Source: Aestuariivirga sp. (GTDB lineage: Bacteria > Pseudomonadota > Alphaproteobacteria > Rhizobiales > Aestuariivirgaceae). From it: 62,873 nucleotides of DNA. The position numbers and the translations under genes are program-made. The stretch spans positions 1-62,873 of the forward strand of contig JADCDC010000149.1 in NCBI GenBank assembly GCA_020252385.1, given 5' to 3'. The notes under the pieces were generated by a model, which was not told the DNA's origin, ran no database searches, and saw only the letters and a list, made by a program, of their open reading frames with translations. Shown here in pieces: positions 1 through 62,873 of this stretch (position 1 is its first letter; each line of letters opens with the position of its first letter).

Positions 1-141
1 GACTGAACGACAGGACCGTGCGGTCGAAATGGCTGTTGTGAATGACGATCTGATCGGCGGCGTCGATGAGCGACTGCATCATGCCGGGGGTCGGGAACTC
101 GACGACCTGGACCTCGTCGTCGTCCCATGCGTAGGCCAGCA
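1..141. repeat. Terminal overlap, identical to 62733-62873 (circular assembly)
   Basis: First 141 nt (gactgaacga...gtaggccagca) match the last 141 nt and the PolA frame continues across the join. Unit genome is 62732 bp. Confidence 0.97.
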
Positions 142-232
142 GCAGGATCTCCGCGTTCTCCGCATAGGCCCATGTGCCATGCGTGATCGGCGTCTCGCTG
201 AAAGTCTCGGTATCAAGGAATATGGTGCGCAT
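1..232 (-). CDS. polA: DNA polymerase family A, N-terminal part (continues into 61033-62873)
   Basis: ATG at 232 gives MRTIFLDTETFSETPITHG...PTPGMMQSLID, containing the ExoI motif DTET and in frame with the 593 aa ORF. Joined protein is 643 aa. Confidence 0.92.
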   Translation of the reverse strand, partial: MRTIFLDTETFSETPITHGTWAYAENAEILLLAYAWDDDEVQVVEFPTPGMMQSLIDAADQIVIHNSHFDRTVLSFS

Positions 233-290
233 GGCGAGGAGGTGAGGGGCAGGACGGCAGGAGAAGGACCGCCCTGCCCCTCTGGCTTCG

Positions 291-548
291 CTAGATCAGA
301 TCAGCGCAGCCAAGCGCGTTGGCGTAGAGTTCGAGCATGGCCCGCTCCTCCAGCACCTTGTCGCGGTCCTTCTTGCGAAGGGCCACCAGTTTGCGAAGGG
401 TCCGGGTGTCGAACCCATTGCCCTTGGCCTCGGCGTACACCTCCTTGATGTCCGCCGCGACTTGGCTCTTGTCCTCCTCCAGACGCTCGATGCGCTCGAT
501 GATGGACCGCAGTTGGTCGGGCGCCGTGGGGGTGTTGTGGCCGATCAT
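291..548 (-). CDS. gapR: GapR/DUF2312 family nucleoid-associated protein
   Basis: [16 protein letters not shown]...[27 protein letters not shown]...LELYANALG is the DUF2312 signature. Confidence 0.93.
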
Positions 549-1099
549 CAGACGAAGTCCTCCTCGTCGTCCGCACCGAACTCGTCAGCCGAAGCCGCCG
601 ACGATCCGCCGAAGCGTTCGCCGTCCGCGTAGAACTTCACGCCGCGAAGCACGGCGTTGATGCGCCGGCCCCACTTCGGGCTGTCCTGCACGTAGATGTC
701 CACGCTGGCGTGGACGTAGCAGCCGCCCTCAATCAGGTGGTCAGCCTCCGTGACCGGCTGGCCCTGACGGTCCAGCGCGGTGGGGCGCAGCTTCTCGGAG
801 CGGGTGGACAGGAAGAAGTTGCCGTCGAAGCCGTCGTAGACGTCGCCGTTCTTGTTCTTGTACGGCCCCTCGACCCATGCCGACTTCTTGTCTTCCATGA
901 GTTGCTTGACGATGCCGTCGGCCTTGGCGCCCCACTTCTCCTTGGCCGCCGCGGCGATGGCCTCGCGGATCGCCGCCACGTTGGGGGAGGCAGGGTCCAC
1001 GATCAGCTTGGCGCCGTAGGCCGGCTTGTTGTCGCCGAAGGCTTGGGGCTGGAAGATGGCCGGGAAGGCCACTCGCACGTTACGCAGTTGAACAATCAT
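548..1099 (-). CDS. ssb: ssDNA-binding protein, DUF2815/APSE type
   Basis: [41 protein letters not shown] and an acidic C-terminal tail. Lies between PolA and DUF2800. Confidence 0.88.
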
Positions 1100-1124
1100 G
1101 TCTCAGGTCTCTCGTTTCAGGTTG

Positions 1125-2321
1125 CTAGTCAAAGTCCGCCGCCGTGGCCCCGAGGGACAACGCCGGTTTCTTATCCGTGGCCGGGGCCACCGATGGCTTG
1201 CCCGGGGACCGCGTGACCAGTGCGTTGATGCGCTGGAGGCGGGCTGGGCTGTGCTTGAGCAACTTCTCCGCAGTCGTCGGAGAAATCAAGTCATATTCGT
1301 ACATCTCGCTGTTCTTGAAGCGCCAGGACTTCAGCAGCTTGGCGACCTCGTCCGGGTTGGACCACTTGCGGTTGCCCATCCGGCCCTCGACCAACTTGTA
1401 GCCGGGCACGTCAGCGCCGGCGAACAGGCGCCGCTCGATCTCGCCACGCACGGCCTTGCACCAGTCCTCGATCAGCCCGACCTTCGCCATAGCGCCGGCG
1501 AGCCACTCGGGATCCACGTTGGCCAAGGTGCCGACGAACGCCTCGTCCACATCGTCGAAGTCTTCCGCCGTCGCGCCGGTGATGGTGTCCAGCACCTCGT
1601 CCTTGAGCGCCGGGCACACGAAGCGGGCGTCGCAGAACCGGCACTGCTTCTCGCCGGGATTGTAGGTCTGGTCGCCCGACAGGATGCCCTGCACGACCGC
1701 CTTGCTACTGTCAGCGAACGCCATGAGGTCGTCGTGCGACAGGCTCCACCGGCTGACCGGGTTGTCGTTCTGCGCCCGGGGCTGGTGGATGATCAGGTCG
1801 AACTGCTCGAAGGGTCCGAGGAAGTCGAAACTGTGCATCGCGCCGAGGGCGTAGAGCATGAGTTGCTCGTTGGCCTCGGCGTTCACCAGCACGCCGGCGC
1901 CGTACTTGTAGTCGATCAGGGTCAGTCTGCCCTCGGCCACGACGATGGCGTCCGCTGTGCCGAAGGCGTCGGGCGCACCGATGAACGGCGAGAACTCCAC
2001 GCGCTGGTCGGCGAAGGCCCTGCCGTCCTCGCCCATGGCCTCAAGGACCAGGTCGCGGAAGGCGAGGCCCCCGTGGATCATGGCGTCGGTGACGGGCCAG
2101 TCGGTGTCGCCGACCCGCACGGTGGTCCCGCGCAGTTCGGCGAACGCCTCGTTGCCGCCCCAGTCCTCCAGAACGATGCGGTTGGCCACGTCGTGGGCGG
2201 CGGTGCCCTCGTCGGCATAGGTCGAGGTGCGCGGCGGGACGGTCTCGCACAGGGCGAGGGACCCGGGGCAGCGCAGCCAGCGGTGGGCGGCGGAGGGGGA
2301 GAAGCGGGCGTGCTGCATCAC
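1125..2321 (-). CDS. DUF2800 Cas4-like PD-(D/E)xK exonuclease
   Basis: HARFSPSAAHRWLRCPGS, EGTAAH, FGTADA, IDYKYG, QLMLYALG, CRFC..CP, GYKLVEG. Confidence 0.9.
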   Translation of the reverse strand: MMQHARFSPSAAHRWLRCPGSLALCETVPPRTSTYADEGTAAHDVANRIVLEDWGGNEAFAELRGTTVRVGDTDWPVTDAMIHGGLAFRDLVLEAMGEDGRAFADQRVEFSPFIGAPDAFGTADAIVVAEGRLTLIDYKYGAGVLVNAEANEQLMLYALGAMHSFDFLGPFEQFDLIIHQPRAQNDNPVSRWSLSHDDLMAFADSSKAVVQGILSGDQTYNPGEKQCRFCDARFVCPALKDEVLDTITGATAEDFDDVDEAFVGTLANVDPEWLAGAMAKVGLIEDWCKAVRGEIERRLFAGADVPGYKLVEGRMGNRKWSNPDEVAKLLKSWRFKNSEMYEYDLISPTTAEKLLKHSPARLQRINALVTRSPGKPSVAPATDKKPALSLGATAADFD

Positions 2322-2509
2322 TCGTAGCCCTTCTTCGCCATCTCGTAGCCGCGGAGCAGGTCGCTGAAGATGCGACCCACCATGTCGGTGTCGTCCAACT
2401 CGCCGGAGCGGATCGGGCGGGCCATCAGGTTGGCGTGCGACTTGGACAGGCGCGACAGGGCGCGCTCTCTAGCCTCCACGCGCATCTTGTACTCGGTGTC
2501 GGGGCTCAC
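2318..2509 (-). CDS. Hypothetical protein
   Basis: SD AGGAGG upstream and 4-nt overlaps with both neighbours. Confidence 0.65.
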   Translation of the reverse strand: MSPDTEYKMRVEARERALSRLSKSHANLMARPIRSGELDDTDMVGRIFSDLLRGYEMAKKGYE

Positions 2510-2964
2510 TGGTCAGCCTCCTGCATCCGGGCCTCGTGCGCCTTGACGGCGTGCACGATGGTGGTGTGGTCGTAGCCGCCCATCCAGTGAGCGATCTGCG
2601 GGTAGGAGAAGCGCGGCTTGCCGTGCTCGTCCTTCGCCTGCCTCATGCGCCAGGCCACCTCCTGCCGGGCGTGAGCGATGTGCCGCACCCGGCTGGTGCT
2701 GAGAATGTCCACGACGGACACGCCACGAGTGACCGACACGTCGCGGATGACCTGTTGCAGGTAGTCCTTGCCGGTGATCACAGGGGCCTTGGGGCTCAGG
2801 ACCGACTGGCGCCCGCGCTCGTAAGCGGCGATCAGGGACTCGTAGCCCTTGCTTCCGGGGACGAGTTCCAAGTCGTCAAGGCCGAGTTGCCTGAGCCTCT
2901 CGTATGTGACGTGATATTGATGCACGGCCTCGCGCAGTTGACGCCCCATCTCCGCGCCATCCAT
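2506..2964 (-). CDS. Protein with DnaA C-terminal (domain IV) helix-turn-helix
   Basis: VSVVDILSTSRVRHIAHARQEVAW...FSYPQIAHWMGGYDHTTIVHAVK matches the DnaA domain IV pattern. No AAA+ domain. Confidence 0.85.
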   Translation of the reverse strand: MDGAEMGRQLREAVHQYHVTYERLRQLGLDDLELVPGSKGYESLIAAYERGRQSVLSPKAPVITGKDYLQQVIRDVSVTRGVSVVDILSTSRVRHIAHARQEVAWRMRQAKDEHGKPRFSYPQIAHWMGGYDHTTIVHAVKAHEARMQEADQ

Positions 2965-3536
2965 CACATCGCACTCCGCACGGCGGCGACGATCTGCGGC
3001 CACATGTCCTCGGGCGTACCGCGGGCGGTGGTCAGGCCGAGGGTGGACAGCACGGCCTTGACGGCGTCCGGCCCCTTCTCCTTGGCCAGGGCCAGCACCT
3101 CACGGGACATGTCCTCGTAGGTGATGGGCTCAGAGGCAGTCGTCGCAGAACCAGACGCGGGCTCGTCCGACCCAGCTTCCGAGGTAGACGCCTGCGTTTC
3201 CACAGGCGCATCGACGGAAGGGACGTGCTCCTCCACGATGGGCGTCGTGACGGTGCTCTCGAAGACCGGCTCGGGGGCGGGCTCCTCGCCACGAAGCGCC
3301 ATGTTAATTTCATAGACGACGTTGGGTGGCAGCGCGCCGCCCGCCCCTCCGCGCGGCGAGGGATCAGTGGGGGGCACGAGGCCCCCTGCACCAGCCGGCG
3401 CAAGGTCCGCCGGCGCCGCAGCCTTGGTGCGGGTCGCCCGGGGCTTGGGGGCCTCGGCGGGTTCGCCGATGATCTGGCGGGCTTGGGACACGATCTCGGC
3501 CCAGTCAGCGCCTTCCAGGGTGATGATGATAGACAT
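2964..3536 (-). CDS. Hypothetical Pro/Ala-rich protein of the replication module
   Basis: SD AGGAGA, with structured N- and C-termini joined by a low-complexity linker. Confidence 0.75.
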   Translation of the reverse strand: MSIIITLEGADWAEIVSQARQIIGEPAEAPKPRATRTKAAAPADLAPAGAGGLVPPTDPSPRGGAGGALPPNVVYEINMALRGEEPAPEPVFESTVTTPIVEEHVPSVDAPVETQASTSEAGSDEPASGSATTASEPITYEDMSREVLALAKEKGPDAVKAVLSTLGLTTARGTPEDMWPQIVAAVRSAM

Positions 3537-3539
3537 GGT

Positions 3540-5588
3540 TCAGTTCTCCTTTTTGTAAGCCGCTTCAATGCGGCGGCAGGCAATCTCAAAGTAGTCGGGG
3601 TCACGCTCAATGCCGATGAACCGAAAGCCCTCCAGCATGGCGCCCTTGCCCGTCGAGCCAGAACCCATGAAGGGATCCAGCACGACACCCCCGGGCGGGG
3701 TCACTAAGCGACACAGGTAACGCATCAACTCCGTCGGCTTGACGGTGGGGTGGTTGTTCTGCCTCGGCTTCCACCGGCCATACGGGTTCCCATCCTCGCC
3801 CTGCGCGGCTTTCTCCGCGTGGTTGGGGCGGAACTCGCTGGCCGCACTCGCCTTGCGCTCCATGCCCTCCAAGCCCTCGTCGCGGTCGCGCTTGCTGGCC
3901 TTGGGGCAGTAGAAGAACCGCGCGGCTTCACCCAGCAGGCCAGCGGCCTCGTCGCCGCCATCGTGGATCAGGTTGGCGGGCCAGCGACCCTCGGCGTCGG
4001 GCTTTGCGTCGCGGGCGTAGTTGCCGCCGCTCATCTCCCGGTTCTCGGAAGCCTTGGAGCCCGTCTGGCTCCAGCCCGACACGTCGTCGGTGTCTCGACC
4101 TACTCGACACCCGTCAATGTTCAGCGCGCCCGTGCCGTAGGTCTGGACGTTCTCCGCCACCGTGCCGGTCAGGGGCTTGCGGGCGACGGTGACGGGCTCA
4201 AGGGCGGGCTTGAGAGAAGTGCCAAACCCTTGCCACTGGCGGGCAGCGTCTGTGGCGGGGGCGGTGATGGCGCCCGGGTTGCCGGCGTAGTCGCCATACG
4301 CCGATGTGTCGACGGCGCGCGTCTGCTGCGTAGCCTTGCGGGCGTCAAACCCCACCACCTCCCGCTCCGCACCCGCCGCCTTGTCAATCGCCTTGCTGAC
4401 GTCCAGCGACTTGGGGAAGCCGGAGTTGCCAGTGACGAACACCTTGCCGTTCCGCCGGGCCACAAAGGCACCGGTGCTCACGGTGGGGCACCAGATCAGC
4501 CCGCTGTATCGGATGGCGGAGACGGTTGCCAAAGTGGCTGAATAGCTTGACCGTGCTCGTACCGCTTGTGCTCCGCGTTGGTCGCAAAGAGCATCAAGTT
4601 CCCCAGCCGGTTGTCCGTCGCGTCGTGGTTGATGTGGTGCACACACTCCGTCCGGGTAAGCGGGCGCCCGATGGCTTCCGCCACCTTCAGCCGGTGAAGC
4701 ATCACGTATCCGTCCTTCCGGGCCATGGCCTTGAACGCTTCCGGGCACCGGACGTAGGCTATTCGCTGCGTAGCATACCGACCCTTGCGGCTGAAATACG
4801 TGACCCCACCCTTCCACGCCGGGTTGTTCGGCCCTGTCATTTTCAGCGCGTAGCTTTCCCTGCTGGCGGCGGTCCAACCCGCGCGCCCCTTGTGCGCGTG
4901 CTTCGCCCAGTCCTGTCCCCGGTAGTAACCGTTGCACTGCCGGCTGCAATACCGCACCGCGTCCTTGCGGTACGTCACAAAAATCGTCTGGCAATGTGGG
5001 CACGATTTCCACGCCAGCGAGTTCATCCGCCGGTACGAATGTGAGCACTCCGCCTCGTTCAACAAGGCAACGATGTCCTCGGCTGACGATCTGGTCTGTG
5101 TGATCCGAGACAATTCGGTAGGCGGTATCCTGCTCGACACGATATTCGCTCCACCGGAGCGGCGTCTCCCATTGGTAAACGTCGTTCTCAACATCATACG
5201 CCAGAACCCTCTCGTGCTTGGCTGTATGGTAGGGCATCCACCCCTTGTCGGTCAACACCTCGGAGTCCTCGCTCAGGCACCCGTAACACCACATGATCAT
5301 GTCCCTGATCTCGAACCCGGCGTCCTCGATCCGCACGGCCATCCGGTGCTGGGTGCGCGTCCCGGCGAAGGCCAGCAGGTGAGCGCCGGGTTTCATGACC
5401 CCCAGCACCGCAGCCCACAGCGCCTCGCTCGGCACGTCGTAGTCCCACCGCTTGCCCATGAACGACAGGCCGTAGGGCGGGTCGGTGACGACCGAGTCGA
5501 CCAGGTCGCCCACGAACGGGAGGCCGGGCACGATCTCCAAGCTGTCGCCGCAATAGAGCGTGGCATCGCCGATCTGCTCAACCCTCAA
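3540..5588 (-). CDS. DNA adenine methyltransferase (N6/N4 family, beta order) containing an intein
   Basis: VTDPPY, HPTVKP and VLDPFMGSGSTG motifs. The WCYG|SGFPKS motif is split by a 285 aa insertion, giving a 397 aa spliced product. Confidence 0.92.
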   Translation of the reverse strand: MRVEQIGDATLYCGDSLEIVPGLPFVGDLVDSVVTDPPYGLSFMGKRWDYDVPSEALWAAVLGVMKPGAHLLAFAGTRTQHRMAVRIEDAGFEIRDMIMWCYGCLSEDSEVLTDKGWMPYHTAKHERVLAYDVENDVYQWETPLRWSEYRVEQDTAYRIVSDHTDQIVSRGHRCLVERGGVLTFVPADELAGVEIVPTLPDDFCDVPQGRGAVLQPAVQRLLPGTGLGEARAQGARGLDRRQQGKLRAENDRAEQPGVEGWGHVFQPQGSVCYAANSLRPVPGSVQGHGPEGRIRDASPAEGGGSHRAPAYPDGVCAPHQPRRDGQPAGELDALCDQRGAQAVRARSSYSATLATVSAIRYSGLIWCPTVSTGAFVARRNGKVFVTGNSGFPKSLDVSKAIDKAAGAEREVVGFDARKATQQTRAVDTSAYGDYAGNPGAITAPATDAARQWQGFGTSLKPALEPVTVARKPLTGTVAENVQTYGTGALNIDGCRVGRDTDDVSGWSQTGSKASENREMSGGNYARDAKPDAEGRWPANLIHDGGDEAAGLLGEAARFFYCPKASKRDRDEGLEGMERKASAASEFRPNHAEKAAQGEDGNPYGRWKPRQNNHPTVKPTELMRYLCRLVTPPGGVVLDPFMGSGSTGKGAMLEGFRFIGIERDPDYFEIACRRIEAAYKKEN
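4425..5279 (-). mobile_element. Intein in the methyltransferase (285 aa)
   Basis: Starts CLSEDSEVLTDKGW, block B VSRGHRCL, ends WCPTVSTGAFVARRNGKVFVTGN followed by +1 Ser. Removal restores YGSGFPKS. Confidence 0.9.
4496..5026 (-). CDS. Zn-finger plus HNH homing endonuclease overprinted in the +1 frame inside the intein
   Basis: CPHC...YCSRQC, GPNNPAWKGG, DGYVMLHRLKVAEAIGRPL...VHHINHDATDNRLGNL. Start uncertain: ATG at 5026, frame open to 5197. Confidence 0.88.
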   Translation of the reverse strand: MNSLAWKSCPHCQTIFVTYRKDAVRYCSRQCNGYYRGQDWAKHAHKGRAGWTAASRESYALKMTGPNNPAWKGGVTYFSRKGRYATQRIAYVRCPEAFKAMARKDGYVMLHRLKVAEAIGRPLTRTECVHHINHDATDNRLGNLMLFATNAEHKRYEHGQAIQPLWQPSPPSDTAG

Positions 5589-5715
5589 GGTCAGCCTCCA
5601 GGATCAGGGTCTCAAAGCGGTCGACCAACTCCTGCACGAGCGGGTGGTCAAACGCCTCGCGCACGCGCTCGATGAGCGCCTCGTCCTCAAGCCCTGCGGC
5701 CTGTGTCCTCGTCAT
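5578..5715 (-). CDS. Small hypothetical protein (45 aa)
   Basis: AAGGAGA SD, then MTRTQAAGLEDEALIERVRE...LEADLEG*, overlapping the methylase start. Confidence 0.6.
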   Translation of the reverse strand: MTRTQAAGLEDEALIERVREAFDHPLVQELVDRFETLILEADLEG

Positions 5716-5775
5716 GTCGGTTCTCCTTGGGCCAACCGGCCCGATGCACTTATCTAGGACTTAACAAGCGAGTTG

Positions 5776-7785
5776 TCACGCACAAAATTGCACGACGCCA
5801 TGCTCCAGCATCAGCGGGGCGTCCTCGCCCTTCTGCAAACTGCGCACGGCGCGCATCACGCTCTGCCGCCGGATGTCTCGGGCGCCCTCCTCGGGGGCCG
5901 GCACCGTGCCCACCACATAATCCAGCAGCTTGTCCAGCGACATGCTGGTGACGCTGGGCTCCAGCAAACCGATGGCGTCCATCACCACCTGCTCCCATGC
6001 CCCCAGCCGCCGCTTGGCCGTCGGCTTCTGCGCCACCGGCACTGTAGCGTCCCGCACTACAAGGCTGCTCATCTCCTCGCCGTCGCGGTCAAGGCCGACC
6101 ACCACGGGCTCAAGGGTGAAGCCCCACGACAGGTCGTCCCTGCCGTCCTTCTGCTTGCTGACCCGCAGGACGCGCACCTGCCCCTCGTCGGGCCGCATGA
6201 CCTCGAACTCGACGTCCGCGGCGGCGCGGATCCCGCTCCAGCCCCGCGCACCCCGCGCCGCGTCCTTGCCGCTGTGGTGGACCAGCAGCACCATGGCGCC
6301 GGTCGCATCGCGGATAGCCCGGGCGTGGCGCAGGGCCAGGCCCATGTCCTCGCCGCTGTTCTCGTTCGCGCCGGGCGTCACCTGCGCGAAGGTATCGACC
6401 ACCACCAGATCGGTCGGACCCGCAGCAGCCATGGCCTCGACCACGGCGGTGATGTCCTCCTCGATCAAAAAGTTCGGCACGGCGTTCATGATGCCAAGCG
6501 GCACGCCGTCGAGGCTCAGGCCCTTGTCGATGGCATACGCCCTGACGCGGGACGCCACGCCCCCGCCGCCTTCAGCAGCGACGTAGAGCACGGCGCCCTG
6601 CTTGACAGGCCGCTCGCGCCAGTCCGCCCCGCGCGCCACGGCCAGGGCCATGTCCAGCACGGCGAAGGACTTGCCGCTGCCGCTGGCGCCATAGAGCACG
6701 CCGAGGTCGGCCCGGGGCAGGACGCCCTTGATGATCCATTCCGGCGGCTCGCGCATCATGTAGTCGCTGGCGGCGACGAACGGAAACCGGCCCGGGTAGC
6801 CCGGCGGCGTGGCGTAAGAGGCCGACGGCTCGGCGACCTGCACCTTCTCCGCCAGCTTCTCCAGCCGCTCGGACGGGTTCTGCGCCTCGCGCGCCTCGCG
6901 GGCCATCTTGATGACCGACGCCATGGTGACCTGACGGCCCGTGGCCTGCCGGCGGGTGAACGAGTCCCATTGCGCCTGTAGCTGGTCGCTGCCGGGGTAT
7001 TGCTCGCCGTCGCTGGACCACTCGTCCCACAGGTCGAACCCGTCGCCCTCGGTCTCGTGGTGCAGGGCCATGCCCACGCGGATCCAGTCGTCCCGGCCCA
7101 TGCTCGGGTCGAGGTCGGCCAGCAGCGCCTTGATCTCGTCCTCGCTCAGGCCAAGGGTCGGCTCGTGGCCAGCCATGAAGTCGTCGGGGTCGCTCGGGCT
7201 TGAGGATTGCGGGCCGAACCGCGCATCGCAGAAGGCCCTCAGCTTCGGACTGACGGGCGCCACCACGTCGCCGGTGTCGAACAGGTCCACGGTATAGAGC
7301 GGGTTGCCTGTGACGGTGACGAAGCCGGAGGCGGTGAATGTCTCGACGCCGTAGCGGTCGGCGATGGCGCGGCTCTTGCGGTCGCCCAGCGCCCCCTTGA
7401 CGAAGGCCCGCACGCCCTTGCCGCTCGGGCTGTACTCCGCGTAGGTGTCACAGACTAGCGCCTCCAGTTCAGCGGGCAGGTGGCCGTGGGCGTCGACGCA
7501 GGCGTCGAAGTCCAGAGCGGTGACGCCCCAGTCGGCGAGCATGGCCAGACCCACGCCGTCCATGCCGCGGGCCTTGGCGCGCTCCAGAGCGCGCTCCAGA
7601 GGCACGAGGGAGGCGCGGTCGCGGGCGTCACCCTGCCGGCCATAGCGCCTGCCGCCGTTGGCGTAATAGGGCACCTTGATGGCCTTGCCGGAGCCCTCGA
7701 TGCGCTCATACCGCCAGCACAGCCAGCCGGGCAGGTCGCGCAGGAGCGAGGGGACGGCGAGGCCCGGAGTCGGGCCAGCCATCAC
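5776..7785 (-). CDS. Primase-polymerase, PriCT-2 and AAA_25/RepA-like helicase fusion
   Basis: WLCWRY..KVPY, LDFDAC, AEYSPSGKG; DDWIRVGMALH..WDEWS; Walker A GASGSGKS, YVAAEG, VVVDT, LVHHSGK, RGWS. Confidence 0.9.
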   Translation of the reverse strand: MMAGPTPGLAVPSLLRDLPGWLCWRYERIEGSGKAIKVPYYANGGRRYGRQGDARDRASLVPLERALERAKARGMDGVGLAMLADWGVTALDFDACVDAHGHLPAELEALVCDTYAEYSPSGKGVRAFVKGALGDRKSRAIADRYGVETFTASGFVTVTGNPLYTVDLFDTGDVVAPVSPKLRAFCDARFGPQSSSPSDPDDFMAGHEPTLGLSEDEIKALLADLDPSMGRDDWIRVGMALHHETEGDGFDLWDEWSSDGEQYPGSDQLQAQWDSFTRRQATGRQVTMASVIKMAREAREAQNPSERLEKLAEKVQVAEPSASYATPPGYPGRFPFVAASDYMMREPPEWIIKGVLPRADLGVLYGASGSGKSFAVLDMALAVARGADWRERPVKQGAVLYVAAEGGGGVASRVRAYAIDKGLSLDGVPLGIMNAVPNFLIEEDITAVVEAMAAAGPTDLVVVDTFAQVTPGANENSGEDMGLALRHARAIRDATGAMVLLVHHSGKDAARGARGWSGIRAAADVEFEVMRPDEGQVRVLRVSKQKDGRDDLSWGFTLEPVVVGLDRDGEEMSSLVVRDATVPVAQKPTAKRRLGAWEQVVMDAIGLLEPSVTSMSLDKLLDYVVGTVPAPEEGARDIRRQSVMRAVRSLQKGEDAPLMLEHGVVQFCA

Positions 7786-7994
7786 TCACCCGTCAGCGCG
7801 TGGACCATCTTGCGGACGGCGGGGGACACGAGGGCGATGCCCGGCACGCCGGAGATTTCCGCGATCTGCATGGCGCGCTTCGGCGGGGCATAGCCCTGCG
7901 AGGCCCACAGGCAGACGGCTTGGTGGGTCACGCCGAGGCGGCGAGCCAGAGCGGCCTTGCCGCCCACGGCCTCGATAGCGGTGTCGATGTTCAT
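7782..7994 (-). CDS. Cro/YdaS-like HTH protein (70 aa)
   Basis: AIEAVGGKAALARRLGVTHQAVCLW...PPKRAMQIAEISGV, with SD AAGGAGA before ATG 7994. Confidence 0.85.
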   Translation of the reverse strand: MNIDTAIEAVGGKAALARRLGVTHQAVCLWASQGYAPPKRAMQIAEISGVPGIALVSPAVRKMVHALTGE

Positions 7995-8014
7995 CGTAGT
8001 CTCCTTGAGCGGCG

Positions 8015-8044
8015 AAGGTAAACGCTTGCGTTGCGGGGCGTCAA
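8015..8044 (-). promoter_or_regulatory. Sigma70-type promoter for the Cro/primase unit
   Basis: TTGACG-18 nt-TACCTT just upstream of the SD. Confidence 0.55.
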
Positions 8045-8973
8045 GCACTCCTGACGCGCTCCGCCGCCATCGCTGCGTATTCGGGGTTGAGTTCACAGAG
8101 GATGCTGTTGCGGTTGTTGCGGGCGGCGACGAGGCCAGTGGTCCCGGCCCCGCCGAACGGGTCCAGCACCGTCCCGCCTTCAGGGCACCCGGCGAGGACG
8201 CAGGGCGCGATCAGGTCCGGCGGGAACGTGGCGAAGTGAGCGCCCTTGAACGGCTTGGTGGTCACGGTCCAGACGCTGCGGCGGTTCCGCATCCCGTCGT
8301 AGACCTTGTATTCAGGCGGGCGAGAGTTGACTCCCGGTTGCGCCGCGCGCGTGGCGCTGCCCTTCGCGGCCTTGGTCCCCGCCGGATAGATGGCGGGCTC
8401 CTTCATCGCCTCACTGTCGAAGTAGTAGCGAGGCCCCTTGGACAGCAGGAAGATATACTCGTGCGCCTTGGTGCAGCGGTCCTTCACGCTCTCCGGCATT
8501 ACACCCGGCTTGTGCCAAATGATGTCCTGCCGAAGGATCCACCCGTCCGCCTGTAGGGCGAAAGCGACCCTCCAGGGGATGCCCAGCAACTGCTTTGAGT
8601 GAACGCCGGAAACCTTTTTGCGGGTTGCGTACGAGGTGGCCCGATCCTGAGCCGCTTCGATGTAGGCGCTGGGGCTGTTGCAACCGAAGTTGGCGAGGTT
8701 GGCTTGCACGGCCTTTGATTTCGGGCCGGCATAGCTATCCCCCAGATTCAGCCAGAGGGTGCCGTCATCCCGCAGGACCCGGCGCACCTCGCGGAACACC
8801 TCGACCAGCTTGGCGACGAACTCGTCAGGGGTTTGCTCAAGCCCGATTTGCCCGGCGTGGCCGTAGTCACGCAGCCCGAAATACGGGGGCGAGGTCACGC
8901 AGGTGTTGACGGACTGGTCGGCCATCGCCCGCAAAGACGCGAGGCAGTCACCGACAACGATCTTGCAGGTCAT
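8041..8973 (-). CDS. DNA amino-methyltransferase (SPPY type, likely N4-cytosine)
   Basis: VTSPPYFGLRDY, WLNLGDSY, IIWHKP, HEYIF, HFATFP, VLDPFGGAGTTG. Confidence 0.92.
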   Translation of the reverse strand: MTCKIVVGDCLASLRAMADQSVNTCVTSPPYFGLRDYGHAGQIGLEQTPDEFVAKLVEVFREVRRVLRDDGTLWLNLGDSYAGPKSKAVQANLANFGCNSPSAYIEAAQDRATSYATRKKVSGVHSKQLLGIPWRVAFALQADGWILRQDIIWHKPGVMPESVKDRCTKAHEYIFLLSKGPRYYFDSEAMKEPAIYPAGTKAAKGSATRAAQPGVNSRPPEYKVYDGMRNRRSVWTVTTKPFKGAHFATFPPDLIAPCVLAGCPEGGTVLDPFGGAGTTGLVAARNNRNSILCELNPEYAAMAAERVRSA

Positions 8974-9377
8974 TTGCATGGCCACCACCCTTTGGGCTTG
9001 GGCACCTCGGCGAAGGCGCGGATCGACTTCCGAAAGTACGAGTCAAGCAGCACGCTGGCGCGCATGGGTGGCAAGATTTGGTTGTCCCTGTCGAGGATAA
9101 CGACCCAGCGGTAGTCGGAGACGTCAATAGACCCGCTGTCGGGAGAACGCCAGCCGTACGGGGTCGGCGCCGGGTCGGCTTTCAGGCGAGCAACTTCCCT
9201 GCGCAGAAAGTCGCGCTCAGTCCTGATTGAGGTCACTTCGGCTTTAAGCGCCTCGACCTCTCGGGTCAGATCGTCAACCTGTTGCAGTGCGCGTTGCGCG
9301 GTTTCGCTCCCGAACTCCGCCGCTTGACGACGGACGTCCGCTTCGGTCTCGCCGGTGAATGTGATGCTGACAGTCAT
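8970..9377 (-). CDS. Hypothetical coiled-coil protein
   Basis: ATGA overlaps at both ends and a heptad-like centre. Confidence 0.65.
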   Translation of the reverse strand: MTVSITFTGETEADVRRQAAEFGSETAQRALQQVDDLTREVEALKAEVTSIRTERDFLRREVARLKADPAPTPYGWRSPDSGSIDVSDYRWVVILDRDNQILPPMRASVLLDSYFRKSIRAFAEVPKPKGWWPCK

Positions 9378-9694
9378 TTGCACGGCCACTTCCCGGTGAC
9401 GGCCAGATCCACGGCGAGGAACGCATCATCGCCGCCCCGCTTGGGGTGAGCACGCGCGTAGGCAATGAACGTGCGCCGGAGATCGTCGGCGGTCGGGTTG
9501 GTGGCGGGGCAGTAGTGCGTCCACACGCCGTTGAGCGCACGGCGCCAGGTGTTGCCGCGGACAGCGGCGCGCACATAGCCGAGACAGAAGGACCGCTCGG
9601 CGGGCATGGGCGACTCGCAGATCGGCAGGAGCCAACCGGCGGTGTCGGGTTTGGGCGCCGCGCTGATAGCGGCGGCGAGGGCGAGGGCGATCAT
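9374..9694 (-). CDS. Rap1a/Tai-like exported immunity-family protein
   Basis: Signal peptide MIALALAAAISAA; LLPIC...FCLGYV...YCP...AHP...WPC four-Cys pattern. Confidence 0.75.
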   Translation of the reverse strand: MIALALAAAISAAPKPDTAGWLLPICESPMPAERSFCLGYVRAAVRGNTWRRALNGVWTHYCPATNPTADDLRRTFIAYARAHPKRGGDDAFLAVDLAVTGKWPCK

Positions 9695-9697
9695 GGG

Positions 9698-10045
9698 TTA
9701 GGCTCCGATGTCAAGGGGCGAACAATTCGCCCGGTCATGTTGCTGCTTGCTCTGGATCCGCTCGGCGTCGTCAGCGCCTTCCCAGCAGTAGTCATAGTAG
9801 GGTGTGAACGGTTTGCACTCCTGCGCCTCGGCTTCCCAGCAGGGGCCGCACCACGCGTCCTCGTGGGCGTCGGTCGCCACAAGGTCGCCGTCCTCCCACC
9901 ACTCGTCGCAGCGCGGGCAGCGCGTAGCGTCGAGCACCTTGAGTTGAGTATCGAAGGCGTCGGGGTTCTCGCCGGCGTCCTCGCGCCAGTCAGGGCCGAA
10001 CGCCTCGACAAGCGGGATGTGAATGTTTTCGGGTGTCAACTTCAT
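9698..10045 (-). CDS. Hypothetical acidic protein with two CxxC motifs
   Basis: RCPRC and WCGPC; overlaps the upstream stop codon. Confidence 0.65.
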   Translation of the reverse strand: MKLTPENIHIPLVEAFGPDWREDAGENPDAFDTQLKVLDATRCPRCDEWWEDGDLVATDAHEDAWCGPCWEAEAQECKPFTPYYDYCWEGADDAERIQSKQQHDRANCSPLDIGA

Positions 10046-10233
10046 CGCCCCGCCTCCAGCGCGTCGGCCAGGGCCGCGGCCTCGGTGGCCAGCTTGCGGG
10101 CGGCATGGCGCGCGGCGTCAACCGCGGCCTCGGTGGTGAACGATCCGGTGAGCGTGCGCCGGATGACGGACGCCTGAGCCTCGACGGTGGAGGCCCTGCG
10201 GTTCAGGTCGATAGTCACGGTGCGGTAAGTCAT
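10042..10233 (-). CDS. Hypothetical protein
   Basis: Fits the closely packed minus-strand operon. Confidence 0.55.
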   Translation of the reverse strand: MTYRTVTIDLNRRASTVEAQASVIRRTLTGSFTTEAAVDAARHAARKLATEAAALADALEAGR

Positions 10234-10306
10234 GAGCGGTTTCCCAGTGAGACGGCGAGCGAAAGGAGGGTGGCGAGGATCCAGAAGGCGGCGCGGAGGA
10301 CGGTGA

Positions 10307-10615
10307 TCACGGGTAGAACTCCTTAGCGATCTCGACCACCCGGCGGGCGGTGGCGGCGTCCATCTGCTTCATGTGGCAGGCGGCGGGCTCCAAGCCCAGC
10401 TTGTAGGCCAAGCGCGAATAGGCGACGCTGCGAGTCATGCGGCCCGACTTCCAGATGGGGTCGAACGCCTCGTGCGCATTGCGGCGGGCCTCGTGGGTCT
10501 CGGCGTCAACGAGCGGCGCGTCTCCCCAAGCCCACAGGCCACAGCAGGACCGCCGGGGGCCGTAGCGCGTCTGGGTGACGGTCGGCGTGGCATGGCAGAT
10601 AGGACAGTCGGTCAT
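10307..10615 (-). CDS. DUF3268-like zinc-finger protein
   Basis: CPIC...CCGLW, ARRNAHEAFDPIWKSGRMTRSVAYSRLA..LG...CH. Confidence 0.75.
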   Translation of the reverse strand: MTDCPICHATPTVTQTRYGPRRSCCGLWAWGDAPLVDAETHEARRNAHEAFDPIWKSGRMTRSVAYSRLAYKLGLEPAACHMKQMDAATARRVVEIAKEFYP

Positions 10616-10914
10616 TGCGTTCCTCGCACTTTGGCGATGGCGGCGCGGGCCTGCTTTACAGCCAGACGGCCTGTTGCGATCCAGTCGTCAGTGTCCAGCA
10701 GCGTTGCCAATGTCTCGCAGGCTTCCAGCAATTCAGGCGCGGCTTCAATTAAGCGGGCGTTGGCGGCAGCTTCGCCGGCCCCGTCCATGTCGCCGGCCTG
10801 CCAAGGGTACACGTCCGCAATGACGACGGTGCCACCTGCCGCTTCGATGTAGAAATAGCCATCAAACAGGTCGGGCTGGGCCGTCCAAGGCCCCGGCGTG
10901 TGTTGATCGGTCAT
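10612..10914 (-). CDS. HTPGPW-family phage protein, paralog 1
   Basis: [10 protein letters not shown]...ANARLIEAAPELLEA...ARAAIAK. Confidence 0.85.
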   Translation of the reverse strand: MTDQHTPGPWTAQPDLFDGYFYIEAAGGTVVIADVYPWQAGDMDGAGEAAANARLIEAAPELLEACETLATLLDTDDWIATGRLAVKQARAAIAKVRGTQ

Positions 10915-11120
10915 TGCGTCCCTCGCATGTTCCTGTGAGCCTCCAGCGTCCGGCGGGCGAACGATGCAAGCACGTTGTCAGGCAGACTATCGGCCAGGGT
11001 GTAGAGGCTGGCGGACATGCCGCGTCCGATGTCGCCGAACTGCTCGGCTTCGTCGATGGCGTTGATGAGGTCGATGCGCGACGGGATGCGCGGAATGGCG
11101 GGGTGTATGTGAAGCCTCAT
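10911..11120 (-). CDS. Hypothetical protein (69 aa)
   Basis: [10 protein letters not shown]... with ATGA overlaps at both ends. The longer track ORF is a shadow frame of the pentapeptide repeat. Confidence 0.6.
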
Positions 11121-11761
11121 GCGCCAGCCCTCCGCTCGAAGAAGTCCAGAATGTCCAGCGTCTCGCGAGCCTTGACGGTGTCGGGGTATTCGGCGGCGAC
11201 ATGGGCGCGGTATTCGGGGATCGTGAACCAACGACACCCGGCCATGACCTTGTGAGAGCCGTCCGTCAGGCGGAACAGGTGGAAGGTGTAGCCGTCCATG
11301 CGTTCGGCGGCGGCGATTCGGGCAGCGAGGGTGTCCTCTTGGTATTTGGCACCGCTCATGTCGGCATCGCGCAGGCTGGCACCGCTCAGGTCGGCACCGC
11401 TCAGGTCGGCACCGATCAGGTCGGCACCGCTCAGGTCGGCACCGCGCAGGCTGGCACCGCGCAGGCTGGCACCGCTCAGGTCGGCACCGCTCAGGTCGGC
11501 ATCGATCAGGTTGGCATCGATCAGGTCGGCACCGCTCAGGTCGGCACCGCTCAGGTCGGCACCGATCAGGTCGGCACCGATCAGGTCGGCACCGATCAGG
11601 TCGGCACCGCGCAGGCTGGCACCGCGCAGGCTGGCACCGATCAGGTCGGCACCGCGCAGGCTGGCACCGCTCAGTTCGGCACCGCGCAGGTCGGCACCGA
11701 TCAGGGTTCCACCATTCGCCCATGCGACGGTGGCGAGGTGGATGATGTGCGGGTTGCTCAC
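11117..11761 (-). CDS. Pentapeptide repeat protein
   Basis: More than 20 tandem A(D/S/N)L(S/I/R)G units and a C-terminal VMAGCRWFT domain. GTG start after GGAGG. Confidence 0.92.
11360..11706. repeat. 15-bp tandem repeat encoding the pentapeptides
   Basis: Units such as ggcaccgctcaggtc, ggcaccgatcaggtc, ggcaccgcgcaggct. Confidence 0.95.
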
Positions 11762-11865
11762 AGCGCACCTCCAGCCGCCGCCAGGGCGATAAGCAGCCAT
11801 GCCAGCGCGGTGAACGCGGCGGCGGTTAGGACGGCCTCTGCGGCGAGGCGGATGAGGCGGGTCAT
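11758..11865 (-). CDS. Small membrane peptide (35 aa)
   Basis: AGGAG SD; [35 protein letters not shown]. Confidence 0.55.
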
Positions 11866-11876
11866 TCGGCGGGCTC

Positions 11877-12050
11877 CTATGCAGTCACGTCGGCCAGAAG
11901 GCCGGGCTCGAGTGGGTGGTTGTTGGCGGCGATCTGGACGAAGGCGGCGGCGTATTTGTCGCCGCGTTCATAGTCCAGGGCGATCTCGTGTGCCTTGAAG
12001 GCTGTAAAGCCGTAGGTGATCAGGACGCGGGCAGCTTCGGCGCGGGTCAT
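11877..12050 (-). CDS. Small hypothetical protein
   Basis: AGGAG SD; [31 protein letters not shown]... Confidence 0.55.
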
Positions 12051-12424
12051 TCGGCGGGCTCCTGCGCCATGACTTCATCGGGGACGGCTTCGGCGTATCC
12101 GAGCCACTGGAAGCTGTTGTTCACGACCTTGCTGAAGATAGCCGCCTCGCCGTCGGCGCGGTTGTGCGCGAAGGCGGCCAGGACGGCGGCCCCCTCCCCG
12201 GGCGGCGAGGTGAGTGGGATCAGGGACGATAGTGCGCCACTGCCGCCGGGCTGGCCGACGCGCAGGACGTAAAGCCGTTCACGGACGTGCGGATCCCGAT
12301 AGCTTTTAATCTCATACCGCCGGCCCCCATGCGTCAGGATCAGGCGGGCGGCGTCCCGCTCGGACAGGCCAGAAGCAAGCACAGTGTCGCCGTGCAGAAC
12401 GGTGAAGGTCTCGGCGCGGGTCAT
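12047..12424 (-). CDS. Hypothetical protein, paralog of 12421-12759
   Basis: LASGLSERDAARLILTHGGRRYEIK compared with IAEGLTEAEAGHEILTHDSARYEIR. Confidence 0.75.
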   Translation of the reverse strand: MTRAETFTVLHGDTVLASGLSERDAARLILTHGGRRYEIKSYRDPHVRERLYVLRVGQPGGSGALSSLIPLTSPPGEGAAVLAAFAHNRADGEAAIFSKVVNNSFQWLGYAEAVPDEVMAQEPAE

Positions 12425-12759
12425 TCTACACCCTCCGCGGCGAGCCGGGTCTGCATGGCGTCGAAGTCAGCTTGCGGGATGGCCCCGGCGGTCCAGCCGT
12501 TGAAGGTGTCGGCGGCCCGGACAACCTCGGCCAGGATCACGGCTTCGGCGGCGTCCCGGTCAGTCTGCCATGATCCGAAGACGCATTGAGTCCAACGGCC
12601 ATTCAGCGACTTGCTCCAGAGAATCCAGCCCTCGCCGTCCTCGTCAGCGCGGATCTCATATCGCGCACTGTCGTGCGTCAGGATCTCGTGGCCGGCTTCG
12701 GCCTCGGTCAAGCCCTCGGCGATGGGCTCGCCGGATCGGTCAACGACTACGTAAAGCAT
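12421..12759 (-). CDS. Hypothetical protein
   Basis: ACAGGAGA SD; paralogous to the neighbouring gene. Confidence 0.8.
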   Translation of the reverse strand: MLYVVVDRSGEPIAEGLTEAEAGHEILTHDSARYEIRADEDGEGWILWSKSLNGRWTQCVFGSWQTDRDAAEAVILAEVVRAADTFNGWTAGAIPQADFDAMQTRLAAEGVE

Positions 12760-12774
12760 CGGTGTCTCCTGTGG

Positions 12775-13125
12775 CTAGACGGCAAAGCCGCCGTGGCGGG
12801 CGATGTAGGCCAAGACGTCCGCAAGCGGGACATAGGCGGCGGGCTCATCTGCGAACCCGCCGCACGCCTCGAACTCGGGCGGCGTCTCGATCTCCGGCCA
12901 GCACCACGCCTCGAACTCGGGCGGCGTCTCGATCTCCGGCCAGCACCACACCTCGAAATGGGTGTAGGGGCCGGCGTTGTTGCGGGGCGAGCAATAGTGA
13001 TGGGCGCTCGCCTGTACGGACACCTCCTCGCCGTCTGCCATGCGGATGGCGGGCGTAACAGTGGCCACGTAGTCGGTGATCTTGCCGCGGTGCGCGGCGA
13101 TGTGAGCGTTGACCGGGTCGGTCAT
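12775..13125 (-). CDS. Hypothetical protein with an internal 14-aa duplication
   Basis: TCACAGGAGA SD; SVQASAHHYCSPR...FEV...PAAYVP. Confidence 0.8.
   Translation of the reverse strand: MTDPVNAHIAAHRGKITDYVATVTPAIRMADGEEVSVQASAHHYCSPRNNAGPYTHFEVWCWPEIETPPEFEAWCWPEIETPPEFEACGGFADEPAAYVPLADVLAYIARHGGFAV
12863..12957. repeat. 42-bp perfect tandem duplication
   Basis: Copies at 12863-12904 and 12905-12946 plus an 11-nt partial copy; encodes WCWPEIETPPEFEA twice. Confidence 0.95.
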
Positions 13126-13134
13126 AGTGCGGTG

Positions 13135-13241
13135 TCTCCTGTGAGCGGGCCGGGCTGGCCCTCCTACTGCCTCCGGCCCGCTACCGTTTCCGGCGCGGGC
13201 CAACTGTGGCAAGTAAAGGCTGAACTTGTGGCGGGTGTCAA
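13135..13241 (-). promoter_or_regulatory. Early promoter/leader element, copy 1
   Basis: TTGACACCCGCC..ACAAGTT..CTTTAC...GGGCCAGCCCGGCCCGC..ACAGGAGA, shared with 15364-15430. Confidence 0.7.
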
Positions 13242-13420
13242 TCGGTAGCTGTGCGGTCGCGAAGAAACAGGGGTTTAGTCGGCTTGTTGGTGCGCCAATG
13301 GAAGCCCATTTCGTCGCGGCCAGCTTCGCTAGCCTGAATCTTCCCGTTGCAACTCCGGCAATGCCCGGCGCCTTTGGCCTGGCACGCGGTCGGCTGTAGG
13401 CAGTAAGGGCGGCGAGGCAT
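13238..13420 (-). CDS. Small Cys-containing hypothetical protein (60 aa)
   Basis: MPRRPYCLQPTAC...HCRSC; fills the operon gap. Confidence 0.5.
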   Translation of the reverse strand: MPRRPYCLQPTACQAKGAGHCRSCNGKIQASEAGRDEMGFHWRTNKPTKPLFLRDRTATD

Positions 13421-13425
13421 GGCGG

Positions 13426-13719
13426 TCACCCCACAACCGTACGGGCTCGCCTGACGGCGGCGTGGGCGGCGTCCCATGCCTCGGACGCCTTGCGCGAGCG
13501 CGGCGGCTCCATAGTGTCAAGAAGCTGCTCCAGGGCGGCGAGCGTGCTCGGGGCCTCTGCGATCAGGCGGGCGTCAGATTCCGCATAGACGTTGCCGACA
13601 TGGCGGGGCGCGTGAGCCGGGAGCGTGTCGCTGACGGGCGCTCCGATCATGAAGCCGAGCCACGGCGCATCGTTGCGGGTTACAACCCAAGGGCCGGGCG
13701 TGTGTTGTGTGTCGGTCAT
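13426..13719 (-). CDS. HTPGPW-family phage protein, paralog 2
   Basis: MTDTQHTPGPW...DARLIAEAPSTLAALE...AHAAVRRAR. Confidence 0.85.
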   Translation of the reverse strand: MTDTQHTPGPWVVTRNDAPWLGFMIGAPVSDTLPAHAPRHVGNVYAESDARLIAEAPSTLAALEQLLDTMEPPRSRKASEAWDAAHAAVRRARTVVG

Positions 13720-13724
13720 AGCGA

Positions 13725-13970
13725 TCACCTTTCGATCAGGTCAAAGCGGGCGGTCTTGCCAGAGGGGGAGAACCCCCAATCCTGAATCCGCGGGTTTTTG
13801 TAGCCCATGCGGCGGGCCAGGGCGTACACGGCGCGCTTGTGGCCGGCTGGCCCTTCTCCGCCGGGATAGGTTACAGAGGGGCCGGAAACGTGGCGGGCTC
13901 GATACGTGCCGGCACCCCATTGGCTAGCGGGCCGGTCGCGGCATACGGTGACGTTGTAGCCGTAGGTCAT
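13725..13970 (-). CDS. Hypothetical protein (81 aa)
   Basis: MTYGYNVTV... after GGAG. Confidence 0.65.
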   Translation of the reverse strand: MTYGYNVTVCRDRPASQWGAGTYRARHVSGPSVTYPGGEGPAGHKRAVYALARRMGYKNPRIQDWGFSPSGKTARFDLIER

Positions 13971-13975
13971 AGCGG

Positions 13976-14398
13976 TCACTCCCCGTAGTAGAACGCCTGT
14001 GCGAAGGTCAGGACGTCTTCCCGCTCCTCGTCGGTGAGCGGGCGCGCAGTCCAGGGCGTGCCCCAGTCCTGATACTCCAGGCGGGCGGTGTCGGGCTGGC
14101 CGTAGGCGTCCAGGTTGCCGGCGATCTGCGCCGCTGGCCCGCCCCACGTCAGGAGGATCCGGTATTCCTCCGGCGCGGTATCCGGGCCGAAAGCGGCGCC
14201 GGGCTGATACCAGCCGGAGCGGACTTCCACCGAAAGGGGCGCTTCATGGATGGCCGTTTGCGCGGCGTCGATTGCGTCTTGCGCCCCGTCGCGGGCGTCG
14301 GCGTCATATGCGGCTTGAAGGTTGGCGACAAGCTCGCGGATGGTGGCGAGCCAAGCGGTCGCATTGTCGCGGGCGTCGTTGTCAGGGGTGGCGGTCAT
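13976..14398 (-). CDS. Hypothetical phage early protein
   Basis: TCACAGGAGA SD; PLSVEVRSGW...EYRILLTWGGP...YQDWGTPW. Confidence 0.8.
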   Translation of the reverse strand: MTATPDNDARDNATAWLATIRELVANLQAAYDADARDGAQDAIDAAQTAIHEAPLSVEVRSGWYQPGAAFGPDTAPEEYRILLTWGGPAAQIAGNLDAYGQPDTARLEYQDWGTPWTARPLTDEEREDVLTFAQAFYYGE

Positions 14399-14431
14399 GG
14401 GGGTTCTCCTGTGAGGGGGTGGCCGGCGGCG

Positions 14432-15082
14432 CTATGCCGCCGGGCTGAGGGGCTTCAGGATGGAAAGGGCGGTGAAGGGCGGCTTGACGCCTTCAAGGTC
14501 GCGCAGAGGCATAAGCACACCGAACGCGGGGACGGGCACGCGGGCTGGGCGTCCGGGGGTGTAATTGCTACGCTCCCCGAAAGACACTAGGGCCGGGTTC
14601 TGGCCGTCTTGATAGACGCGGCACTGCCCCCTGCGGTCGCCACGTAGCAGGACCGCGGCCTTATCAAAGTCCGCTAGGTACTCGCCTTGATACTGCGCGG
14701 CGGCGCCGTCCATGGCGGCGGCTTCGGGGATCACACGGCGCCAGTCGGGGAAACTGCCGTCAATCGGCTTACAGGCGACGTCCCCGACGCGCTCCGGCGA
14801 AATGGTGATGCGCGGATCGACCTTGCCGCGCGGCGGCTTGAAGCCCTGCAAGGCGCGCTTCAGGGCCTCGCCGGGGATGGTCCACCCGTCGAACGCGGGC
14901 AGGGTCGCGCGCTCATCATCGGGGACTAGGGCGCCCACAAACATGCGATGGCCGTCTGTCGAGACGGCGAGGCCGGCGGGGTCAACATAGACGCCTCCGA
15001 GATAGTAGCGGGTCGCCTCGCGGCTGATGAACATAAGCGCGGCCTTGAGCATGGCGGGGCGGGCTTCAATGGTAACGGTCAT
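14432..15082 (-). CDS. Truncated DNA polymerase III beta-clamp-like protein
   Basis: TRYYLGGVY, VSTDGHRM, IDGSFPDWRRVIP, YLADF and LMPLR match the DnaN middle and C-terminal domains. Only 216 aa. Confidence 0.75.
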   Translation of the reverse strand: MTVTIEARPAMLKAALMFISREATRYYLGGVYVDPAGLAVSTDGHRMFVGALVPDDERATLPAFDGWTIPGEALKRALQGFKPPRGKVDPRITISPERVGDVACKPIDGSFPDWRRVIPEAAAMDGAAAQYQGEYLADFDKAAVLLRGDRRGQCRVYQDGQNPALVSFGERSNYTPGRPARVPVPAFGVLMPLRDLEGVKPPFTALSILKPLSPAA

Positions 15083-15139
15083 GGGGGTTTCTCCTGTGAG
15101 GGGTTAGCCCGGCGACCTCGCGCCGCCGGGCCGGGGGTG

Positions 15140-15355
15140 TCAGACGTTGACGGAACGGGCGAACATTCGGAGCACTTCCCGCCCGTCTGTGAGGGGCGCC
15201 AGGGCCTGAACCCTGACGCGGGTGCATCCGTGGTCCGCGGTGAGGGTGGCCTTGATGCGTTCGGCGTGCGCGGCGTCACGGATCCCGGCGGCTTCGCTGA
15301 CTAGCAGCTCCTCATGCTTGCCGCCGGGCGGGATTCCCCAAAGGACATATTCCAT
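15140..15355 (-). CDS. Hypothetical protein (71 aa)
   Basis: ACAGGAGA SD; MEYVLWGIPPG... Confidence 0.75.
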   Translation of the reverse strand: MEYVLWGIPPGGKHEELLVSEAAGIRDAAHAERIKATLTADHGCTRVRVQALAPLTDGREVLRMFARSVNV

Positions 15356-15363
15356 TGTCTGTT

Positions 15364-15430
15364 TCTCCTGTAGCGCGGGCCGGGCTGGCCCATGGGGTAA
15401 AGTGCTAACTTGTATTCGGGCGGGTGTCAA
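15364..15430 (-). promoter_or_regulatory. Early promoter/leader element, copy 2
   Basis: TTGACA at 15430-15425, with the same blocks as 13135-13241. Confidence 0.7.
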
Positions 15431-15708
15431 CCGCCCTTGGCGCGGGCGATGGCGGCGCGTGCGATATCGAGCGCGGGGACGGTGACGCCTCGCGGCTGGC
15501 CGTAATTCCCCGCAACAAGCGATTCCAAGGCCGCCAGCATGTCCGGCGCCGCGCGGATCAATAGCAGGTTCGCTTCAACGGTTTCCGGCGGCAACCCGGA
15601 AACGGATACGGTGCAGATGTGGGTGTTTCGCCCAGCAAACAGGATCGGGTATTTAGTGGCGGGCTTGATGTTCCGCGACCACGGGCCGGGCGTGTGTTGC
15701 GAAGTCAT
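15427..15708 (-). CDS. HTPGPW-family phage protein, paralog 3
   Basis: MTSQHTPGPW...ANLLLIRAAPDMLAALE...ARAAIARAKGG. Confidence 0.85.
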   Translation of the reverse strand: MTSQHTPGPWSRNIKPATKYPILFAGRNTHICTVSVSGLPPETVEANLLLIRAAPDMLAALESLVAGNYGQPRGVTVPALDIARAAIARAKGG

Positions 15709-15820
15709 GGCGGGTCAATCTCCTGTAGCTAGGCAGGCCAGGGTGGCCAGCCTTCACGCCTTCAGCCTCCGCACGCAACGGGGCGCCGGAGGCTTTCGGG
15801 CGGGTTGTCCGCGAGGGTGA

Positions 15821-15979
15821 CTAGCGGGCCGGCGGCTGGCGGCCTTCCGAGAGGATGCGCTTAACCTCCGCCATAGCTTCCGCGTTCGTGGGCTCGCGCC
15901 CTAACTCGCGGGCAAGGCGATTCCATATCGTGTCAGCGTTGGGGTTCAGATGCTTAAAGGTGACGTTAACGGCGAACAT
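15821..15979 (-). CDS. Small hypothetical protein (52 aa)
   Basis: ACAGGAGG SD; ...TIWNRLARELGREPTNAE... Confidence 0.65.
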   Translation of the reverse strand: MFAVNVTFKHLNPNADTIWNRLARELGREPTNAEAMAEVKRILSEGRQPPAR

Positions 15980-15994
15980 GGCGCGGGCCTCCTG

Positions 15995-16249
15995 TCAGTC
16001 GGGCTGATAGTCGATGATGAACGCGCGCCCGTTGCCGGTTGGCATGTCCGCTTCAGCGAGGATCCGCCAAGCGCCGTCACCGTCCGCCAGCTTGTCACAC
16101 AAGGCTTGGGCGGCGACGCGATAGGCGGTCACGCCGTCCTGTGCGTAGGGATAAGGGACGGTGACGGACTCGCGCCAGCATGTCGCCTTGATGCGGGCGC
16201 CGCGGTGATTCGTCGGGCCAAGAAAGCGGGTCAGGATCGTTTGGGGCAT
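15995..16249 (-). CDS. Hypothetical phage early protein
   Basis: TCACAGGAGA SD; ILTRFLGPTNHRGARIKA. Confidence 0.8.
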   Translation of the reverse strand: MPQTILTRFLGPTNHRGARIKATCWRESVTVPYPYAQDGVTAYRVAAQALCDKLADGDGAWRILAEADMPTGNGRAFIIDYQPD

Positions 16250-16273
16250 GAGGGTTTCTCCTGTGAGGGGTTG

Positions 16274-16591
16274 TCAGACTTCCGGGACGTCCAGAACGTC
16301 ATAAACGATTTTCGGAATCTGAATTGAGACGTTCGGCGCATATCCGAAAAAGTAGGCGGGGCGGGCCAAGCGGGCGTCATACGCCTTTTGCTCGGCGTGA
16401 TTCATACGGTTAAACCGCGTGCGGCTGTAAGTGTAGGAGCGGTCGCCGGTTTTCTTGTAGGCGGTCGCGGCGTGCTTTTCGATGAACGCGCGGAGCGTCA
16501 TGACGCCGGCGCATGAAAAATTGAACCGCTTATCGAGCGCGGCGGCAACGCGGCCTGCCTGCATCGGAGTAAGGTTGTCGGTCTTGAACAT
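16274..16591 (-). CDS. Hypothetical protein, first gene of the leftward early unit
   Basis: AGGAGG SD with a promoter upstream. Confidence 0.75.
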   Translation of the reverse strand: MFKTDNLTPMQAGRVAAALDKRFNFSCAGVMTLRAFIEKHAATAYKKTGDRSYTYSRTRFNRMNHAEQKAYDARLARPAYFFGYAPNVSIQIPKIVYDVLDVPEV

Positions 16592-16651
16592 TGTGCGAAG
16601 CCTCCTGACGGGGGCGGGCCGCCATTGGCCCGCTCGCCCCGTCTGAATTGA

Positions 16652-16680
16652 TACATAGCGGAGGCTTACAAATGGCGCAA
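16652..16680 (-). promoter_or_regulatory. Leftward early promoter
   Basis: TTGCGC-17 nt-TATGTA. Confidence 0.55.
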
Positions 16681-16740
16681 GCTATTAATTGCGGGTTTTG
16701 TGCTTTTTTATGCGAGGGGGGTCCGGAGGGTTTAGGGGTC

Positions 16741-16925
16741 TGTTATCCGTTGCAACGCAGCGTGACTGCAACGTGATGCATCGTGTTGCAGGTGTTGCAG
16801 CGCCCCTGAAATGCATCACAACATGCAACATGAGGGGGGCCCTATACGTAGTATAGGCCCCTCCGTGTTGCGTGATGCATCCGGCGCTGCGTCGTGTTGC
16901 ACGCTGCGTTGCACGCTGCAAAGCC
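16741..16925. repeat. TGCA iteron-like cluster around a palindrome; candidate replication origin
   Basis: 11 TGCA copies in about 170 bp around CCTATAC-GTA-GTATAGG (16841-16857), in non-coding DNA between divergent genes. Confidence 0.6.
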
Positions 16926-17053
16926 TTTAGCCGTCTGTTAGTAGAGCCTGAGACGGTGGCCAGGAAGGCGCTTAGCCGGAAGCTGTTAGGCCCGGTTAGC
17001 TTTCTGTCGGATAGCGTGTTGCGGCGCCCCTCGCACACCTAGGCGCGTGCGCA

Positions 17054-17083
17054 TTGACGGGACGGGGCGGATGGCGGTATAAC
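17054..17083 (+). promoter_or_regulatory. terS promoter
   Basis: TTGACG-18 nt-TATAAC. Confidence 0.65.
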
Positions 17084-17114
17084 CCTTGGCCACTGATACA
17101 GGGGACTTTAGCGC

Positions 17115-17612
17115 ATGGCGGTTAATGGCATTGGGCGGCCCCATTCGTTCCGGCCGGAAGTCGGAGACGCGATTTGCGAGCGGCTAGTCAATGGCGAGTC
17201 GCTGCGGGCTATCTGCCGGGATCCTGAAATGCCGTCCGTTGGCGTGGTGCTTCGTTGGGTAGCTGAAGGCGATATCCAAGCGGATGAAAGCGGGAAGGGG
17301 ATGAGCGAAGCACATGCCGCCTTGCGCCGATTCCGCGAACAATACTTGCGCGCTCGCCAGGAACAAGCTGACGTCCTAGCCGATGAGATAATCGATATCG
17401 CTGACCGCGCCACGGATCCGCAGATTGCCCGGCTGCAAATCGACTCGCGCAAGTGGTACGCCGGCAAGGTGCGTCCGAAGGTCTACGGCGAGGGCATTGC
17501 GCTTCGCCACACGGGCGCGGATGGCGCCGGCGCCGTGCAAGTCGACGTCACGGCTAAGTCAGCCCTTGTCGACGGGATCCTAGACGCAATGAAAAAGGCG
17601 CCCGGCCAATAG
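17115..17612 (+). CDS. terS: Terminase small subunit
   Basis: GRP...ICERLVNGESLRAICRDPEMPS...LRW...LADEIIDIAD...RLQIDSRKWYAGKVRPKVYG (Sf6-like TerS pattern). Confidence 0.88.
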   Translation: MAVNGIGRPHSFRPEVGDAICERLVNGESLRAICRDPEMPSVGVVLRWVAEGDIQADESGKGMSEAHAALRRFREQYLRARQEQADVLADEIIDIADRATDPQIARLQIDSRKWYAGKVRPKVYGEGIALRHTGADGAGAVQVDVTAKSALVDGILDAMKKAPGQ

Positions 17613-17621
17613 ACCGGGCGC
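17592..17621 (-). terminator. Intrinsic terminator between convergent genes
   Basis: GGCGCCCGG-8 nt-CCGGGCGCC followed by a T-run on the minus strand. Confidence 0.7.
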
Positions 17622-17650
17622 CCTGGGGGCTTCCTGCTAGGTGCTAGCGG

Positions 17651-18046
17651 TTAGGCGCGCGGCCCTGACGTCCAAGCGGACGTTGCGACGCGCAGAGGGT
17701 GCATTCTCGCCAGCCGGTCAAAGAATGCCTCAGACGCTCGCGTCAGGTTGGCCATAGCCAAGGCGTTGTCAGGGTCCGCCGCGAATAGCACATGAACGCG
17801 CCCGCCGTCGTCTGATAGGCCAATCTCGAAATGCCAGTTGCGCGCAACGCCGGAAATGTCGCGGCGCCCCTCGCCTTGCCAATCGCTGGACTTCCAAAAC
17901 GTCTTAGCCGCGCACGCCAAAACGTCCGCCGTCAGATCCTGCCATGCGTATTCGCGCAGGTCGCCGTCTTCGGAATCGTCCAGCGTGTCCCAGTCAATCA
18001 TGACGTGCGCGCGATAGTCGCGGCCCCATGCGTGCCCTTGTCCCAT
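17651..18046 (-). CDS. Hypothetical protein
   Basis: ACAGGAGA SD; ends ATSAWTSG. Confidence 0.75.
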   Translation of the reverse strand: MGQGHAWGRDYRAHVMIDWDTLDDSEDGDLREYAWQDLTADVLACAAKTFWKSSDWQGEGRRDISGVARNWHFEIGLSDDGGRVHVLFAADPDNALAMANLTRASEAFFDRLARMHPLRVATSAWTSGPRA

Positions 18047-18146
18047 AGCCTCATTCTCCTGTTTGGCTAGTTAGTCCTACGCCAAAGGGTCCGCACGCGC
18101 GTGGCGCCGGACCCTGAAGGCGGTTCGCCCGCTATGTGGCGCGCGG

Positions 18147-18428
18147 CTAGTCCACAAACCGCCAGTAGCCGCCGCCCTTGCCGTGCGCGTAGGGTAACAG
18201 TTGTTCCGTCCGCCCGTCAGGGTGACGCACCGTCACGGTGGGGTCGAGTCTGCCGACGGTGCGCGCCTCTTCCAGCGCGCGCGCCTTGGCTGTCTGGCGA
18301 GTCTGGCGATAGCCGAAAATGCCGCCGTGCGTTTGACTTGTCGTTGCTGGCCATTCGACCACGAACGCGAAGTCGCCAAGGTGGCAGTTAGGCGCGCCTA
18401 GTTTCGTGCGACGGTATGCGGGCGTCAT
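18147..18428 (-). CDS. Hypothetical protein
   Basis: GGAG SD before MTPAYRRTK. Confidence 0.6.
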   Translation of the reverse strand: MTPAYRRTKLGAPNCHLGDFAFVVEWPATTSQTHGGIFGYRQTRQTAKARALEEARTVGRLDPTVTVRHPDGRTEQLLPYAHGKGGGYWRFVD

Positions 18429-18531
18429 GGCGTCATGCTCCAAGTTAGCTAGGCCACCATTGGCCCGGCGTCCTGATCCTTAGACACTATCTAGGCGCCC
18501 GACGCAAGCGGCTACTTGTATCCCGTCTAGT

Positions 18532-18624
18532 GCGGCGGATTGTCGCACCTAGCTGGCGGGCGGGTTGTCCTTATAGATGCACGCGAGACGGGCGCCCGGC
18601 GCGTGGCGTGCGACAATCCGCCGC
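18532..18624. repeat. Perfect 17-bp inverted repeat
   Basis: GCGGCGGATTGTCGCAC (18532-18548) and GTGCGACAATCCGCCGC (18608-18624). Confidence 0.9.
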
Positions 18625-18840
18625 GGCTGCTATGGGTTGACTAGCTGGCCAGGGTTAGGCTAGTGTCTTGGGGCTTGGCGGGCTTATAGCCCGGACCCCT
18701 ATACCCCACTTGGGAATGGCGGACGGGTGCTTGTATGGGCTCCGACAATTTTTCGGCAAAACCCTTAAAACTACTATTAAGGTCATTGTGCTGGCAGCGT
18801 TTTAGGGCTAGTCTGCCAACAGCAACAAGGAGAACGCTGC

Positions 18841-19347
18841 ATGGGACGCCCCCACAAGCTGAAAAGACCGCCCACCGAACGACCTGACGGCACCATCGAG
18901 ATCCACCTGACCAAGGGCTACACCGTCCTGATTGACCCCTGCGACCGCGAGTTGGCCCAACACAACTGGACCGCCCTCGCCGTAACCGACGGACATGTTT
19001 ACGCCGTTCGAGGGAAAGGTATCTTGCTGCACAGAGCCATCTTGCAGGTCGACAAGACCCTTGACGTAGACCACATCAACGGCAACACGCTGGACTGCCG
19101 CCGCCAAAACCTTCGCGCGGTCTCCGCGGCGGACAATCTCCGAAACCGGAAAATCAACCGCAACAACACAAGCGGCTTCGTGGGCGTGTCGTACGACAAG
19201 ACCAATGACAAGTGGATGGCTCGCTTGGCGCAAAAACGCCTCGGCGTGTACAAGACCGCCGAAGAAGCCAACGCCGCTAGGCTGGAGGCCGAAGCGCGCG
19301 AGTGGGGCATTCACCCTCGCCGGCAACAAGCCCACGACGCTATCTGA
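18841..19347 (+). CDS. Free-standing HNH-AP2 endonuclease
   Basis: LHRAIL..VDHINGNTLDCRRQNLR..NTSGFVGVS..KWMA..LGVYKTAEEA; AAGGAGA SD. Confidence 0.93.
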   Translation: MGRPHKLKRPPTERPDGTIEIHLTKGYTVLIDPCDRELAQHNWTALAVTDGHVYAVRGKGILLHRAILQVDKTLDVDHINGNTLDCRRQNLRAVSAADNLRNRKINRNNTSGFVGVSYDKTNDKWMARLAQKRLGVYKTAEEANAARLEAEAREWGIHPRRQQAHDAI

Positions 19348-19393
19348 TTTTTGCAACAGCCCACCATCAAAGGGCTAACAAGGAGACAACAAC

Positions 19394-19675
19394 ATGTCAG
19401 ACGCGCCCAGCGTCCCTCACCTCGCCCGACCCTGCGCGGTCTGGTTCCGCATCGGCGCGGACGGCGAGAACCGCAAAGCCATCCGCGCTCGCTACGACGC
19501 CGGCTCCATGACGATCACGAAAGGCCCGGCGCTGGCCGCCTGGCTGGCCGAGGCGCCTGAAGATCCCCTCCAAAACGTCCGCGACGCCTTCCTGGCGTTC
19601 ATGGCCCGGTGGCTCGTCGTGGATTCCGACGCCGACATCCCGACCGTCGTTGGTCGGACGCAGGTGGAGGACTGA
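19394..19675 (+). CDS. Hypothetical protein
   Basis: AAGGAGA SD. Confidence 0.7.
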   Translation: MSDAPSVPHLARPCAVWFRIGADGENRKAIRARYDAGSMTITKGPALAAWLAEAPEDPLQNVRDAFLAFMARWLVVDSDADIPTVVGRTQVED

Positions 19676-19679
19676 CCAG

Positions 19680-20420
19680 ATGCCCGACGTCCCCGACGAC
19701 TACTGGCTCCGCCGCGCCGGCCAGGTTGATGAACCGCCCGAGAGGCGCCAGCATCACACCTACAACCCCGTAGACGGCTACGGAGTGGTTCCCGACATGA
19801 AGTATCGCGAGTGGATCAGCTGGGATGGCGGCGAGTGCCCTGTGCAGCCTGACACGTGGGTCGAGGTCTATCCCCGGCAGGGCCTCGACCTGATTGGTAA
19901 GGCGAGCAGGTTCGACTGGCGGTCAAGAGACATCTTCCGCTACCGGCTTTGCGCTCGCAACGAGCACGAGGAAGCGGACGCCGGCTGGATCCCGCACGAC
20001 GGCGACACCTGCCCGGTAGACCCCGACACCTTCGTCCAGGTCGACCTGGGGGGTGTCACCCTCGTCCCAGACCGCGCTTCCGTGTTCGAGTGGCACACGG
20101 TCCAAGAATACCGCGTGATATCCAGCGAAGAGTTCCTGGCCGGCGCGTTCGGCTACCCGCTTGGCTACGACGACGACGACGAGGACGAGCCGCCCCTTGT
20201 TGACCCCGACGCACCGACCGACCACTACCGCCAGGGCGACATCGAGTGCATCGACGCGATCCGCGCGGCCCTGACCGACGAGGAGTGGCGCGGCTATTGC
20301 AAGGGCAGCGTGCTGAAATACGTCTGGCGCGAGAAGCACAAGGGCGGCGACGGCAGCCTGCTCAAGGCGCAGGACTACCTGCGCTGGGCTCTGGCGGGCA
20401 ATGCGGAGGACAAGCGATGA
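19680..20420 (+). CDS. DUF3310 (T7 gp1.7/SaV-like) protein with two N-terminal W..DG..CPV domains
   Basis: C-terminal HYRQGDIECIDAI...YCKGSVLKYVWR..K..LLKAQDYL. Confidence 0.85.
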   Translation: MPDVPDDYWLRRAGQVDEPPERRQHHTYNPVDGYGVVPDMKYREWISWDGGECPVQPDTWVEVYPRQGLDLIGKASRFDWRSRDIFRYRLCARNEHEEADAGWIPHDGDTCPVDPDTFVQVDLGGVTLVPDRASVFEWHTVQEYRVISSEEFLAGAFGYPLGYDDDDEDEPPLVDPDAPTDHYRQGDIECIDAIRAALTDEEWRGYCKGSVLKYVWREKHKGGDGSLLKAQDYLRWALAGNAEDKR

Positions 20421-20854
20421 CACCTGAAGAACTGGACAAGGCCACGGCGGATGAGGCGTGGCGACTACTGGAGGAGGGGCAGGACGTCGCCGTCATCGCC
20501 GCCCGCCTGGCCCGAGAGGGCTATAGACCGCCGGAGCCGGTTGATCCTGACCTGCTGGCATATCGGAAGTGGATGGCCGGTTCAGTTCCAGGTAGCGCCG
20601 CCCGGGAAAAGGTGCTTGCGGGCGAATGGGACCGCTACAGTGCCGCAACGGCATTTGTCCAAGGAGCCCGCATGGCCCGAGAGCGGGAGCAGGAACGGGC
20701 TCGGGTGCTGGTCGAACCTGCCGAGGCAATCGTCAACCGCGCCGTGCGTGGGACGGGCTCAAACGATCTCCGCTGGCCGCACATCCTCAAAGCCGCCCGG
20801 CGGCTGGAACAAGGCCTGACAGCCTACAAAGCCGGAAAGGAGGCCGCACAATGA
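20417..20854 (+). CDS. Hypothetical protein, MTPEELDK paralog A
   Basis: GGAGG SD; shares blocks with 20851-21156. Confidence 0.8.
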   Translation: MTPEELDKATADEAWRLLEEGQDVAVIAARLAREGYRPPEPVDPDLLAYRKWMAGSVPGSAAREKVLAGEWDRYSAATAFVQGARMAREREQERARVLVEPAEAIVNRAVRGTGSNDLRWPHILKAARRLEQGLTAYKAGKEAAQ

Positions 20855-21156
20855 CACCTGAAGAACTGGATAAGGTCACTGGCCGCGAAGCGTGGCGGCG
20901 GTGGCTGGAAAGCCGCGACTGTTCCGATGTCGCCCTTACCGTTGACGGTCTTCGCGAGGTCGCCACCATCGCGGCCCGTCTGCGCCGGGAGAGTTGGACT
21001 CCGCCGCCTGTTGATCCTGACCTACTGGCGGTCCGGAGGCTGCTTGCGGAGGAGTTCCCAACCATGGCGGCTCAGATGTTGGCAGGGGAGCGAGATCACA
21101 TTACGCTCAACCAGAGGTTTCTCGCAGGCTACAAAGCCGGAAAGGCCGCACAATGA
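20851..21156 (+). CDS. Hypothetical protein, MTPEELDK paralog B
   Basis: MTPEELDK, IAARL, PVDPDLLA, LAGE and YKAGK are shared with paralog A. Confidence 0.8.
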   Translation: MTPEELDKVTGREAWRRWLESRDCSDVALTVDGLREVATIAARLRRESWTPPPVDPDLLAVRRLLAEEFPTMAAQMLAGERDHITLNQRFLAGYKAGKAAQ

Positions 21157-21320
21157 CCTCTTGGCTTTTCGCCGCGCTACTTTTCGCTTGGATGTCCGGC
21201 GTACAAACGGCGGACGCTTTGAACGACCGACGGGACCGATGGAAAAACGCAGCCATTGCAGTCTCGTACCTGCTGGGCATGGCGGTTGCCGTTTACCGGA
21301 TGCAGGAGCCCACCCCATGA
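21153..21320 (+). CDS. Small membrane protein (55 aa)
   Basis: MTSWLFAALLFAW...AIAVSYLLGMAVAVY; ATGA overlaps at both ends. Confidence 0.6.
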   Translation: MTSWLFAALLFAWMSGVQTADALNDRRDRWKNAAIAVSYLLGMAVAVYRMQEPTP

Positions 21321-21664
21321 CCGACTGGATCGAACACACAACCGACACCTGCCCGGTAGACCCGGCGACGCTGGTGGAGGTGCTGCCAAGAGCAACCATT
21401 ATGATGGAGGCAGCAAAAGCTGGCGTATTTGGTCCTCGGTGGCGGCGTGGAGGCAAAAGCAGCATCACCCACTACCGCATCATCACCCCCGCCAAGCCCC
21501 CGGAGCCCGAGATGACCAAGCCCGAACCCGACTTCATCAACCTCCGTCTGGAGTGCCTGAAGCTGGCGGGCAAGGCCGTCCACGTCTCTGACCCTGACGA
21601 CTGGACGGAGTTTGCCGACGCCCTCCTCCACTACGTCCTCAACGGATCGGTGGACAAGGCGTGA
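21317..21664 (+). CDS. Hypothetical protein with a W..CPV domain
   Basis: MTDWIEHTTDTCPVDPATLVEV...ITHYRI; AGGAG SD. Confidence 0.75.
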   Translation: MTDWIEHTTDTCPVDPATLVEVLPRATIMMEAAKAGVFGPRWRRGGKSSITHYRIITPAKPPEPEMTKPEPDFINLRLECLKLAGKAVHVSDPDDWTEFADALLHYVLNGSVDKA

Positions 21665-21685
21665 GGCTTGGGGCAAAATCACAAC

Positions 21686-21898
21686 ATCCTTTCCTCCCCT
21701 GCCCGGGGTTTGGGATTTATCCGACGCCCGTAGGCGGGCACAGTATCCACCCCAGCGGTTTACCGTTGGGCCTCCCGGGGTTCCGGCCTCGGGCATATAC
21801 ACCGGCAAGCCACATCGGCACCGGAATGCGGACAGCCCGAAAATACTGGGTGGAGTCCGCCAAAGCGGGGCCGGGGGCAACCTCGGCCCTTGCTTTTT
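21686..21898 (+). ncRNA. Candidate structured ncRNA 1
   Basis: Promoter TGGACA-17-CAAAAT; multibranch stems, a possible pseudoknot and a terminator; no convincing ORF. Confidence 0.55.
21862..21898 (+). terminator. Intrinsic terminator, repeat copy 1
   Basis: GGGCCGGGG-GCAA-CCTCGGCCC-TTGCTTTTT. Confidence 0.85.
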
Positions 21899-21922
21899 GT
21901 GGTGGGGTGGGGCATATGATGC

Positions 21923-22040
21923 GGGTGTGCTGAGGGAAACGGTCACTGGTTCGCCACACCCCCTTCAGACGAGAAACGTTCCACCTGCCATGCGTAGGAT
22001 GGGCATTCGGGGCCGGGGGAAACCTCGGCCCTTGCTTTTT
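21923..22040 (+). ncRNA. Candidate ncRNA 2
   Basis: Between terminator copies 1 and 2; GGGTGTG/CACACCC and CTGAGGG/CCCTTCAG complementarities. Confidence 0.45.
22009..22040 (+). terminator. Intrinsic terminator, repeat copy 2
   Basis: GGGCCGGGG-GAAA-CCTCGGCCC-TTGCTTTTT. Confidence 0.85.
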
Positions 22041-22239
22041 GCGCTATCCAGCTTGCCCACACGCTCGAATGTGCGGCCATGCGACAGCTACGACGTATAA
22101 CCTCCAGCTTATGCGCCGGGCCTGCGGCCATAACTTGTGTGTGTTATGAAACCCCCATCCGTGAGCCACAAGCCGGTTTGCGTGTCATGCGTGAGCCACA
22201 AGCCCGTTGACACCCGCGTGGATCTGGCGCCACATGCCG

Positions 22240-22400
22240 TCACACCCCACCTGGACCTTTCTGGAGACCACGGGCGACGGGACTTAGAGGCCAGGGCAGC
22301 GCCGCAAGGCGTCAACGCGGGCCGGGAGCGGGGTATTCATAGACCCGTAATGCCTTGGAAGTCGCCGCAGGGCCGGGAGCAATCCCGGCCCTTGCTTTAT
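22240..22400 (+). ncRNA. Candidate structured ncRNA 3
   Basis: TTGACA at 22207; GGCGAC/GTCGCC closing helix and GCGCC-GCAA-GGCGT hairpin; ends at terminator copy 3. Confidence 0.5.
22369..22400 (+). terminator. Terminator copy 3, whose tail overlaps the next -35
   Basis: AGGGCCGGGA-GCAA-TCCCGGCCCT-TGCTTT; TTGCTT-17-TAGGGT (22392-22420). Confidence 0.8.
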
Positions 22401-22488
22401 GCGCCGGCAGGCGGTAGGGTCTCACGTCAACGGGCCAATGGTGGCCAGTTACAGTTTGGGCCGATAAGTGGCCCGAGGAGACTGCACA

Positions 22489-22827
22489 ATGACTGAACCA
22501 GACGAGGCTATTCTGTGGGCGAGGGAGCGCGCCGCGAGGTGGCAGGACGAAAACGGCGGCGAGGCTGGCCCCAGCTATCGGAGCGGCAAGCTGGACTTCC
22601 TTCTCGGTGAGGAGGTTGAGGGCTACCGCGCCGGTCAGGCCGCATCCGCAGAGAGGATTAAGGCGCTGGAGGAGGTGCTGCGGGAGGGTCTCACTGCTGT
22701 AGCCGCAGCTTACCTACAGGGAACCAACGAAGCTATCCATAACGACCGAACAGACCATAAACATGACCGGATTGTCGTAGCATGGAAGGCCGCCGTCCGC
22801 GCTCTGCTCAAGGAGGCTGACCAGTGA
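22489..22827 (+). CDS. Hypothetical protein
   Basis: GAGGAG SD; PDEAILWARE..YRSGKLD..GYRAG, distantly like the MTPEELDK pair. Confidence 0.75.
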   Translation: MTEPDEAILWARERAARWQDENGGEAGPSYRSGKLDFLLGEEVEGYRAGQAASAERIKALEEVLREGLTAVAAAYLQGTNEAIHNDRTDHKHDRIVVAWKAAVRALLKEADQ

Positions 22828-23000
22828 ACCCCGACAACAGGCCCCTTATCGAGCGTGTGCGCGCCCTCGCCAACCGCTTTGACGCAATGGCTATAGGTGC
22901 ACAGAAGATGGCTACACGCTCGCTTCAAGACGCTGAAAACCATCGCCGGGATGCGCGGACCCTGCACGACGCCGCCGATGCTCTCAAGAAAGGAGGCTGA
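22824..23000 (+). CDS. Small hypothetical protein (58 aa)
   Basis: AAGGAGG SD, GTG start; NPDNRPLIERVRALA...DAADALKKGG*. Confidence 0.65.
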   Translation: MNPDNRPLIERVRALANRFDAMAIGAQKMATRSLQDAENHRRDARTLHDAADALKKGG

Positions 23001-23003
23001 CCA

Positions 23004-23375
23004 GTGAGTGACTGGATCAAACACGACGGCGGACCCCAACCGGTCGCGGACGACGTGTGGGTGGAACTCCAGGGCATCCACGATCCCGACCCTCTCTGGC
23101 ATGCCGAGGCGATTCGATGGGAAGGACGACCGTTTCTTTACCGCGTCCTCAACCAGCACCTGATCGACGCCGCCCGCCTGGAGGGTATCCGGCTAGGGCT
23201 GGAGGCTGCTGCGAGGGAGGCCGACAAGGGTTCGGATCGTCTAGCCGGTGAATGGCGAGAAGGGTTCAAGGCGGACAGCCACCTAGAGGGCCGGAGCGAC
23301 GGCATGGACGAAGCCGCCGAACTGATCCGAGCCCTAGACCCCGCTACCATCGCAAAGGAGGCTGACCGTGAGTGA
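23004..23375 (+). CDS. Hypothetical protein with a W..HDG..PV domain
   Basis: AAGGAGG SD; SDWIKHDGGPQPV..VWVEL..W..YRV. Confidence 0.78.
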   Translation: MSDWIKHDGGPQPVADDVWVELQGIHDPDPLWHAEAIRWEGRPFLYRVLNQHLIDAARLEGIRLGLEAAAREADKGSDRLAGEWREGFKADSHLEGRSDGMDEAAELIRALDPATIAKEADRE

Positions 23376-23541
23376 GCCACCCTTCACCCCCATCGACCCC
23401 GTCCGCTTCGCCGCCCGCCTGTTCCCCCGCTCTTACAGCCGCCCGTTCACAGACTGGATGGAGGCTACACGGCCACGGACGGACGTGAAGGAACGGGCCT
23501 ATTGCTGGCCGAACCTGACGAGGAAGGCTTCGTGGCGATGA
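23368..23541 (+). CDS. Small hypothetical protein (57 aa)
   Basis: AAGGAGG SD; stop overlaps the ATG of the C5 methylase. Confidence 0.5.
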   Translation: MSEPPFTPIDPVRFAARLFPRSYSRPFTDWMEATRPRTDVKERAYCWPNLTRKASWR

Positions 23542-24899
23542 GGTACCTGTCCCTGTTCAGTGGCATCGAGGCTGCGAGCGTGGCGTGGGAGCCGCTTGGC
23601 TGGGAGTGCGTGGCCGTGGCGGAGGTGGACGCCTTCGCCAGCGCGGTCCTGGCGCACCGCTACCCGTCCGTCCCGAACCTCGGCGACGTGACGAAGATCG
23701 ACGCGGCGGATCTCGCCGCACTGGGTCGCATTGACCTTGTCGTGTTTGGATCGCCCTGCCAGGACCTGTCCGTGGCGGGCAAGAGGGAGGGGCTGGCCGG
23801 TGAGCGCAGCAAACTGTTTCACACTGCCGTCGACATCGTGCGATGGGCAAGGGAGTACTGCGGCTGCCGATGGGCCTTGTGGGAGAACGTCTGCGGAGCC
23901 TTCAGCAGCAACAAGGGACGAGACTTTGCAGCAGTGGTTGGCGAACTGGCGGGTGTCGACGTCCTCGTCCCGCCCAAGGGCTGGGGCACGGAGGGCGCCG
24001 CCGTTGGCACCGAAGGAATGGTCGAGTGGGCCGTGCTGGACGCGCAATGGTTCGGAGTGGCGCAGCGGCGCCGTCGCGTGTTCGCTCTCGCAGACTTTGG
24101 AGACTGGGCCAGTCGACCGCCGGTTCTTCTTGAGCCCCAAAGCCTGCGCGGGGATTCTCCGCCGAGCCGAACGGCGGGGAAAGGCACTTCCGCCGATGTT
24201 GCACCAGGCCTTGTCGCAAGTGGCCGGGGCGTCGAGCGAACCGGAGACACCCGAGGACAAGACCCTGTAGTGGCGGTTCGCAGCATCAGCACCGGAGACG
24301 TGTCCCACTGCCTGAACGCCGGCGGCATGGGGCGGATCGACTACGAGACCGAGACGATGGTCGTCGAGCCCTACACCCTCGCCATTCGCGGACGGGAAGG
24401 TGGCGCAACGCTGGAGGCCCGGCAGGACGGCCTGTCGAACGCCATCCTGACACCTACCGGCGGACGAGCGGGGATTGGCGTCGGGGCGGTTGCGTTTTCC
24501 ATCATGCCGATGAACAGCGGCAAGGACTACAAGGCCCGCGAGACGGACATCGCCCAGCCGATCATGGCGGCGGGCGGCAGGATCGGGAACCAAGGCGGTG
24601 ACGCCGTGGTAGCCTTTGCGCCCGATGTCGCCCGAAGTCTGACCGCTAGACACGACAGCAGCCCCTGTGTGGACCGTGGGATGGAAGTGGTCGCGCAACC
24701 CGGCCTCCAAGTCCGTCGCCTCACCCCCACCGAGTGCGAGCGCCTTCAGGGCTTCCCAGACGGTCATACTTTAATCCCCTTCCGCGGCAAGCCCGCGGCA
24801 GATGGCCCGAGATACAAGGCCCTTGGGAACTCAATGGCAGTTCCTGTCATGTCCTGGGTGGCCAAACAGATCGAAATTGCAGAGAGTGGCTTGACATGA
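23538..24899 (+). CDS. dcm: DNA cytosine-C5 methyltransferase
   Basis: SLFSGIE, GSPCQDLSVAG, ENV, QRRRRVF, RRLTPTECERLQGFPD, YKALGNS. Confidence 0.95.
   Translation: MRYLSLFSGIEAASVAWEPLGWECVAVAEVDAFASAVLAHRYPSVPNLGDVTKIDAADLAALGRIDLVVFGSPCQDLSVAGKREGLAGERSKLFHTAVDIVRWAREYCGCRWALWENVCGAFSSNKGRDFAAVVGELAGVDVLVPPKGWGTEGAAVGTEGMVEWAVLDAQWFGVAQRRRRVFALADFGDWASRPPVLLEPQSLRGDSPPSRTAGKGTSADVAPGLVASGRGVERTGDTRGQDPVVAVRSISTGDVSHCLNAGGMGRIDYETETMVVEPYTLAIRGREGGATLEARQDGLSNAILTPTGGRAGIGVGAVAFSIMPMNSGKDYKARETDIAQPIMAAGGRIGNQGGDAVVAFAPDVARSLTARHDSSPCVDRGMEVVAQPGLQVRRLTPTECERLQGFPDGHTLIPFRGKPAADGPRYKALGNSMAVPVMSWVAKQIEIAESGLT
23926..24270 (+). CDS. Overprinted +1-frame ORF inside the C5 methylase
   Basis: CWTRNGSEW..CSLSQTLETG..FFLSPKACAGILRRAERRGKALPPML..AL reads like a real protein. 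TTG 23926 follows AAGGGA. Start uncertain, frame open from 23731. Confidence 0.6.
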   Translation: MQQWLANWRVSTSSSRPRAGARRAPPLAPKEWSSGPCWTRNGSEWRSGAVACSLSQTLETGPVDRRFFLSPKACAGILRRAERRGKALPPMLHQALSQVAGASSEPETPEDKTL

Positions 24900-25111
24900 T
24901 GACCGGCGAAGAGTTGCGGGAAGCCCGCGAAGACCTTAATCTCACCCGCCAAGAGTTGGCTGACATCCTGCGCTTCGGCGCGAACGGCGAAAGGCGGATC
25001 CGACGCATGGAGCGAGGCGAGATTGAGGTGTCAGGCCCGGTGTCGGTCGTCATTGACGCCCTGCTCGACGGCTGGTCGCCCGAGGACGGCTGGCAGTCGG
25101 ATGACGGCTGA
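24897..25111 (+). CDS. XRE-type HTH protein
   Basis: MTGEELREAREDLNLTRQELADIL...IRRMERGEIEVSGPV. Start at ATG 24896 or 24899, so the start coordinate is approximate. Confidence 0.8.
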
Positions 25112-25349
25112 CGAGGTGGTGGCGCGGCTCACCGGCGAGGCGGCTTACCTGAGCCTCACGCATGGCGTCCTCGTCATGGCCAATGGGCGACGCATCCCGC
25201 TCGTGCGCATGTACGACAAGGACGGGGATCCTACGGTCCACGCCGACGAGGCCGTCACCTTCCTGCTGAACGGCCCGGACTGCGGCGCCCCGAGCGGCTA
25301 CGTCCTGCTACCGTGCGACATGTTCGACCTGCTGGGGACACTGCATTGA
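25101..25349 (+). CDS. Hypothetical protein (82 aa)
   Basis: Fills the gap and its stop overlaps the TerL start. Confidence 0.6.
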   Translation: MTADEVVARLTGEAAYLSLTHGVLVMANGRRIPLVRMYDKDGDPTVHADEAVTFLLNGPDCGAPSGYVLLPCDMFDLLGTLH

Positions 25350-27571
25350 CGTTCACCCGCGAGCAACTGATGGCCCTGTCCAAGGAGGACCTGCTGTTCC
25401 TCGACTGGCAGGCTCGTTGGCACGCGACAGCCCGACCGGACCAGATTCCACCAGAAACCGACTGGACGGAGATGGGTATACAGGCCGGGCGCGGGTACGG
25501 AAAGCAGCTTTGCAAGGAGACGCCGATCCCGACGCCCTCCGGCTGGCGGCGACTTGGCGACTTGGAGGTCGGCGACGAGGTCTTTGACGAGACTGGCGCC
25601 CCGTGCCGCATCGTCGCCACCTACGAGCAGCCCGTCACTCGCGCTTACCGCCTGACTTTTAGCGACGGGGCGACGATCACGGCCTGCGAGGACCACCTGT
25701 GGGTCACGTTTTTGGCCGAGGATCTCGGGGCGATTGACTATCTGCCGGAGGGTTGGGCCAAACTGCCGGCGGCCAAGGTCAGGACGACCGACGAAATCGT
25801 CAAAACCCTGTTCACGGCGGACGGGAAACCGAACCACCGCATCCCGGCCTGCCGGGAACTAAAGTATGCCGACAAAGGCATCGACATCGGGGAGTTGTGG
25901 GCTTTTGGCTTTCGTCTCACCGACACCGCGGACCCCATACCGTCTGAATATCTGCAAACCTCATGGGAGCAGCGGCTGTACCTGTTGAGCGGGCTCTCAA
26001 ACAGGCCGAACCGCGGCCCGGGGGTGGTCTGCAAGTCCGAAACGCAGGCGAAAAGCGTCCTAGAACTCGTCCGCTCCATGGGTATGGTGGTGGCGCCGAT
26101 TGAGGCGCAAAACGGCGAGTATACCGTCCGTTGGGGGTCCATTGGCGACGATCTAGCGGCTTTCCACCGCATGATCGTCGCCGCCGAAGAGGTGGCGCCG
26201 GCGCCCATGCGCTGCCTGACGGTCGACAGCCCGAACAGTATGTTCCTGTGCGGCGAGGCGCTGATCCCGACGCACAACACCCGCATTGGCGCTGAGTGGC
26301 TCGGAAAGAAAGCATACAGGGACACTGAGCGCCTTCCTCATGCAGTAATCGCGCCAACTCTTAATGACGTGCGCTTTACCTGTTTTGAAGGCCATTCCGG
26401 GTTGCTTAACGTCATCCCGCCAGAACTCGTTGAAGACTACAACAAGACTAATCTGCAAATCAAACTTATTAACGGCGTCGCAATCCGGGGATTCAGCGCC
26501 GAGGAGCCGGAGCGCCTGCGCGGTCCCCAATTTGCCGCCTTGTGGGGTGATGAATTGGCGGCTTGGAGCCGTGACGAGGAGACGTGGGACATGGCCATGT
26601 TCGGCCTGCGTCTCGGTCGCCACCCGCAGGTCATGTGGACCTCGACGCCCAAGCCCAAAACCCTGATCCGCAAGCTGACGGAGCCCAAGCCGGGCCGCAT
26701 CATCGTCCGCGGCTCGACCTACGACAACCGGGAGAACCTGGCGCCGTCCTTTTTCGAGGCGCTCAAGAAGTACGAGGGCACCAAACTTGGCCGTCAGGAA
26801 CTGGAAGGCGAACTGATCGACGCCGAGGAGGGCGGCATCATCGCCCGCTCGTGGTTCAAGATGTGGCCGGCCAGCAAGCCGCTGCCCAAGTTCGAGTGGA
26901 TCATCATGTCCCTCGACACGGCCTTCACCGAGCGGACCCTCAACAAGCGCACCCACGACCCCGACCCGTCGGCCTGCGCCGTGTTCGGCATCTTCTGGCA
27001 CGAGGACGTGATGAACGTGCTGGTCCTCGATTGCTGGAGCGACCACCTCGGGATGCCAGACCTCATCACCCGGGTGAAGCGCGAGTTGAACGTGGCCTAC
27101 GGCGATGACGAGGACACCTCGCTCATCAAGCCAATGTTCGGCCCCTCCAAGCCCATGACCAGCGGTCGCAAGCCCGATCTGCTCGTCATCGAGGACAAGG
27201 GCAGCGGCATCAGCCTGCGCCAGTCGCTGTCAAAGGAAGGCATACACGCCTATCCCTACAACCCCGGTCGCGCCGACAAGCTGGCCCGCCTGCACATGGT
27301 AAGCCATCTGTTCGCCCGTGGTTATTTCTGGCTACCCGAAAGCGAAAAGCGGCCCGGCAAGCCGCGCACTTGGACCGAGCCCGCGCTGGACCAACTCTGC
27401 TCATTCCGGGGCGGCGGCTCCATCAAGCACGACGACTTCGTGGACGTTTTCAGTCAGGCCGCGCGCGTAATCATGGACAAGGGCCTGCTTTCCGGTGTAA
27501 AGCGAGAAAGCAAGTCCGTCCGCGAGGCCCCGGCCCCGCCGAAAACTCGCGTGAACCCCTACGCTATCTGA
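25346..27571 (+). CDS. terL: Terminase large subunit containing an intein
   Basis: Walker A AGRGYGK|T split by the intein; LRGPQF, WGDELA, TSTPK, RQELEGE, SLDTA, IEDKGSG, HDDFVD. Confidence 0.95.
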   Translation: MTFTREQLMALSKEDLLFLDWQARWHATARPDQIPPETDWTEMGIQAGRGYGKQLCKETPIPTPSGWRRLGDLEVGDEVFDETGAPCRIVATYEQPVTRAYRLTFSDGATITACEDHLWVTFLAEDLGAIDYLPEGWAKLPAAKVRTTDEIVKTLFTADGKPNHRIPACRELKYADKGIDIGELWAFGFRLTDTADPIPSEYLQTSWEQRLYLLSGLSNRPNRGPGVVCKSETQAKSVLELVRSMGMVVAPIEAQNGEYTVRWGSIGDDLAAFHRMIVAAEEVAPAPMRCLTVDSPNSMFLCGEALIPTHNTRIGAEWLGKKAYRDTERLPHAVIAPTLNDVRFTCFEGHSGLLNVIPPELVEDYNKTNLQIKLINGVAIRGFSAEEPERLRGPQFAALWGDELAAWSRDEETWDMAMFGLRLGRHPQVMWTSTPKPKTLIRKLTEPKPGRIIVRGSTYDNRENLAPSFFEALKKYEGTKLGRQELEGELIDAEEGGIIARSWFKMWPASKPLPKFEWIIMSLDTAFTERTLNKRTHDPDPSACAVFGIFWHEDVMNVLVLDCWSDHLGMPDLITRVKRELNVAYGDDEDTSLIKPMFGPSKPMTSGRKPDLLVIEDKGSGISLRQSLSKEGIHAYPYNPGRADKLARLHMVSHLFARGYFWLPESEKRPGKPRTWTEPALDQLCSFRGGGSIKHDDFVDVFSQAARVIMDKGLLSGVKRESKSVREAPAPPKTRVNPYAI
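25505..26278 (+). mobile_element. Class 3-type intein (258 aa) with a degenerate LAGLIDADG region
   Basis: QLCKETPIPTPSGW...ITACEDHLW...MRCLTVDSPNSMFLCGEALIPTHN followed by +1 Thr; WCT triad present. Confidence 0.9.
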
Positions 27572-27578
27572 GGCCCGC

Positions 27579-30080
27579 ATGGATCCCGAAGACGATCAGC
27601 CGGAAGAGAGCGAGGTTTACGAACTGGAGGACGAGGAGACCGACGTCGTCGACACTGAGGACGGCGGCGCTATCGTCACGCTGGACGAGGACGACAGCGA
27701 CGGGCCGTCTGCGGAGTTCCTCCAGAACCTGGCCGAGACGCTGCCAGACACCGAACTCAAGACGCTGGCCAGCCAAATCCTTGAGTTCGTGGAGCGTGAC
27801 CGGGAGGCTCGGTCCAAGCGCGACGAGCAGTATGAGGAGGGCATCCGGCGCACAGGCCTTGGGGACGACGCTCCCGGCGGGGCGGGTTTCCAAGGGGCCA
27901 GCCGCGTGGTCCACCCGCTGCTGACCGAGGCGTGTGTCGACTTCTCGTCCCGCGCCATCAAGGAGTTGTTCCCGGCGAACGGGCCGGTCAAGGACTTCAT
28001 CCCCGGCAAGGTCACCCGCGACAAGATCGCCAAGGCCCGTCGCAAGACGGCCTACATGAACTGGCAGTTGACGAAGCAGGCGCCGGAGTTCCGCTCGGAA
28101 CTGGAGCAGCTTCTGACGCAGGTGCCGCTGGGCGGGGCGCAATACCTCAAGGTCGGCTGGAAAGAGGCGAAGAACCGCCCCAGCTTCCTGTTCGTCGCTA
28201 TCGACGAGATGCTCATTCCGTTCGCGGCGACCAACTTCTACACGGCGCAGCGCAAGACCCACGTCCAGTACCTGACGCAACTGGACTACGACCAGCGCGT
28301 CAAGTCCGGCATGTATCGCGACGTGGACCTGGTTCCGGTGGGCATGGACCCCGACCGCACCAAGGCGGACGTCGCCAACGACAAGGTCGAGGGGCGCGAG
28401 GAGACCGCGTACAACGAGGACGGCCTGCGCACGGTCTTCGAGGTCCACACTACCGTTGACATCGAGGACGACCGCACGGACGGGCCGGCGCCCTACATCA
28501 TCACGATAGACAAGTCGACGTCCTGCGTCCTGAGCATCTATCGCAACTGGGACGAGGACGACGAGACCGAGGAAGAACTCCAGTGGTTCGTGGAGTTCCC
28601 CTTCGTGCCGTGGCGGGGCGCCTACCCCATCGGCATCACGCACATGATCGGCGGCCTGTCCGCCGCGGCTACGGGCGCTTTGCGGGCGCTCCTAGACTCG
28701 GCGCACATCAGCAACAGTCAGACCATGCTGCAACTGAAGGGCGCAGGCATTGGTGGCCAGACCATCGACATCCAGCCCACGCAAGTGGCGCAGATCGAGG
28801 GCGGCATCGGCGCGGACGACATCCGCAAGGTGGCCATGCCACTGCCGTTCAACCAGCCCTCTGCCGTGTTGTTCCAACTGCTCGGCTTCCTTGTGGAGTC
28901 GGGTAAGGGCGTCGTGCGCACCACCATGGACGACGTGTCCGATGGCAACGCCAACGTGCCCGTCGGCACCACCATGGCGAAGATCGAGCAGGGGATGGTG
29001 GTGTTCAGCGCCATCCACATGCGGCTTCACAACGCCATGGGCCGGTTGCTGGATATCCTGCATCGCCTCAACGGCATGTATCTCGACGACGATGCGCAGG
29101 AGGATGAACTCGGCGAGGAGATCGCGACCCGGGCTGACTTCGCCGGGCCGATGGACGTCATCCCCGTCAGCGACCCCAACATCTTCTCTGAGACCCAGCG
29201 CATCGCGCAAATCCAGACCATCGCCCAGCGGGCGGCGGTCCAGCCGAACCTCTACAACGCCCGCAAGGTGGAGGAGCGGATCCTTGAGACGCTGAAGGTC
29301 CCCAACGCCTCTGACCTGCTGGTGCCGCCCGTCGAGCCCAAGGAGCAGAACGCGGTGGCCGAGAACGTGGCCATGACCATGGGCCGGCCTGTCATCGCCT
29401 TCCCGCAGCAGGACCACATCGCCCACTTGGAGGCGCACCTCGGCTACATGCTGAACCCGGTGCTTGGGGCCAACCGGCTGATCGCCCCGCAGTTCCTGCC
29501 CGGTGTGCTGAACCACATCAAGGAGCACATGGCTCTGTGGTACGCCCAGCAGGTCTACGAGTTGAGCAATCAGGCGACCGGCATGGACATGGGCGACGCC
29601 GTGCGCGAGAACAAGAGCGTGGCGGACAAGCAGTCCTTCGACCGGATGCTGGCGCAAGCGTCGAACACCGTGTCGCAGCGCGCCGCCGAGGCGTTCGGCG
29701 ACATGCCGCCGGTCATCGAGCAGGCCGTGCAGATGCTCCAGTCCCTGTCGCCGCAAGCCCCGCAGGACCCCGCTGTCCAAGCCGCCATGGCCGAGACCGA
29801 GCGTCGGGCGGCGGCGGATCAGGCCAAGGCGCAATACGACGCCCAGCGCCTCCAGATCGAGCAGCAGGACAATCAGGTCGACGCGCAGATGCAGCAGGCC
29901 AAGCTGGAGGCTGAGATGCAGGCCGACCAGATGCAGCAGCAGGCCGAGGACCAGCGGGCTGCGATGGAGATGCAGGCTCGCGTCGCCATGAACGACGCCG
30001 ACAACCAGACGGCCATGTTGCTCGCCCATGTGGGCGGCGACGAGCCGGCGGTGAACCCGAACCCCAACCCCCAGCCCTAG
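27579..30080 (+). CDS. Portal protein
   Basis: 833 aa, directly after TerL; HPLLTEACVDF..ELFP..GPVK, MNWQL and a Gln-rich coiled C-terminal region as in podovirus portals. Confidence 0.9.
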   Translation: MDPEDDQPEESEVYELEDEETDVVDTEDGGAIVTLDEDDSDGPSAEFLQNLAETLPDTELKTLASQILEFVERDREARSKRDEQYEEGIRRTGLGDDAPGGAGFQGASRVVHPLLTEACVDFSSRAIKELFPANGPVKDFIPGKVTRDKIAKARRKTAYMNWQLTKQAPEFRSELEQLLTQVPLGGAQYLKVGWKEAKNRPSFLFVAIDEMLIPFAATNFYTAQRKTHVQYLTQLDYDQRVKSGMYRDVDLVPVGMDPDRTKADVANDKVEGREETAYNEDGLRTVFEVHTTVDIEDDRTDGPAPYIITIDKSTSCVLSIYRNWDEDDETEEELQWFVEFPFVPWRGAYPIGITHMIGGLSAAATGALRALLDSAHISNSQTMLQLKGAGIGGQTIDIQPTQVAQIEGGIGADDIRKVAMPLPFNQPSAVLFQLLGFLVESGKGVVRTTMDDVSDGNANVPVGTTMAKIEQGMVVFSAIHMRLHNAMGRLLDILHRLNGMYLDDDAQEDELGEEIATRADFAGPMDVIPVSDPNIFSETQRIAQIQTIAQRAAVQPNLYNARKVEERILETLKVPNASDLLVPPVEPKEQNAVAENVAMTMGRPVIAFPQQDHIAHLEAHLGYMLNPVLGANRLIAPQFLPGVLNHIKEHMALWYAQQVYELSNQATGMDMGDAVRENKSVADKQSFDRMLAQASNTVSQRAAEAFGDMPPVIEQAVQMLQSLSPQAPQDPAVQAAMAETERRAAADQAKAQYDAQRLQIEQQDNQVDAQMQQAKLEAEMQADQMQQQAEDQRAAMEMQARVAMNDADNQTAMLLAHVGGDEPAVNPNPNPQP

Positions 30081-30093
30081 AGGACATCTCCTG

Positions 30094-30210
30094 ATGGCTA
30101 AAACCCCGACGAACAAGACCAAGGGGCCGATCCCCCAACATCACATGCTGGCGACGACCGGCAAGCCGCGCCCTGACAACGCGCGCAAGGGGCCTCTGCC
30201 GCCCAAATGA
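30094..30210 (+). CDS. Small basic protein (38 aa)
   Basis: GAGGA SD; MAKTPTNKTKGPIPQHHMLATTGK...; ATGA overlap. Confidence 0.55.
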   Translation: MAKTPTNKTKGPIPQHHMLATTGKPRPDNARKGPLPPK

Positions 30211-30401
30211 ATCCCGACACGCTGATCAGGAGGCTGAAGGAGGCGCAAGCTGAACTCGCCCGGGGCCTCCTGATTACGCCTTCTGGGCGAGACGCCTTTG
30301 AGTATGGCCGAGCCGTCGGTCTCTATGAGGGATACGAGAGAACCTGGAACCTGATCGCGAACCTTTTTGAGGAATCGGAACGCGGCAAGTTCGACATCTA
30401 A
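30207..30401 (+). CDS. Hypothetical protein
   Basis: Helical 64 aa protein between portal and GroES. Confidence 0.75.
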   Translation: MNPDTLIRRLKEAQAELARGLLITPSGRDAFEYGRAVGLYEGYERTWNLIANLFEESERGKFDI

Positions 30402-30410
30402 GGAGCACAC

Positions 30411-30839
30411 ATGCAAAGCCTTGCAAACAAGATTACCTTTGACTACGGCACCGTAGACGAGGCGTTTCCGCCTTGCGACCCGCTGGTCAGGCCGTTCGGG
30501 TCACGGGTCTTGGTCCAGTTTCGGACCCCCAAGAAGGTCACGAAGGGCGGCATCTTCCTGACCCCCGAGACCCGTGAGACCGAGCACTACAACACTCAGG
30601 TGGCCAAGGTTCTGGCCGTTGGCGAACTCGCCTTCAAGAACCGCAACACGATGACTGAATGGCCTGAAGGTGCGTGGTGCGCGCCGGGCGATTTTATTCG
30701 CGTCCCGAAGTACGGCGGAGATCGCTGGACGGTGATGACGGATGATGGAGAGGATGAAGCCATCCTCGCCCTGTTCAACGACCTCGACATCCTTGGCCTT
30801 GTGACCGGCGACCCGCTGGCCATCAAGGCCTTCATCTAG
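30411..30839 (+). CDS. groES: GroES-like co-chaperonin
   Basis: PFGSRVLVQ..TKGGIFL..KVLAVG..GDFIRVPKYGG..DLDILG. Confidence 0.88.
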   Translation: MQSLANKITFDYGTVDEAFPPCDPLVRPFGSRVLVQFRTPKKVTKGGIFLTPETRETEHYNTQVAKVLAVGELAFKNRNTMTEWPEGAWCAPGDFIRVPKYGGDRWTVMTDDGEDEAILALFNDLDILGLVTGDPLAIKAFI

Positions 30840-30855
30840 CCTGAAGGAGCCGTTC

Positions 30856-31803
30856 ATGGCTGACGTTATGACCGAAGATGACGACATCGAGATCGTGGAG
30901 GTCGACGAGATCCCCGAGTCCACCGAGGAGCCCGAAGCCGCGGCGCCGGAGCCCGAGGAGCCTGAAGACGAGGACGACGATGAGGACGACGAGCGCCTAG
31001 CGGAGAGCCAGGACGACGCGGAAGACGACATCGTCAACCGCAACCGCGTCAAGCGGCAGAAGCGCCGGCAGGCTCGCAAGCAGGCCCAAGAGCGGCTTGA
31101 GGCCGAGGTCCGCGCCTTGCGCGACATCAACATGGAGTTGGCCCGCAAGGTCAACAACATCGAGGGTGTTCACCTCACGCAGGCCGAGGCCAACCTCGCC
31201 AAGCAGCTTGACGTCGCTCGCGACGAGGTGCGTCAGGCCGAGATGATCATCGCCCGGGCGGTGGAGGCGGGCAACGGCGAGGACGTGGCCGCGGCCATCC
31301 GCCTCCGCGACGAGGCGAAATACCGCGCCGATCAGGTCGCCGCCGAGCAGCAGCGGTTCACCGAGACGCGGCGTGACCCGTCGCCGCCTGTCGACCCGCG
31401 TGTGCGCACCTACGCCACGCAATGGGTGCAGGCCAACCCGTGGTACAACCCGAACGGCAAGGACGAGGCGTCGGTTCTCACCCGCCGCATCGACCAAGGG
31501 CTTCTGGCGGAGGGCTACGACCCGACGACCGAGGGCTACTACCGCGAGTTGACCCGTCGCGTGGAGGCCCGCTTCGGCGGCGCGTCCGCTCCCGCCGAGG
31601 AGCCCGCTCCTGCTCCGCGCAAGAAGGCTCCGCCGATGGGCGCCACCCGCGAGCACACCCCGACTGCTGGCCGCAAAATCCAAGTGCATGTGACGCCGGA
31701 AATCCGCCAATCCCTTGAGGAAGCGGGCTACTGGGACGACCCCGCCATGCGCAACAAGATGCTCCGCCAGATCGCCGAACGGCAGAAGAACACCCCCCGG
31801 TAA
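30856..31803 (+). CDS. Putative capsid scaffolding protein
   Basis: Acidic N-terminus, coiled coil, NPWY motif, position upstream of the capsid gene. Confidence 0.7.
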   Translation: MADVMTEDDDIEIVEVDEIPESTEEPEAAAPEPEEPEDEDDDEDDERLAESQDDAEDDIVNRNRVKRQKRRQARKQAQERLEAEVRALRDINMELARKVNNIEGVHLTQAEANLAKQLDVARDEVRQAEMIIARAVEAGNGEDVAAAIRLRDEAKYRADQVAAEQQRFTETRRDPSPPVDPRVRTYATQWVQANPWYNPNGKDEASVLTRRIDQGLLAEGYDPTTEGYYRELTRRVEARFGGASAPAEEPAPAPRKKAPPMGATREHTPTAGRKIQVHVTPEIRQSLEEAGYWDDPAMRNKMLRQIAERQKNTPR

Positions 31804-31817
31804 AAAAGGACGCGACA

Positions 31818-32357
31818 ATGCTTGAAGATGATGATAGGCTTAAGAAGGAAATCGGTGCTGGACGCCGGTCCCGCGCCTCGGAAGACCGCAATGTCACCGA
31901 GGACCGCGTGAGGACTGATGACGACCGGCTCGCCATGTTCCGTATGCAGATGCACAACGATGCGCTGCCTGACTTGCCTCCGATCCCCGGCTACCACGTG
32001 TGCTGGTTGACGACGACGAACCCCCGCGACAGCATCCATCGCAGGATGATGCTGGGGTACAGCCCGGTGACTGCGGAAGACGCACCCGGTCTGGATTACG
32101 CCACCCAGAAAACGGGTGAGTACGCAGGGATGATCGGCATCAACGAGATGCTCGCGTTCAAACTGCCATTGAACCTCTACGAAGCGTTCATGCAGGAAAA
32201 CCACCACGACGCCCCCGCCCGCGAAGAAGAACGCATGGCCGACACCACCGAGAACCTGGTGGAAGAAGCCAACAGGGCAGGGTCACAGGTGCAGATGGGT
32301 GACGGCACGGCATCGCTTCGCTCCAGTCCTTCCGTCCGTGGGGTCTTCACCTCATAG
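31818..32357 (+). CDS. Head-module hypothetical protein
   Basis: LPPIPGYHVCWL..GYSPV; position in the head operon. Confidence 0.75.
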   Translation: MLEDDDRLKKEIGAGRRSRASEDRNVTEDRVRTDDDRLAMFRMQMHNDALPDLPPIPGYHVCWLTTTNPRDSIHRRMMLGYSPVTAEDAPGLDYATQKTGEYAGMIGINEMLAFKLPLNLYEAFMQENHHDAPAREEERMADTTENLVEEANRAGSQVQMGDGTASLRSSPSVRGVFTS

Positions 32358-32396
32358 GGCGGGTCCATAAACCCACTCGAATGAGGTAAGACGCAT

Positions 32397-32957
32397 ATGC
32401 CCGCGACTTCCCAGCCGTTCGGCCTTCGTCCCGTCTACTCTCCCAGCGGCGTGATTCGTCCCGTCGCTATGTCGATCCTGACGGGCTACGGCGTGAACAT
32501 TCTCCAGAACCAGCCGATCAAGATCGGCACCAACGGTACCGTCGAAGCCGCCGCCATCGGTGACCGCTTCGTCGGTACTTTCCAAGGCGTCGAGTTCACC
32601 GACAGCGAGGGGCGCCGCCGCGTGTCCAACCGCTGGGTGGCTTCCACCGCCGCCACCGACATCGTGGCCTACGTCACAGTCGATCCGACCATCGTCTACG
32701 AAATCCAGTCCTCGGCGACCATCGCCGTGTCCGACATCGGATCGCAGGCGGACTACACGGTCATCACCGCTGGCTCCACCGTCACTGGCCTGTCGCAGCT
32801 TATGCTCGACGCCGCCACGCTGACGCCGTCCGCCAATGCGGCGCTGCGGATCATCAACGCCTCGCCCGGTCCCGACAATGCGTTCGGGGACGCCTTCGTC
32901 ATTCTTCAGGTCCAGATCGCCGAACACCAGTTCGTCGCTGACCGCGTTGCCTTCTAA
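32397..32957 (+). CDS. Putative capsid decoration/minor head protein
   Basis: PFGLRPV, GTFQGVEF, DPTIVYEIQ; immediately upstream of the major capsid gene. Confidence 0.7.
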   Translation: MPATSQPFGLRPVYSPSGVIRPVAMSILTGYGVNILQNQPIKIGTNGTVEAAAIGDRFVGTFQGVEFTDSEGRRRVSNRWVASTAATDIVAYVTVDPTIVYEIQSSATIAVSDIGSQADYTVITAGSTVTGLSQLMLDAATLTPSANAALRIINASPGPDNAFGDAFVILQVQIAEHQFVADRVAF

Positions 32958-32971
32958 GGAGGACCCACACT

Positions 32972-33886
32972 ATGGCTAATCCCATGAGGTCAACCGACTT
33001 CCGCTCCATCGTCGAACCGATCATGAATGAATCGTTCGACGGCGTGTACAACCAGCGCGCTGACGAGTGGAAGCAGGTCTTCAAGGAGTTCCAAGGCACC
33101 CCGCGGAACTACCACGAGGAAGTGATGCTGTACGGCATGGGCGCCGCGCCGGAACTCCCGGACGGCATGCCTGTCACCTATCAGTCGGGTGGCGTGCTGT
33201 TCCTCCAGCGGTACATCTACCGGGTCTACGGTCTGGCCTTCGCGCTGACCAAGGTCCTGGTTGAGGACGGCGATCACATCCGCATCGGGCAGACCTACTC
33301 CAAGCACCTCGCTCAGTCGCTGATCGAGACCAAGGAGACCCTCGGTGCCAACGTCCTGAACCGTGCCTTCAACGGCGCGTTCCCGGGCGGTGACGGCGTG
33401 TCGCTCATCAGCCCCAGCCACCCCATCGTCAACGGCACCTACTCCAACCAACTGAACACCGCTGCGGCGCTGTCTCAGACCTCGCTGGAGCAGATGCTCA
33501 TTCAGATCCGTAACGCCGTGGACAACAACGGCAAGCGCATCCGTCTGACGCCGAAGAAGCTGGTGATCGGTCCGTCCAACACCTTCCAAGCCGAAGTGCT
33601 GCTCAACTCCGCGCTCCGCGCCGGCACGGCCAACAACGACATCAACCCCGTCAAGTCGATGGGTATGCTGTCCGAGGGCCAAGCCAACCTCGCCCGTATC
33701 ACCTCGACCACCGCTTGGTGGATCCAGACCGATGCGCCCGAGGGGCTGAAGCTGGCCAAGCGTCGCGGCCTTGAGAAGTCCATGGAAGGTGACTTCGAAA
33801 CCGACTCCATGCGCTACAAGGCAACAGAACGCTACGCGTTCGGGTGGTCCGACCCCCGTGGTCTCTTCGGTACCGCCGGCATCTAA
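32972..33886 (+). CDS. Major capsid protein
   Basis: 304 aa, AAGGAGGA SD; NVLNRAF, GDGVSL..HP, YKATERYAFGWSDPRG; hairpin downstream. Confidence 0.9.
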   Translation: MANPMRSTDFRSIVEPIMNESFDGVYNQRADEWKQVFKEFQGTPRNYHEEVMLYGMGAAPELPDGMPVTYQSGGVLFLQRYIYRVYGLAFALTKVLVEDGDHIRIGQTYSKHLAQSLIETKETLGANVLNRAFNGAFPGGDGVSLISPSHPIVNGTYSNQLNTAAALSQTSLEQMLIQIRNAVDNNGKRIRLTPKKLVIGPSNTFQAEVLLNSALRAGTANNDINPVKSMGMLSEGQANLARITSTTAWWIQTDAPEGLKLAKRRGLEKSMEGDFETDSMRYKATERYAFGWSDPRGLFGTAGI

Positions 33887-33892
33887 GGGCTT

Positions 33893-33916
33893 GAGGCCGG
33901 GAGCAATCCCGGCCTC
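33893..33916 (+). terminator. Hairpin after the capsid gene
   Basis: GAGGCCGGGA-GCAA-TCCCGGCCTC; 20 nt identical to 22371-22390; weak U-tail. Confidence 0.6.
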
Positions 33917-33953
33917 TACCCTGTAGCTTTGTAACCCTTCGGAGAACCGCCAA

Positions 33954-34394
33954 ATGGCTCAAACTGATTTCACCGGCCCTCTGGCCTCCGGGGACAGACC
34001 CCCGGGGTCTCCGGGCGGCTCTAACGTCGGACTGGCCGTGCTCTCGCAGACCGTGCTGGTCAACCGCGACGCGACTCTGGTCCAGAGCGCGACGATCAAC
34101 CTCCCGGTCAACAGCCAGATCGTTAACATCATCTGCGACGTGCTGACCGCTTACGACAGCGCCACCTCGACGACGCTGACCGTAGGCACTGTCGCCGCCG
34201 GCACCCAGTACGCTTCCGGCGTCAACGCCCGGACTGCGGGTCGGACCATCCCGACCTTCACCGCGGCGCAACTGGCGGCTATGGACGACATCGGCGCCAC
34301 GACCACCGTCGTGGCCACGGCGACTTCCGTCGGCCAGCCGACCGTCGGGCAGGTCCGTGTGACCGTCAACTACGTCCAGACCGTCGGTATCTGA
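33954..34394 (+). CDS. Virion structural protein
   Basis: MAQTDFTGPL..., Thr/Val-rich beta protein after the capsid gene. Confidence 0.75.
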   Translation: MAQTDFTGPLASGDRPPGSPGGSNVGLAVLSQTVLVNRDATLVQSATINLPVNSQIVNIICDVLTAYDSATSTTLTVGTVAAGTQYASGVNARTAGRTIPTFTAAQLAAMDDIGATTTVVATATSVGQPTVGQVRVTVNYVQTVGI

Positions 34395-34439
34395 TAGGGG
34401 CGGGGCGCGAGCCCCGCCTCACTCCGAGGAGCATTGTGC

Positions 34440-35876
34440 ATGACCGTTACGCCCTACTACATGTTTCTGGATGGCCAGAAGGTCACAGCGCTCGACAACA
34501 ACGACGGGACCAAGACCCTGTCGGTGTCCGGAGGCCAAGACCTGTGGCGCACCACCTTTGCAAGGGTGCTCGCCTCGGGCGTAGACCCTACGTGGTTCCG
34601 GCAAATCGGCCCTATCGGCACGGGGCACACGATCTCGCAGTCCGGCGGCAACCTCAACATCGCGTCCGGCACCACCGCCAACTCCGAAGTGATCATCCGC
34701 TCAGTCGTCTCGTGGATGGACTCCGCGACGCTCCGCTGGCAGTCGATCCTGTCGCAGCGCATCGCCAACAACAACTTCGTGGTGGAGTTGGTCGACGTCG
34801 TCGGTGACAACCTGGCCTACACGATCAACAGCGCCACCAGCGTCACGGTCACGTTCCCCAACAACACCAACCCGTTCAACAGCACCAATGTCGGCCAGTC
34901 GGTCAGCATGGGCGCCATCACCGGCGCGGCGGGCATCCCCGGGCGCTACGTCATCGCTTCCGCCACGCCGAACAGCGTCACGTTCACCGTGGCGGGCTGG
35001 CCGGTGTCGGGCTCCGGGACGCTTTCCCTGTACGGCTGGAACTTCGCCCGCTGCAACTACACCGGCACCGTCGCCACCAACGTCAACTACGACACGGGCC
35101 GTCGCGGGTGGGCTTCTGGCGACACCGTCGCCACGATCAACACCACGGCGTCGCCCGGCCACATGGGCATCGTCACCCTTGAGGACGGCATGTCGTCCCT
35201 CCTCGACCAGCTTGTGGCCTCCAGCACGACGGTGGCGACGACTGCGCGCGCAAGCCGGGTCGTCAACCTGCCGGAGGAAAGCACCCCGCTGTTCTTGCAG
35301 ATCCGCAGCACCAACGGCTCTGTAGCCCCCGCGTCCAGCACGACTTGGACGCTGGGCATGGTGTCGCTGACGAAGTACGGTGCCGTGAACGTCGCGGTCA
35401 ACAGTGTGCGACCGCAGCCGTTCAACAGCACCATGCCGGTGACCCTGCAAGGCACGTCTACGGTGACGTTCACCCAGCCCGCCCTTGTGGCGAGCACCGC
35501 GCTTATCGGCGACGTGGGTGTCCAGTACCGCGCAACCGCTTCCGGATCGTCGGCTACCCACCTCGTGTCGGCGGCGACCACCAACCCGACCCTCGTCAAG
35601 GCGGCGGCGGGCAAGGTGCTGGGCTGGTCGTTCAGCAACACCACGGCGGCGTGGGTCTATGTCAAGCTGCACAACCAGGCCACCGCCCCTACGGCGGGCA
35701 CGGGCGTCGTGCGGACCATCGGCATCCCACCGAACGGCGTCAACACGTTCTACAGCGAGGGTGGCGCGTTCACCTTCACCACCGGCATTGGGCTCACCAC
35801 GGTGACTGGCGCGGCGGACGCCGACGCGACGGCTGTCGGGTTGAACGCCATTGTCGGCGAACTCGTGTGGGTGTAA
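34440..35876 (+). CDS. Putative virion structural protein (Thr/Ser-rich)
   Basis: GAGGAG SD, beta-rich composition, structural region. Confidence 0.7.
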   Translation: MTVTPYYMFLDGQKVTALDNNDGTKTLSVSGGQDLWRTTFARVLASGVDPTWFRQIGPIGTGHTISQSGGNLNIASGTTANSEVIIRSVVSWMDSATLRWQSILSQRIANNNFVVELVDVVGDNLAYTINSATSVTVTFPNNTNPFNSTNVGQSVSMGAITGAAGIPGRYVIASATPNSVTFTVAGWPVSGSGTLSLYGWNFARCNYTGTVATNVNYDTGRRGWASGDTVATINTTASPGHMGIVTLEDGMSSLLDQLVASSTTVATTARASRVVNLPEESTPLFLQIRSTNGSVAPASSTTWTLGMVSLTKYGAVNVAVNSVRPQPFNSTMPVTLQGTSTVTFTQPALVASTALIGDVGVQYRATASGSSATHLVSAATTNPTLVKAAAGKVLGWSFSNTTAAWVYVKLHNQATAPTAGTGVVRTIGIPPNGVNTFYSEGGAFTFTTGIGLTTVTGAADADATAVGLNAIVGELVWV

Positions 35877-35879
35877 GCC

Positions 35880-36215
35880 ATGTACGGCGGATCGTACGAC
35901 CTGTCACTCAGAGAGCAGACAGAACGGGCTAGAGCCGCCATCCAAGAAGCCTTGGGCCTGTTCAATGGAGCGCAAGTTGCGCCGCCCGGACAGCCTCCCC
36001 GCCCGCCTGTTCCCTCCGCAGGTGCGCTCCCGTCTCCCGCCGCTCCTTCGGGACCGGGAGCCGCGGGGCCGCCGGGTCAGGCCCAAGGCACCCCGTTCGC
36101 CGGCGCCGCGTCGAACCCCGCCCTGCGCCAGCAGCAGGGCGCCATGGGCTCTCTGGAGGCCGCCATGCGCCAACCCCTCGTCCGCTCCGGCGGCCCGCTC
36201 ATGCCGGATTTCTGA
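35880..36215 (+). CDS. Pro/Gly-rich hypothetical protein
   Basis: Fills the operon gap. Confidence 0.55.
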   Translation: MYGGSYDLSLREQTERARAAIQEALGLFNGAQVAPPGQPPRPPVPSAGALPSPAAPSGPGAAGPPGQAQGTPFAGAASNPALRQQQGAMGSLEAAMRQPLVRSGGPLMPDF

Positions 36216-36217
36216 CG

Positions 36218-36532
36218 ATGAAGGGCTACACGGACACCACGAAGACGGTCTACATGTCGGAGGGCGGCAAGGCCAAGTCTCCGGTTTGGACCCGAAAAGC
36301 AGGACAGTCTGAAGCCGGGGGCCTTAATGCCAAGGGCCGTGCCTCCTACAATCGCGCCAATCCCGGCAAGCCGGGCCTGAAGCCGCCCGCCCCGAACCCC
36401 AAGACCGAGAAGGACGCGGCTCGCCGCAAGTCCTTCTGCGCCCGCTCCGCCGGACAGGCGAAGATGTTTCCGAAAGCCGCCAAAGACCCCAACAGCCGCA
36501 TCAACAAGTCGCTGCGAGCATGGCGCTGCTAA
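36218..36532 (+). CDS. DUF6321-like basic protein
   Basis: WTRKAG..GGLNAKGRASYN..LKPP..RRKSFCAR..SRINKSLRAWRC. Confidence 0.8.
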   Translation: MKGYTDTTKTVYMSEGGKAKSPVWTRKAGQSEAGGLNAKGRASYNRANPGKPGLKPPAPNPKTEKDAARRKSFCARSAGQAKMFPKAAKDPNSRINKSLRAWRC

Positions 36533-36547
36533 CCAAGGATCTGACCC

Positions 36548-36799
36548 ATGAAGGGCTACAAGAACAGCACCAAGACGGTCTACGAGACCGAAGAATCCGC
36601 CAACTACGCCAGAGGCGGCATGGCCAAGGTCGGCAAGGTCATGGGCGAGTTCAAGCGCGGCAAGCTGCACAGCGGCTCGAAGAAGGGGCCGGAAGTCACC
36701 AGCCGCAAGCAGGCCATCGCCATCGGCCTGAGCGAGGCCCGCAAGGCTGGCGCCAAGGTGCCCGCCAAAATGCGCAACGGCGGCAAGGTCGGTTGCTAG
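36548..36799 (+). CDS. DUF6496-like basic protein
   Basis: KVGKVMGEFKRGKLHSG..VTSRKQAIAIGLSEARK. Confidence 0.82.
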   Translation: MKGYKNSTKTVYETEESANYARGGMAKVGKVMGEFKRGKLHSGSKKGPEVTSRKQAIAIGLSEARKAGAKVPAKMRNGGKVGC

Positions 36800-36878
36800 A
36801 CCGGCCCTAGTCCTATACAATCTCGCCAGACAGGTCTGCTGCGACTAGCGGACTGCTGACCCCAACAGCGGACCTGCC
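36793..36878 (+). promoter_or_regulatory. Promoter and structured leader of the tail unit
   Basis: TTGCTA-17-TACAAT; leader with alternative pairings. Confidence 0.55.
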
Positions 36879-37865
36879 ATGGCCTACTCCGGCACAATCT
36901 CGCAGACGGTGTTCGATACCCGACGGGTGATCGACAACGCCTTCCGGCGTGCGAAGATGCTGCCCGAGACCGTGTCCGGCGAGCAGATCGACATTGCTCG
37001 CGACCAGCTTTACCTGCTGACCTCCAACCTCGCCAACCGCGGCGTGCCGCTGTGGTGCGTTGAGAAGATCATCGTGCCGCTCTACGAGGGTGTTGGCGAC
37101 GTCACCCTGCCCGCAGGCACTGTCGACATCCTCAACGTCAACCTGCGCGTCTTGCAGGAAGTGACCGGCGCCAACACCGTCACCTCGACCACCTACAGCA
37201 CATCGTTCGGAACCGACACGCCAGTCACCACCGTCGGGGTGCTGTGGGCCGCAGCCGCCGTGCCGATCATCTTCGAGCGGTCTACAGACGGCGTAGGGTG
37301 GACCACCGTCCAGTCCGAGACGCCGTCCGCTTCCGCTGGCGAGTGGACGTGGTTCGACCTCTCGCAGATCATCTCCGCGCCCTACTTCCGGGTGCGCGCC
37401 ACGAGCGGCACGCTGTCCTACAGCCAAGTCTACTTCGGCAACAACCCGACGGAAATCCCATTCGGCAGGCTGAACAAGGACGACTACACCAACCTGCCCA
37501 ACAAGGCGTTCAAGTCGCTCCGCCCCCTGCAATACTGGTTCGACCGGCAGGTTCCCGCGCCGGTCATGCACCTGTGGCCGGTGCCCGCCGCCGGCTCCAC
37601 CGTCTACCAGATCGTCGCGTGGCGCCACCGGCACATCATGGACGTCGGCAAGATGACCGACGACGTCGAGGTCCCGCAGCGGTGGCTCGACGCTGTAATC
37701 TCCATGCTCGCCGCCAAGCTGGCGTCGGAAATCCCCGAAGTGCCCGCCGACATGATCCCGCTGCTCGACGCCAAGGCCCTACAGGCTGAACTTGAGGCGT
37801 GGGGTGAGGAGCGCGACAACTCGCCCATCCGCTGGGCGCCCAACATCAGCGCCTACACGAGGTAA
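36879..37865 (+). CDS. Putative tail adaptor/tubular protein
   Basis: LANRGVPLW, DYTNLPNK..RPLQYWFDRQ, LWPVP, VPQRWL. Confidence 0.7.
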   Translation: MAYSGTISQTVFDTRRVIDNAFRRAKMLPETVSGEQIDIARDQLYLLTSNLANRGVPLWCVEKIIVPLYEGVGDVTLPAGTVDILNVNLRVLQEVTGANTVTSTTYSTSFGTDTPVTTVGVLWAAAAVPIIFERSTDGVGWTTVQSETPSASAGEWTWFDLSQIISAPYFRVRATSGTLSYSQVYFGNNPTEIPFGRLNKDDYTNLPNKAFKSLRPLQYWFDRQVPAPVMHLWPVPAAGSTVYQIVAWRHRHIMDVGKMTDDVEVPQRWLDAVISMLAAKLASEIPEVPADMIPLLDAKALQAELEAWGEERDNSPIRWAPNISAYTR

Positions 37866-37870
37866 GCCCG

Positions 37871-38173
37871 ATGCCGCTTTACCTTGACACCCGTGGCCGC
37901 TCGACCCTTGGCATTGCGCTGTGCGCGCGGTGCAGTCGCAAGTTCTCGCTTGACGACCTGCAATCCGATCCGAACTTCCCGGGCCTGATGGTCTGCAAGG
38001 ACGACCTCGACGAGTTCGACCCCTACCGGCTTCCGGCTCGCCAGACCGAGGACATCACGCTGCGCTTCGTGCGGCCCGACGAGAGCATCGCCACGGACCC
38101 CGCAGGCGTGATTCTGGAGAACGGCGACTACTTCCTCGTCACCGAGGACTTTGAGGAGTTCCTGCTGCCGTGA
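37871..38173 (+). CDS. Small Cys-containing virion-associated protein
   Basis: CARCSRKF..GLMVC..DP..RPD. Confidence 0.72.
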   Translation: MPLYLDTRGRSTLGIALCARCSRKFSLDDLQSDPNFPGLMVCKDDLDEFDPYRLPARQTEDITLRFVRPDESIATDPAGVILENGDYFLVTEDFEEFLLP

Positions 38174-39327
38174 GCGTTCCCAGCAACCTCGTCCCGACGC
38201 GCATCTCCCAACTGACCGAGTATTTCGGGGCGGACGCGAACGGCTACCTGCCCTACATCATCGGCGGCGTCACCTACAAGGTGAAGTTCTCCACGCTGAA
38301 CATCGCCGGCGCAGCGGTCTCGTCGTTCAGCGGCGGCACGACCGGCCTGACGCCGTCGACGCCGACCAACGGGGCCGTCGTCCTTGGCGGCACTCTGGCT
38401 CTGGCCAACGGCGGCACGGGCGCCACGACCGCTGCGGCGGCGCGCACGAACCTCGGCCTCGGGACCGCAGCGACCACCAACTCCACGGCTTACGCCACGG
38501 CGGCGCAGGGCACGAAGGCCGACACCGCCGTGCAGACGGTCTCGTCGGCGGACGGGTCGGTCGTGATCACGGGCACGACGGCCATCGACCTCGCCGTGGC
38601 GGCGTCGACCAACATGATCGTGCAGGTTCGCAACAACACCGGCAGCACGTTGACGAAGGGCACGGCGGTCTACATCAACGGCGCTGTCGGCCAGGTTCCC
38701 ACGGTCGCACGGGCACAGGCGAACAGCGACGCGACGTCGGCGCAGACCCTCGGCGTCATGTCGGCGGATCTGCCGAACAACACCAATGGCAACGTGACGG
38801 TCATCGGTCGGGTCACGGGCCTTGACACCTCGGCGTTCACCGACGGCCAGCAGTTGTATCTCAGCGGCGCGACGCCGGGTGCGCTGACGGGAACAAAGCC
38901 GTTCGCCCCGACGCACCTCGTCTATGTGGCGGTGGTTGAGCACGCCCACCCGACGCTCGGTGAGCTGTTCGTCAAGGTGCAGAACGGCTACGAGTTGGAC
39001 GAGTTGCACGACGTGGCCGCGCAGTCGCCGTCCAATGGCCAGACCATCGTGTTCAACAGCAGCACGGGCCTGTGGGAGAAGAACACCGTCTCCCTGTCGG
39101 CTGGCGTCAACGGCACCCTGCCAGTCGCGAACGGCGGGACGGGCCAGACGTCCTACACCAACGGGCAACTGCTGATCGGCAACAACACCGGCAACACGCT
39201 GACGAAAGCCACGCTTACGGCGGGGACCGGCATCAGCATCACCAACGGCAATGGCTCCATCACCATCGCGTCGACGTCGTCCGGCCCCTCGCTGGCGCAG
39301 GTCGTCGCCATGGCCGCCGCTCTCTGA
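38170..39327 (+). CDS. Tail fiber-like protein
   Basis: GTLALANGGTGATTAAAARTNLGL, ELDELHDV, GTLPVANGGTG. Confidence 0.78.
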   Translation: MSVPSNLVPTRISQLTEYFGADANGYLPYIIGGVTYKVKFSTLNIAGAAVSSFSGGTTGLTPSTPTNGAVVLGGTLALANGGTGATTAAAARTNLGLGTAATTNSTAYATAAQGTKADTAVQTVSSADGSVVITGTTAIDLAVAASTNMIVQVRNNTGSTLTKGTAVYINGAVGQVPTVARAQANSDATSAQTLGVMSADLPNNTNGNVTVIGRVTGLDTSAFTDGQQLYLSGATPGALTGTKPFAPTHLVYVAVVEHAHPTLGELFVKVQNGYELDELHDVAAQSPSNGQTIVFNSSTGLWEKNTVSLSAGVNGTLPVANGGTGQTSYTNGQLLIGNNTGNTLTKATLTAGTGISITNGNGSITIASTSSGPSLAQVVAMAAAL

Positions 39328-39339
39328 GGACTGAACCTA

Positions 39340-40008
39340 ATGGCTGTAACCCCCACCTCAATCGTCACGCCGCAGCGCCCTTGGGCTGCGACCGCCGTCG
39401 CCACCACGGCGAACAGCACCTACACGGACACGCCGACCAACAGCGTGCTGCTGACCCGGCAGGACCTGCTGCCGCCCAACCCGTTCACGGTCACGAACGG
39501 CTCGGCTGTGGTGACGGTTTCACACCCCGATCACGGCCTTTTCACGGGGATGCAGGTCACGATCAGCGGTGCAGCTGCGGTCGGCGGCATCACGCCCTCG
39601 GGCGCATACACCATCACCGTGACGGGCGTGGACGCCTACACCTTCACCCACGGCTCCAACGCCACGTCGAACGCGACGGGCGGCGGCACGGCGGTTCTGG
39701 CGCAACTGGCCCGGACCTCGGCCAACGGCGTGCGGGTCACGAGGCTCACGGCGCTGGCTCGGGCGACGGTGGCGGCCACTGAACTGCAACTCTACGTCTC
39801 GAACGACGGCGGCACGACCAAGCGGTTCATGCGCTCGGTGCTGATGCCCGCCTACACGGTGGCGCAGACCACCGGGCAGACGGCGGTTGACTTCGGCTAC
39901 TCGGACAGCAGTCCGCTGATCCTGAACGCCTCCGAGACGCTGTATGTGGCGATTGGCGTGTCGCTGGCCAACGGCGTTGTGTTCCGCGCCGAGGGTTTCA
40001 GCTACTAA
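39340..40008 (+). CDS. Tail-associated protein
   Basis: Thr-rich, with an inserted TNGSAVVTV..HGL..G.QVTISG module. Confidence 0.7.
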   Translation: MAVTPTSIVTPQRPWAATAVATTANSTYTDTPTNSVLLTRQDLLPPNPFTVTNGSAVVTVSHPDHGLFTGMQVTISGAAAVGGITPSGAYTITVTGVDAYTFTHGSNATSNATGGGTAVLAQLARTSANGVRVTRLTALARATVAATELQLYVSNDGGTTKRFMRSVLMPAYTVAQTTGQTAVDFGYSDSSPLILNASETLYVAIGVSLANGVVFRAEGFSY

Positions 40009-40009
40009 C

Positions 40010-41326
40010 ATGCCTGTCAACACCCTCGGTCCTGTTGGTCTGACAGCCCAGTCCATGAGCATGGCTGCTGGGACCCAGAGCCTGTTCGAGGGCGGCATGA
40101 GGATGCAGGCTCAGGGGATGGATGGGCGGAAGAAGGGGGCGAGCTCTCACTGGCTCGCCATACTCGGAAACGCCAACCAAAATCGCGGCTTCAGCATATC
40201 AGTCGACGACGCGGGGAGATGCATTGTCGCCGGATCAAGCGCGGGAGGCCTCTTCCCGGTAAGCGTTTTTAGGCTTACCCCCGGCGGGCAACTACTCTGG
40301 TCAAACACGCTTCCGCCGACGATCGGTTCAAGCGAGGGCGACGTTTCCGTTGTCGCGAACCCCGCGGGATCCGCAAATCTGGTGAGCGGAAACTTTCTAA
40401 GCGGCGCAGTTGGCTTCTTCGCCTCAATCTCTCAAGCGGGCGATATCCAAGTCCAAAGAAACACCGATCAATCGGGCAATGGCGCCAGGTTTCTTTCATG
40501 TGCGGTCGCAAAAACCGGAAGCACATACGCGGCTGGGCAACTTTTGATCTTTTCTCCGTTTCAGTGCCGAAGTTCAGTGGTCAAATACACAACTTCGGGC
40601 GGCGTAGACTGGGCGCGACTTTTTGAATATGGCGGCGGCAATTCTCCGCAGTATTTCAACGGCGTAAGTCTGGACGCGGATGAAAACTCCTACGTTTGCG
40701 GCGTTGAGTTTGGCCTCGTAGCGAAACTCAATTCAGCCGGTGCCGTGCAGTTCCAGAAGCAAATTACAGGGTCTTTCAACGCCAAAGATGTCGCAGCGTC
40801 ACCCTCGGGCCGGTTTTATGTTGTCGGCGAGGAGCAATCGGCGGCTGCCGTCATTGTGTGCTTCGACCCCTCGGGTTCCCAGCAGTGGTCGCGGTCTCTG
40901 GGCGGCGGCGTGTTTAATGCGGTGGCGGTGGACGCTTCTGGCGACGTCTACGCCTGCGGGACGCAAGGATCGGCGCTCTGCCTCGCCAAATACTCCTCAA
41001 GCGGGAGGCTTTTGTGGCAGCGCACAGTTAGCGGCGGCGGGGGCAGCGAAGGGAATGGCGTCGCTGTTTCCGGGAACAATGTGTATTTCACCGGAAAGGT
41101 GTCAACAAACGCAGACGACTTTCTCGTCGGAAAAGTGCCAGCGGATGGCTCAAAGACGGGCACGGTTGGCGCGTTGCAGTATTCCGTTTCGGCATTTGCA
41201 GACGCGGCGTGGGCTTACAGTGAGACCTCGTCCAGCCTCGCAACCACTACCGTGACGCCAAACAACGCCACGCCGACATACACACCGACGCCTTTCGCTT
41301 TGACTAACTCGGTCGGAGACCTTTGA
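40010..41326 (+). CDS. Beta-propeller repeat protein, candidate receptor-binding protein
   Basis: Repeated VAVDASGDVYACG / AKY..SG.LLWQR blades. Confidence 0.75.
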   Translation: MPVNTLGPVGLTAQSMSMAAGTQSLFEGGMRMQAQGMDGRKKGASSHWLAILGNANQNRGFSISVDDAGRCIVAGSSAGGLFPVSVFRLTPGGQLLWSNTLPPTIGSSEGDVSVVANPAGSANLVSGNFLSGAVGFFASISQAGDIQVQRNTDQSGNGARFLSCAVAKTGSTYAAGQLLIFSPFQCRSSVVKYTTSGGVDWARLFEYGGGNSPQYFNGVSLDADENSYVCGVEFGLVAKLNSAGAVQFQKQITGSFNAKDVAASPSGRFYVVGEEQSAAAVIVCFDPSGSQQWSRSLGGGVFNAVAVDASGDVYACGTQGSALCLAKYSSSGRLLWQRTVSGGGGSEGNGVAVSGNNVYFTGKVSTNADDFLVGKVPADGSKTGTVGALQYSVSAFADAAWAYSETSSSLATTTVTPNNATPTYTPTPFALTNSVGDL

Positions 41327-41754
41327 TGCTCTACCAACGCAAGACCCTCCCCGACACCCTCATGGGCGACCCCGCCCCGCTTCCCACCGAACTGGTGGGC
41401 CTGTCGGACGCCTGCCTTGCCGACCTGTCCGCCGCCGTGCCCGACGCGGCTGTGGAACTCGGCTACGTCAATCAGGGCTTCTTCCCCTTCACGCCCCCGC
41501 CTCCCGAACCGGAGCCGGTGGACGAGCTGCACAAGGTGGACTTCCTGCGGCTGTTCACCCAGGCCGAGCGCATCGCCATCCGTTCCGCTGCGAAGGTCAA
41601 CCCCATCGTCGAGGACTATCAGGCGATGCTCGACGCGGCGACGGTCATCCGGCTGTCGGACGCCGACATTCAGGAGGGCATTCCGGACCTTGAGGACGCG
41701 GGGCTGATTGGACCCGGGCGGGCGGTGCAAATCCTTGCTGGGGAAAATCCGTGA
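41326..41754 (+). CDS. Putative tail fiber assembly protein
   Basis: DFLRLFTQAERIAI..GRAVQIL; follows the fiber genes. Confidence 0.65.
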   Translation: MLYQRKTLPDTLMGDPAPLPTELVGLSDACLADLSAAVPDAAVELGYVNQGFFPFTPPPPEPEPVDELHKVDFLRLFTQAERIAIRSAAKVNPIVEDYQAMLDAATVIRLSDADIQEGIPDLEDAGLIGPGRAVQILAGENP

Positions 41755-42323
41755 GGAAGGAATTTCCGCAGCAGGAGACCTACGTCCCCGGACGCCCGAT
41801 CCTGACCTACTTCCGGCGGCTCTTTGTGGTGCTGGACCAGCTGCTGAACGCGGTCACGGGCGGATCGCCGGATGAAACGGTATCGTCGCGGATCGATAAG
41901 GACACGGAGAAGGGCCGTCTTGTTCCCTGCATCCTCTGCGTTCTGCTCGGATGGATTGACCCGGATCATTGCGCAAAAGCGCGCGAGCGGGATGAGGGCA
42001 AGATTTCAGGTCTGCCCACGCCAAAACTGACCGTCGGTCGCTACATCCAAAATGTCGGCATCGCGTTGAGCCAGCTGCTGAACGTGATTTTCGGCGGGGA
42101 CGAAGACGAGCGACTGTCCTCGCGGGCGGGGAAGGATGCGCGCCGTGGCCGCAAGCTGGCCTGCATTTTCTGCCGTTTCCTCGACCTGTTTGACCCCGAC
42201 CACTGCGAGAAAGCCATCGAGCGTGACGAGGGCAAGCGCCCCGGCCAATACGATCCGCCCCCGGGCCTTGAGCAGCGCTACGAGAAGCGCTGGGTCTACC
42301 CGCCCCGGCATGACTGGAGTTAA
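41751..42323 (+). CDS. Hypothetical protein with a tandemly duplicated domain
   Basis: QLLN..GG.PDE..SSR..K..CI.C..L...DPDHC.KA.ERDEGK occurs twice. Confidence 0.8.
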   Translation: MRKEFPQQETYVPGRPILTYFRRLFVVLDQLLNAVTGGSPDETVSSRIDKDTEKGRLVPCILCVLLGWIDPDHCAKARERDEGKISGLPTPKLTVGRYIQNVGIALSQLLNVIFGGDEDERLSSRAGKDARRGRKLACIFCRFLDLFDPDHCEKAIERDEGKRPGQYDPPPGLEQRYEKRWVYPPRHDWS

Positions 42324-42328
42324 CCGCT

Positions 42329-42562
42329 ATGGAATGGGACGCCATCCTGCAAACCCTTGCGGCTCTGGTCATGGCGCTAGGGGGTTGGTTCATGCGTGAG
42401 TTGTGGGGCGCCGTGAAGGAGTTGCGAGTGGACCTCGCCACCCTGCGCGCCGACCTGCCCAAAGAGTATGTGTCCAAGGACGATTTCCGTCAGGACATCG
42501 GGCGGATCCACGAACTGCTGGACAAAATCTACGACAAGTTGGATACGAAGGCCCCCCTGTAA
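42329..42562 (+). CDS. Small TM plus coiled-coil protein (lysis-associated)
   Basis: N-terminal TM; LPKEYVSKDDF..KIYDKLD. Confidence 0.75.
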   Translation: MEWDAILQTLAALVMALGGWFMRELWGAVKELRVDLATLRADLPKEYVSKDDFRQDIGRIHELLDKIYDKLDTKAPL

Positions 42563-42581
42563 CAGCCGCAAGGAGCATTGC

Positions 42582-43529
42582 GTGCGACACACAGACGAAC
42601 AGTTCATCGCCGCATGGCGGGAAAGCCTTTGCTCGCCCGCCGCAACCGCCCGCACACTCAACATCGACGTCCGCGCCGTATATCGCCGACGCCAGCGGAT
42701 GGTGGACCGCGGAATCGTGCTTGAGACGCACCCGGCAACCACTTCGGGAGCAATGCAATCGACTTACACGCAGGCTTGGTCCTACCCCCGCGAGCGCACC
42801 ATCCAAGTCGACAACGGCCACATCGTCATCTTCTCCGACGCCCACTTCTGGCCCGGCAACCGCACCGTCGCCAACGAGGCGCTGCTCACCCTGATCAAGC
42901 GGCTCAAGCCCGTCCGCGTCGTGGCGAACGGCGACATCTTCGACGGCGCCCGGGTCAGCCGCCACGACCCCCACGGCTGGGGCCAGCCGCCCTCGGTCAA
43001 GGAGGAACTGGACGCCTGCCTTGAGCGCCTGCACGAGATCGCTCTCGCCGCCCCGCGCGGAACCCATCTCGACTGGAACATCGGCAACCACGACATGCGC
43101 TTCGACAAGGCGCTCGCCATCAACGCGCCGCAATACGACGGCGTCCTTGAGCGGCTCGCCGACAAGTTCCCCGAGTGGGAACTGGCCTGGTCCATGCGCG
43201 TCAACAACACGGTCATGATCAAGCATCGTCAGGCCAACGGCATCCACGCGGCATACAACAACACCCTCAAGGGCGGCCTGTCGATGGTGACGGGCCACCT
43301 GCACCGCCTCGCCGTGACGCCGTGGGCCGACTACAATGGTCGGCGCTGGGGCGTCGACACCGGCACCCTGTCCGACCCGCTCGGCCCGCAGTTTGAGTAT
43401 CTGGAGAACAACGCCACGCCGTGGACCTCCGGCTTCGCGGTGCTGACGTTCAAGGACGGTCGCCTCCTGCCTCCCGAACTGTGCGAGGTGCTGGACGGCG
43501 TGGCCTACTTCCGCGGAGAAGCGGTGTGA
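42582..43529 (+). CDS. Calcineurin-like metallophosphoesterase
   Basis: SDAH, NGDIFD, GNHD, IKH, GHLH; AAGGAG SD before GTG. Confidence 0.88.
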   Translation: MRHTDEQFIAAWRESLCSPAATARTLNIDVRAVYRRRQRMVDRGIVLETHPATTSGAMQSTYTQAWSYPRERTIQVDNGHIVIFSDAHFWPGNRTVANEALLTLIKRLKPVRVVANGDIFDGARVSRHDPHGWGQPPSVKEELDACLERLHEIALAAPRGTHLDWNIGNHDMRFDKALAINAPQYDGVLERLADKFPEWELAWSMRVNNTVMIKHRQANGIHAAYNNTLKGGLSMVTGHLHRLAVTPWADYNGRRWGVDTGTLSDPLGPQFEYLENNATPWTSGFAVLTFKDGRLLPPELCEVLDGVAYFRGEAV

Positions 43530-43780
43530 TCAAAGAGGTCCAGTGGTTCTGGCGCCGGCTGTTCACCTTCCTGTTCACGGGGGTCAACAGCCTTGCTGTC
43601 GCCACCATCGTCTGGAAGATCGACGACCCGGGCGCTCTCAAGTGGATCGGCTTGGGCCTCATCTTTGCGAACATCATGCTCGCCTTCGTCTACATGGCGG
43701 GCGCCACGCTCGTCGACCTGACCCGCCTCAAGTCCGAAGCCATCAAGACGGCGGAAGAGGTCAAGGAGATCATCACATGA
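43526..43780 (+). CDS. Putative holin (2 TM)
   Basis: Two hydrophobic helices and a charged tail, next to the spanins. Confidence 0.62.
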   Translation: MIKEVQWFWRRLFTFLFTGVNSLAVATIVWKIDDPGALKWIGLGLIFANIMLAFVYMAGATLVDLTRLKSEAIKTAEEVKEIIT

Positions 43781-44136
43781 GGCGCTACGTCATCGCCTTC
43801 GCCATCACCTTCGTGGTCTTCTGCCTCATCGTGGCGGGCTACTACAAAGTGATGTTCGACCTCCAGCGCAAGCGCAACCAGGTCGCCGCCGCTGAGATCG
43901 CCGCCACCAAACAGGCGCTTGAAGCCTCAGAGACCTACACCGAGAAAACCGTCGTCATCCGGGAGAAGGGCAGTGCAGCCACACAACGTATATACAAAGC
44001 GCCGAGCGCGGACAGCCCTGTGCCTGACGGCGTGTTGTCTGCTTGGCGCGACGGCATTAGCCGGTTGCGCGACCCCAGCGCCAAGGCAGCCGATCCCGCA
44101 GGCGTTCAAGGAGCCGTGCAAGGGGCCGGAGGATAA
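43777..44136 (+). CDS. rz: Inner-membrane spanin
   Basis: N-terminal TM plus helical region, overlapped by a lipoprotein ORF. Confidence 0.72.
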   Translation: MRRYVIAFAITFVVFCLIVAGYYKVMFDLQRKRNQVAAAEIAATKQALEASETYTEKTVVIREKGSAATQRIYKAPSADSPVPDGVLSAWRDGISRLRDPSAKAADPAGVQGAVQGAGG

Positions 44137-44272
44137 CGTCAAGACCATCGCGGACCTCGCCGCCTTCTCCGTGCGGCAAGAGGTTGCGCTACAGGACTGC
44201 GAGGCCAAGCGGGTGGGTCTCGTCTCCCTGATCGACAAGCCCGCTGGCAAGCCTTGGTGGAGGTTCTGGTGA
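43973..44272 (+). CDS. rz1: Outer-membrane spanin lipoprotein
   Basis: Lipobox ALAGC, Pro-rich, two further Cys; +1 frame overlap with the i-spanin. Confidence 0.75.
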   Translation: MQPHNVYTKRRARTALCLTACCLLGATALAGCATPAPRQPIPQAFKEPCKGPEDNVKTIADLAAFSVRQEVALQDCEAKRVGLVSLIDKPAGKPWWRFW

Positions 44273-44766
44273 CTGGACCGCTCTGGTATCGCGTAGCCGA
44301 GAAGCAGATTGGCGTGAAGGAGATCCCCGGCGCCAAGTCAAACCCGACGATCCTGTCGTGGGCCAAGGCCCTCGGTTCACGGCTCGGCATCGCCTACACG
44401 AACGACGACACCCCGTGGTGCGGCGTGTTCACCGGCTACTGCGTCCAAGCCGCAGGCTTCAGGCCTCCGCCCATCGCCGTGCGCGCCAAGGCGTGGGCGA
44501 CGTGGGGCGAGCCGCTCGTCACCCCGACGCTCGGCTGCGTCCTCGTGTTTGAGCGACCCGGCGGTGGGCATGTCGGCTTCTACGCCGGCGAGACGACCAC
44601 CGCTTACCGTGTGCTGGGCGGCAACCAGTCCAACAGCGTCAACTATGCGTGGCTCGCCAAGGACCGCTGCATCGCCATGCGCTGGCCGGACAACAGCGCC
44701 CCTATCGTGCCGGTGCGCGTCACAGGGTTCAACGACCCGAAGCGGGTTTCGACCAACGAGGCGTAA
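44254..44766 (+). CDS. Endolysin, TIGR02594/NlpC-P60-like
   Basis: IGVKEIPG..NP.I, DDTPWC, GGGHVGF, LGGNQSNSV. Confidence 0.9.
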   Translation: MVEVLVTGPLWYRVAEKQIGVKEIPGAKSNPTILSWAKALGSRLGIAYTNDDTPWCGVFTGYCVQAAGFRPPPIAVRAKAWATWGEPLVTPTLGCVLVFERPGGGHVGFYAGETTTAYRVLGGNQSNSVNYAWLAKDRCIAMRWPDNSAPIVPVRVTGFNDPKRVSTNEA

Positions 44767-44775
44767 CCCATTCGG

Positions 44776-44804
44776 TTGGCGCATCGCGCCGATTGTGCTA
44801 GGCT
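44776..44804 (+). promoter_or_regulatory. Candidate promoter of the second tail unit
   Basis: TTGGCG-17-TAGGCT in intergenic DNA. Confidence 0.45.
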
Positions 44805-44870
44805 ATTCAGACGAGGCGGTCGCGGCCCACCACAGGGCTACGGCGTCAAGGCTCCCGACAACGGTGCTCC

Positions 44871-45515
44871 ATGGCGACGACGACCACCTTCACGACCCTC
44901 AAGGAAGATGTGCAGCGGTATCTTGAGCGTGGCTCCACGCTCGGGAACGACCCTGTCATCATCGAGCAGCTTCCGCGCCTGATCAATCTGGCCGAGCGGC
45001 GCATCGCCCGTGAACTCAAGGTGCAGGGCTTCATCAGCGTCGTCACCGGCCAGTTCACAGCCGGCCAGTCGGTGTACGCCAAGCCCGACCGTTGGCGCGA
45101 CACGGTGTCGGTCAACATCGGCGTGGGCTCTACCCGCAAGCAGGTGTTCCCTCGGTCCTACGAGTACTCGCGCCAGTACTGGCCTGACGAGAGCCTTACC
45201 GCCGAGCCGGATTTCTACAGCGACTACGACAGCAGCCACTGGCTGATCGCCCCGACGCCGGACGCCACGTACCCGTTCGAGATTCTCTATTACGAGTTGC
45301 CGCCGCTGCTTGACGACACGGTGCAGACGAACTGGTTGACCGACTACGCGCCCCAACTGCTGCTCTACGGCACGCTGCTGGAGGCGACCCCCTTCCTCAA
45401 GAACGACGAGCGCATACAGGTCTGGCAGAGCATGTACGACCGCGCCGCCGCCATGCTCAATGGCGAGGACCTCGCCAAGGTCCTCGACCGCAACTCCACC
45501 CGCAAGGAGGCGTAG
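44871..45515 (+). CDS. Putative head-tail adaptor protein
   Basis: INLAERRIAREL, APTPD, NWL..APQLLLYGTLLEA.PFLK.D.R. Confidence 0.78.
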   Translation: MATTTTFTTLKEDVQRYLERGSTLGNDPVIIEQLPRLINLAERRIARELKVQGFISVVTGQFTAGQSVYAKPDRWRDTVSVNIGVGSTRKQVFPRSYEYSRQYWPDESLTAEPDFYSDYDSSHWLIAPTPDATYPFEILYYELPPLLDDTVQTNWLTDYAPQLLLYGTLLEATPFLKNDERIQVWQSMYDRAAAMLNGEDLAKVLDRNSTRKEA

Positions 45516-47786
45516 GTGTCCTACACGCAAGTCTTCGGGGGCACGACCCTCTATCCCTCCGACGTATCGTATCTGGCCCTGTCGCTTACAGCGGACACCA
45601 CGCTGGAGTGGCCGCTGGAGTCCAGCACCCTCGCGCCGGTAGCCGCCTCGATCATCGACGTCACGCCGACTGGCGCGTTCGCCATCACCATGCCCGACGC
45701 CACGCTCACGGCTCCGGGGCAGACGGTGCTGTTCAATAACCTCGGGCCGTCAGTCGTCACGGTGCTCAAGAGCGGGGGTGGCGTGCTGTGCTCCCTTGGC
45801 GCGGGCGAGCAGTGGCAGGTCTACCTGTCCAGCAACACCACCGCCGCAGGCGACTGGAGGGTTTTCCGCTACGGTGCAGCCACCGCTTCGGCGCAGGCCG
45901 CCTCGCTGGCGGGCTACGGGCTGGTCGCTGTCGGGAACACGCTGGCTCAGGCGCAACAGGTCACGCTGTTCAACAGTTCCTACTCGCCGGGCGCCGCCGA
46001 CCGCAGCAAGGCGCTCGTGTGGACCGGCAGTTCGGGGACACTTAACCTGCCCGTCGCATCCGCAGTCGGGAACGACTATTTCCTGAGCGTCCGTAACAGT
46101 GGGACCGGCGCGCTTCTGGTCGACGGCGCCGGCAGCGACCTGGTTAACGGCGCGGCGTCCTTGTCCATGCAGCCCGGCGACAGTGCGGTCTTCATCACGG
46201 ACGGCGCCAACTGGTACACCGTGGGGCTCGGGCAGGACCCGGTGTTCGCGTTCGACTACACGTCAGTGTCTGTGTCGGGGTCTACCTACACACTGTCGGG
46301 AACGGAACTTAACCGGGTTGCGTATCGCTTCGTCGGCACGCTCACCTCGGACATCGTCGTGCGGGTCCCGAACACGGTGCAGCAGTACTGGGTGTGGAAC
46401 GACACCACGGGCGGCTCTTTCACACTCAGCGTCGCAACGCTGACGCAGTCCGCGCCACTGGTGGTGCCCCGGGGCTCGCGGGGGATTTACTACTCGGACG
46501 GCTCGAACATGGTGAAGGCCGACACGGCGTCGATCTCACTGCCGATTAACCTGAGCGATGGTGGCACCGGCGCGAGCACGGCTGCGGGCGCGCGGATAAA
46601 CCTTGGCGGATCGTCTGTCGGCATCGCGGTGTTCACCGCGGCGACCTCGCAGGCAGCCCAAGCGGCTATCGGCATCCCGGTCCCGCCGCCGTTCTCGCTG
46701 GGCACGGGCGTCTGGAACGGCGTGACGCCAACCCAACTTGACCTCACGATCCCGGTCGGCGTGGCGTACTCTCAGTCAGCCGGCCAGCAGATAATCTTCA
46801 AGGTGCCCACGTCCAGCCCGTCGGGGGCCATAACCCTCAAGGTCGGGTCGAACGCTGCGGTGTCGCTGGTCAACGTCGACGGGTCGGCGATGAACCTGCA
46901 AGACCTCATGCCCGCCGCCTCCTACTTGGCGATTTTCGACGGCACCCGGTTCCAACTCCAGACGCCCACCAACTCGGTCCTTAGCGGATACGCGCAGGCC
47001 ACCAACGGCGCCATCTCCGGCTACATCGTGTCTAATGATGTGACGAATCCGAACACGACGTTGAACATTTCCGTCGGCAACTGCCGGGACAGCACCAACA
47101 GCCGGAACATCCCGCGCACAGCGGGCATCATCAAGAACCTGTTTGCCGTATGGGCGGCTGGCACGAACCAAGGCGGGCGCGACGTCGCCACGGCCCCCGC
47201 AGCCAACGAGACCTGGCACGTACACGCCATTCTCAACGGGACCAGCGGGGTGACGGACGTTTTGCTGTCGAAGTCGGCGACCGCACCGACGCTCCCTTCG
47301 GGCTACACCCACTTCCGGCGTGTCATGTCGGTGGTCCTTGACTCGTCCGCCAACATCAAGGGTTTCGTGCAGTCTGGCAGCTATGTCCAGTTGAAGGTCC
47401 GCAACGCCGAGTTCGCGACCACCTCAAACGGTGTCGCCGCCGGCACTCTGCGCAACATGCAGGTGCCTCTTGGCCTGAAGCTGCTCCTCGATGTCTACTA
47501 CCAGAGCACGACGAGTGGGGGCAGCACAACCGACCCGGCGTTCAGCGGCTGCTTCGACCCCGACGTCGGCGTGCCGAACGGCACTCTGGCCACCAACAAC
47601 AACGCTAGGTGGGCGCAACTCCGCATACAGTGGGGCGGGTCGAACCTCGACCTGCGGTACCAGACGACCATGCTTCAGGTCTACACGAACACCAACGCTC
47701 AGATTTTCACCGCGTCCAACGACACCGGCGACGTCATCGCGGGTGGTGTGGTCGGCTGGCTCGACCCAAGGGACAATTTCTTCTGA
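45516..47786 (+). CDS. Tail fiber/spike protein
   Basis: 756 aa, Ser/Thr/Gly-rich; GGTGASTAAGARINLG; TLPSGYTHFRR. Confidence 0.75.
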   Translation: MSYTQVFGGTTLYPSDVSYLALSLTADTTLEWPLESSTLAPVAASIIDVTPTGAFAITMPDATLTAPGQTVLFNNLGPSVVTVLKSGGGVLCSLGAGEQWQVYLSSNTTAAGDWRVFRYGAATASAQAASLAGYGLVAVGNTLAQAQQVTLFNSSYSPGAADRSKALVWTGSSGTLNLPVASAVGNDYFLSVRNSGTGALLVDGAGSDLVNGAASLSMQPGDSAVFITDGANWYTVGLGQDPVFAFDYTSVSVSGSTYTLSGTELNRVAYRFVGTLTSDIVVRVPNTVQQYWVWNDTTGGSFTLSVATLTQSAPLVVPRGSRGIYYSDGSNMVKADTASISLPINLSDGGTGASTAAGARINLGGSSVGIAVFTAATSQAAQAAIGIPVPPPFSLGTGVWNGVTPTQLDLTIPVGVAYSQSAGQQIIFKVPTSSPSGAITLKVGSNAAVSLVNVDGSAMNLQDLMPAASYLAIFDGTRFQLQTPTNSVLSGYAQATNGAISGYIVSNDVTNPNTTLNISVGNCRDSTNSRNIPRTAGIIKNLFAVWAAGTNQGGRDVATAPAANETWHVHAILNGTSGVTDVLLSKSATAPTLPSGYTHFRRVMSVVLDSSANIKGFVQSGSYVQLKVRNAEFATTSNGVAAGTLRNMQVPLGLKLLLDVYYQSTTSGGSTTDPAFSGCFDPDVGVPNGTLATNNNARWAQLRIQWGGSNLDLRYQTTMLQVYTNTNAQIFTASNDTGDVIAGGVVGWLDPRDNFF

Positions 47787-48457
47787 TGTCTTGGCAAGTC
47801 CGCAAACCCTTCACCCTCGTCACCTACGGCACGTCGCTGACTACGGGTCGGCTTTCAGCGCAATGGGTTGAGCGGCTGCAACAGGCGCTCTACGGCGTGC
47901 CTGAAGCCATCGGGCCGGTGATCGTCTACAACATGGGCCGGGGCTCCCAGACGTCGGCTTGGGGCGCTGCAAACGCATATCTGGCGGCGAACATGCGGCC
48001 CACGCATATCCTGACCGAAGGGTTCGCTATCAACGATAGCGCCCTCGTCGGCGGCGTTCCGCAGGTCAGCCAGACCGACCACCTGCTGAACATGGCCAGT
48101 ATGCGGGCTACATGGAAGGCCGCGAACCCGTCGGTTGACATCACTTGGCAGACGATGAGCAGCGTCAGTTCCGACGTGGCTACCGGGCGCCCGAACTTGG
48201 CGAACTACTACGCCGACGAGATGACTTACGCCGCCGCGCAAGGCGACACCGCCATTGACAACTACTTGGGTCCCGGCGGCGCGTACCCCGGGCCGTCAGG
48301 TGGGTGGCCGAAGCCGCTTTCCCCGGCGTTGACATACGACGGCGACGGGCTGCACCCGCTCTGGTCTGGCGCCGACGACACGTACCTGTTCCCGAACGTG
48401 CGCTGGTGGGCGCGCGTCAAGATGGCGGCCTACTGGGGTCTGCCTGCTCCTGTCTAA
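47786..48457 (+). CDS. SGNH/GDSL-like esterase
   Basis: YGTSLT, NMGRGS, EGFAIND and DGLHP blocks. Confidence 0.8.
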   Translation: MSWQVRKPFTLVTYGTSLTTGRLSAQWVERLQQALYGVPEAIGPVIVYNMGRGSQTSAWGAANAYLAANMRPTHILTEGFAINDSALVGGVPQVSQTDHLLNMASMRATWKAANPSVDITWQTMSSVSSDVATGRPNLANYYADEMTYAAAQGDTAIDNYLGPGGAYPGPSGGWPKPLSPALTYDGDGLHPLWSGADDTYLFPNVRWWARVKMAAYWGLPAPV

Positions 48458-48479
48458 CCGAGTTTCACCGTAAGTTGAA

Positions 48480-48638
48480 ATGACCAAGCGCACTGAAACT
48501 TCCGTCCCGAAGCCCTATCCGAGTTGGGTGTGGGACCCTGTCACCAAGGACTGGGAGGCGCCCGTCCCGTTGCCGGAAGCCTACCGCGCATACGTGTGGG
48601 ACGAAGAGACGCTGTCCTGGCTCGAAGCAGGAGGCTGA
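48480..48638 (+). CDS. Small Trp/Pro-rich tail-associated protein (52 aa)
   Basis: PKPYPSWVWD..WEAPVPLP..YVWDEETLSW. Confidence 0.7.
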   Translation: MTKRTETSVPKPYPSWVWDPVTKDWEAPVPLPEAYRAYVWDEETLSWLEAGG

Positions 48639-48641
48639 TCC

Positions 48642-50174
48642 GTGGCTGAGAGCATCATTCGCATCCAGTCGCAACCCGGCATCAAGCGCGACGGCACCAT
48701 GCTGGAGGGCGACGCTTACGTCGACGGGCAGTGGGTGCGGTTCCAGCGCGGCCTGCCGCGGAAGATCGGCGGCTACCGTTCGATCAACAAGTACCTGTCC
48801 GAAGTCAGCCGGGCGCTGAACGCCTACACACAGAACGACCTGACCTACGTCCACTCCGGCTCGGCCAACAAGATCGAGCGGTTCTTCATCGACTCGTCGA
48901 ACAACACCTCGGTCATCACCGACCGCACCCCGACGTCGGGCTTCACGGCTGACCCCGCCAACGTCTGGCAGTTCGACATCGACAGCGATAGCACCCAGAA
49001 CCTGATCGTGGCGCAAGTGGCGCCGAACGGGGTGAACATCGCCAACAGCACCGGCGGCCAGTTGTTCTCCGGCCCGATCCTCGGCACCGCTGCCCTGACG
49101 CCGATCACCTTGCCGTCCGGCGGCAACTGCACCGGCGGCGTCGTGGCGCTGCACCCGTACACCTTCATCTACGGGACCAACGGCTACGTGGCTTGGTCCG
49201 TGGCGGGCGACCCGACCGACTTCACAGGCACAGGCAGTGGATCCGCAAACGTCACGGCGCAGAAGATCGTGAAGGCCATGCCGCTCCGTGGCGGCCCCGG
49301 CAACTCGCCGTCTGGTCTGCTGTGGTCGCTGGACGCCGTCGTGCGGGCCACCTTCGTGGGCGGGGCCGAGGTTTTCCAGTTCGACACCATCAGCACCGAG
49401 TCCTCGATCCTGTCGCCCAACGGCGTCATCGAGTACGACGGGGTGTTCTTCTGGCCGGGCGTCGACAGGTTCCTCCTGTTCAACGGCGTGGTGCGCGAAG
49501 TGCCGAACTCCATGAACCTCAACTGGTTCTTCGACGGCCTGAACGAGACCCAAGCCCAAAAGGTGTTCGCCATCAAGGTGCCTCGCTACGGGGAAATCTG
49601 GTGGTGCTACCCGCGCGGCGAGGCCACGGAGTGCAGCCACGCCATCATCTACAACGTGCGCGAGAACTCGTGGTACGACTGCGAGTTGCCGAACGGCGGC
49701 AGGTCCGCCGGCGCGACGCCCTCGGTGTTCCGCAAGCCGCTGATGACCGGCGTGCAGCTTCTCAACAGCGGTTACAAGCTGTGGGTCCACGAGACTGGCG
49801 TCGACGAGGTGGACGGCACGTCCGTCCAGCCGATCTACTCGTTCTTCGAGACGGCGGAAATCTCCTTGCCCATCTCCAACGAGGGCAAGATCAACAAGCA
49901 GCTTCAGGTGCTGGGCGTAGAGCCCGACTTCGTGCAGTCCGGCGAGATGGTCGTCTCGGTGCATGGGCGCTTCAACGCCCGCTCACCGGAAGTCGAGGGG
50001 CCGTTCATGCCGTTCCCGGAGACGGCCACCGGGCGCAACGACCAGGTCATCTACCTCGACACGCAGCGCCGCCAACTGCGGTTCCGCTTCGCGTCGAACG
50101 TGATCGGCGGCGACTACCAGATGGGTCTGGTCCTCGCACATGTCCAGCCGGGAGACGGGACGATGATCGGATGA
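48642..50174 (+). CDS. Putative tail nozzle/DNA stabilization protein
   Basis: WVRFQRGLPRKIGGY, GEIWWCYP, IIYNVRENSWY, EPDFVQSG. Confidence 0.75.
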   Translation: MAESIIRIQSQPGIKRDGTMLEGDAYVDGQWVRFQRGLPRKIGGYRSINKYLSEVSRALNAYTQNDLTYVHSGSANKIERFFIDSSNNTSVITDRTPTSGFTADPANVWQFDIDSDSTQNLIVAQVAPNGVNIANSTGGQLFSGPILGTAALTPITLPSGGNCTGGVVALHPYTFIYGTNGYVAWSVAGDPTDFTGTGSGSANVTAQKIVKAMPLRGGPGNSPSGLLWSLDAVVRATFVGGAEVFQFDTISTESSILSPNGVIEYDGVFFWPGVDRFLLFNGVVREVPNSMNLNWFFDGLNETQAQKVFAIKVPRYGEIWWCYPRGEATECSHAIIYNVRENSWYDCELPNGGRSAGATPSVFRKPLMTGVQLLNSGYKLWVHETGVDEVDGTSVQPIYSFFETAEISLPISNEGKINKQLQVLGVEPDFVQSGEMVVSVHGRFNARSPEVEGPFMPFPETATGRNDQVIYLDTQRRQLRFRFASNVIGGDYQMGLVLAHVQPGDGTMIG

Positions 50175-50401
50175 TCAACCCGCGAAACATGACGCTGACA
50201 GACTGGGCGGATAGTGTTATCCTCTCGACGAGTGATGCGTGGTCCTTCGGCAAGCTGGAGGACGAGTCGCGTTGGCAAGACTGGGCCATCGGCTTCGTGA
50301 GAGCATCACAGTTCACACAGCAGGTCGTCCCGGACCCCTATCAGTTTGCGGACTGGCGCGACTGGGCCGAGCGCGCTTATCCCATGCTTGAGGTGAACTG
50401 A
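50171..50401 (+). CDS. Small Trp-rich hypothetical protein (76 aa)
   Basis: MINPRNMTLTDWAD..WQDWA..PDPYQFADWRDWA. Confidence 0.72.
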   Translation: MINPRNMTLTDWADSVILSTSDAWSFGKLEDESRWQDWAIGFVRASQFTQQVVPDPYQFADWRDWAERAYPMLEVN

Positions 50402-50403
50402 CG

Positions 50404-52788
50404 ATGGCAGAAGATTTCGCCGTTAAGGCGCCCGGGGCCGCGCAAAGCAGCGCTCTCCTGAGCAACGCGCAACTCATGCCTGCCGACCCGAAGAAGGGCT
50501 ACGGCACGCCCTACTACGCGGCTTACACCAATGACGGCGACATGGCCGGCGCGGTCATGGTGGCTGAAGGGCAGAAGGTCCGCCTCGTCGACAAGTTGAC
50601 TGGTGACGTCGTGTACGAGGGCGTCGGCCCGGCGGCGGCGCGGATCGCTACGGCCACGGCGAACGCGATCTCCAAGGACAAGGGGCGGGGGGCTGCGTGG
50701 GCCATCCAGAAGCCGACCGACGAGGGTGGCTGGGTGTCCATGGCCGAGGAGCGCTACGACCCTAAGAAGCAGGGCTTCTGGGGCAAGTTGGCGGACTTCG
50801 CGCTTCCGGCGCTGGGCGCCTTTCTTCTGCCGGGTGTCGGCGGCGTTCTGGGCGGGGTCCTCGGCAAGGGCCTAGGCGCCGCGGCGGGCTCCTTGGCCGG
50901 TTCGGTGGCCAATCGTCGGGACATGGATGATGCGCTCGCCCGGGCGGCGCTGTCAGGCGTGACCGCGGGGGTCGCGTCTAAGGTGCTGCCTGGGATCGGC
51001 AAGTCGCTGGCCACTTGGGACGGGCCCGTGGGCAATGTGATCAACACCGGCTACAGCGCGGTGATGAACCCGCTGAACGCCGGGGTCAACGCTGTGCGCG
51101 GCGCGGCGGGCAACGTTGGTAACGTCATTAGAAACGCGGCTGCGGGTGTCGGAAACACCGTCGGCGAACTGATCATCACCCCGTCGGTGACGAGCGCCAT
51201 CACGGGCGGTGGCCTCGGGGCGCTTACCGGGACAGCAGGCGCCAATGCGCTTACCGGCGGCTCGGGGGCTGATACGCTCGGCAACACTGTCGAGGGTGTG
51301 GACGTCAAGGCCACCAACACCGACGCCGTAACTGGTGGTGCCGCCGGCGGCGCGTTGGGCAACCTCATTGATGAAGTCGTCGTCAAGCCCGAGAAGCCGG
51401 GCGAGGTCGAGGGTGCGGGCGGTGTCGTCGGGACCATCGGCTCCGACGTCGTGCTGAACGACACCACCATCCCGAAGGATGTGCCTGATCTCGACACGTC
51501 AGGTCCGGACTACGAGGACCCGACTTGGCAGCAGAAGGTGCTGGATTGGATAAAGGCGAACCCGTTTGACGCCGCCAGCCTTGGCCTGACATTGGCCGGA
51601 GGTATCGGAGGCGCGGCGTCCGGCGGCGGCGGTTCTGGCGGTGGCGGCATCCCGCCCGGCTTCGCGGCTGCGGGCACACCGGGCTCGCTGTCCGACGTCT
51701 TCCGCGCCAATCTGCCGGCGCCCTCCGGACCGTTCGCCGATCTGTCCGCCCGCAACGTCGCCATGACGCCCGATCAGTGGAAGACCTATGGCACACGCTC
51801 CGAGGAGTCGTTCTACAACAACGTGCCGCAGCGCCCGTCGGGTATCCTCCCGTCGCCCACCGGCTTCAAGGCCAACGTTAAGCCTGCCGTCGGGCGCACT
51901 CTGGCAGGCGAGGTGGAGCCTGGCCTTGCGGTGGCTAACGCTCCGACCACAGCCGCAGGCCCGGCGTCTATGCCAGACTTCACGGCGCGCATAACCGGCG
52001 GCAACGGTCAGTACGTCGTCTGGGATGGTGACGCAGGGGCGGTGTTCGGTACGCGAGAAGAGGCGGAAAACTACGCTGCGGCTGAGAAAGCACGTGCATC
52101 GAAAACGTGGTTGGACAACCAGCAGCGAATGGTTGAGTGGGAGCAAGCGAAACCGACACTGGACAAGGCCGACCCCTCACAGGTAGTCGCTCACGGTGGA
52201 AAGTTCTACGCCAAAACCGGCGAGGCTGGAAACGGCAGTCTGTTTTGGAGAGACTACACGACGGAGGCCGATGCGCAGGCCGCCGCGAAGGCCGCTGCCG
52301 CCGCGCGGGCGCCACGCGCGGCGCCCGACCCTACAGTCGCCAATCCGCTCGGTGTCGCGCCCAGCACGCCGGTCAGCGGAGGCCCGACCTTCTCCGCGCC
52401 GATTCCCGACTACATGCGCGACGACTTCGTTTCGCGCGAACCTGCGTCAAACACGCCGTTCACTGCTCGCCTTGCCGCCGCCCGACGCGCCCCGCCGACG
52501 CCCGCGCCGTCCGCCGAGCCTGAGCGGTTCGCCAAAGGTGGCTTCGCCGTGCGCGGCATGGGCTCTGGCCGCGACGACAAGATCCCCGCGCGCCTGAGCG
52601 ACGGCGAGTACGTCATTGACGCAGAGACCGTGGCCCTCCTCGGCGACGGCTCGTCGGACGCCGGGGCGAAGCGCCTCGACGCTTTCCGCGCCAACATCCG
52701 CAAGCACAAGGGCAAGAAACTCGTGCGGGGCGAGTTCAGCGTGAACGCCAAGAAGCCCGAAGCCTACCTCAAAGGGGGACGTGTCTGA
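50404..52788 (+). CDS. Putative ejection/internal virion protein
   Basis: Gly/Ala-rich hydrophobic helices; C-terminal FAKGG..G.GSGRDDKIPARLSDGEYV. Confidence 0.72.
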   Translation: MAEDFAVKAPGAAQSSALLSNAQLMPADPKKGYGTPYYAAYTNDGDMAGAVMVAEGQKVRLVDKLTGDVVYEGVGPAAARIATATANAISKDKGRGAAWAIQKPTDEGGWVSMAEERYDPKKQGFWGKLADFALPALGAFLLPGVGGVLGGVLGKGLGAAAGSLAGSVANRRDMDDALARAALSGVTAGVASKVLPGIGKSLATWDGPVGNVINTGYSAVMNPLNAGVNAVRGAAGNVGNVIRNAAAGVGNTVGELIITPSVTSAITGGGLGALTGTAGANALTGGSGADTLGNTVEGVDVKATNTDAVTGGAAGGALGNLIDEVVVKPEKPGEVEGAGGVVGTIGSDVVLNDTTIPKDVPDLDTSGPDYEDPTWQQKVLDWIKANPFDAASLGLTLAGGIGGAASGGGGSGGGGIPPGFAAAGTPGSLSDVFRANLPAPSGPFADLSARNVAMTPDQWKTYGTRSEESFYNNVPQRPSGILPSPTGFKANVKPAVGRTLAGEVEPGLAVANAPTTAAGPASMPDFTARITGGNGQYVVWDGDAGAVFGTREEAENYAAAEKARASKTWLDNQQRMVEWEQAKPTLDKADPSQVVAHGGKFYAKTGEAGNGSLFWRDYTTEADAQAAAKAAAAARAPRAAPDPTVANPLGVAPSTPVSGGPTFSAPIPDYMRDDFVSREPASNTPFTARLAAARRAPPTPAPSAEPERFAKGGFAVRGMGSGRDDKIPARLSDGEYVIDAETVALLGDGSSDAGAKRLDAFRANIRKHKGKKLVRGEFSVNAKKPEAYLKGGRV

Positions 52789-52789
52789 C

Positions 52790-53821
52790 ATGGCTGACGA
52801 TACTGGACTGACCAGCTTCCTCAACAGCGGCAACGTGAACATCGCGCCGAACGCCAGCACGACCGAGACCGTGCTGCCGGAGTGGTACACGAACTACGGG
52901 ATGCAGCTTCTCTCTAACCAGAGCGCGCTGATGAACGCCCCGTACCAGACCTACCAAGGCCCTCGCGTCGCGGGGTTCACACCCGATCAGCAGGCCGCGT
53001 TCGGGGCGACCAAGGACGCGGCGTTCTCCTACCAGCCCGGCCTGAACGCCGCCACGACCGCCACGCAGAACCTGCTCACGCAGCCCGGCGGCTTGCAGAC
53101 CGCACAGCCCTTCCTGAACCGCGCCGGCCAGACGTCGGCGTCTCAGGTGCAGCAATATATGAACCCCTACCAAGACGCGGTGGTCAACCGCATCGGGGAG
53201 ATGGGCGCTCGCACCCTGCGTGAGCAAATCCTGCCGGAGATCAGCGACCGCTTCATCAAGTCGGGGCAGTTCGGTGGATCGCGTCAGGCCGAGATGATCG
53301 GTCGGGGCATCCGCGACACGATGGAAGGCATCACGGCTAGGCAAGCCGAGGCCCTGTCGTCGGGCTACCAAGGCGCGCTCGGTGCAGCGCAGACCGACCT
53401 GTCGCGCCTCGGCAACCTCGCCGGGACCGCCGGGACCCTCGGCCAAGGGGACATCGCCTCCCAGCGCGCCACCGCCGCGCAGATGGCGGACATGGCCGCC
53501 CGTCAGCAGAGCCTCGGGCTCGCCGGCGCTGGAGCCCTGTCAGCTATCGGCGACAAGCAGCAGGCCCTTGACCAAGCCAACCTCGACGTCGCGTATCAGG
53601 ACTTCCTCAAGCAGCAGGGCTACCCACAAGAGCAGATCAACAACGCGGTCGCTACGATGAAGGGTGTGCAGGGCGCCGTGCCGCAGGGCTCCCTGCAATA
53701 CGGCTACGGGCCTTCAGGTACGCCGGCGTCGCCCGAGGAGTCCGACCTCGGCAAGTTCGCTACGGGGGCCGGCACCGTGCTAACCCTCGCCAAAGCCGCT
53801 AAAGAGATTTTCGGAGGCTAA
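52790..53821 (+). CDS. Putative ejection protein
   Basis: YQGPRVAGFTPDQ, YMNPYQDAVV, FGGSR; Gln/Ala-rich. Confidence 0.75.
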   Translation: MADDTGLTSFLNSGNVNIAPNASTTETVLPEWYTNYGMQLLSNQSALMNAPYQTYQGPRVAGFTPDQQAAFGATKDAAFSYQPGLNAATTATQNLLTQPGGLQTAQPFLNRAGQTSASQVQQYMNPYQDAVVNRIGEMGARTLREQILPEISDRFIKSGQFGGSRQAEMIGRGIRDTMEGITARQAEALSSGYQGALGAAQTDLSRLGNLAGTAGTLGQGDIASQRATAAQMADMAARQQSLGLAGAGALSAIGDKQQALDQANLDVAYQDFLKQQGYPQEQINNAVATMKGVQGAVPQGSLQYGYGPSGTPASPEESDLGKFATGAGTVLTLAKAAKEIFGG

Positions 53822-53823
53822 GG

Positions 53824-55110
53824 ATGGAAGACGAAGACCTCGGCGCACTGTCCTCGGTGGGTGATGCGGAAGACGCCGCCACTCCCGCGCTGACCGGGAA
53901 CCCGCAGGCGCTCGCCGTGCTCAACTCCTTGCGCGAAGAGCAGCGCAAGCGGTGGGACGAGTATGCCCAGAGCATCCGCGCCGCGCGTAGCGCTCAGATG
54001 CAACAGCCCGGGCCGTCCGCCATGGATCGGCTCACGAGCGCCTTGCTGGCGGCGGGTCGCCCTAACCGCGGCGGGTCGAACTGGGAGTCGTTGCGCCAAG
54101 GTCTGGAGAACTGGAACCAGAGCGGCGAGGCCGCCCGCCAAGCGCAAATGCAGCAGAAGCAACTGGCTGCGCAGGAAGAAGCCGAACTCGCCAAGATGGC
54201 GTTCGAGCAGGGCTCGTCGCTGGAGAACCTGGCGGCGAAGTATGCGCTGGCGCCGCAAAAGTCGGGGTGGAACGTGTCTGGCGGCATCTCGACGGGCGGC
54301 GAGCCTTACGCCACCTACCGTGACGCGAGCGGGCGCCTCGTCGTCAAGACCCGCGCGGGCGAAACCGCGTTTGACGCGCCGGGCGCTCCGGCTGGCGGCG
54401 CCCCGGCGACTGGTGGTGGAGCCCCGGCTGGCGGCGGCGAAGGCGGCCTAGGGCCTATCCGGCGAGGGCCGGACGGCAAGTACTACCGAACGGACGCTTT
54501 CGGCATCGAGCGCGAAGTGTTCGGCGGCGACACGCGCCCCGCCACGCCCGAAGAGGCACGGCAGTTCGGCGTCACGGAGGGCTCGTTCGAGGGGGGCGTG
54601 TTCAAGCCGGGCGCCGGCGCAGTGCCGATGGCGCAACTCAAGTCGGAGATTCCGAAGTTCGAAAACAGCATCCTGCACATGCAGGACCAGATCGGGCTTG
54701 CGGAGAGCCTGAAGTCCCGCGCCGGGCCGCTGACCACGGGCCTCGGCGGCACAATCGCAGGGTTCATCCCCGGGACGTCGGCGTTCACCTTCAAGGAGGA
54801 TCTGACGAAGACGCTCGGTGGCAACATCGCCTTCGACCGCCTCCAGCAGATGCGCGAAGAGTCCAAGACCGGCGGCGCCCTCGGGCAGGTCGCCGTGCAG
54901 GAACTGGACGCACTCCGCTCGTCGATGGCCGCGCTCAATGCGTCCATGGATATGAAGGACCTTGTCCGCAACCTCGACATGGTCATCGCCAAGTACAAGC
55001 GGGCGATGTCCGCCTACCAGCGCATGGTTGAGGAGCGGAAGCGCACCCTGTCCGGCGGCGCTCCGGCGCAAGGCGGTGCGGCCCGTAAAGACCCTCTCGG
55101 TATCAGGTAG
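53824..55110 (+). CDS. Putative ejection protein
   Basis: Helical; FDRLQQMR.ES.TGGALGQV..EL. Confidence 0.7.
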   Translation: MEDEDLGALSSVGDAEDAATPALTGNPQALAVLNSLREEQRKRWDEYAQSIRAARSAQMQQPGPSAMDRLTSALLAAGRPNRGGSNWESLRQGLENWNQSGEAARQAQMQQKQLAAQEEAELAKMAFEQGSSLENLAAKYALAPQKSGWNVSGGISTGGEPYATYRDASGRLVVKTRAGETAFDAPGAPAGGAPATGGGAPAGGGEGGLGPIRRGPDGKYYRTDAFGIEREVFGGDTRPATPEEARQFGVTEGSFEGGVFKPGAGAVPMAQLKSEIPKFENSILHMQDQIGLAESLKSRAGPLTTGLGGTIAGFIPGTSAFTFKEDLTKTLGGNIAFDRLQQMREESKTGGALGQVAVQELDALRSSMAALNASMDMKDLVRNLDMVIAKYKRAMSAYQRMVEERKRTLSGGAPAQGGAARKDPLGIR

Positions 55111-55113
55111 GTC

Positions 55114-58100
55114 ATGCAGAGCATCAAGGATATCCGCGAGAAGTACCCGGAGTACAACGACCTCACGGACCAGCAACTGGTCGACCGGCTTTACCAGTCG
55201 GCGTACTCCGACATGCCTCGGGAAGAGTTCGACCGAAAGATCGGCTTCGCCCAGCAAGCCCCGCGTCGCGCCACCGGCGACAGGCCGCCCGAGGCCCTGA
55301 CCGAGACGGCCCCCGGCGAGTTCACCGGTGAGCGCGGCGCACGCTACTCCCAGAAGCCGCGCCAACCGCAACTCGTCGCCGACCTTGAAGACACCAACCG
55401 CCTGAGCCCCGAGGGCTTGCCGTCGGTCGATGACTTGCGCGGCAACATCTTCCGCAACATCCTCGGCAAGGAGCCCACGCCGTCGCCCAACGCCTTCGGT
55501 GCGTTTGCGCAAGGCACCGGCCTGTCCGCGCTGCCGACCCTCGTTGGTTACGGCGCCATGCGGGGTGGCGCGGCCCTCGGTGCGCTCACCGGCCCGGCGG
55601 CGCCTGTCATGTCGCCGACGCTGGCCGCAGGGCTCGGGATCACGGGCGCACTAGGCACCGCCGAGGCGCAAGAGCGAGCACTGGACGCACTGCCCGAGGA
55701 CGTCAAGGCGCGCTTCGGCCTGTCCGAGGAGCAGATCGCCGCGTCGCGAGAAGCCTACCCCTACACGTTCAACTTCGGCCAACTGGCCCCCAGCCTGCTT
55801 ACGGGGCGCCCGTTCTCCGCAGAGAGCCGTCAGGCCCTGATGAAGGCGGCCCGCGAAGTCAACCCGGCGCTGGCCGCGCGCCTGTTCGGCAAAGCCGCCA
55901 AGGAGGCTGCACCCACCGCCGCGCTGTCCGCCGGCGCGGGCGCTACAGGGGAGGCCGTCGGCCAGTTCTTCGATGGCAACAAGGACCCCGACATCGGCAA
56001 GATCGCCCAGACCGCCTTTGTCAGCGGGGTTACCGGCTACAACCCTCGCAGCATCTCAGCGCTGGAGCGCAGCCTCATCGGCACCCAGCAGCCGACCGCC
56101 GTGACCGATGAATTGCAGATGGGGGCCTTGCGCCTCGGAGCCGAGCCCACCCCACTCGACGTGCTGCCGCGCGATGTCCTCGGCAACCTCGCGTCCGACG
56201 TGGCGCGCGTCAACCCGCAAGCGGGTCGTGAACTGGAGCGCGCCGCCGACCAGCGCGTCCGCCAACTGCCCGGTGCGCTGTCCACTGTCGCCGAGGGCAT
56301 CCCCGGCGTGCCGCCCGGAGCCACCGTCACCGGCGTCACGGATGCCGCCGAGGCCGCCCGTCTCGCGCGTCAAGCCCGCATCACGTCCGGCGAGACGAAC
56401 ATCGTGCGTGGCGCGGAGGCCGAGCAGGCTGCGGCCAAGGCGGCTAAGGCCGAGGCATCCGAGGGTGTGCTCCCGGAGACCCGCGGCGGGGCGCCTGCCG
56501 CCTACACCGAACTGCAAGCCCAGCGCGACGCTGCGCGGTCCAACTTCAAGCGGCTTTACGACGACGCAGAGGCGGCGGGTGACGTCGCGCTTCCCGCCGA
56601 TGCAGCGCCCGCCATCGCCGATGAACTGGCGGCCACGGCCAAGTCGTACGCCGGCACTCTCGAAGCGGGCGAGGCCCCGGCCACTGAGCGCATCGTAGCC
56701 AAAGTGACCAAGGCGCTTGAGGAGCGCGGTGGCCTGACCTTCATGGACCTCAACAGCCTGCGGCGCCAGCTTCAGCCGCTGACAGGTCGTGGGGACACCG
56801 ACTCCACCGCCGCGCGCGATGTGATCCGCAAGATCGACGAGGTTGAGGACCGGCTGTTCGACGCCGGCGCGTTCGGTGACTCGGACGTCGTTCAGAAGTG
56901 GCGAGCCGCCAATCAGGCTCGCCGCGAGTTTGGCCAGAACTGGGAGAACAACGTCTTCGAGCGGATCCTCGCAGGCCAAGACCCCCAAGCCATGACCGTG
57001 ACGCTGTTCGGCACCGCCGCTGGGGCGCCAGTGCGTGGGCCGAACCGCGAGGCGGACATCTCCGCTGTCATGGGCCGCTTGAGCCCGGAAGCCCGCGCTG
57101 CTGTCCAACAGGACGCCATGGACCGGTTGTTCAGCAAGGACGTCGGCAAGGATACCTTCGGCAAGGCGTTCACCAAGTGGGGGCGCGAGAACCCCGAACT
57201 GGCCGCTCTGCTCGTGCCGGAGGAGGGCCGCAACGCCCTGATCCGCGCGCAGGGCGATATCAAGGCCGCTACCGAAGCATCGGAAGCCGCCAAGGCCCGT
57301 GGCGCCCGCGCTACCGAGCGCGCGACGACGCTGATGAAGCAGACCGAGGATGCGTTCAAGGCGAGGGTCGAACCCGCTTCGCAGGGGCGCAACTTCCTGT
57401 CGGAGAGCGCGCTGGACTTCCGAAACGCCGTCGACGGGTGGACGCCCTCCCAGCGCCAGACGGCGAAGGTCGGCGTGCGCCAGGCCATGCGCGATGCGGT
57501 GGCCAAGCCCGACGCCTCGATCCGCCTACTCGTCAACCTGGCCGATAACACCGACGCCCAAGCCAACCTGCGCGTCCTGCTTGGGAACGCCGAGGCCGAC
57601 GCCATCATCCTCAAGGCCGTATCCGCGCAGGAGGTCGTCAAGCGCCTCGGTGCGGTTGGGCAGGGCGCCCGCTCGGGTCTCGGCGCCGCGCCCTCCGAGC
57701 CGGACATGATGGACCTCGCACCCGACATCCTCGTCAAGTCCGGGCCTATGGGCGCGAGGGTGGATGCACAAGCCAACTTCTTCCAGTCGGCCATGCGCTT
57801 GCTGACCGCCAAGGGGCTGTCCAGCGCGGAGGCGCTTCAAGTGTCCCGCGACCTGCTGGACCCGGCGAAAGTGGATGCGGTGCGCGACCAGCTTGCCAAG
57901 CAGATCGGCGAGGGGCCAGCGCAGGCCGCGTTCCGCAGGGCGCAGGCGTTCTACGGCCCTGTGTCGGAGCGCCTCGGCATGGCCGCCACGCGCGCCACCG
58001 TGACGCAACGCGAGCCCCCACCCAAGGCCGAAGCGCCTGTTGCGCCGCCAGCGGAGGAGGAAAAGGCCGAGTTCACCTCGCTCACAGCCCCGACCCCGGA

Positions 58101-58623
58101 AGCCGCGATTACCGTCGCATCGACGATGGAGTTGCCCGCCGAGCGCGCTGCGGAAATCGCCGCCCCGATCATCGCCAACGAGCGGGTCGAGGGCACCGGC
58201 GACAACCCCCGGTCCAGTGCGCTCGGCTACGGCCAGTTCATCGACCCGACGTTCGTCGCCTACTACCGCAAGGCTTTCCCGAAAGAGGCGGAGGGGCTGT
58301 CAGAGCAGGACATCCTCGCCAAGCGCGGCACGGGCGTTGAGCGGCGCATGATGGACGTCTACACACAGGACAACGTCAACGCCCTCGTGCAGAACAGCAT
58401 GAAGCTGACCCTGCAAAACATATACGCACTGCATCACATGGGCGCACCGCTGGGTCTGGAATTGCTGCGCGCTCGCCCCGACCAGCCCGCCGAGCAGGTA
58501 CTGGGCGCCGACGTGATCCAAGCCAACCCGCACTTCGCCGGCTTGACCGTCGGGCAGGCGCGCGATTGGCTTGCGTCACACGCAGCCAAGGGCGTTCCGC
58601 TCAGCCAGCCCGGCGCCGCATAG
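55114..58623 (+). CDS. Large ejection protein with a C-terminal lysozyme/transglycosylase-like domain
   Basis: 1169 aa; NPRSSALGYGQFIDPTF..YALHHMG..VIQANP. Confidence 0.75.
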   Translation: MQSIKDIREKYPEYNDLTDQQLVDRLYQSAYSDMPREEFDRKIGFAQQAPRRATGDRPPEALTETAPGEFTGERGARYSQKPRQPQLVADLEDTNRLSPEGLPSVDDLRGNIFRNILGKEPTPSPNAFGAFAQGTGLSALPTLVGYGAMRGGAALGALTGPAAPVMSPTLAAGLGITGALGTAEAQERALDALPEDVKARFGLSEEQIAASREAYPYTFNFGQLAPSLLTGRPFSAESRQALMKAAREVNPALAARLFGKAAKEAAPTAALSAGAGATGEAVGQFFDGNKDPDIGKIAQTAFVSGVTGYNPRSISALERSLIGTQQPTAVTDELQMGALRLGAEPTPLDVLPRDVLGNLASDVARVNPQAGRELERAADQRVRQLPGALSTVAEGIPGVPPGATVTGVTDAAEAARLARQARITSGETNIVRGAEAEQAAAKAAKAEASEGVLPETRGGAPAAYTELQAQRDAARSNFKRLYDDAEAAGDVALPADAAPAIADELAATAKSYAGTLEAGEAPATERIVAKVTKALEERGGLTFMDLNSLRRQLQPLTGRGDTDSTAARDVIRKIDEVEDRLFDAGAFGDSDVVQKWRAANQARREFGQNWENNVFERILAGQDPQAMTVTLFGTAAGAPVRGPNREADISAVMGRLSPEARAAVQQDAMDRLFSKDVGKDTFGKAFTKWGRENPELAALLVPEEGRNALIRAQGDIKAATEASEAAKARGARATERATTLMKQTEDAFKARVEPASQGRNFLSESALDFRNAVDGWTPSQRQTAKVGVRQAMRDAVAKPDASIRLLVNLADNTDAQANLRVLLGNAEADAIILKAVSAQEVVKRLGAVGQGARSGLGAAPSEPDMMDLAPDILVKSGPMGARVDAQANFFQSAMRLLTAKGLSSAEALQVSRDLLDPAKVDAVRDQLAKQIGEGPAQAAFRRAQAFYGPVSERLGMAATRATVTQREPPPKAEAPVAPPAEEEKAEFTSLTAPTPEAAITVASTMELPAERAAEIAAPIIANERVEGTGDNPRSSALGYGQFIDPTFVAYYRKAFPKEAEGLSEQDILAKRGTGVERRMMDVYTQDNVNALVQNSMKLTLQNIYALHHMGAPLGLELLRARPDQPAEQVLGADVIQANPHFAGLTVGQARDWLASHAAKGVPLSQPGAA

Positions 58624-59962
58624 CGTCTAACAGAACGTCCTGCACGCTGCGCTTGTTGACGAGTCGGTCCAGCACCATCGCGTCCACTGTCCCCCGGGCG
58701 AGGATGTAGTGGATAAAGACAGGCCGGTCGTAGCCCGACTGCTTCTGGCGCTGCGGGCCGATCCGCTCGATGATCTGGTCGTGTTCCTCAAGGTTCCAGT
58801 TCAGGCCGAAGAACGCGAGGATGTTGCCGCCGTCCTGTAGGTTCAAGCCGTGGCCCGCCGACGCCGGATGCGCGACCAGCACCGGGATGCGCCCAGCGTT
58901 CCAGTCCACAATCGTCTTGGGGTTGTCGTCCAGCGGCTTGGCCCCGGGAACGGCAGCGAGGATCCGCGCCAGATCGCTCTTGAAGTTGTAGGCGACCAGC
59001 ACGGGCATCCCGTTGGCCTCCTCCACCACGCTCTTGAGCGCGTCAATCTTCTCGTCATGCACGACGGCCCACGAGCCATCCTCCTTGTAGACCGCGCCGT
59101 TCGACAACTGGAGGCACTTGCTGGTGCGCACCGCAGCGTTCACGGCCTCCACGCCCTCCCCCTCAATGAGCGCCCACATGTCGCGCTCCATCTCCTCGTA
59201 GGTCTTGCGCGCGTCCTTCGGCAACTCGACCTCGATCACGTTGCGGATCGGCTCGTCGACGTCCAGACCCTTGACCGTCAGGCACACGTCCTTGAGCCGG
59301 TCCTCGATCTCGGCCTGCGCGAACTCACGAGGCTGGAGGCTGTAGCCGTCCCAGCCCTTGGTGAACCAGCGCGCCTCGAACGCCGAGAACGTGCGACCCA
59401 GCCGCTCGCCGCGGTCAACGAACCAGACCTGGCCCCACAGGTCCTTGAGCCCGTTCGGCGCCGGCGTGCCCGTCAGGCCGATGAACCGCCGCGACTTGGT
59501 GTGCGCCACCTTGGCCAGCGCCCGCGCCCGCGAGCCGCCCTGCCGGGTGCGGTACCCCTTGAGTTTCGAGACCTCGTCTGCAATCACCGTCTTGAACGGC
59601 CAGCCCTCGCCGTAGTGGGCGACGAGCCAAGGCACGTTGTCGTAGTTGGTGGCGTAGATGTCAGCAGGAAGGCGCAGGGCGGCTTCTCGCTGCTTGGCGG
59701 TGCCCAACACCGGCACGACCCTTAGCGCCTGCGTGTGAGCCCATTTGGCGGCTTCCTGTGGCCATGTGCTGCTCACCACCCGCTTGGGGGCCAACACCAG
59801 TGCGGGGAACACCTCCTCGACCGTGTCCAGCGCGCTCAGGGCCGTCAGCACCGTGACCGTCTTGCCCCCGCCCATCGGCATCCACAGGACGCTGCGGCGC
59901 AGGTTGTAGAGGTGGTCGAGGGCCTCGCGCTGGTAGTCGTGCGGCGTGAAGGTGCGGGTCAC
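58601..59962 (-). CDS. SNF2-like superfamily 2 helicase
   Basis: PHDYQ, MGGGKT, IADEVS, LTGTP, SAGHGLNLQDGG, ERIG. Confidence 0.93.
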   Translation of the reverse strand: MTRTFTPHDYQREALDHLYNLRRSVLWMPMGGGKTVTVLTALSALDTVEEVFPALVLAPKRVVSSTWPQEAAKWAHTQALRVVPVLGTAKQREAALRLPADIYATNYDNVPWLVAHYGEGWPFKTVIADEVSKLKGYRTRQGGSRARALAKVAHTKSRRFIGLTGTPAPNGLKDLWGQVWFVDRGERLGRTFSAFEARWFTKGWDGYSLQPREFAQAEIEDRLKDVCLTVKGLDVDEPIRNVIEVELPKDARKTYEEMERDMWALIEGEGVEAVNAAVRTSKCLQLSNGAVYKEDGSWAVVHDEKIDALKSVVEEANGMPVLVAYNFKSDLARILAAVPGAKPLDDNPKTIVDWNAGRIPVLVAHPASAGHGLNLQDGGNILAFFGLNWNLEEHDQIIERIGPQRQKQSGYDRPVFIHYILARGTVDAMVLDRLVNKRSVQDVLLDAMRRRAG

Positions 59963-60240
59963 ACCAAGTCGCCGCCGAACAGCTTGTCGGCGTCCACCCG
60001 GAAGCCGAAGCCCCGGCGGTTGAGGATGGAGCCCTCGGGCACCTTCTGCCGGATGCGGTGGATCACGACCGACAGGTGGGTGTGCGACTTGCGCCAGACG
60101 GACAGGGGCTCGGTGTCGAGGCCGATGGCCGTGGCCAGATGCGCGTTGCTGACGTAGCCCTCGTGCTCAAGCATGTAGGCCAGGGCCAGGGCTTCCTGCG
60201 GGCCTAGGTTGAACATGTCGGCCAGTTGCGAGATGGTCAT
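59959..60240 (-). CDS. Receiver-less OmpR/PhoB-type winged-helix protein (93 aa)
   Basis: LGPQEALALAYML..GYVS..LSVVIHRIRQKV..ILNRRGFGFRV fits the Trans_reg_C pattern. Confidence 0.72.
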   Translation of the reverse strand: MTISQLADMFNLGPQEALALAYMLEHEGYVSNAHLATAIGLDTEPLSVWRKSHTHLSVVIHRIRQKVPEGSILNRRGFGFRVDADKLFGGDLV

Positions 60241-60722
60241 GCGATGTGCCTTCCGTCGGTCTTGAGGCGAGGGGGTTTGGACATGACGAAGGGGGTCTGC
60301 TTCGAGTAGACCACCTTCTGGTGCGCCGGGCAGTAGGAGCGGTGCCCCTCGGTGTCGGCGCAGCAGGAGTATGTCTCGTCGCCCTTCACGGTGGGGAAGG
60401 CGCACTCGCCGAACTTGCGCTCGGTCCACGGACGCATAAGCGAATCGTTCACAGCACGCACCTCCGGGACGGGTCGGACAGGGAACTTGATGATGTTGAC
60501 GCGCTTCTCGTCGTTCGCCTTGCGCTCGTTGGGCCGGCGCACAATGCGCGGCGGCTCGGCCTTGACGGGAGCGGCTGGCTTCCCGTGTTTTGCACCCATG
60601 CGGTGCATCTTGCCGATCACGGCTTTGCGCGTGACGCCGAGGATCTTGCCGATATCCACGGCGCTCTTGCCCTCGGTCCAGAGGCGGGCGGCGAGGGTGG
60701 TGTTTTCAGGCGTCCAGATCAT
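60237..60722 (-). CDS. gcrA: GcrA-family cell-cycle regulator
   Basis: WT.E...RLWTEGKSA..I..LGVTRKAVIGKMHRMG and C-terminal CAFP..CC..SYCPAH. Confidence 0.9.
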   Translation of the reverse strand: MIWTPENTTLAARLWTEGKSAVDIGKILGVTRKAVIGKMHRMGAKHGKPAAPVKAEPPRIVRRPNERKANDEKRVNIIKFPVRPVPEVRAVNDSLMRPWTERKFGECAFPTVKGDETYSCCADTEGHRSYCPAHQKVVYSKQTPFVMSKPPRLKTDGRHIA

Positions 60723-61032
60723 GCCCGACTGTATCCCCGCTTGTTAGCTGTCCGTCAAGCGCCAATTCTATGAAGGCGTCCACCTCCTCGCGGGAGGCGA
60801 CCACCCACACGCGGAAGCCGTCGGCGCGCAGCCGGTCGCCCTCGACGACCTGGAGCGGGTGCAGTCGGCCACCCGCCCGCTTGACCTCCACGAAGTGCAG
60901 GTTCGGCCCCGGCCACCAGACCATGCGGTCAGGGGCGCCGCGCCTGCCGATCCATTGCAGCTTGCGCTGTCGCCCACCCGTCTCCTTGATGCGGGCGATC
61001 AGGTAGGCTTCCACCTTGCCCTCGGGGGTCAT
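60706..61032 (-). CDS. VRR-NUC domain nuclease
   Basis: E..VE..L, GAPDR, FVEVKR.GG.L.PLQ. Confidence 0.9.
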   Translation of the reverse strand: MTPEGKVEAYLIARIKETGGRQRKLQWIGRRGAPDRMVWWPGPNLHFVEVKRAGGRLHPLQVVEGDRLRADGFRVWVVASREEVDAFIELALDGQLTSGDTVGHDLDA

Positions 61033-62873
61033 TTAGTCCCCCTTCTGATAGCGATACGTCTCGAACCCCGCTGCGGCGAGGGGCAGGCCGACCGACCACT
61101 GGGTGCCCTGCGACATGAGTGCGGCCAGGCCCTCCGCGCTGAACGACGGATCGTCGGGCGTCTCGCAGATGATCTCGTCGTGGACGTGCAGGACAGGGTT
61201 GTAGCCCGCCGCCTCCGCCGCGAGCAGGCCAGCGGCGAGGACGTCGCGGGCGGTGGCCTGTGTCAGGTTCTCGACCATCTTGCCGCCGTATGTGTCCAGC
61301 CGCTCCCAGCGTCGGGTGTATTGGTTGGTGCCCATGTAGGACAGGCGCCCGTCCTCGTCGACTTCGGGCGAGGGGTAGCAGAGGTAGCGGCCTGACGGCA
61401 GGCGGGCGCGCAGCCAGCCCCCGGAGCGCCGGAAGGCGATGGCGCTGGCCCGGTAGACCTCGCCCGGGTTGCTGATGGCGTTGCGGGCGGCGCGCTCGCA
61501 GTCATACCAGAACTTGACCGTCGCCTTGTGCTTCGCGCGCCAAGCCTTGACGATCTCAAGCACCTTGGGCTCGGGCAGGTTGACGCCGTAGATAGCGCCC
61601 ATGGCGGCGAATGCACCGACGCTCCCCTGATAGCCGCAGGCCAACTCGGGCACCTTGCCGCTGACCTGCCGCTCGTCCTTCGTCACGTCGCCGGGATCCT
61701 TGCCGAGGATGCCGCCCGCCGTGATCTTGTAGATGTCGTGCCCGACGCCGGCGTCAAACTCGCGGAAGGCGTCCAGTTTCCACTGCTCGCCCGCCAGCCA
61801 CGCCAGCACCCGCCCCTCGATGTTGGACAGGTCGGCCACGACCAGTTTGCAGCCCGGCGCCGCGACGATGGATCCGCGCACCGCGCTGGCGCACAACTCC
61901 ATGACGTCGTCGAAGAACACCGCCTCAATGCCCGCCTTCATGGCCTCAATGCCAAGTTCGATCTGCGGCTGCTTGAGGGTCGGACGCGGGAGGTTTTGCA
62001 ACTGCACGACGCGGGACGAGAACCGCGCTGTGCGAGACGCCCCGGCATATTGCATGGTGCCTCGCATCCGCCTGTCGGACGAGGTGCCGTTCACCAGCAC
62101 CCGATACTTGGCCGGGCTGGTCGCCGCTGCTTGCAGGCGCACCTCCAGCAACTCGCGCACGTCGTCCGGCACGTCGGTCTTGAGCAGGGCGGCCAGCGTG
62201 CCCTTGCGCAGGTCGTCAATCTCCAAGCCCATCGTGTCGCGCAGGTAGCCGATCATGGCGTCCCGCTGCGTGGCGCTGGGCACGGCGCCGTTCGTCATCA
62301 GCGCCGACTCCGTGGCCAGTCGCTGCCCCGCCTCCTTGGCGGCGCGCAGGGCGGCGTGGGCCAGGTCCATGTCGATCTGGATGCCGCGGTCGTTGATGGC
62401 CTGATCCAGCCGCCACACGGCCTTCTCGGCGTCGGTCCAGTTGACCTTGGGCTGGCGCTTGTAGACCTCGCGCATGGCGACGATGTCCATGCGGGCGTAT
62501 TCCTTGAACGCCTCCCATTCCGCCGGGTGCGTCTCCTTCGTGGCCCGGCGCAGCTTGCGCGTCTTGGCCTGCGGCTTGCAGAACAGTTGGATCAGCTTCT
62601 TGCCCGCCTTGTCCTTGGCCTTGTCCAGCGGGACGCCGAGGACCTCGCACTGCTTGTCAAGGGCGCCGGGCAGGCTGTGCAGCAGGCCCACGGCGAGGGT
62701 GTCGTAGATGCGGTCAACGGGCACGCGCACCTGACTGAACGACAGGACCGTGCGGTCGAAATGGCTGTTGTGAATGACGATCTGATCGGCGGCGTCGATG
62801 AGCGACTGCATCATGCCGGGGGTCGGGAACTCGACGACCTGGACCTCGTCGTCGTCCCATGCGTAGGCCAGCA
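61033..62873 (-). CDS. polA: DNA polymerase family A, main part
   Basis: HNSHFD, QLQNLPR, motif A ADLSNIEGR, motif B KVPELACGY, motif C HVHDEI. Confidence 0.95.
   Translation of the reverse strand, partial: LAYAWDDDEVQVVEFPTPGMMQSLIDAADQIVIHNSHFDRTVLSFSQVRVPVDRIYDTLAVGLLHSLPGALDKQCEVLGVPLDKAKDKAGKKLIQLFCKPQAKTRKLRRATKETHPAEWEAFKEYARMDIVAMREVYKRQPKVNWTDAEKAVWRLDQAINDRGIQIDMDLAHAALRAAKEAGQRLATESALMTNGAVPSATQRDAMIGYLRDTMGLEIDDLRKGTLAALLKTDVPDDVRELLEVRLQAAATSPAKYRVLVNGTSSDRRMRGTMQYAGASRTARFSSRVVQLQNLPRPTLKQPQIELGIEAMKAGIEAVFFDDVMELCASAVRGSIVAAPGCKLVVADLSNIEGRVLAWLAGEQWKLDAFREFDAGVGHDIYKITAGGILGKDPGDVTKDERQVSGKVPELACGYQGSVGAFAAMGAIYGVNLPEPKVLEIVKAWRAKHKATVKFWYDCERAARNAISNPGEVYRASAIAFRRSGGWLRARLPSGRYLCYPSPEVDEDGRLSYMGTNQYTRRWERLDTYGGKMVENLTQATARDVLAAGLLAAEAAGYNPVLHVHDEIICETPDDPSFSAEGLAALMSQGTQWSVGLPLAAAGFETYRYQKGD
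62733..62873. repeat. Terminal overlap, identical to 1-141
   Basis: Direct comparison of the two ends. Confidence 0.97.

Follow-up and report, generated by a model that had tools for sequence, protein, structure and literature searches.

Introduction

Homing endonucleases (HENs) encoded out of frame with the intein that carries them have been described in two papers from 2025-26, whose accessible text calls them rare and leaves the route of expression open (bioRxiv 10.1101/2025.01.02.630785; bioRxiv 10.64898/2026.09.14.751524). For actinobacteriophage inteins, the first (Gosselin, Arsenault, and Gogarten, bioRxiv 10.1101/2025.01.02.630785) reports antisense HENs of the LAGLIDADG and VSR types as well as one in frame 3 that resembles endonuclease VII; these nucleases typically lie outside the splicing domain. 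The second (Phillips, DeSimone, and Gogarten, bioRxiv 10.64898/2026.09.14.751524) describes a LAGLIDADG nuclease in a +2 ORF of the cyanobacterial DnaX intein. Insertions lacking a splicing domain are also known: the ShiLan domain is an HNH concealed out of frame within DNA methylases of mycobacteriophages (Arsenault, Gosselin, and Gogarten, PMC11855218), and another splice-less hidden HNH is noted in PMC12613952.

The locus analyzed here is a DNA methylase intein in a window of 62,873 nt, the whole stretch of DNA under study. Like the frame-3 HEN inteins of Gosselin et al., as far as their accessible text describes them, it is a complete intein with an open host frame and a separate nuclease ORF on the same strand; unlike them, its nuclease gene appears to begin inside the splicing domain, and this layout predominates in its family. 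It resembles the DnaX intein in its same-strand out-of-frame HEN, its disordered in-frame loop, and an omega below 1 in the alternate frame and above 1 in the host frame, and further in that a Shine-Dalgarno sequence is noted, in-frame variants are absent, and mini-inteins and empty alleles coexist. The DnaX intein differs in having a LAGLIDADG nuclease, a bacterial chromosomal host gene, and an ORF said to be located between its splicing domains, and the main text of that paper (bioRxiv 10.64898/2026.09.14.751524) describes neither a nested promoter nor a deep overlap.

With the ShiLan domain, in the available description, the locus shares the methylase family, a zinc-finger HNH in a shifted frame, and an open host frame; ShiLan gp65 is 64% identical over the N-extein, and the hidden HNH of Mantra gp64 is approximately 30% identical. 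The ShiLan domain differs, according to the accessible part of PMC11855218, in having no splicing domain, in using the third frame and in occupying another site; in that text no ribosome-binding site was found and translation was left open, whereas the window family combines a full intein with detectable start signals. The canonical-type intein of the mycobacteriophage Dorothy DNA methylase gp75 shares the YG|SGFPK site and the C-terminal splicing block, which likewise ends in Thr-Gly-Asn (76% over 29 aa), but its middle domain is in frame and LAGLIDADG-like by eye, and its +1 frame holds no HNH. Since the same site holds this canonical-type intein in Dorothy, YG|SGFPK hosts at least two nuclease types.

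A sequence-only reading of this DNA had mentioned alternate-frame HNH insertions in actinophage methylases. These are indeed in print, but its picture of the prior art as splice-less insertions was too narrow, because complete inteins with out-of-frame nucleases have been published. The present analysis adds a large and uniform family, an overlap of the nuclease gene with the catalytic splicing domain, and concrete start signals. The literature searched, to which closed bioRxiv supplements and subscription journals could add cases, contained neither a methylase intein with an HNH in the +1 frame nor a nuclease gene that begins within a splicing domain.

Results

A methylase intein in a tailed-phage genome

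The 63-kb window is a complete tailed-phage genome. It is a whole contig of 65% GC with a 141-nt terminal repeat, its genes include terminase, portal, head protease, DNA polymerase A, helicase, and primase, and its best-matching public runs are freshwater metagenomes. The methylase gene and its intein are laid out as follows.

3540..5588, reverse strand: N6/N4 DNA methyltransferase precursor ORF, 682 aa (Pfam PF01555, E 5e-27; phrog_67)
4425..5279, reverse strand: intein of 285 aa, Cys1..Thr-Gly-Asn / Ser+1, insertion site YG|SGFPK, methylase residues 104-388, translated without a stop
4992..5279, reverse strand: N-terminal splicing domain, codons 1-96 (AlphaFold2 model), with block B His69 at 5075-5073 (128/128)
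4560..4964, reverse strand: in-frame loop, codons 106-240, a stop-free shadow of the nuclease, predicted disordered (pLDDT <50; stop counts; host-frame dN/dS 1.6-2.4)
4425..4541, reverse strand: C-terminal splicing domain, codons 247-285, with invariant Cys264, Thr283, Gly284, and Asn285 (AlphaFold2 model and alignment)

The insert matched no intein family in Pfam or NCBIfam. A profile built from 80 relatives matches the solved AceL NrdHF intein (E 1.4e-8). The AlphaFold2 model of the intein has a beta-rich core (pLDDT 93-98 for residues 1-100 and 251-285) and residues 106-240 below 50; Foldseek placed inteins and HINT domains on top (best E 1.6e-5), and a HINT fold composed of the N- and C-terminal parts is predicted. 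These results bear out the 285-aa intein (C1...TGN/S+1) that the sequence-only reading had seen interrupting the methylase at 4425..5279, and the methylase extein after predicted splicing would be 682-285 = 397 aa, the length it had expected.

Cys1 is invariant in the 127 elements in which it could be aligned, as are His69, Asn285, and Ser+1 in all 128, and the insertion is in frame at a site that is empty in most homologous alleles. Class 1 is the default reading for the predicted splicing: there is a nucleophile at position 1, and the penultimate residue, Gly, is tolerated by a phage class 1 intein for which the accessible text gives a spliced example (PMC5050341). Class 3 inteins have no position-1 nucleophile and carry Trp-Cys-Thr at B12, F4, and G5; here Cys1 is present and the B12 residue is Cys in 112 elements, Val in 15, and Ile in 1, with no Trp. 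Cys264 (F4 by our own block numbering) and Thr283, both invariant, correspond to two of the three class 3 signature residues.

The +1 frame encodes a zinc-finger/HNH nuclease

A second ORF runs through the intein in the +1 frame, with these features.

4496..5197, reverse strand: zinc-finger/HNH endonuclease gene, +1 frame, 233 aa, open from 5197 to the stop at 4496
4934..5002, reverse strand: zinc finger CxxC ... YCSxxC of the +1 protein (CPHC 5002-4991, YCSRQC 4951-4934)
4805..4834, reverse strand: GxxNPAWKGG motif of the +1 protein, here GPNNPAWKGG
4565..4699, reverse strand: HNH catalytic core HR..HHINH..DN..NL..H (HHINH..N..N..H at 4639-4565; full motif in 124/129 elements)

The Pfam family HNH_3 (PF13392) matches the +1 protein above its cut-off (E 4e-6), and the HNH motif residues H187, H188, N196, and H210 are invariant across 100 +1-protein sequences. 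The AlphaFold2 model of the 233-aa protein has a mean pLDDT of 88. Foldseek with this model returned nothing at E<=0.001, and the +1 profile found only matches at E>=0.2 among PDB sequences. The best structural match, a weak one, is I-HmuI over residues 122-218 (Z 5.2, rmsd 4.8, 80 aligned), which likens the nuclease part to I-HmuI-type HNH homing endonucleases; unlike I-HmuI, the window nuclease is preceded by zinc fingers and an overprinted extension. I-HmuI is intron-encoded and nicks DNA. Structural matches of +1 residues 1-78 (VIA: POTRA, eL22) reached Z<=3.9 and were uninformative.

The out-of-frame layout is uniform in a large family and under frame-specific selection

We fetched 307 loci, a redundant set obtained to a large extent through HNH queries. 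Complete open inteins at YG|SGFPK with an HNH in the +1 frame account for 226 of them, and 2 more (L273 and L274, with TGA as Trp at conserved Trp positions) share the layout and were excluded from the 128-element statistics; 7 are complete inteins without an HNH, and 20 loci without a findable intein end and 52 without an intein match were dropped. None of the 228 complete HNH-bearing inteins has its HNH in frame, as a canonical full intein would. Among the 160 loci fetched by the splicing-domain profile alone, the HNH is found in 133 of 139 complete inteins. At <95% nucleotide identity 129 HNH-bearing elements remain, with a nuclease-region GC content of 33-65%. The intein region with short extein flanks matches 917 protein clusters at E<=0.001, of which at least the top 120 are for the most part full-length matches (41-89% identity), and the +1 protein matches 616 protein clusters at the same threshold. 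In three of the seven nuclease-less inteins (L058, L198, and L202) a deletion has left the two ends of the +1 ORF, or its start, in place, as nuclease decay would be expected to do.

In 35 disjoint pairs, dN/dS of the HNH core was 0.11 in the +1 frame versus 2.43 in the host frame, and that of the zinc-finger region 0.19 versus 1.64, whereas the C-splicing domain gave 0.06 in frame 0 (codons 254-284) versus 2.28 in +1. The host frame over the nuclease contains no stops in the 128 elements, against 1328 expected from synonymous recoding of the nuclease; three free-standing relatives contain 12, 2, and 1 host-frame stops, and the chance of an open host frame in the window's GC-rich genome alone is 0.008. 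The stop and dN/dS patterns together indicate that the host frame is selected for openness and the +1 frame for protein sequence, and the element combines the properties of a non-canonical intein: an intact nuclease ORF in another frame, an open host frame, and frame-specific selection. The sequence-only reading had regarded the central in-frame residues as a stop-free shadow and the element as dual-coded, and had named two observations that would speak against it. One, the lack of purifying selection in the +1 frame, is contradicted by the two-frame dN/dS comparison; the other, compensating indel errors that put the HNH in frame, does not agree with the same layout in 129 elements or with related-phage contigs from two other studies, which span the intein with no indel listed within it. 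Run X1, identical to the window and perhaps its source, was not counted among the independent contigs.

The nuclease gene appears to begin inside the N-terminal splicing domain

The +1 zinc finger, GxNNPAWKGG, and intact HNH that the sequence-only reading had recognized all stand; the extent it gave to the ORF, 4496-5026, does not. A nuclease start at Met 5026 was rejected, this Met being present in 5 of 128 non-redundant relatives, and from the comparative evidence the gene would begin near 5197, approximately 57 codons upstream of 5026 and within the N-terminal splicing domain. The features of this region are:

4992..5197, reverse strand: overprinted N-terminal extension, ~69 codons read in both frames (splicing domain and nuclease), modeled by AlphaFold2 as a beta-hairpin and two helices (pLDDT 90-95)
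5208..5213, reverse strand: predicted Shine-Dalgarno GAGAGG, 10 nt upstream of the ATG at 5197
5226..5255, reverse strand: predicted sigma70-type promoter over intein codons 9-18, TTGACC (5255-5250), 18 nt, TACCAT (5231-5226), 9/12 match

Over intein codons 45-96, a stretch that contains the catalytic block B His69, the 128 elements have no +1 stops against 260.7 expected, and the 64 elements under 70% identity have none against 134.5, whereas four control regions were in line with expectation, with observed and expected counts of 239 vs 201, 42 vs 34, 222 vs 205, and 329 vs 319. Family-wide, the purging sets in sharply at codon 45. The 4-fold sites of codons 45-96 have an entropy of 0.92 bits, and those of the outer splicing domain 1.76 and 1.88; at 4-fold sites unable to give a +1 stop it is ~1.0 bit versus 1.9 (our own row average), and the lowering of entropy in these codons goes beyond what stop avoidance explains. 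Changes that are nonsynonymous in +1 and synonymous in the host frame occur at 0.21 per site in the overlap versus 0.53 in the C-domain. RNA structure as the cause of this synonymous conservation was rejected (-0.89 kcal/mol and 0 compensatory pairs in 59 aligned codon 44-98 regions). Third-position GC of the host frame drops from 0.82-0.93 in the exteins and outer intein to 0.54 over codons 45-96 and to 0.48 in the central part, which makes the second frame visible from a single genome.

Start signals are enriched in the first 50 intein codons

An ATG, GTG, or TTG lies at or before codon 50 and after the last +1 stop in 128/128 elements. The null models rest on extein codon usage and count related sequences as independent. 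Against them, this start is ATG in 123 elements versus 102.6 +/- 3.9 expected, and a strong Shine-Dalgarno is present in 34 versus 12.7 +/- 3.1. In 27 of 31 elements a stop within codons 29-45 is paired with a later ATG at codons 42-50 (p 2e-7). A promoter score weighted with E. coli values reaches >=11 in 61 of the 128 elements (19.4 +/- 3.6 expected) and is <8 in 45. The promoter-like sites fall into three registers at fixed distances from an ATG, at codon 9 (+28 nt), codon 17 (+8 nt), and codon 21 (+7 or +49 nt); the window belongs to the codon-9 class, and 29 relatives share its register at a score >=8. At 105 paired loci the median score is 10.8 versus 4.0-5.0 in extein and C-domain controls (p ~1e-15) and is above all 30 recodings, and four controls without obvious nuclease remnants (L005, L050, L115, and L263) score 2.5-6.5. 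A plain match count over codons 1-20 is modestly enriched at >=9/12 (46 vs 32), with 11 vs 11.5 at >=10. A candidate promoter at codons 73-81 showed no enrichment (2 vs 2.8) and was rejected.

The enrichment of start codons, Shine-Dalgarno sequences, and promoter-like sites in the first 50 codons favors internal transcription and initiation over frameshifting. The sequence-only reading had allowed either internal initiation or frameshifting; the former, from a putative nested promoter, is now favored as the expression route and the latter disfavored.

The target site is mostly empty, and related HNH genes occur outside inteins

Among the 80 closest N-extein relatives, the YG|SGFPK site is empty in 76, holds an intein in 1, is a site variant in 1, and was unparsed in 2. 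A rapidly built C-extein tree took in 55 intein-bearing and 61 empty alleles, all with complete C-exteins; the sample is biased, and 24 of 113 branches are starred. It requires 14 changes in intein presence, at least 4 of them forced by starred branches, versus 39 when shuffled, and the rows nearest to the window are empty alleles. This patchy distribution would fit homing and is also compatible with repeated loss. The C-extein is hypervariable, which deprives a comparison of intein with extein identity of its value as a sign of recent homing; in the closest intein pairs, similarity is as high over the N-extein as over the intein, and a very recent jump is therefore not seen among them.

One starred HNH clade of 63 rows includes intein-nested copies, copies in intein-less methylases, and free-standing copies. 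The intein-less copies lie in the +1 frame of the same methylase family, usually directly after SGFPK (e.g., L018-L021, L188, and L290-L293), and correspond to the ShiLan domain, from which the window element is set apart by its splicing domain; L141 and L161 are free-standing. Neither the intein-less nor the free-standing relatives have the N-terminal extension. On the HNH tree, which took every third element and in which L282 and probably L287 are incomplete intein copies mislabeled, nested and non-nested copies are interleaved with 7 changes, at least 4 of them forced.

Discussion

We propose, with a probability of about 0.7, that the locus is a methylase intein carrying a separate +1 HNH gene with its own promoter and ATG in the first 50 intein codons, whose product would cut empty alleles. 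Translation in frame 0 would yield the 682-aa precursor; in it, the DNA of the nuclease gene would be read as a disordered loop, to be removed with the intein (Cys1 / Asn285 / Ser+1). A transcript from TTGACC-18-TACCAT (5255-5226) with GAGAGG would yield the 233-aa zinc-finger/HNH protein from 5197. During co-infection this protein may nick or cut near YG|SGFPK of empty alleles, nicking being suggested by its likeness to I-HmuI, and the whole insert would then be copied into the cut intein-less methylase allele. Historically, a methylase-targeting HNH gene may have entered a mini-intein at the YG|SGFPK site out of frame; its start signals would have been recruited from splicing-domain codons, and the overprinted N-terminal extension gained thereby.

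We suggest only tentatively that nuclease residues 1-55/70 form a new folded domain that arose by overprinting on the catalytic half of a functional intein, in which case approximately 200 bp would encode two selected folds, with the promoter and ribosome site a short way upstream within that splicing domain. The alignment behind the AlphaFold2 model of the overlap domain carries covariation from the intein frame. The locus provides a natural case of a gene overprinted onto the catalytic domain of an enzyme. With a large family, sampled without an intact in-frame form, and start signals in three registers, the question of expression becomes testable by synonymous mutations. In annotation pipelines such inteins resemble mini-inteins with a junk loop, and active homing elements are thus undercounted.

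The same element could also lack a promoter of its own, in which case ribosomes would initiate internally, or re-initiate, on the mRNA of the methylase to make the nuclease, and the hexamers would be by-products of Leu-Thr and Tyr-His/Asn codons. We consider this unlikely: although the hexamers fall on conserved codons, plain match counts exceed the synonymous null only to a modest degree, and about one-third of elements score weakly, the three registers keep a fixed distance to the ATG, two of them at the 7-8 nt of leaderless spacing, and the weighted scores exceed the extein and C-domain controls and all 30 recodings. A programmed +1 ribosomal frameshift near intein codon 45, giving a methylase-N/intein-N/HNH fusion, is quite improbable. 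Codons 28-50 of the 128 elements share no slippery heptamer, the commonest 7-mer (58/128) representing Gln/Lys-Trp-Glu codons, the 59 aligned codon 44-98 regions contain no conserved RNA structure, and start codons turn over with stops, which would be needless under frameshifting; the sharp onset of stop purging at codon 45 is nevertheless what a shift site predicts.

A nested gene with its own start signals is also preferred to the view that the HNH is an independent parasite of methylase genes, for which the intein is merely a safe harbor and with which it does not form one mobile unit. That view draws on the interleaving of nested copies with intein-less and free-standing copies of the same HNH clade, but any cut at the empty site would copy intein and nuclease both, and because the start signals and first 50-70 nuclease codons are splicing-domain DNA, the nuclease cannot leave without the intein; we regard it as very improbable. 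An assembly or sequencing artifact, or a decayed nuclease that was formerly in frame, is scarcely credible given the +1 layout in 129 divergent elements, an active site intact in 124 of them, and a dN/dS of 0.11 in +1. In three database proteins (P0216, P0244, and P0245) the HNH frame is indeed fused to the methylase and the N-terminal part of the intein, but these are broken variants, 3 of 618 matches, which stop at the end of the HNH and lose the C-splicing domain and C-extein.

Intein-less, deleted and recoded relatives of the element

The clade of HNH nucleases encoded one base out of step with the intein frame (+1 HNH) is also found without an intein inside the same methylase family, in fetched loci L018-L021, L177, L188, L191, L192, L195, and L290-L293. 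These copies are mostly positioned directly 3' of SGFPK, the host frame is open, and they resemble the mycobacteriophage ShiLan type of arrangement, an out-of-frame HNH hidden in a DNA methylase that lacks a splicing domain. Several of them start with a Pro-Tyr-x-His stretch, which may encode a -10 box. In-frame deletion derivatives that retain parts of the +1 ORF are present in L058 (2019-2615), L198 (543-1013), L202 (1368-1859), and L223 (2019-2615), and they represent snapshots of nuclease loss. In L273 and L274, the reading frames of both methylase and intein run through TGA at conserved Trp positions, indicating that the element is also present in genomes where TGA encodes Trp.

Hidden elements in the methylase gene and a related splicing block elsewhere

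Judged from sequence, the methylase gene gathers several hidden elements. In the set made up of L006, L007, and L012 and proteins P0031, P0052, and P0122, additional third-frame HNH matches occur downstream in the methylase locus, and other family members contain long, shadow-like in-frame inserts. The methylase of phage Mantra (gp64, L388) possesses a third-frame hidden HNH. Its N-terminal part also carries an in-frame insert, which on visual inspection resembles a LAGLIDADG domain and in which splicing motifs are not evident. A related C-terminal splicing block with a Thr-Gly-Asn end was found in L002 and L003, where it belongs to an intein that interrupts a helicase-like gene 5' of the P-loop.

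The large terminase insert and other genes of the phage

Other features of the phage
25313-27571, +, large terminase with its own insert (approximately residues 65-323; sequence reading)
8041-8988, -, second N6/N4 methyltransferase, without the intein insert of the 3540-5588 methylase
23502-24896, +, C5 methyltransferase
18841-19347, +, free-standing HNH-AP2 endonuclease, between the two gene arms
11117-11800, -, pentapeptide-repeat protein
1-141 and 62733-62873, exact terminal repeat of 141 nt

The terminase insert begins after GRGYGK and terminates in Thr-His-Asn, followed by Thr; a block B Trp and a block F Cys were assigned by eye. A Pfam scan of the large terminase matched no intein domain. 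The insert is likely a class 3-type intein whose nuclease region is short or decayed.

The contig, with its 141-nt repeat, is a circularly complete phage. It sits in the bin of a 74%-complete genome.
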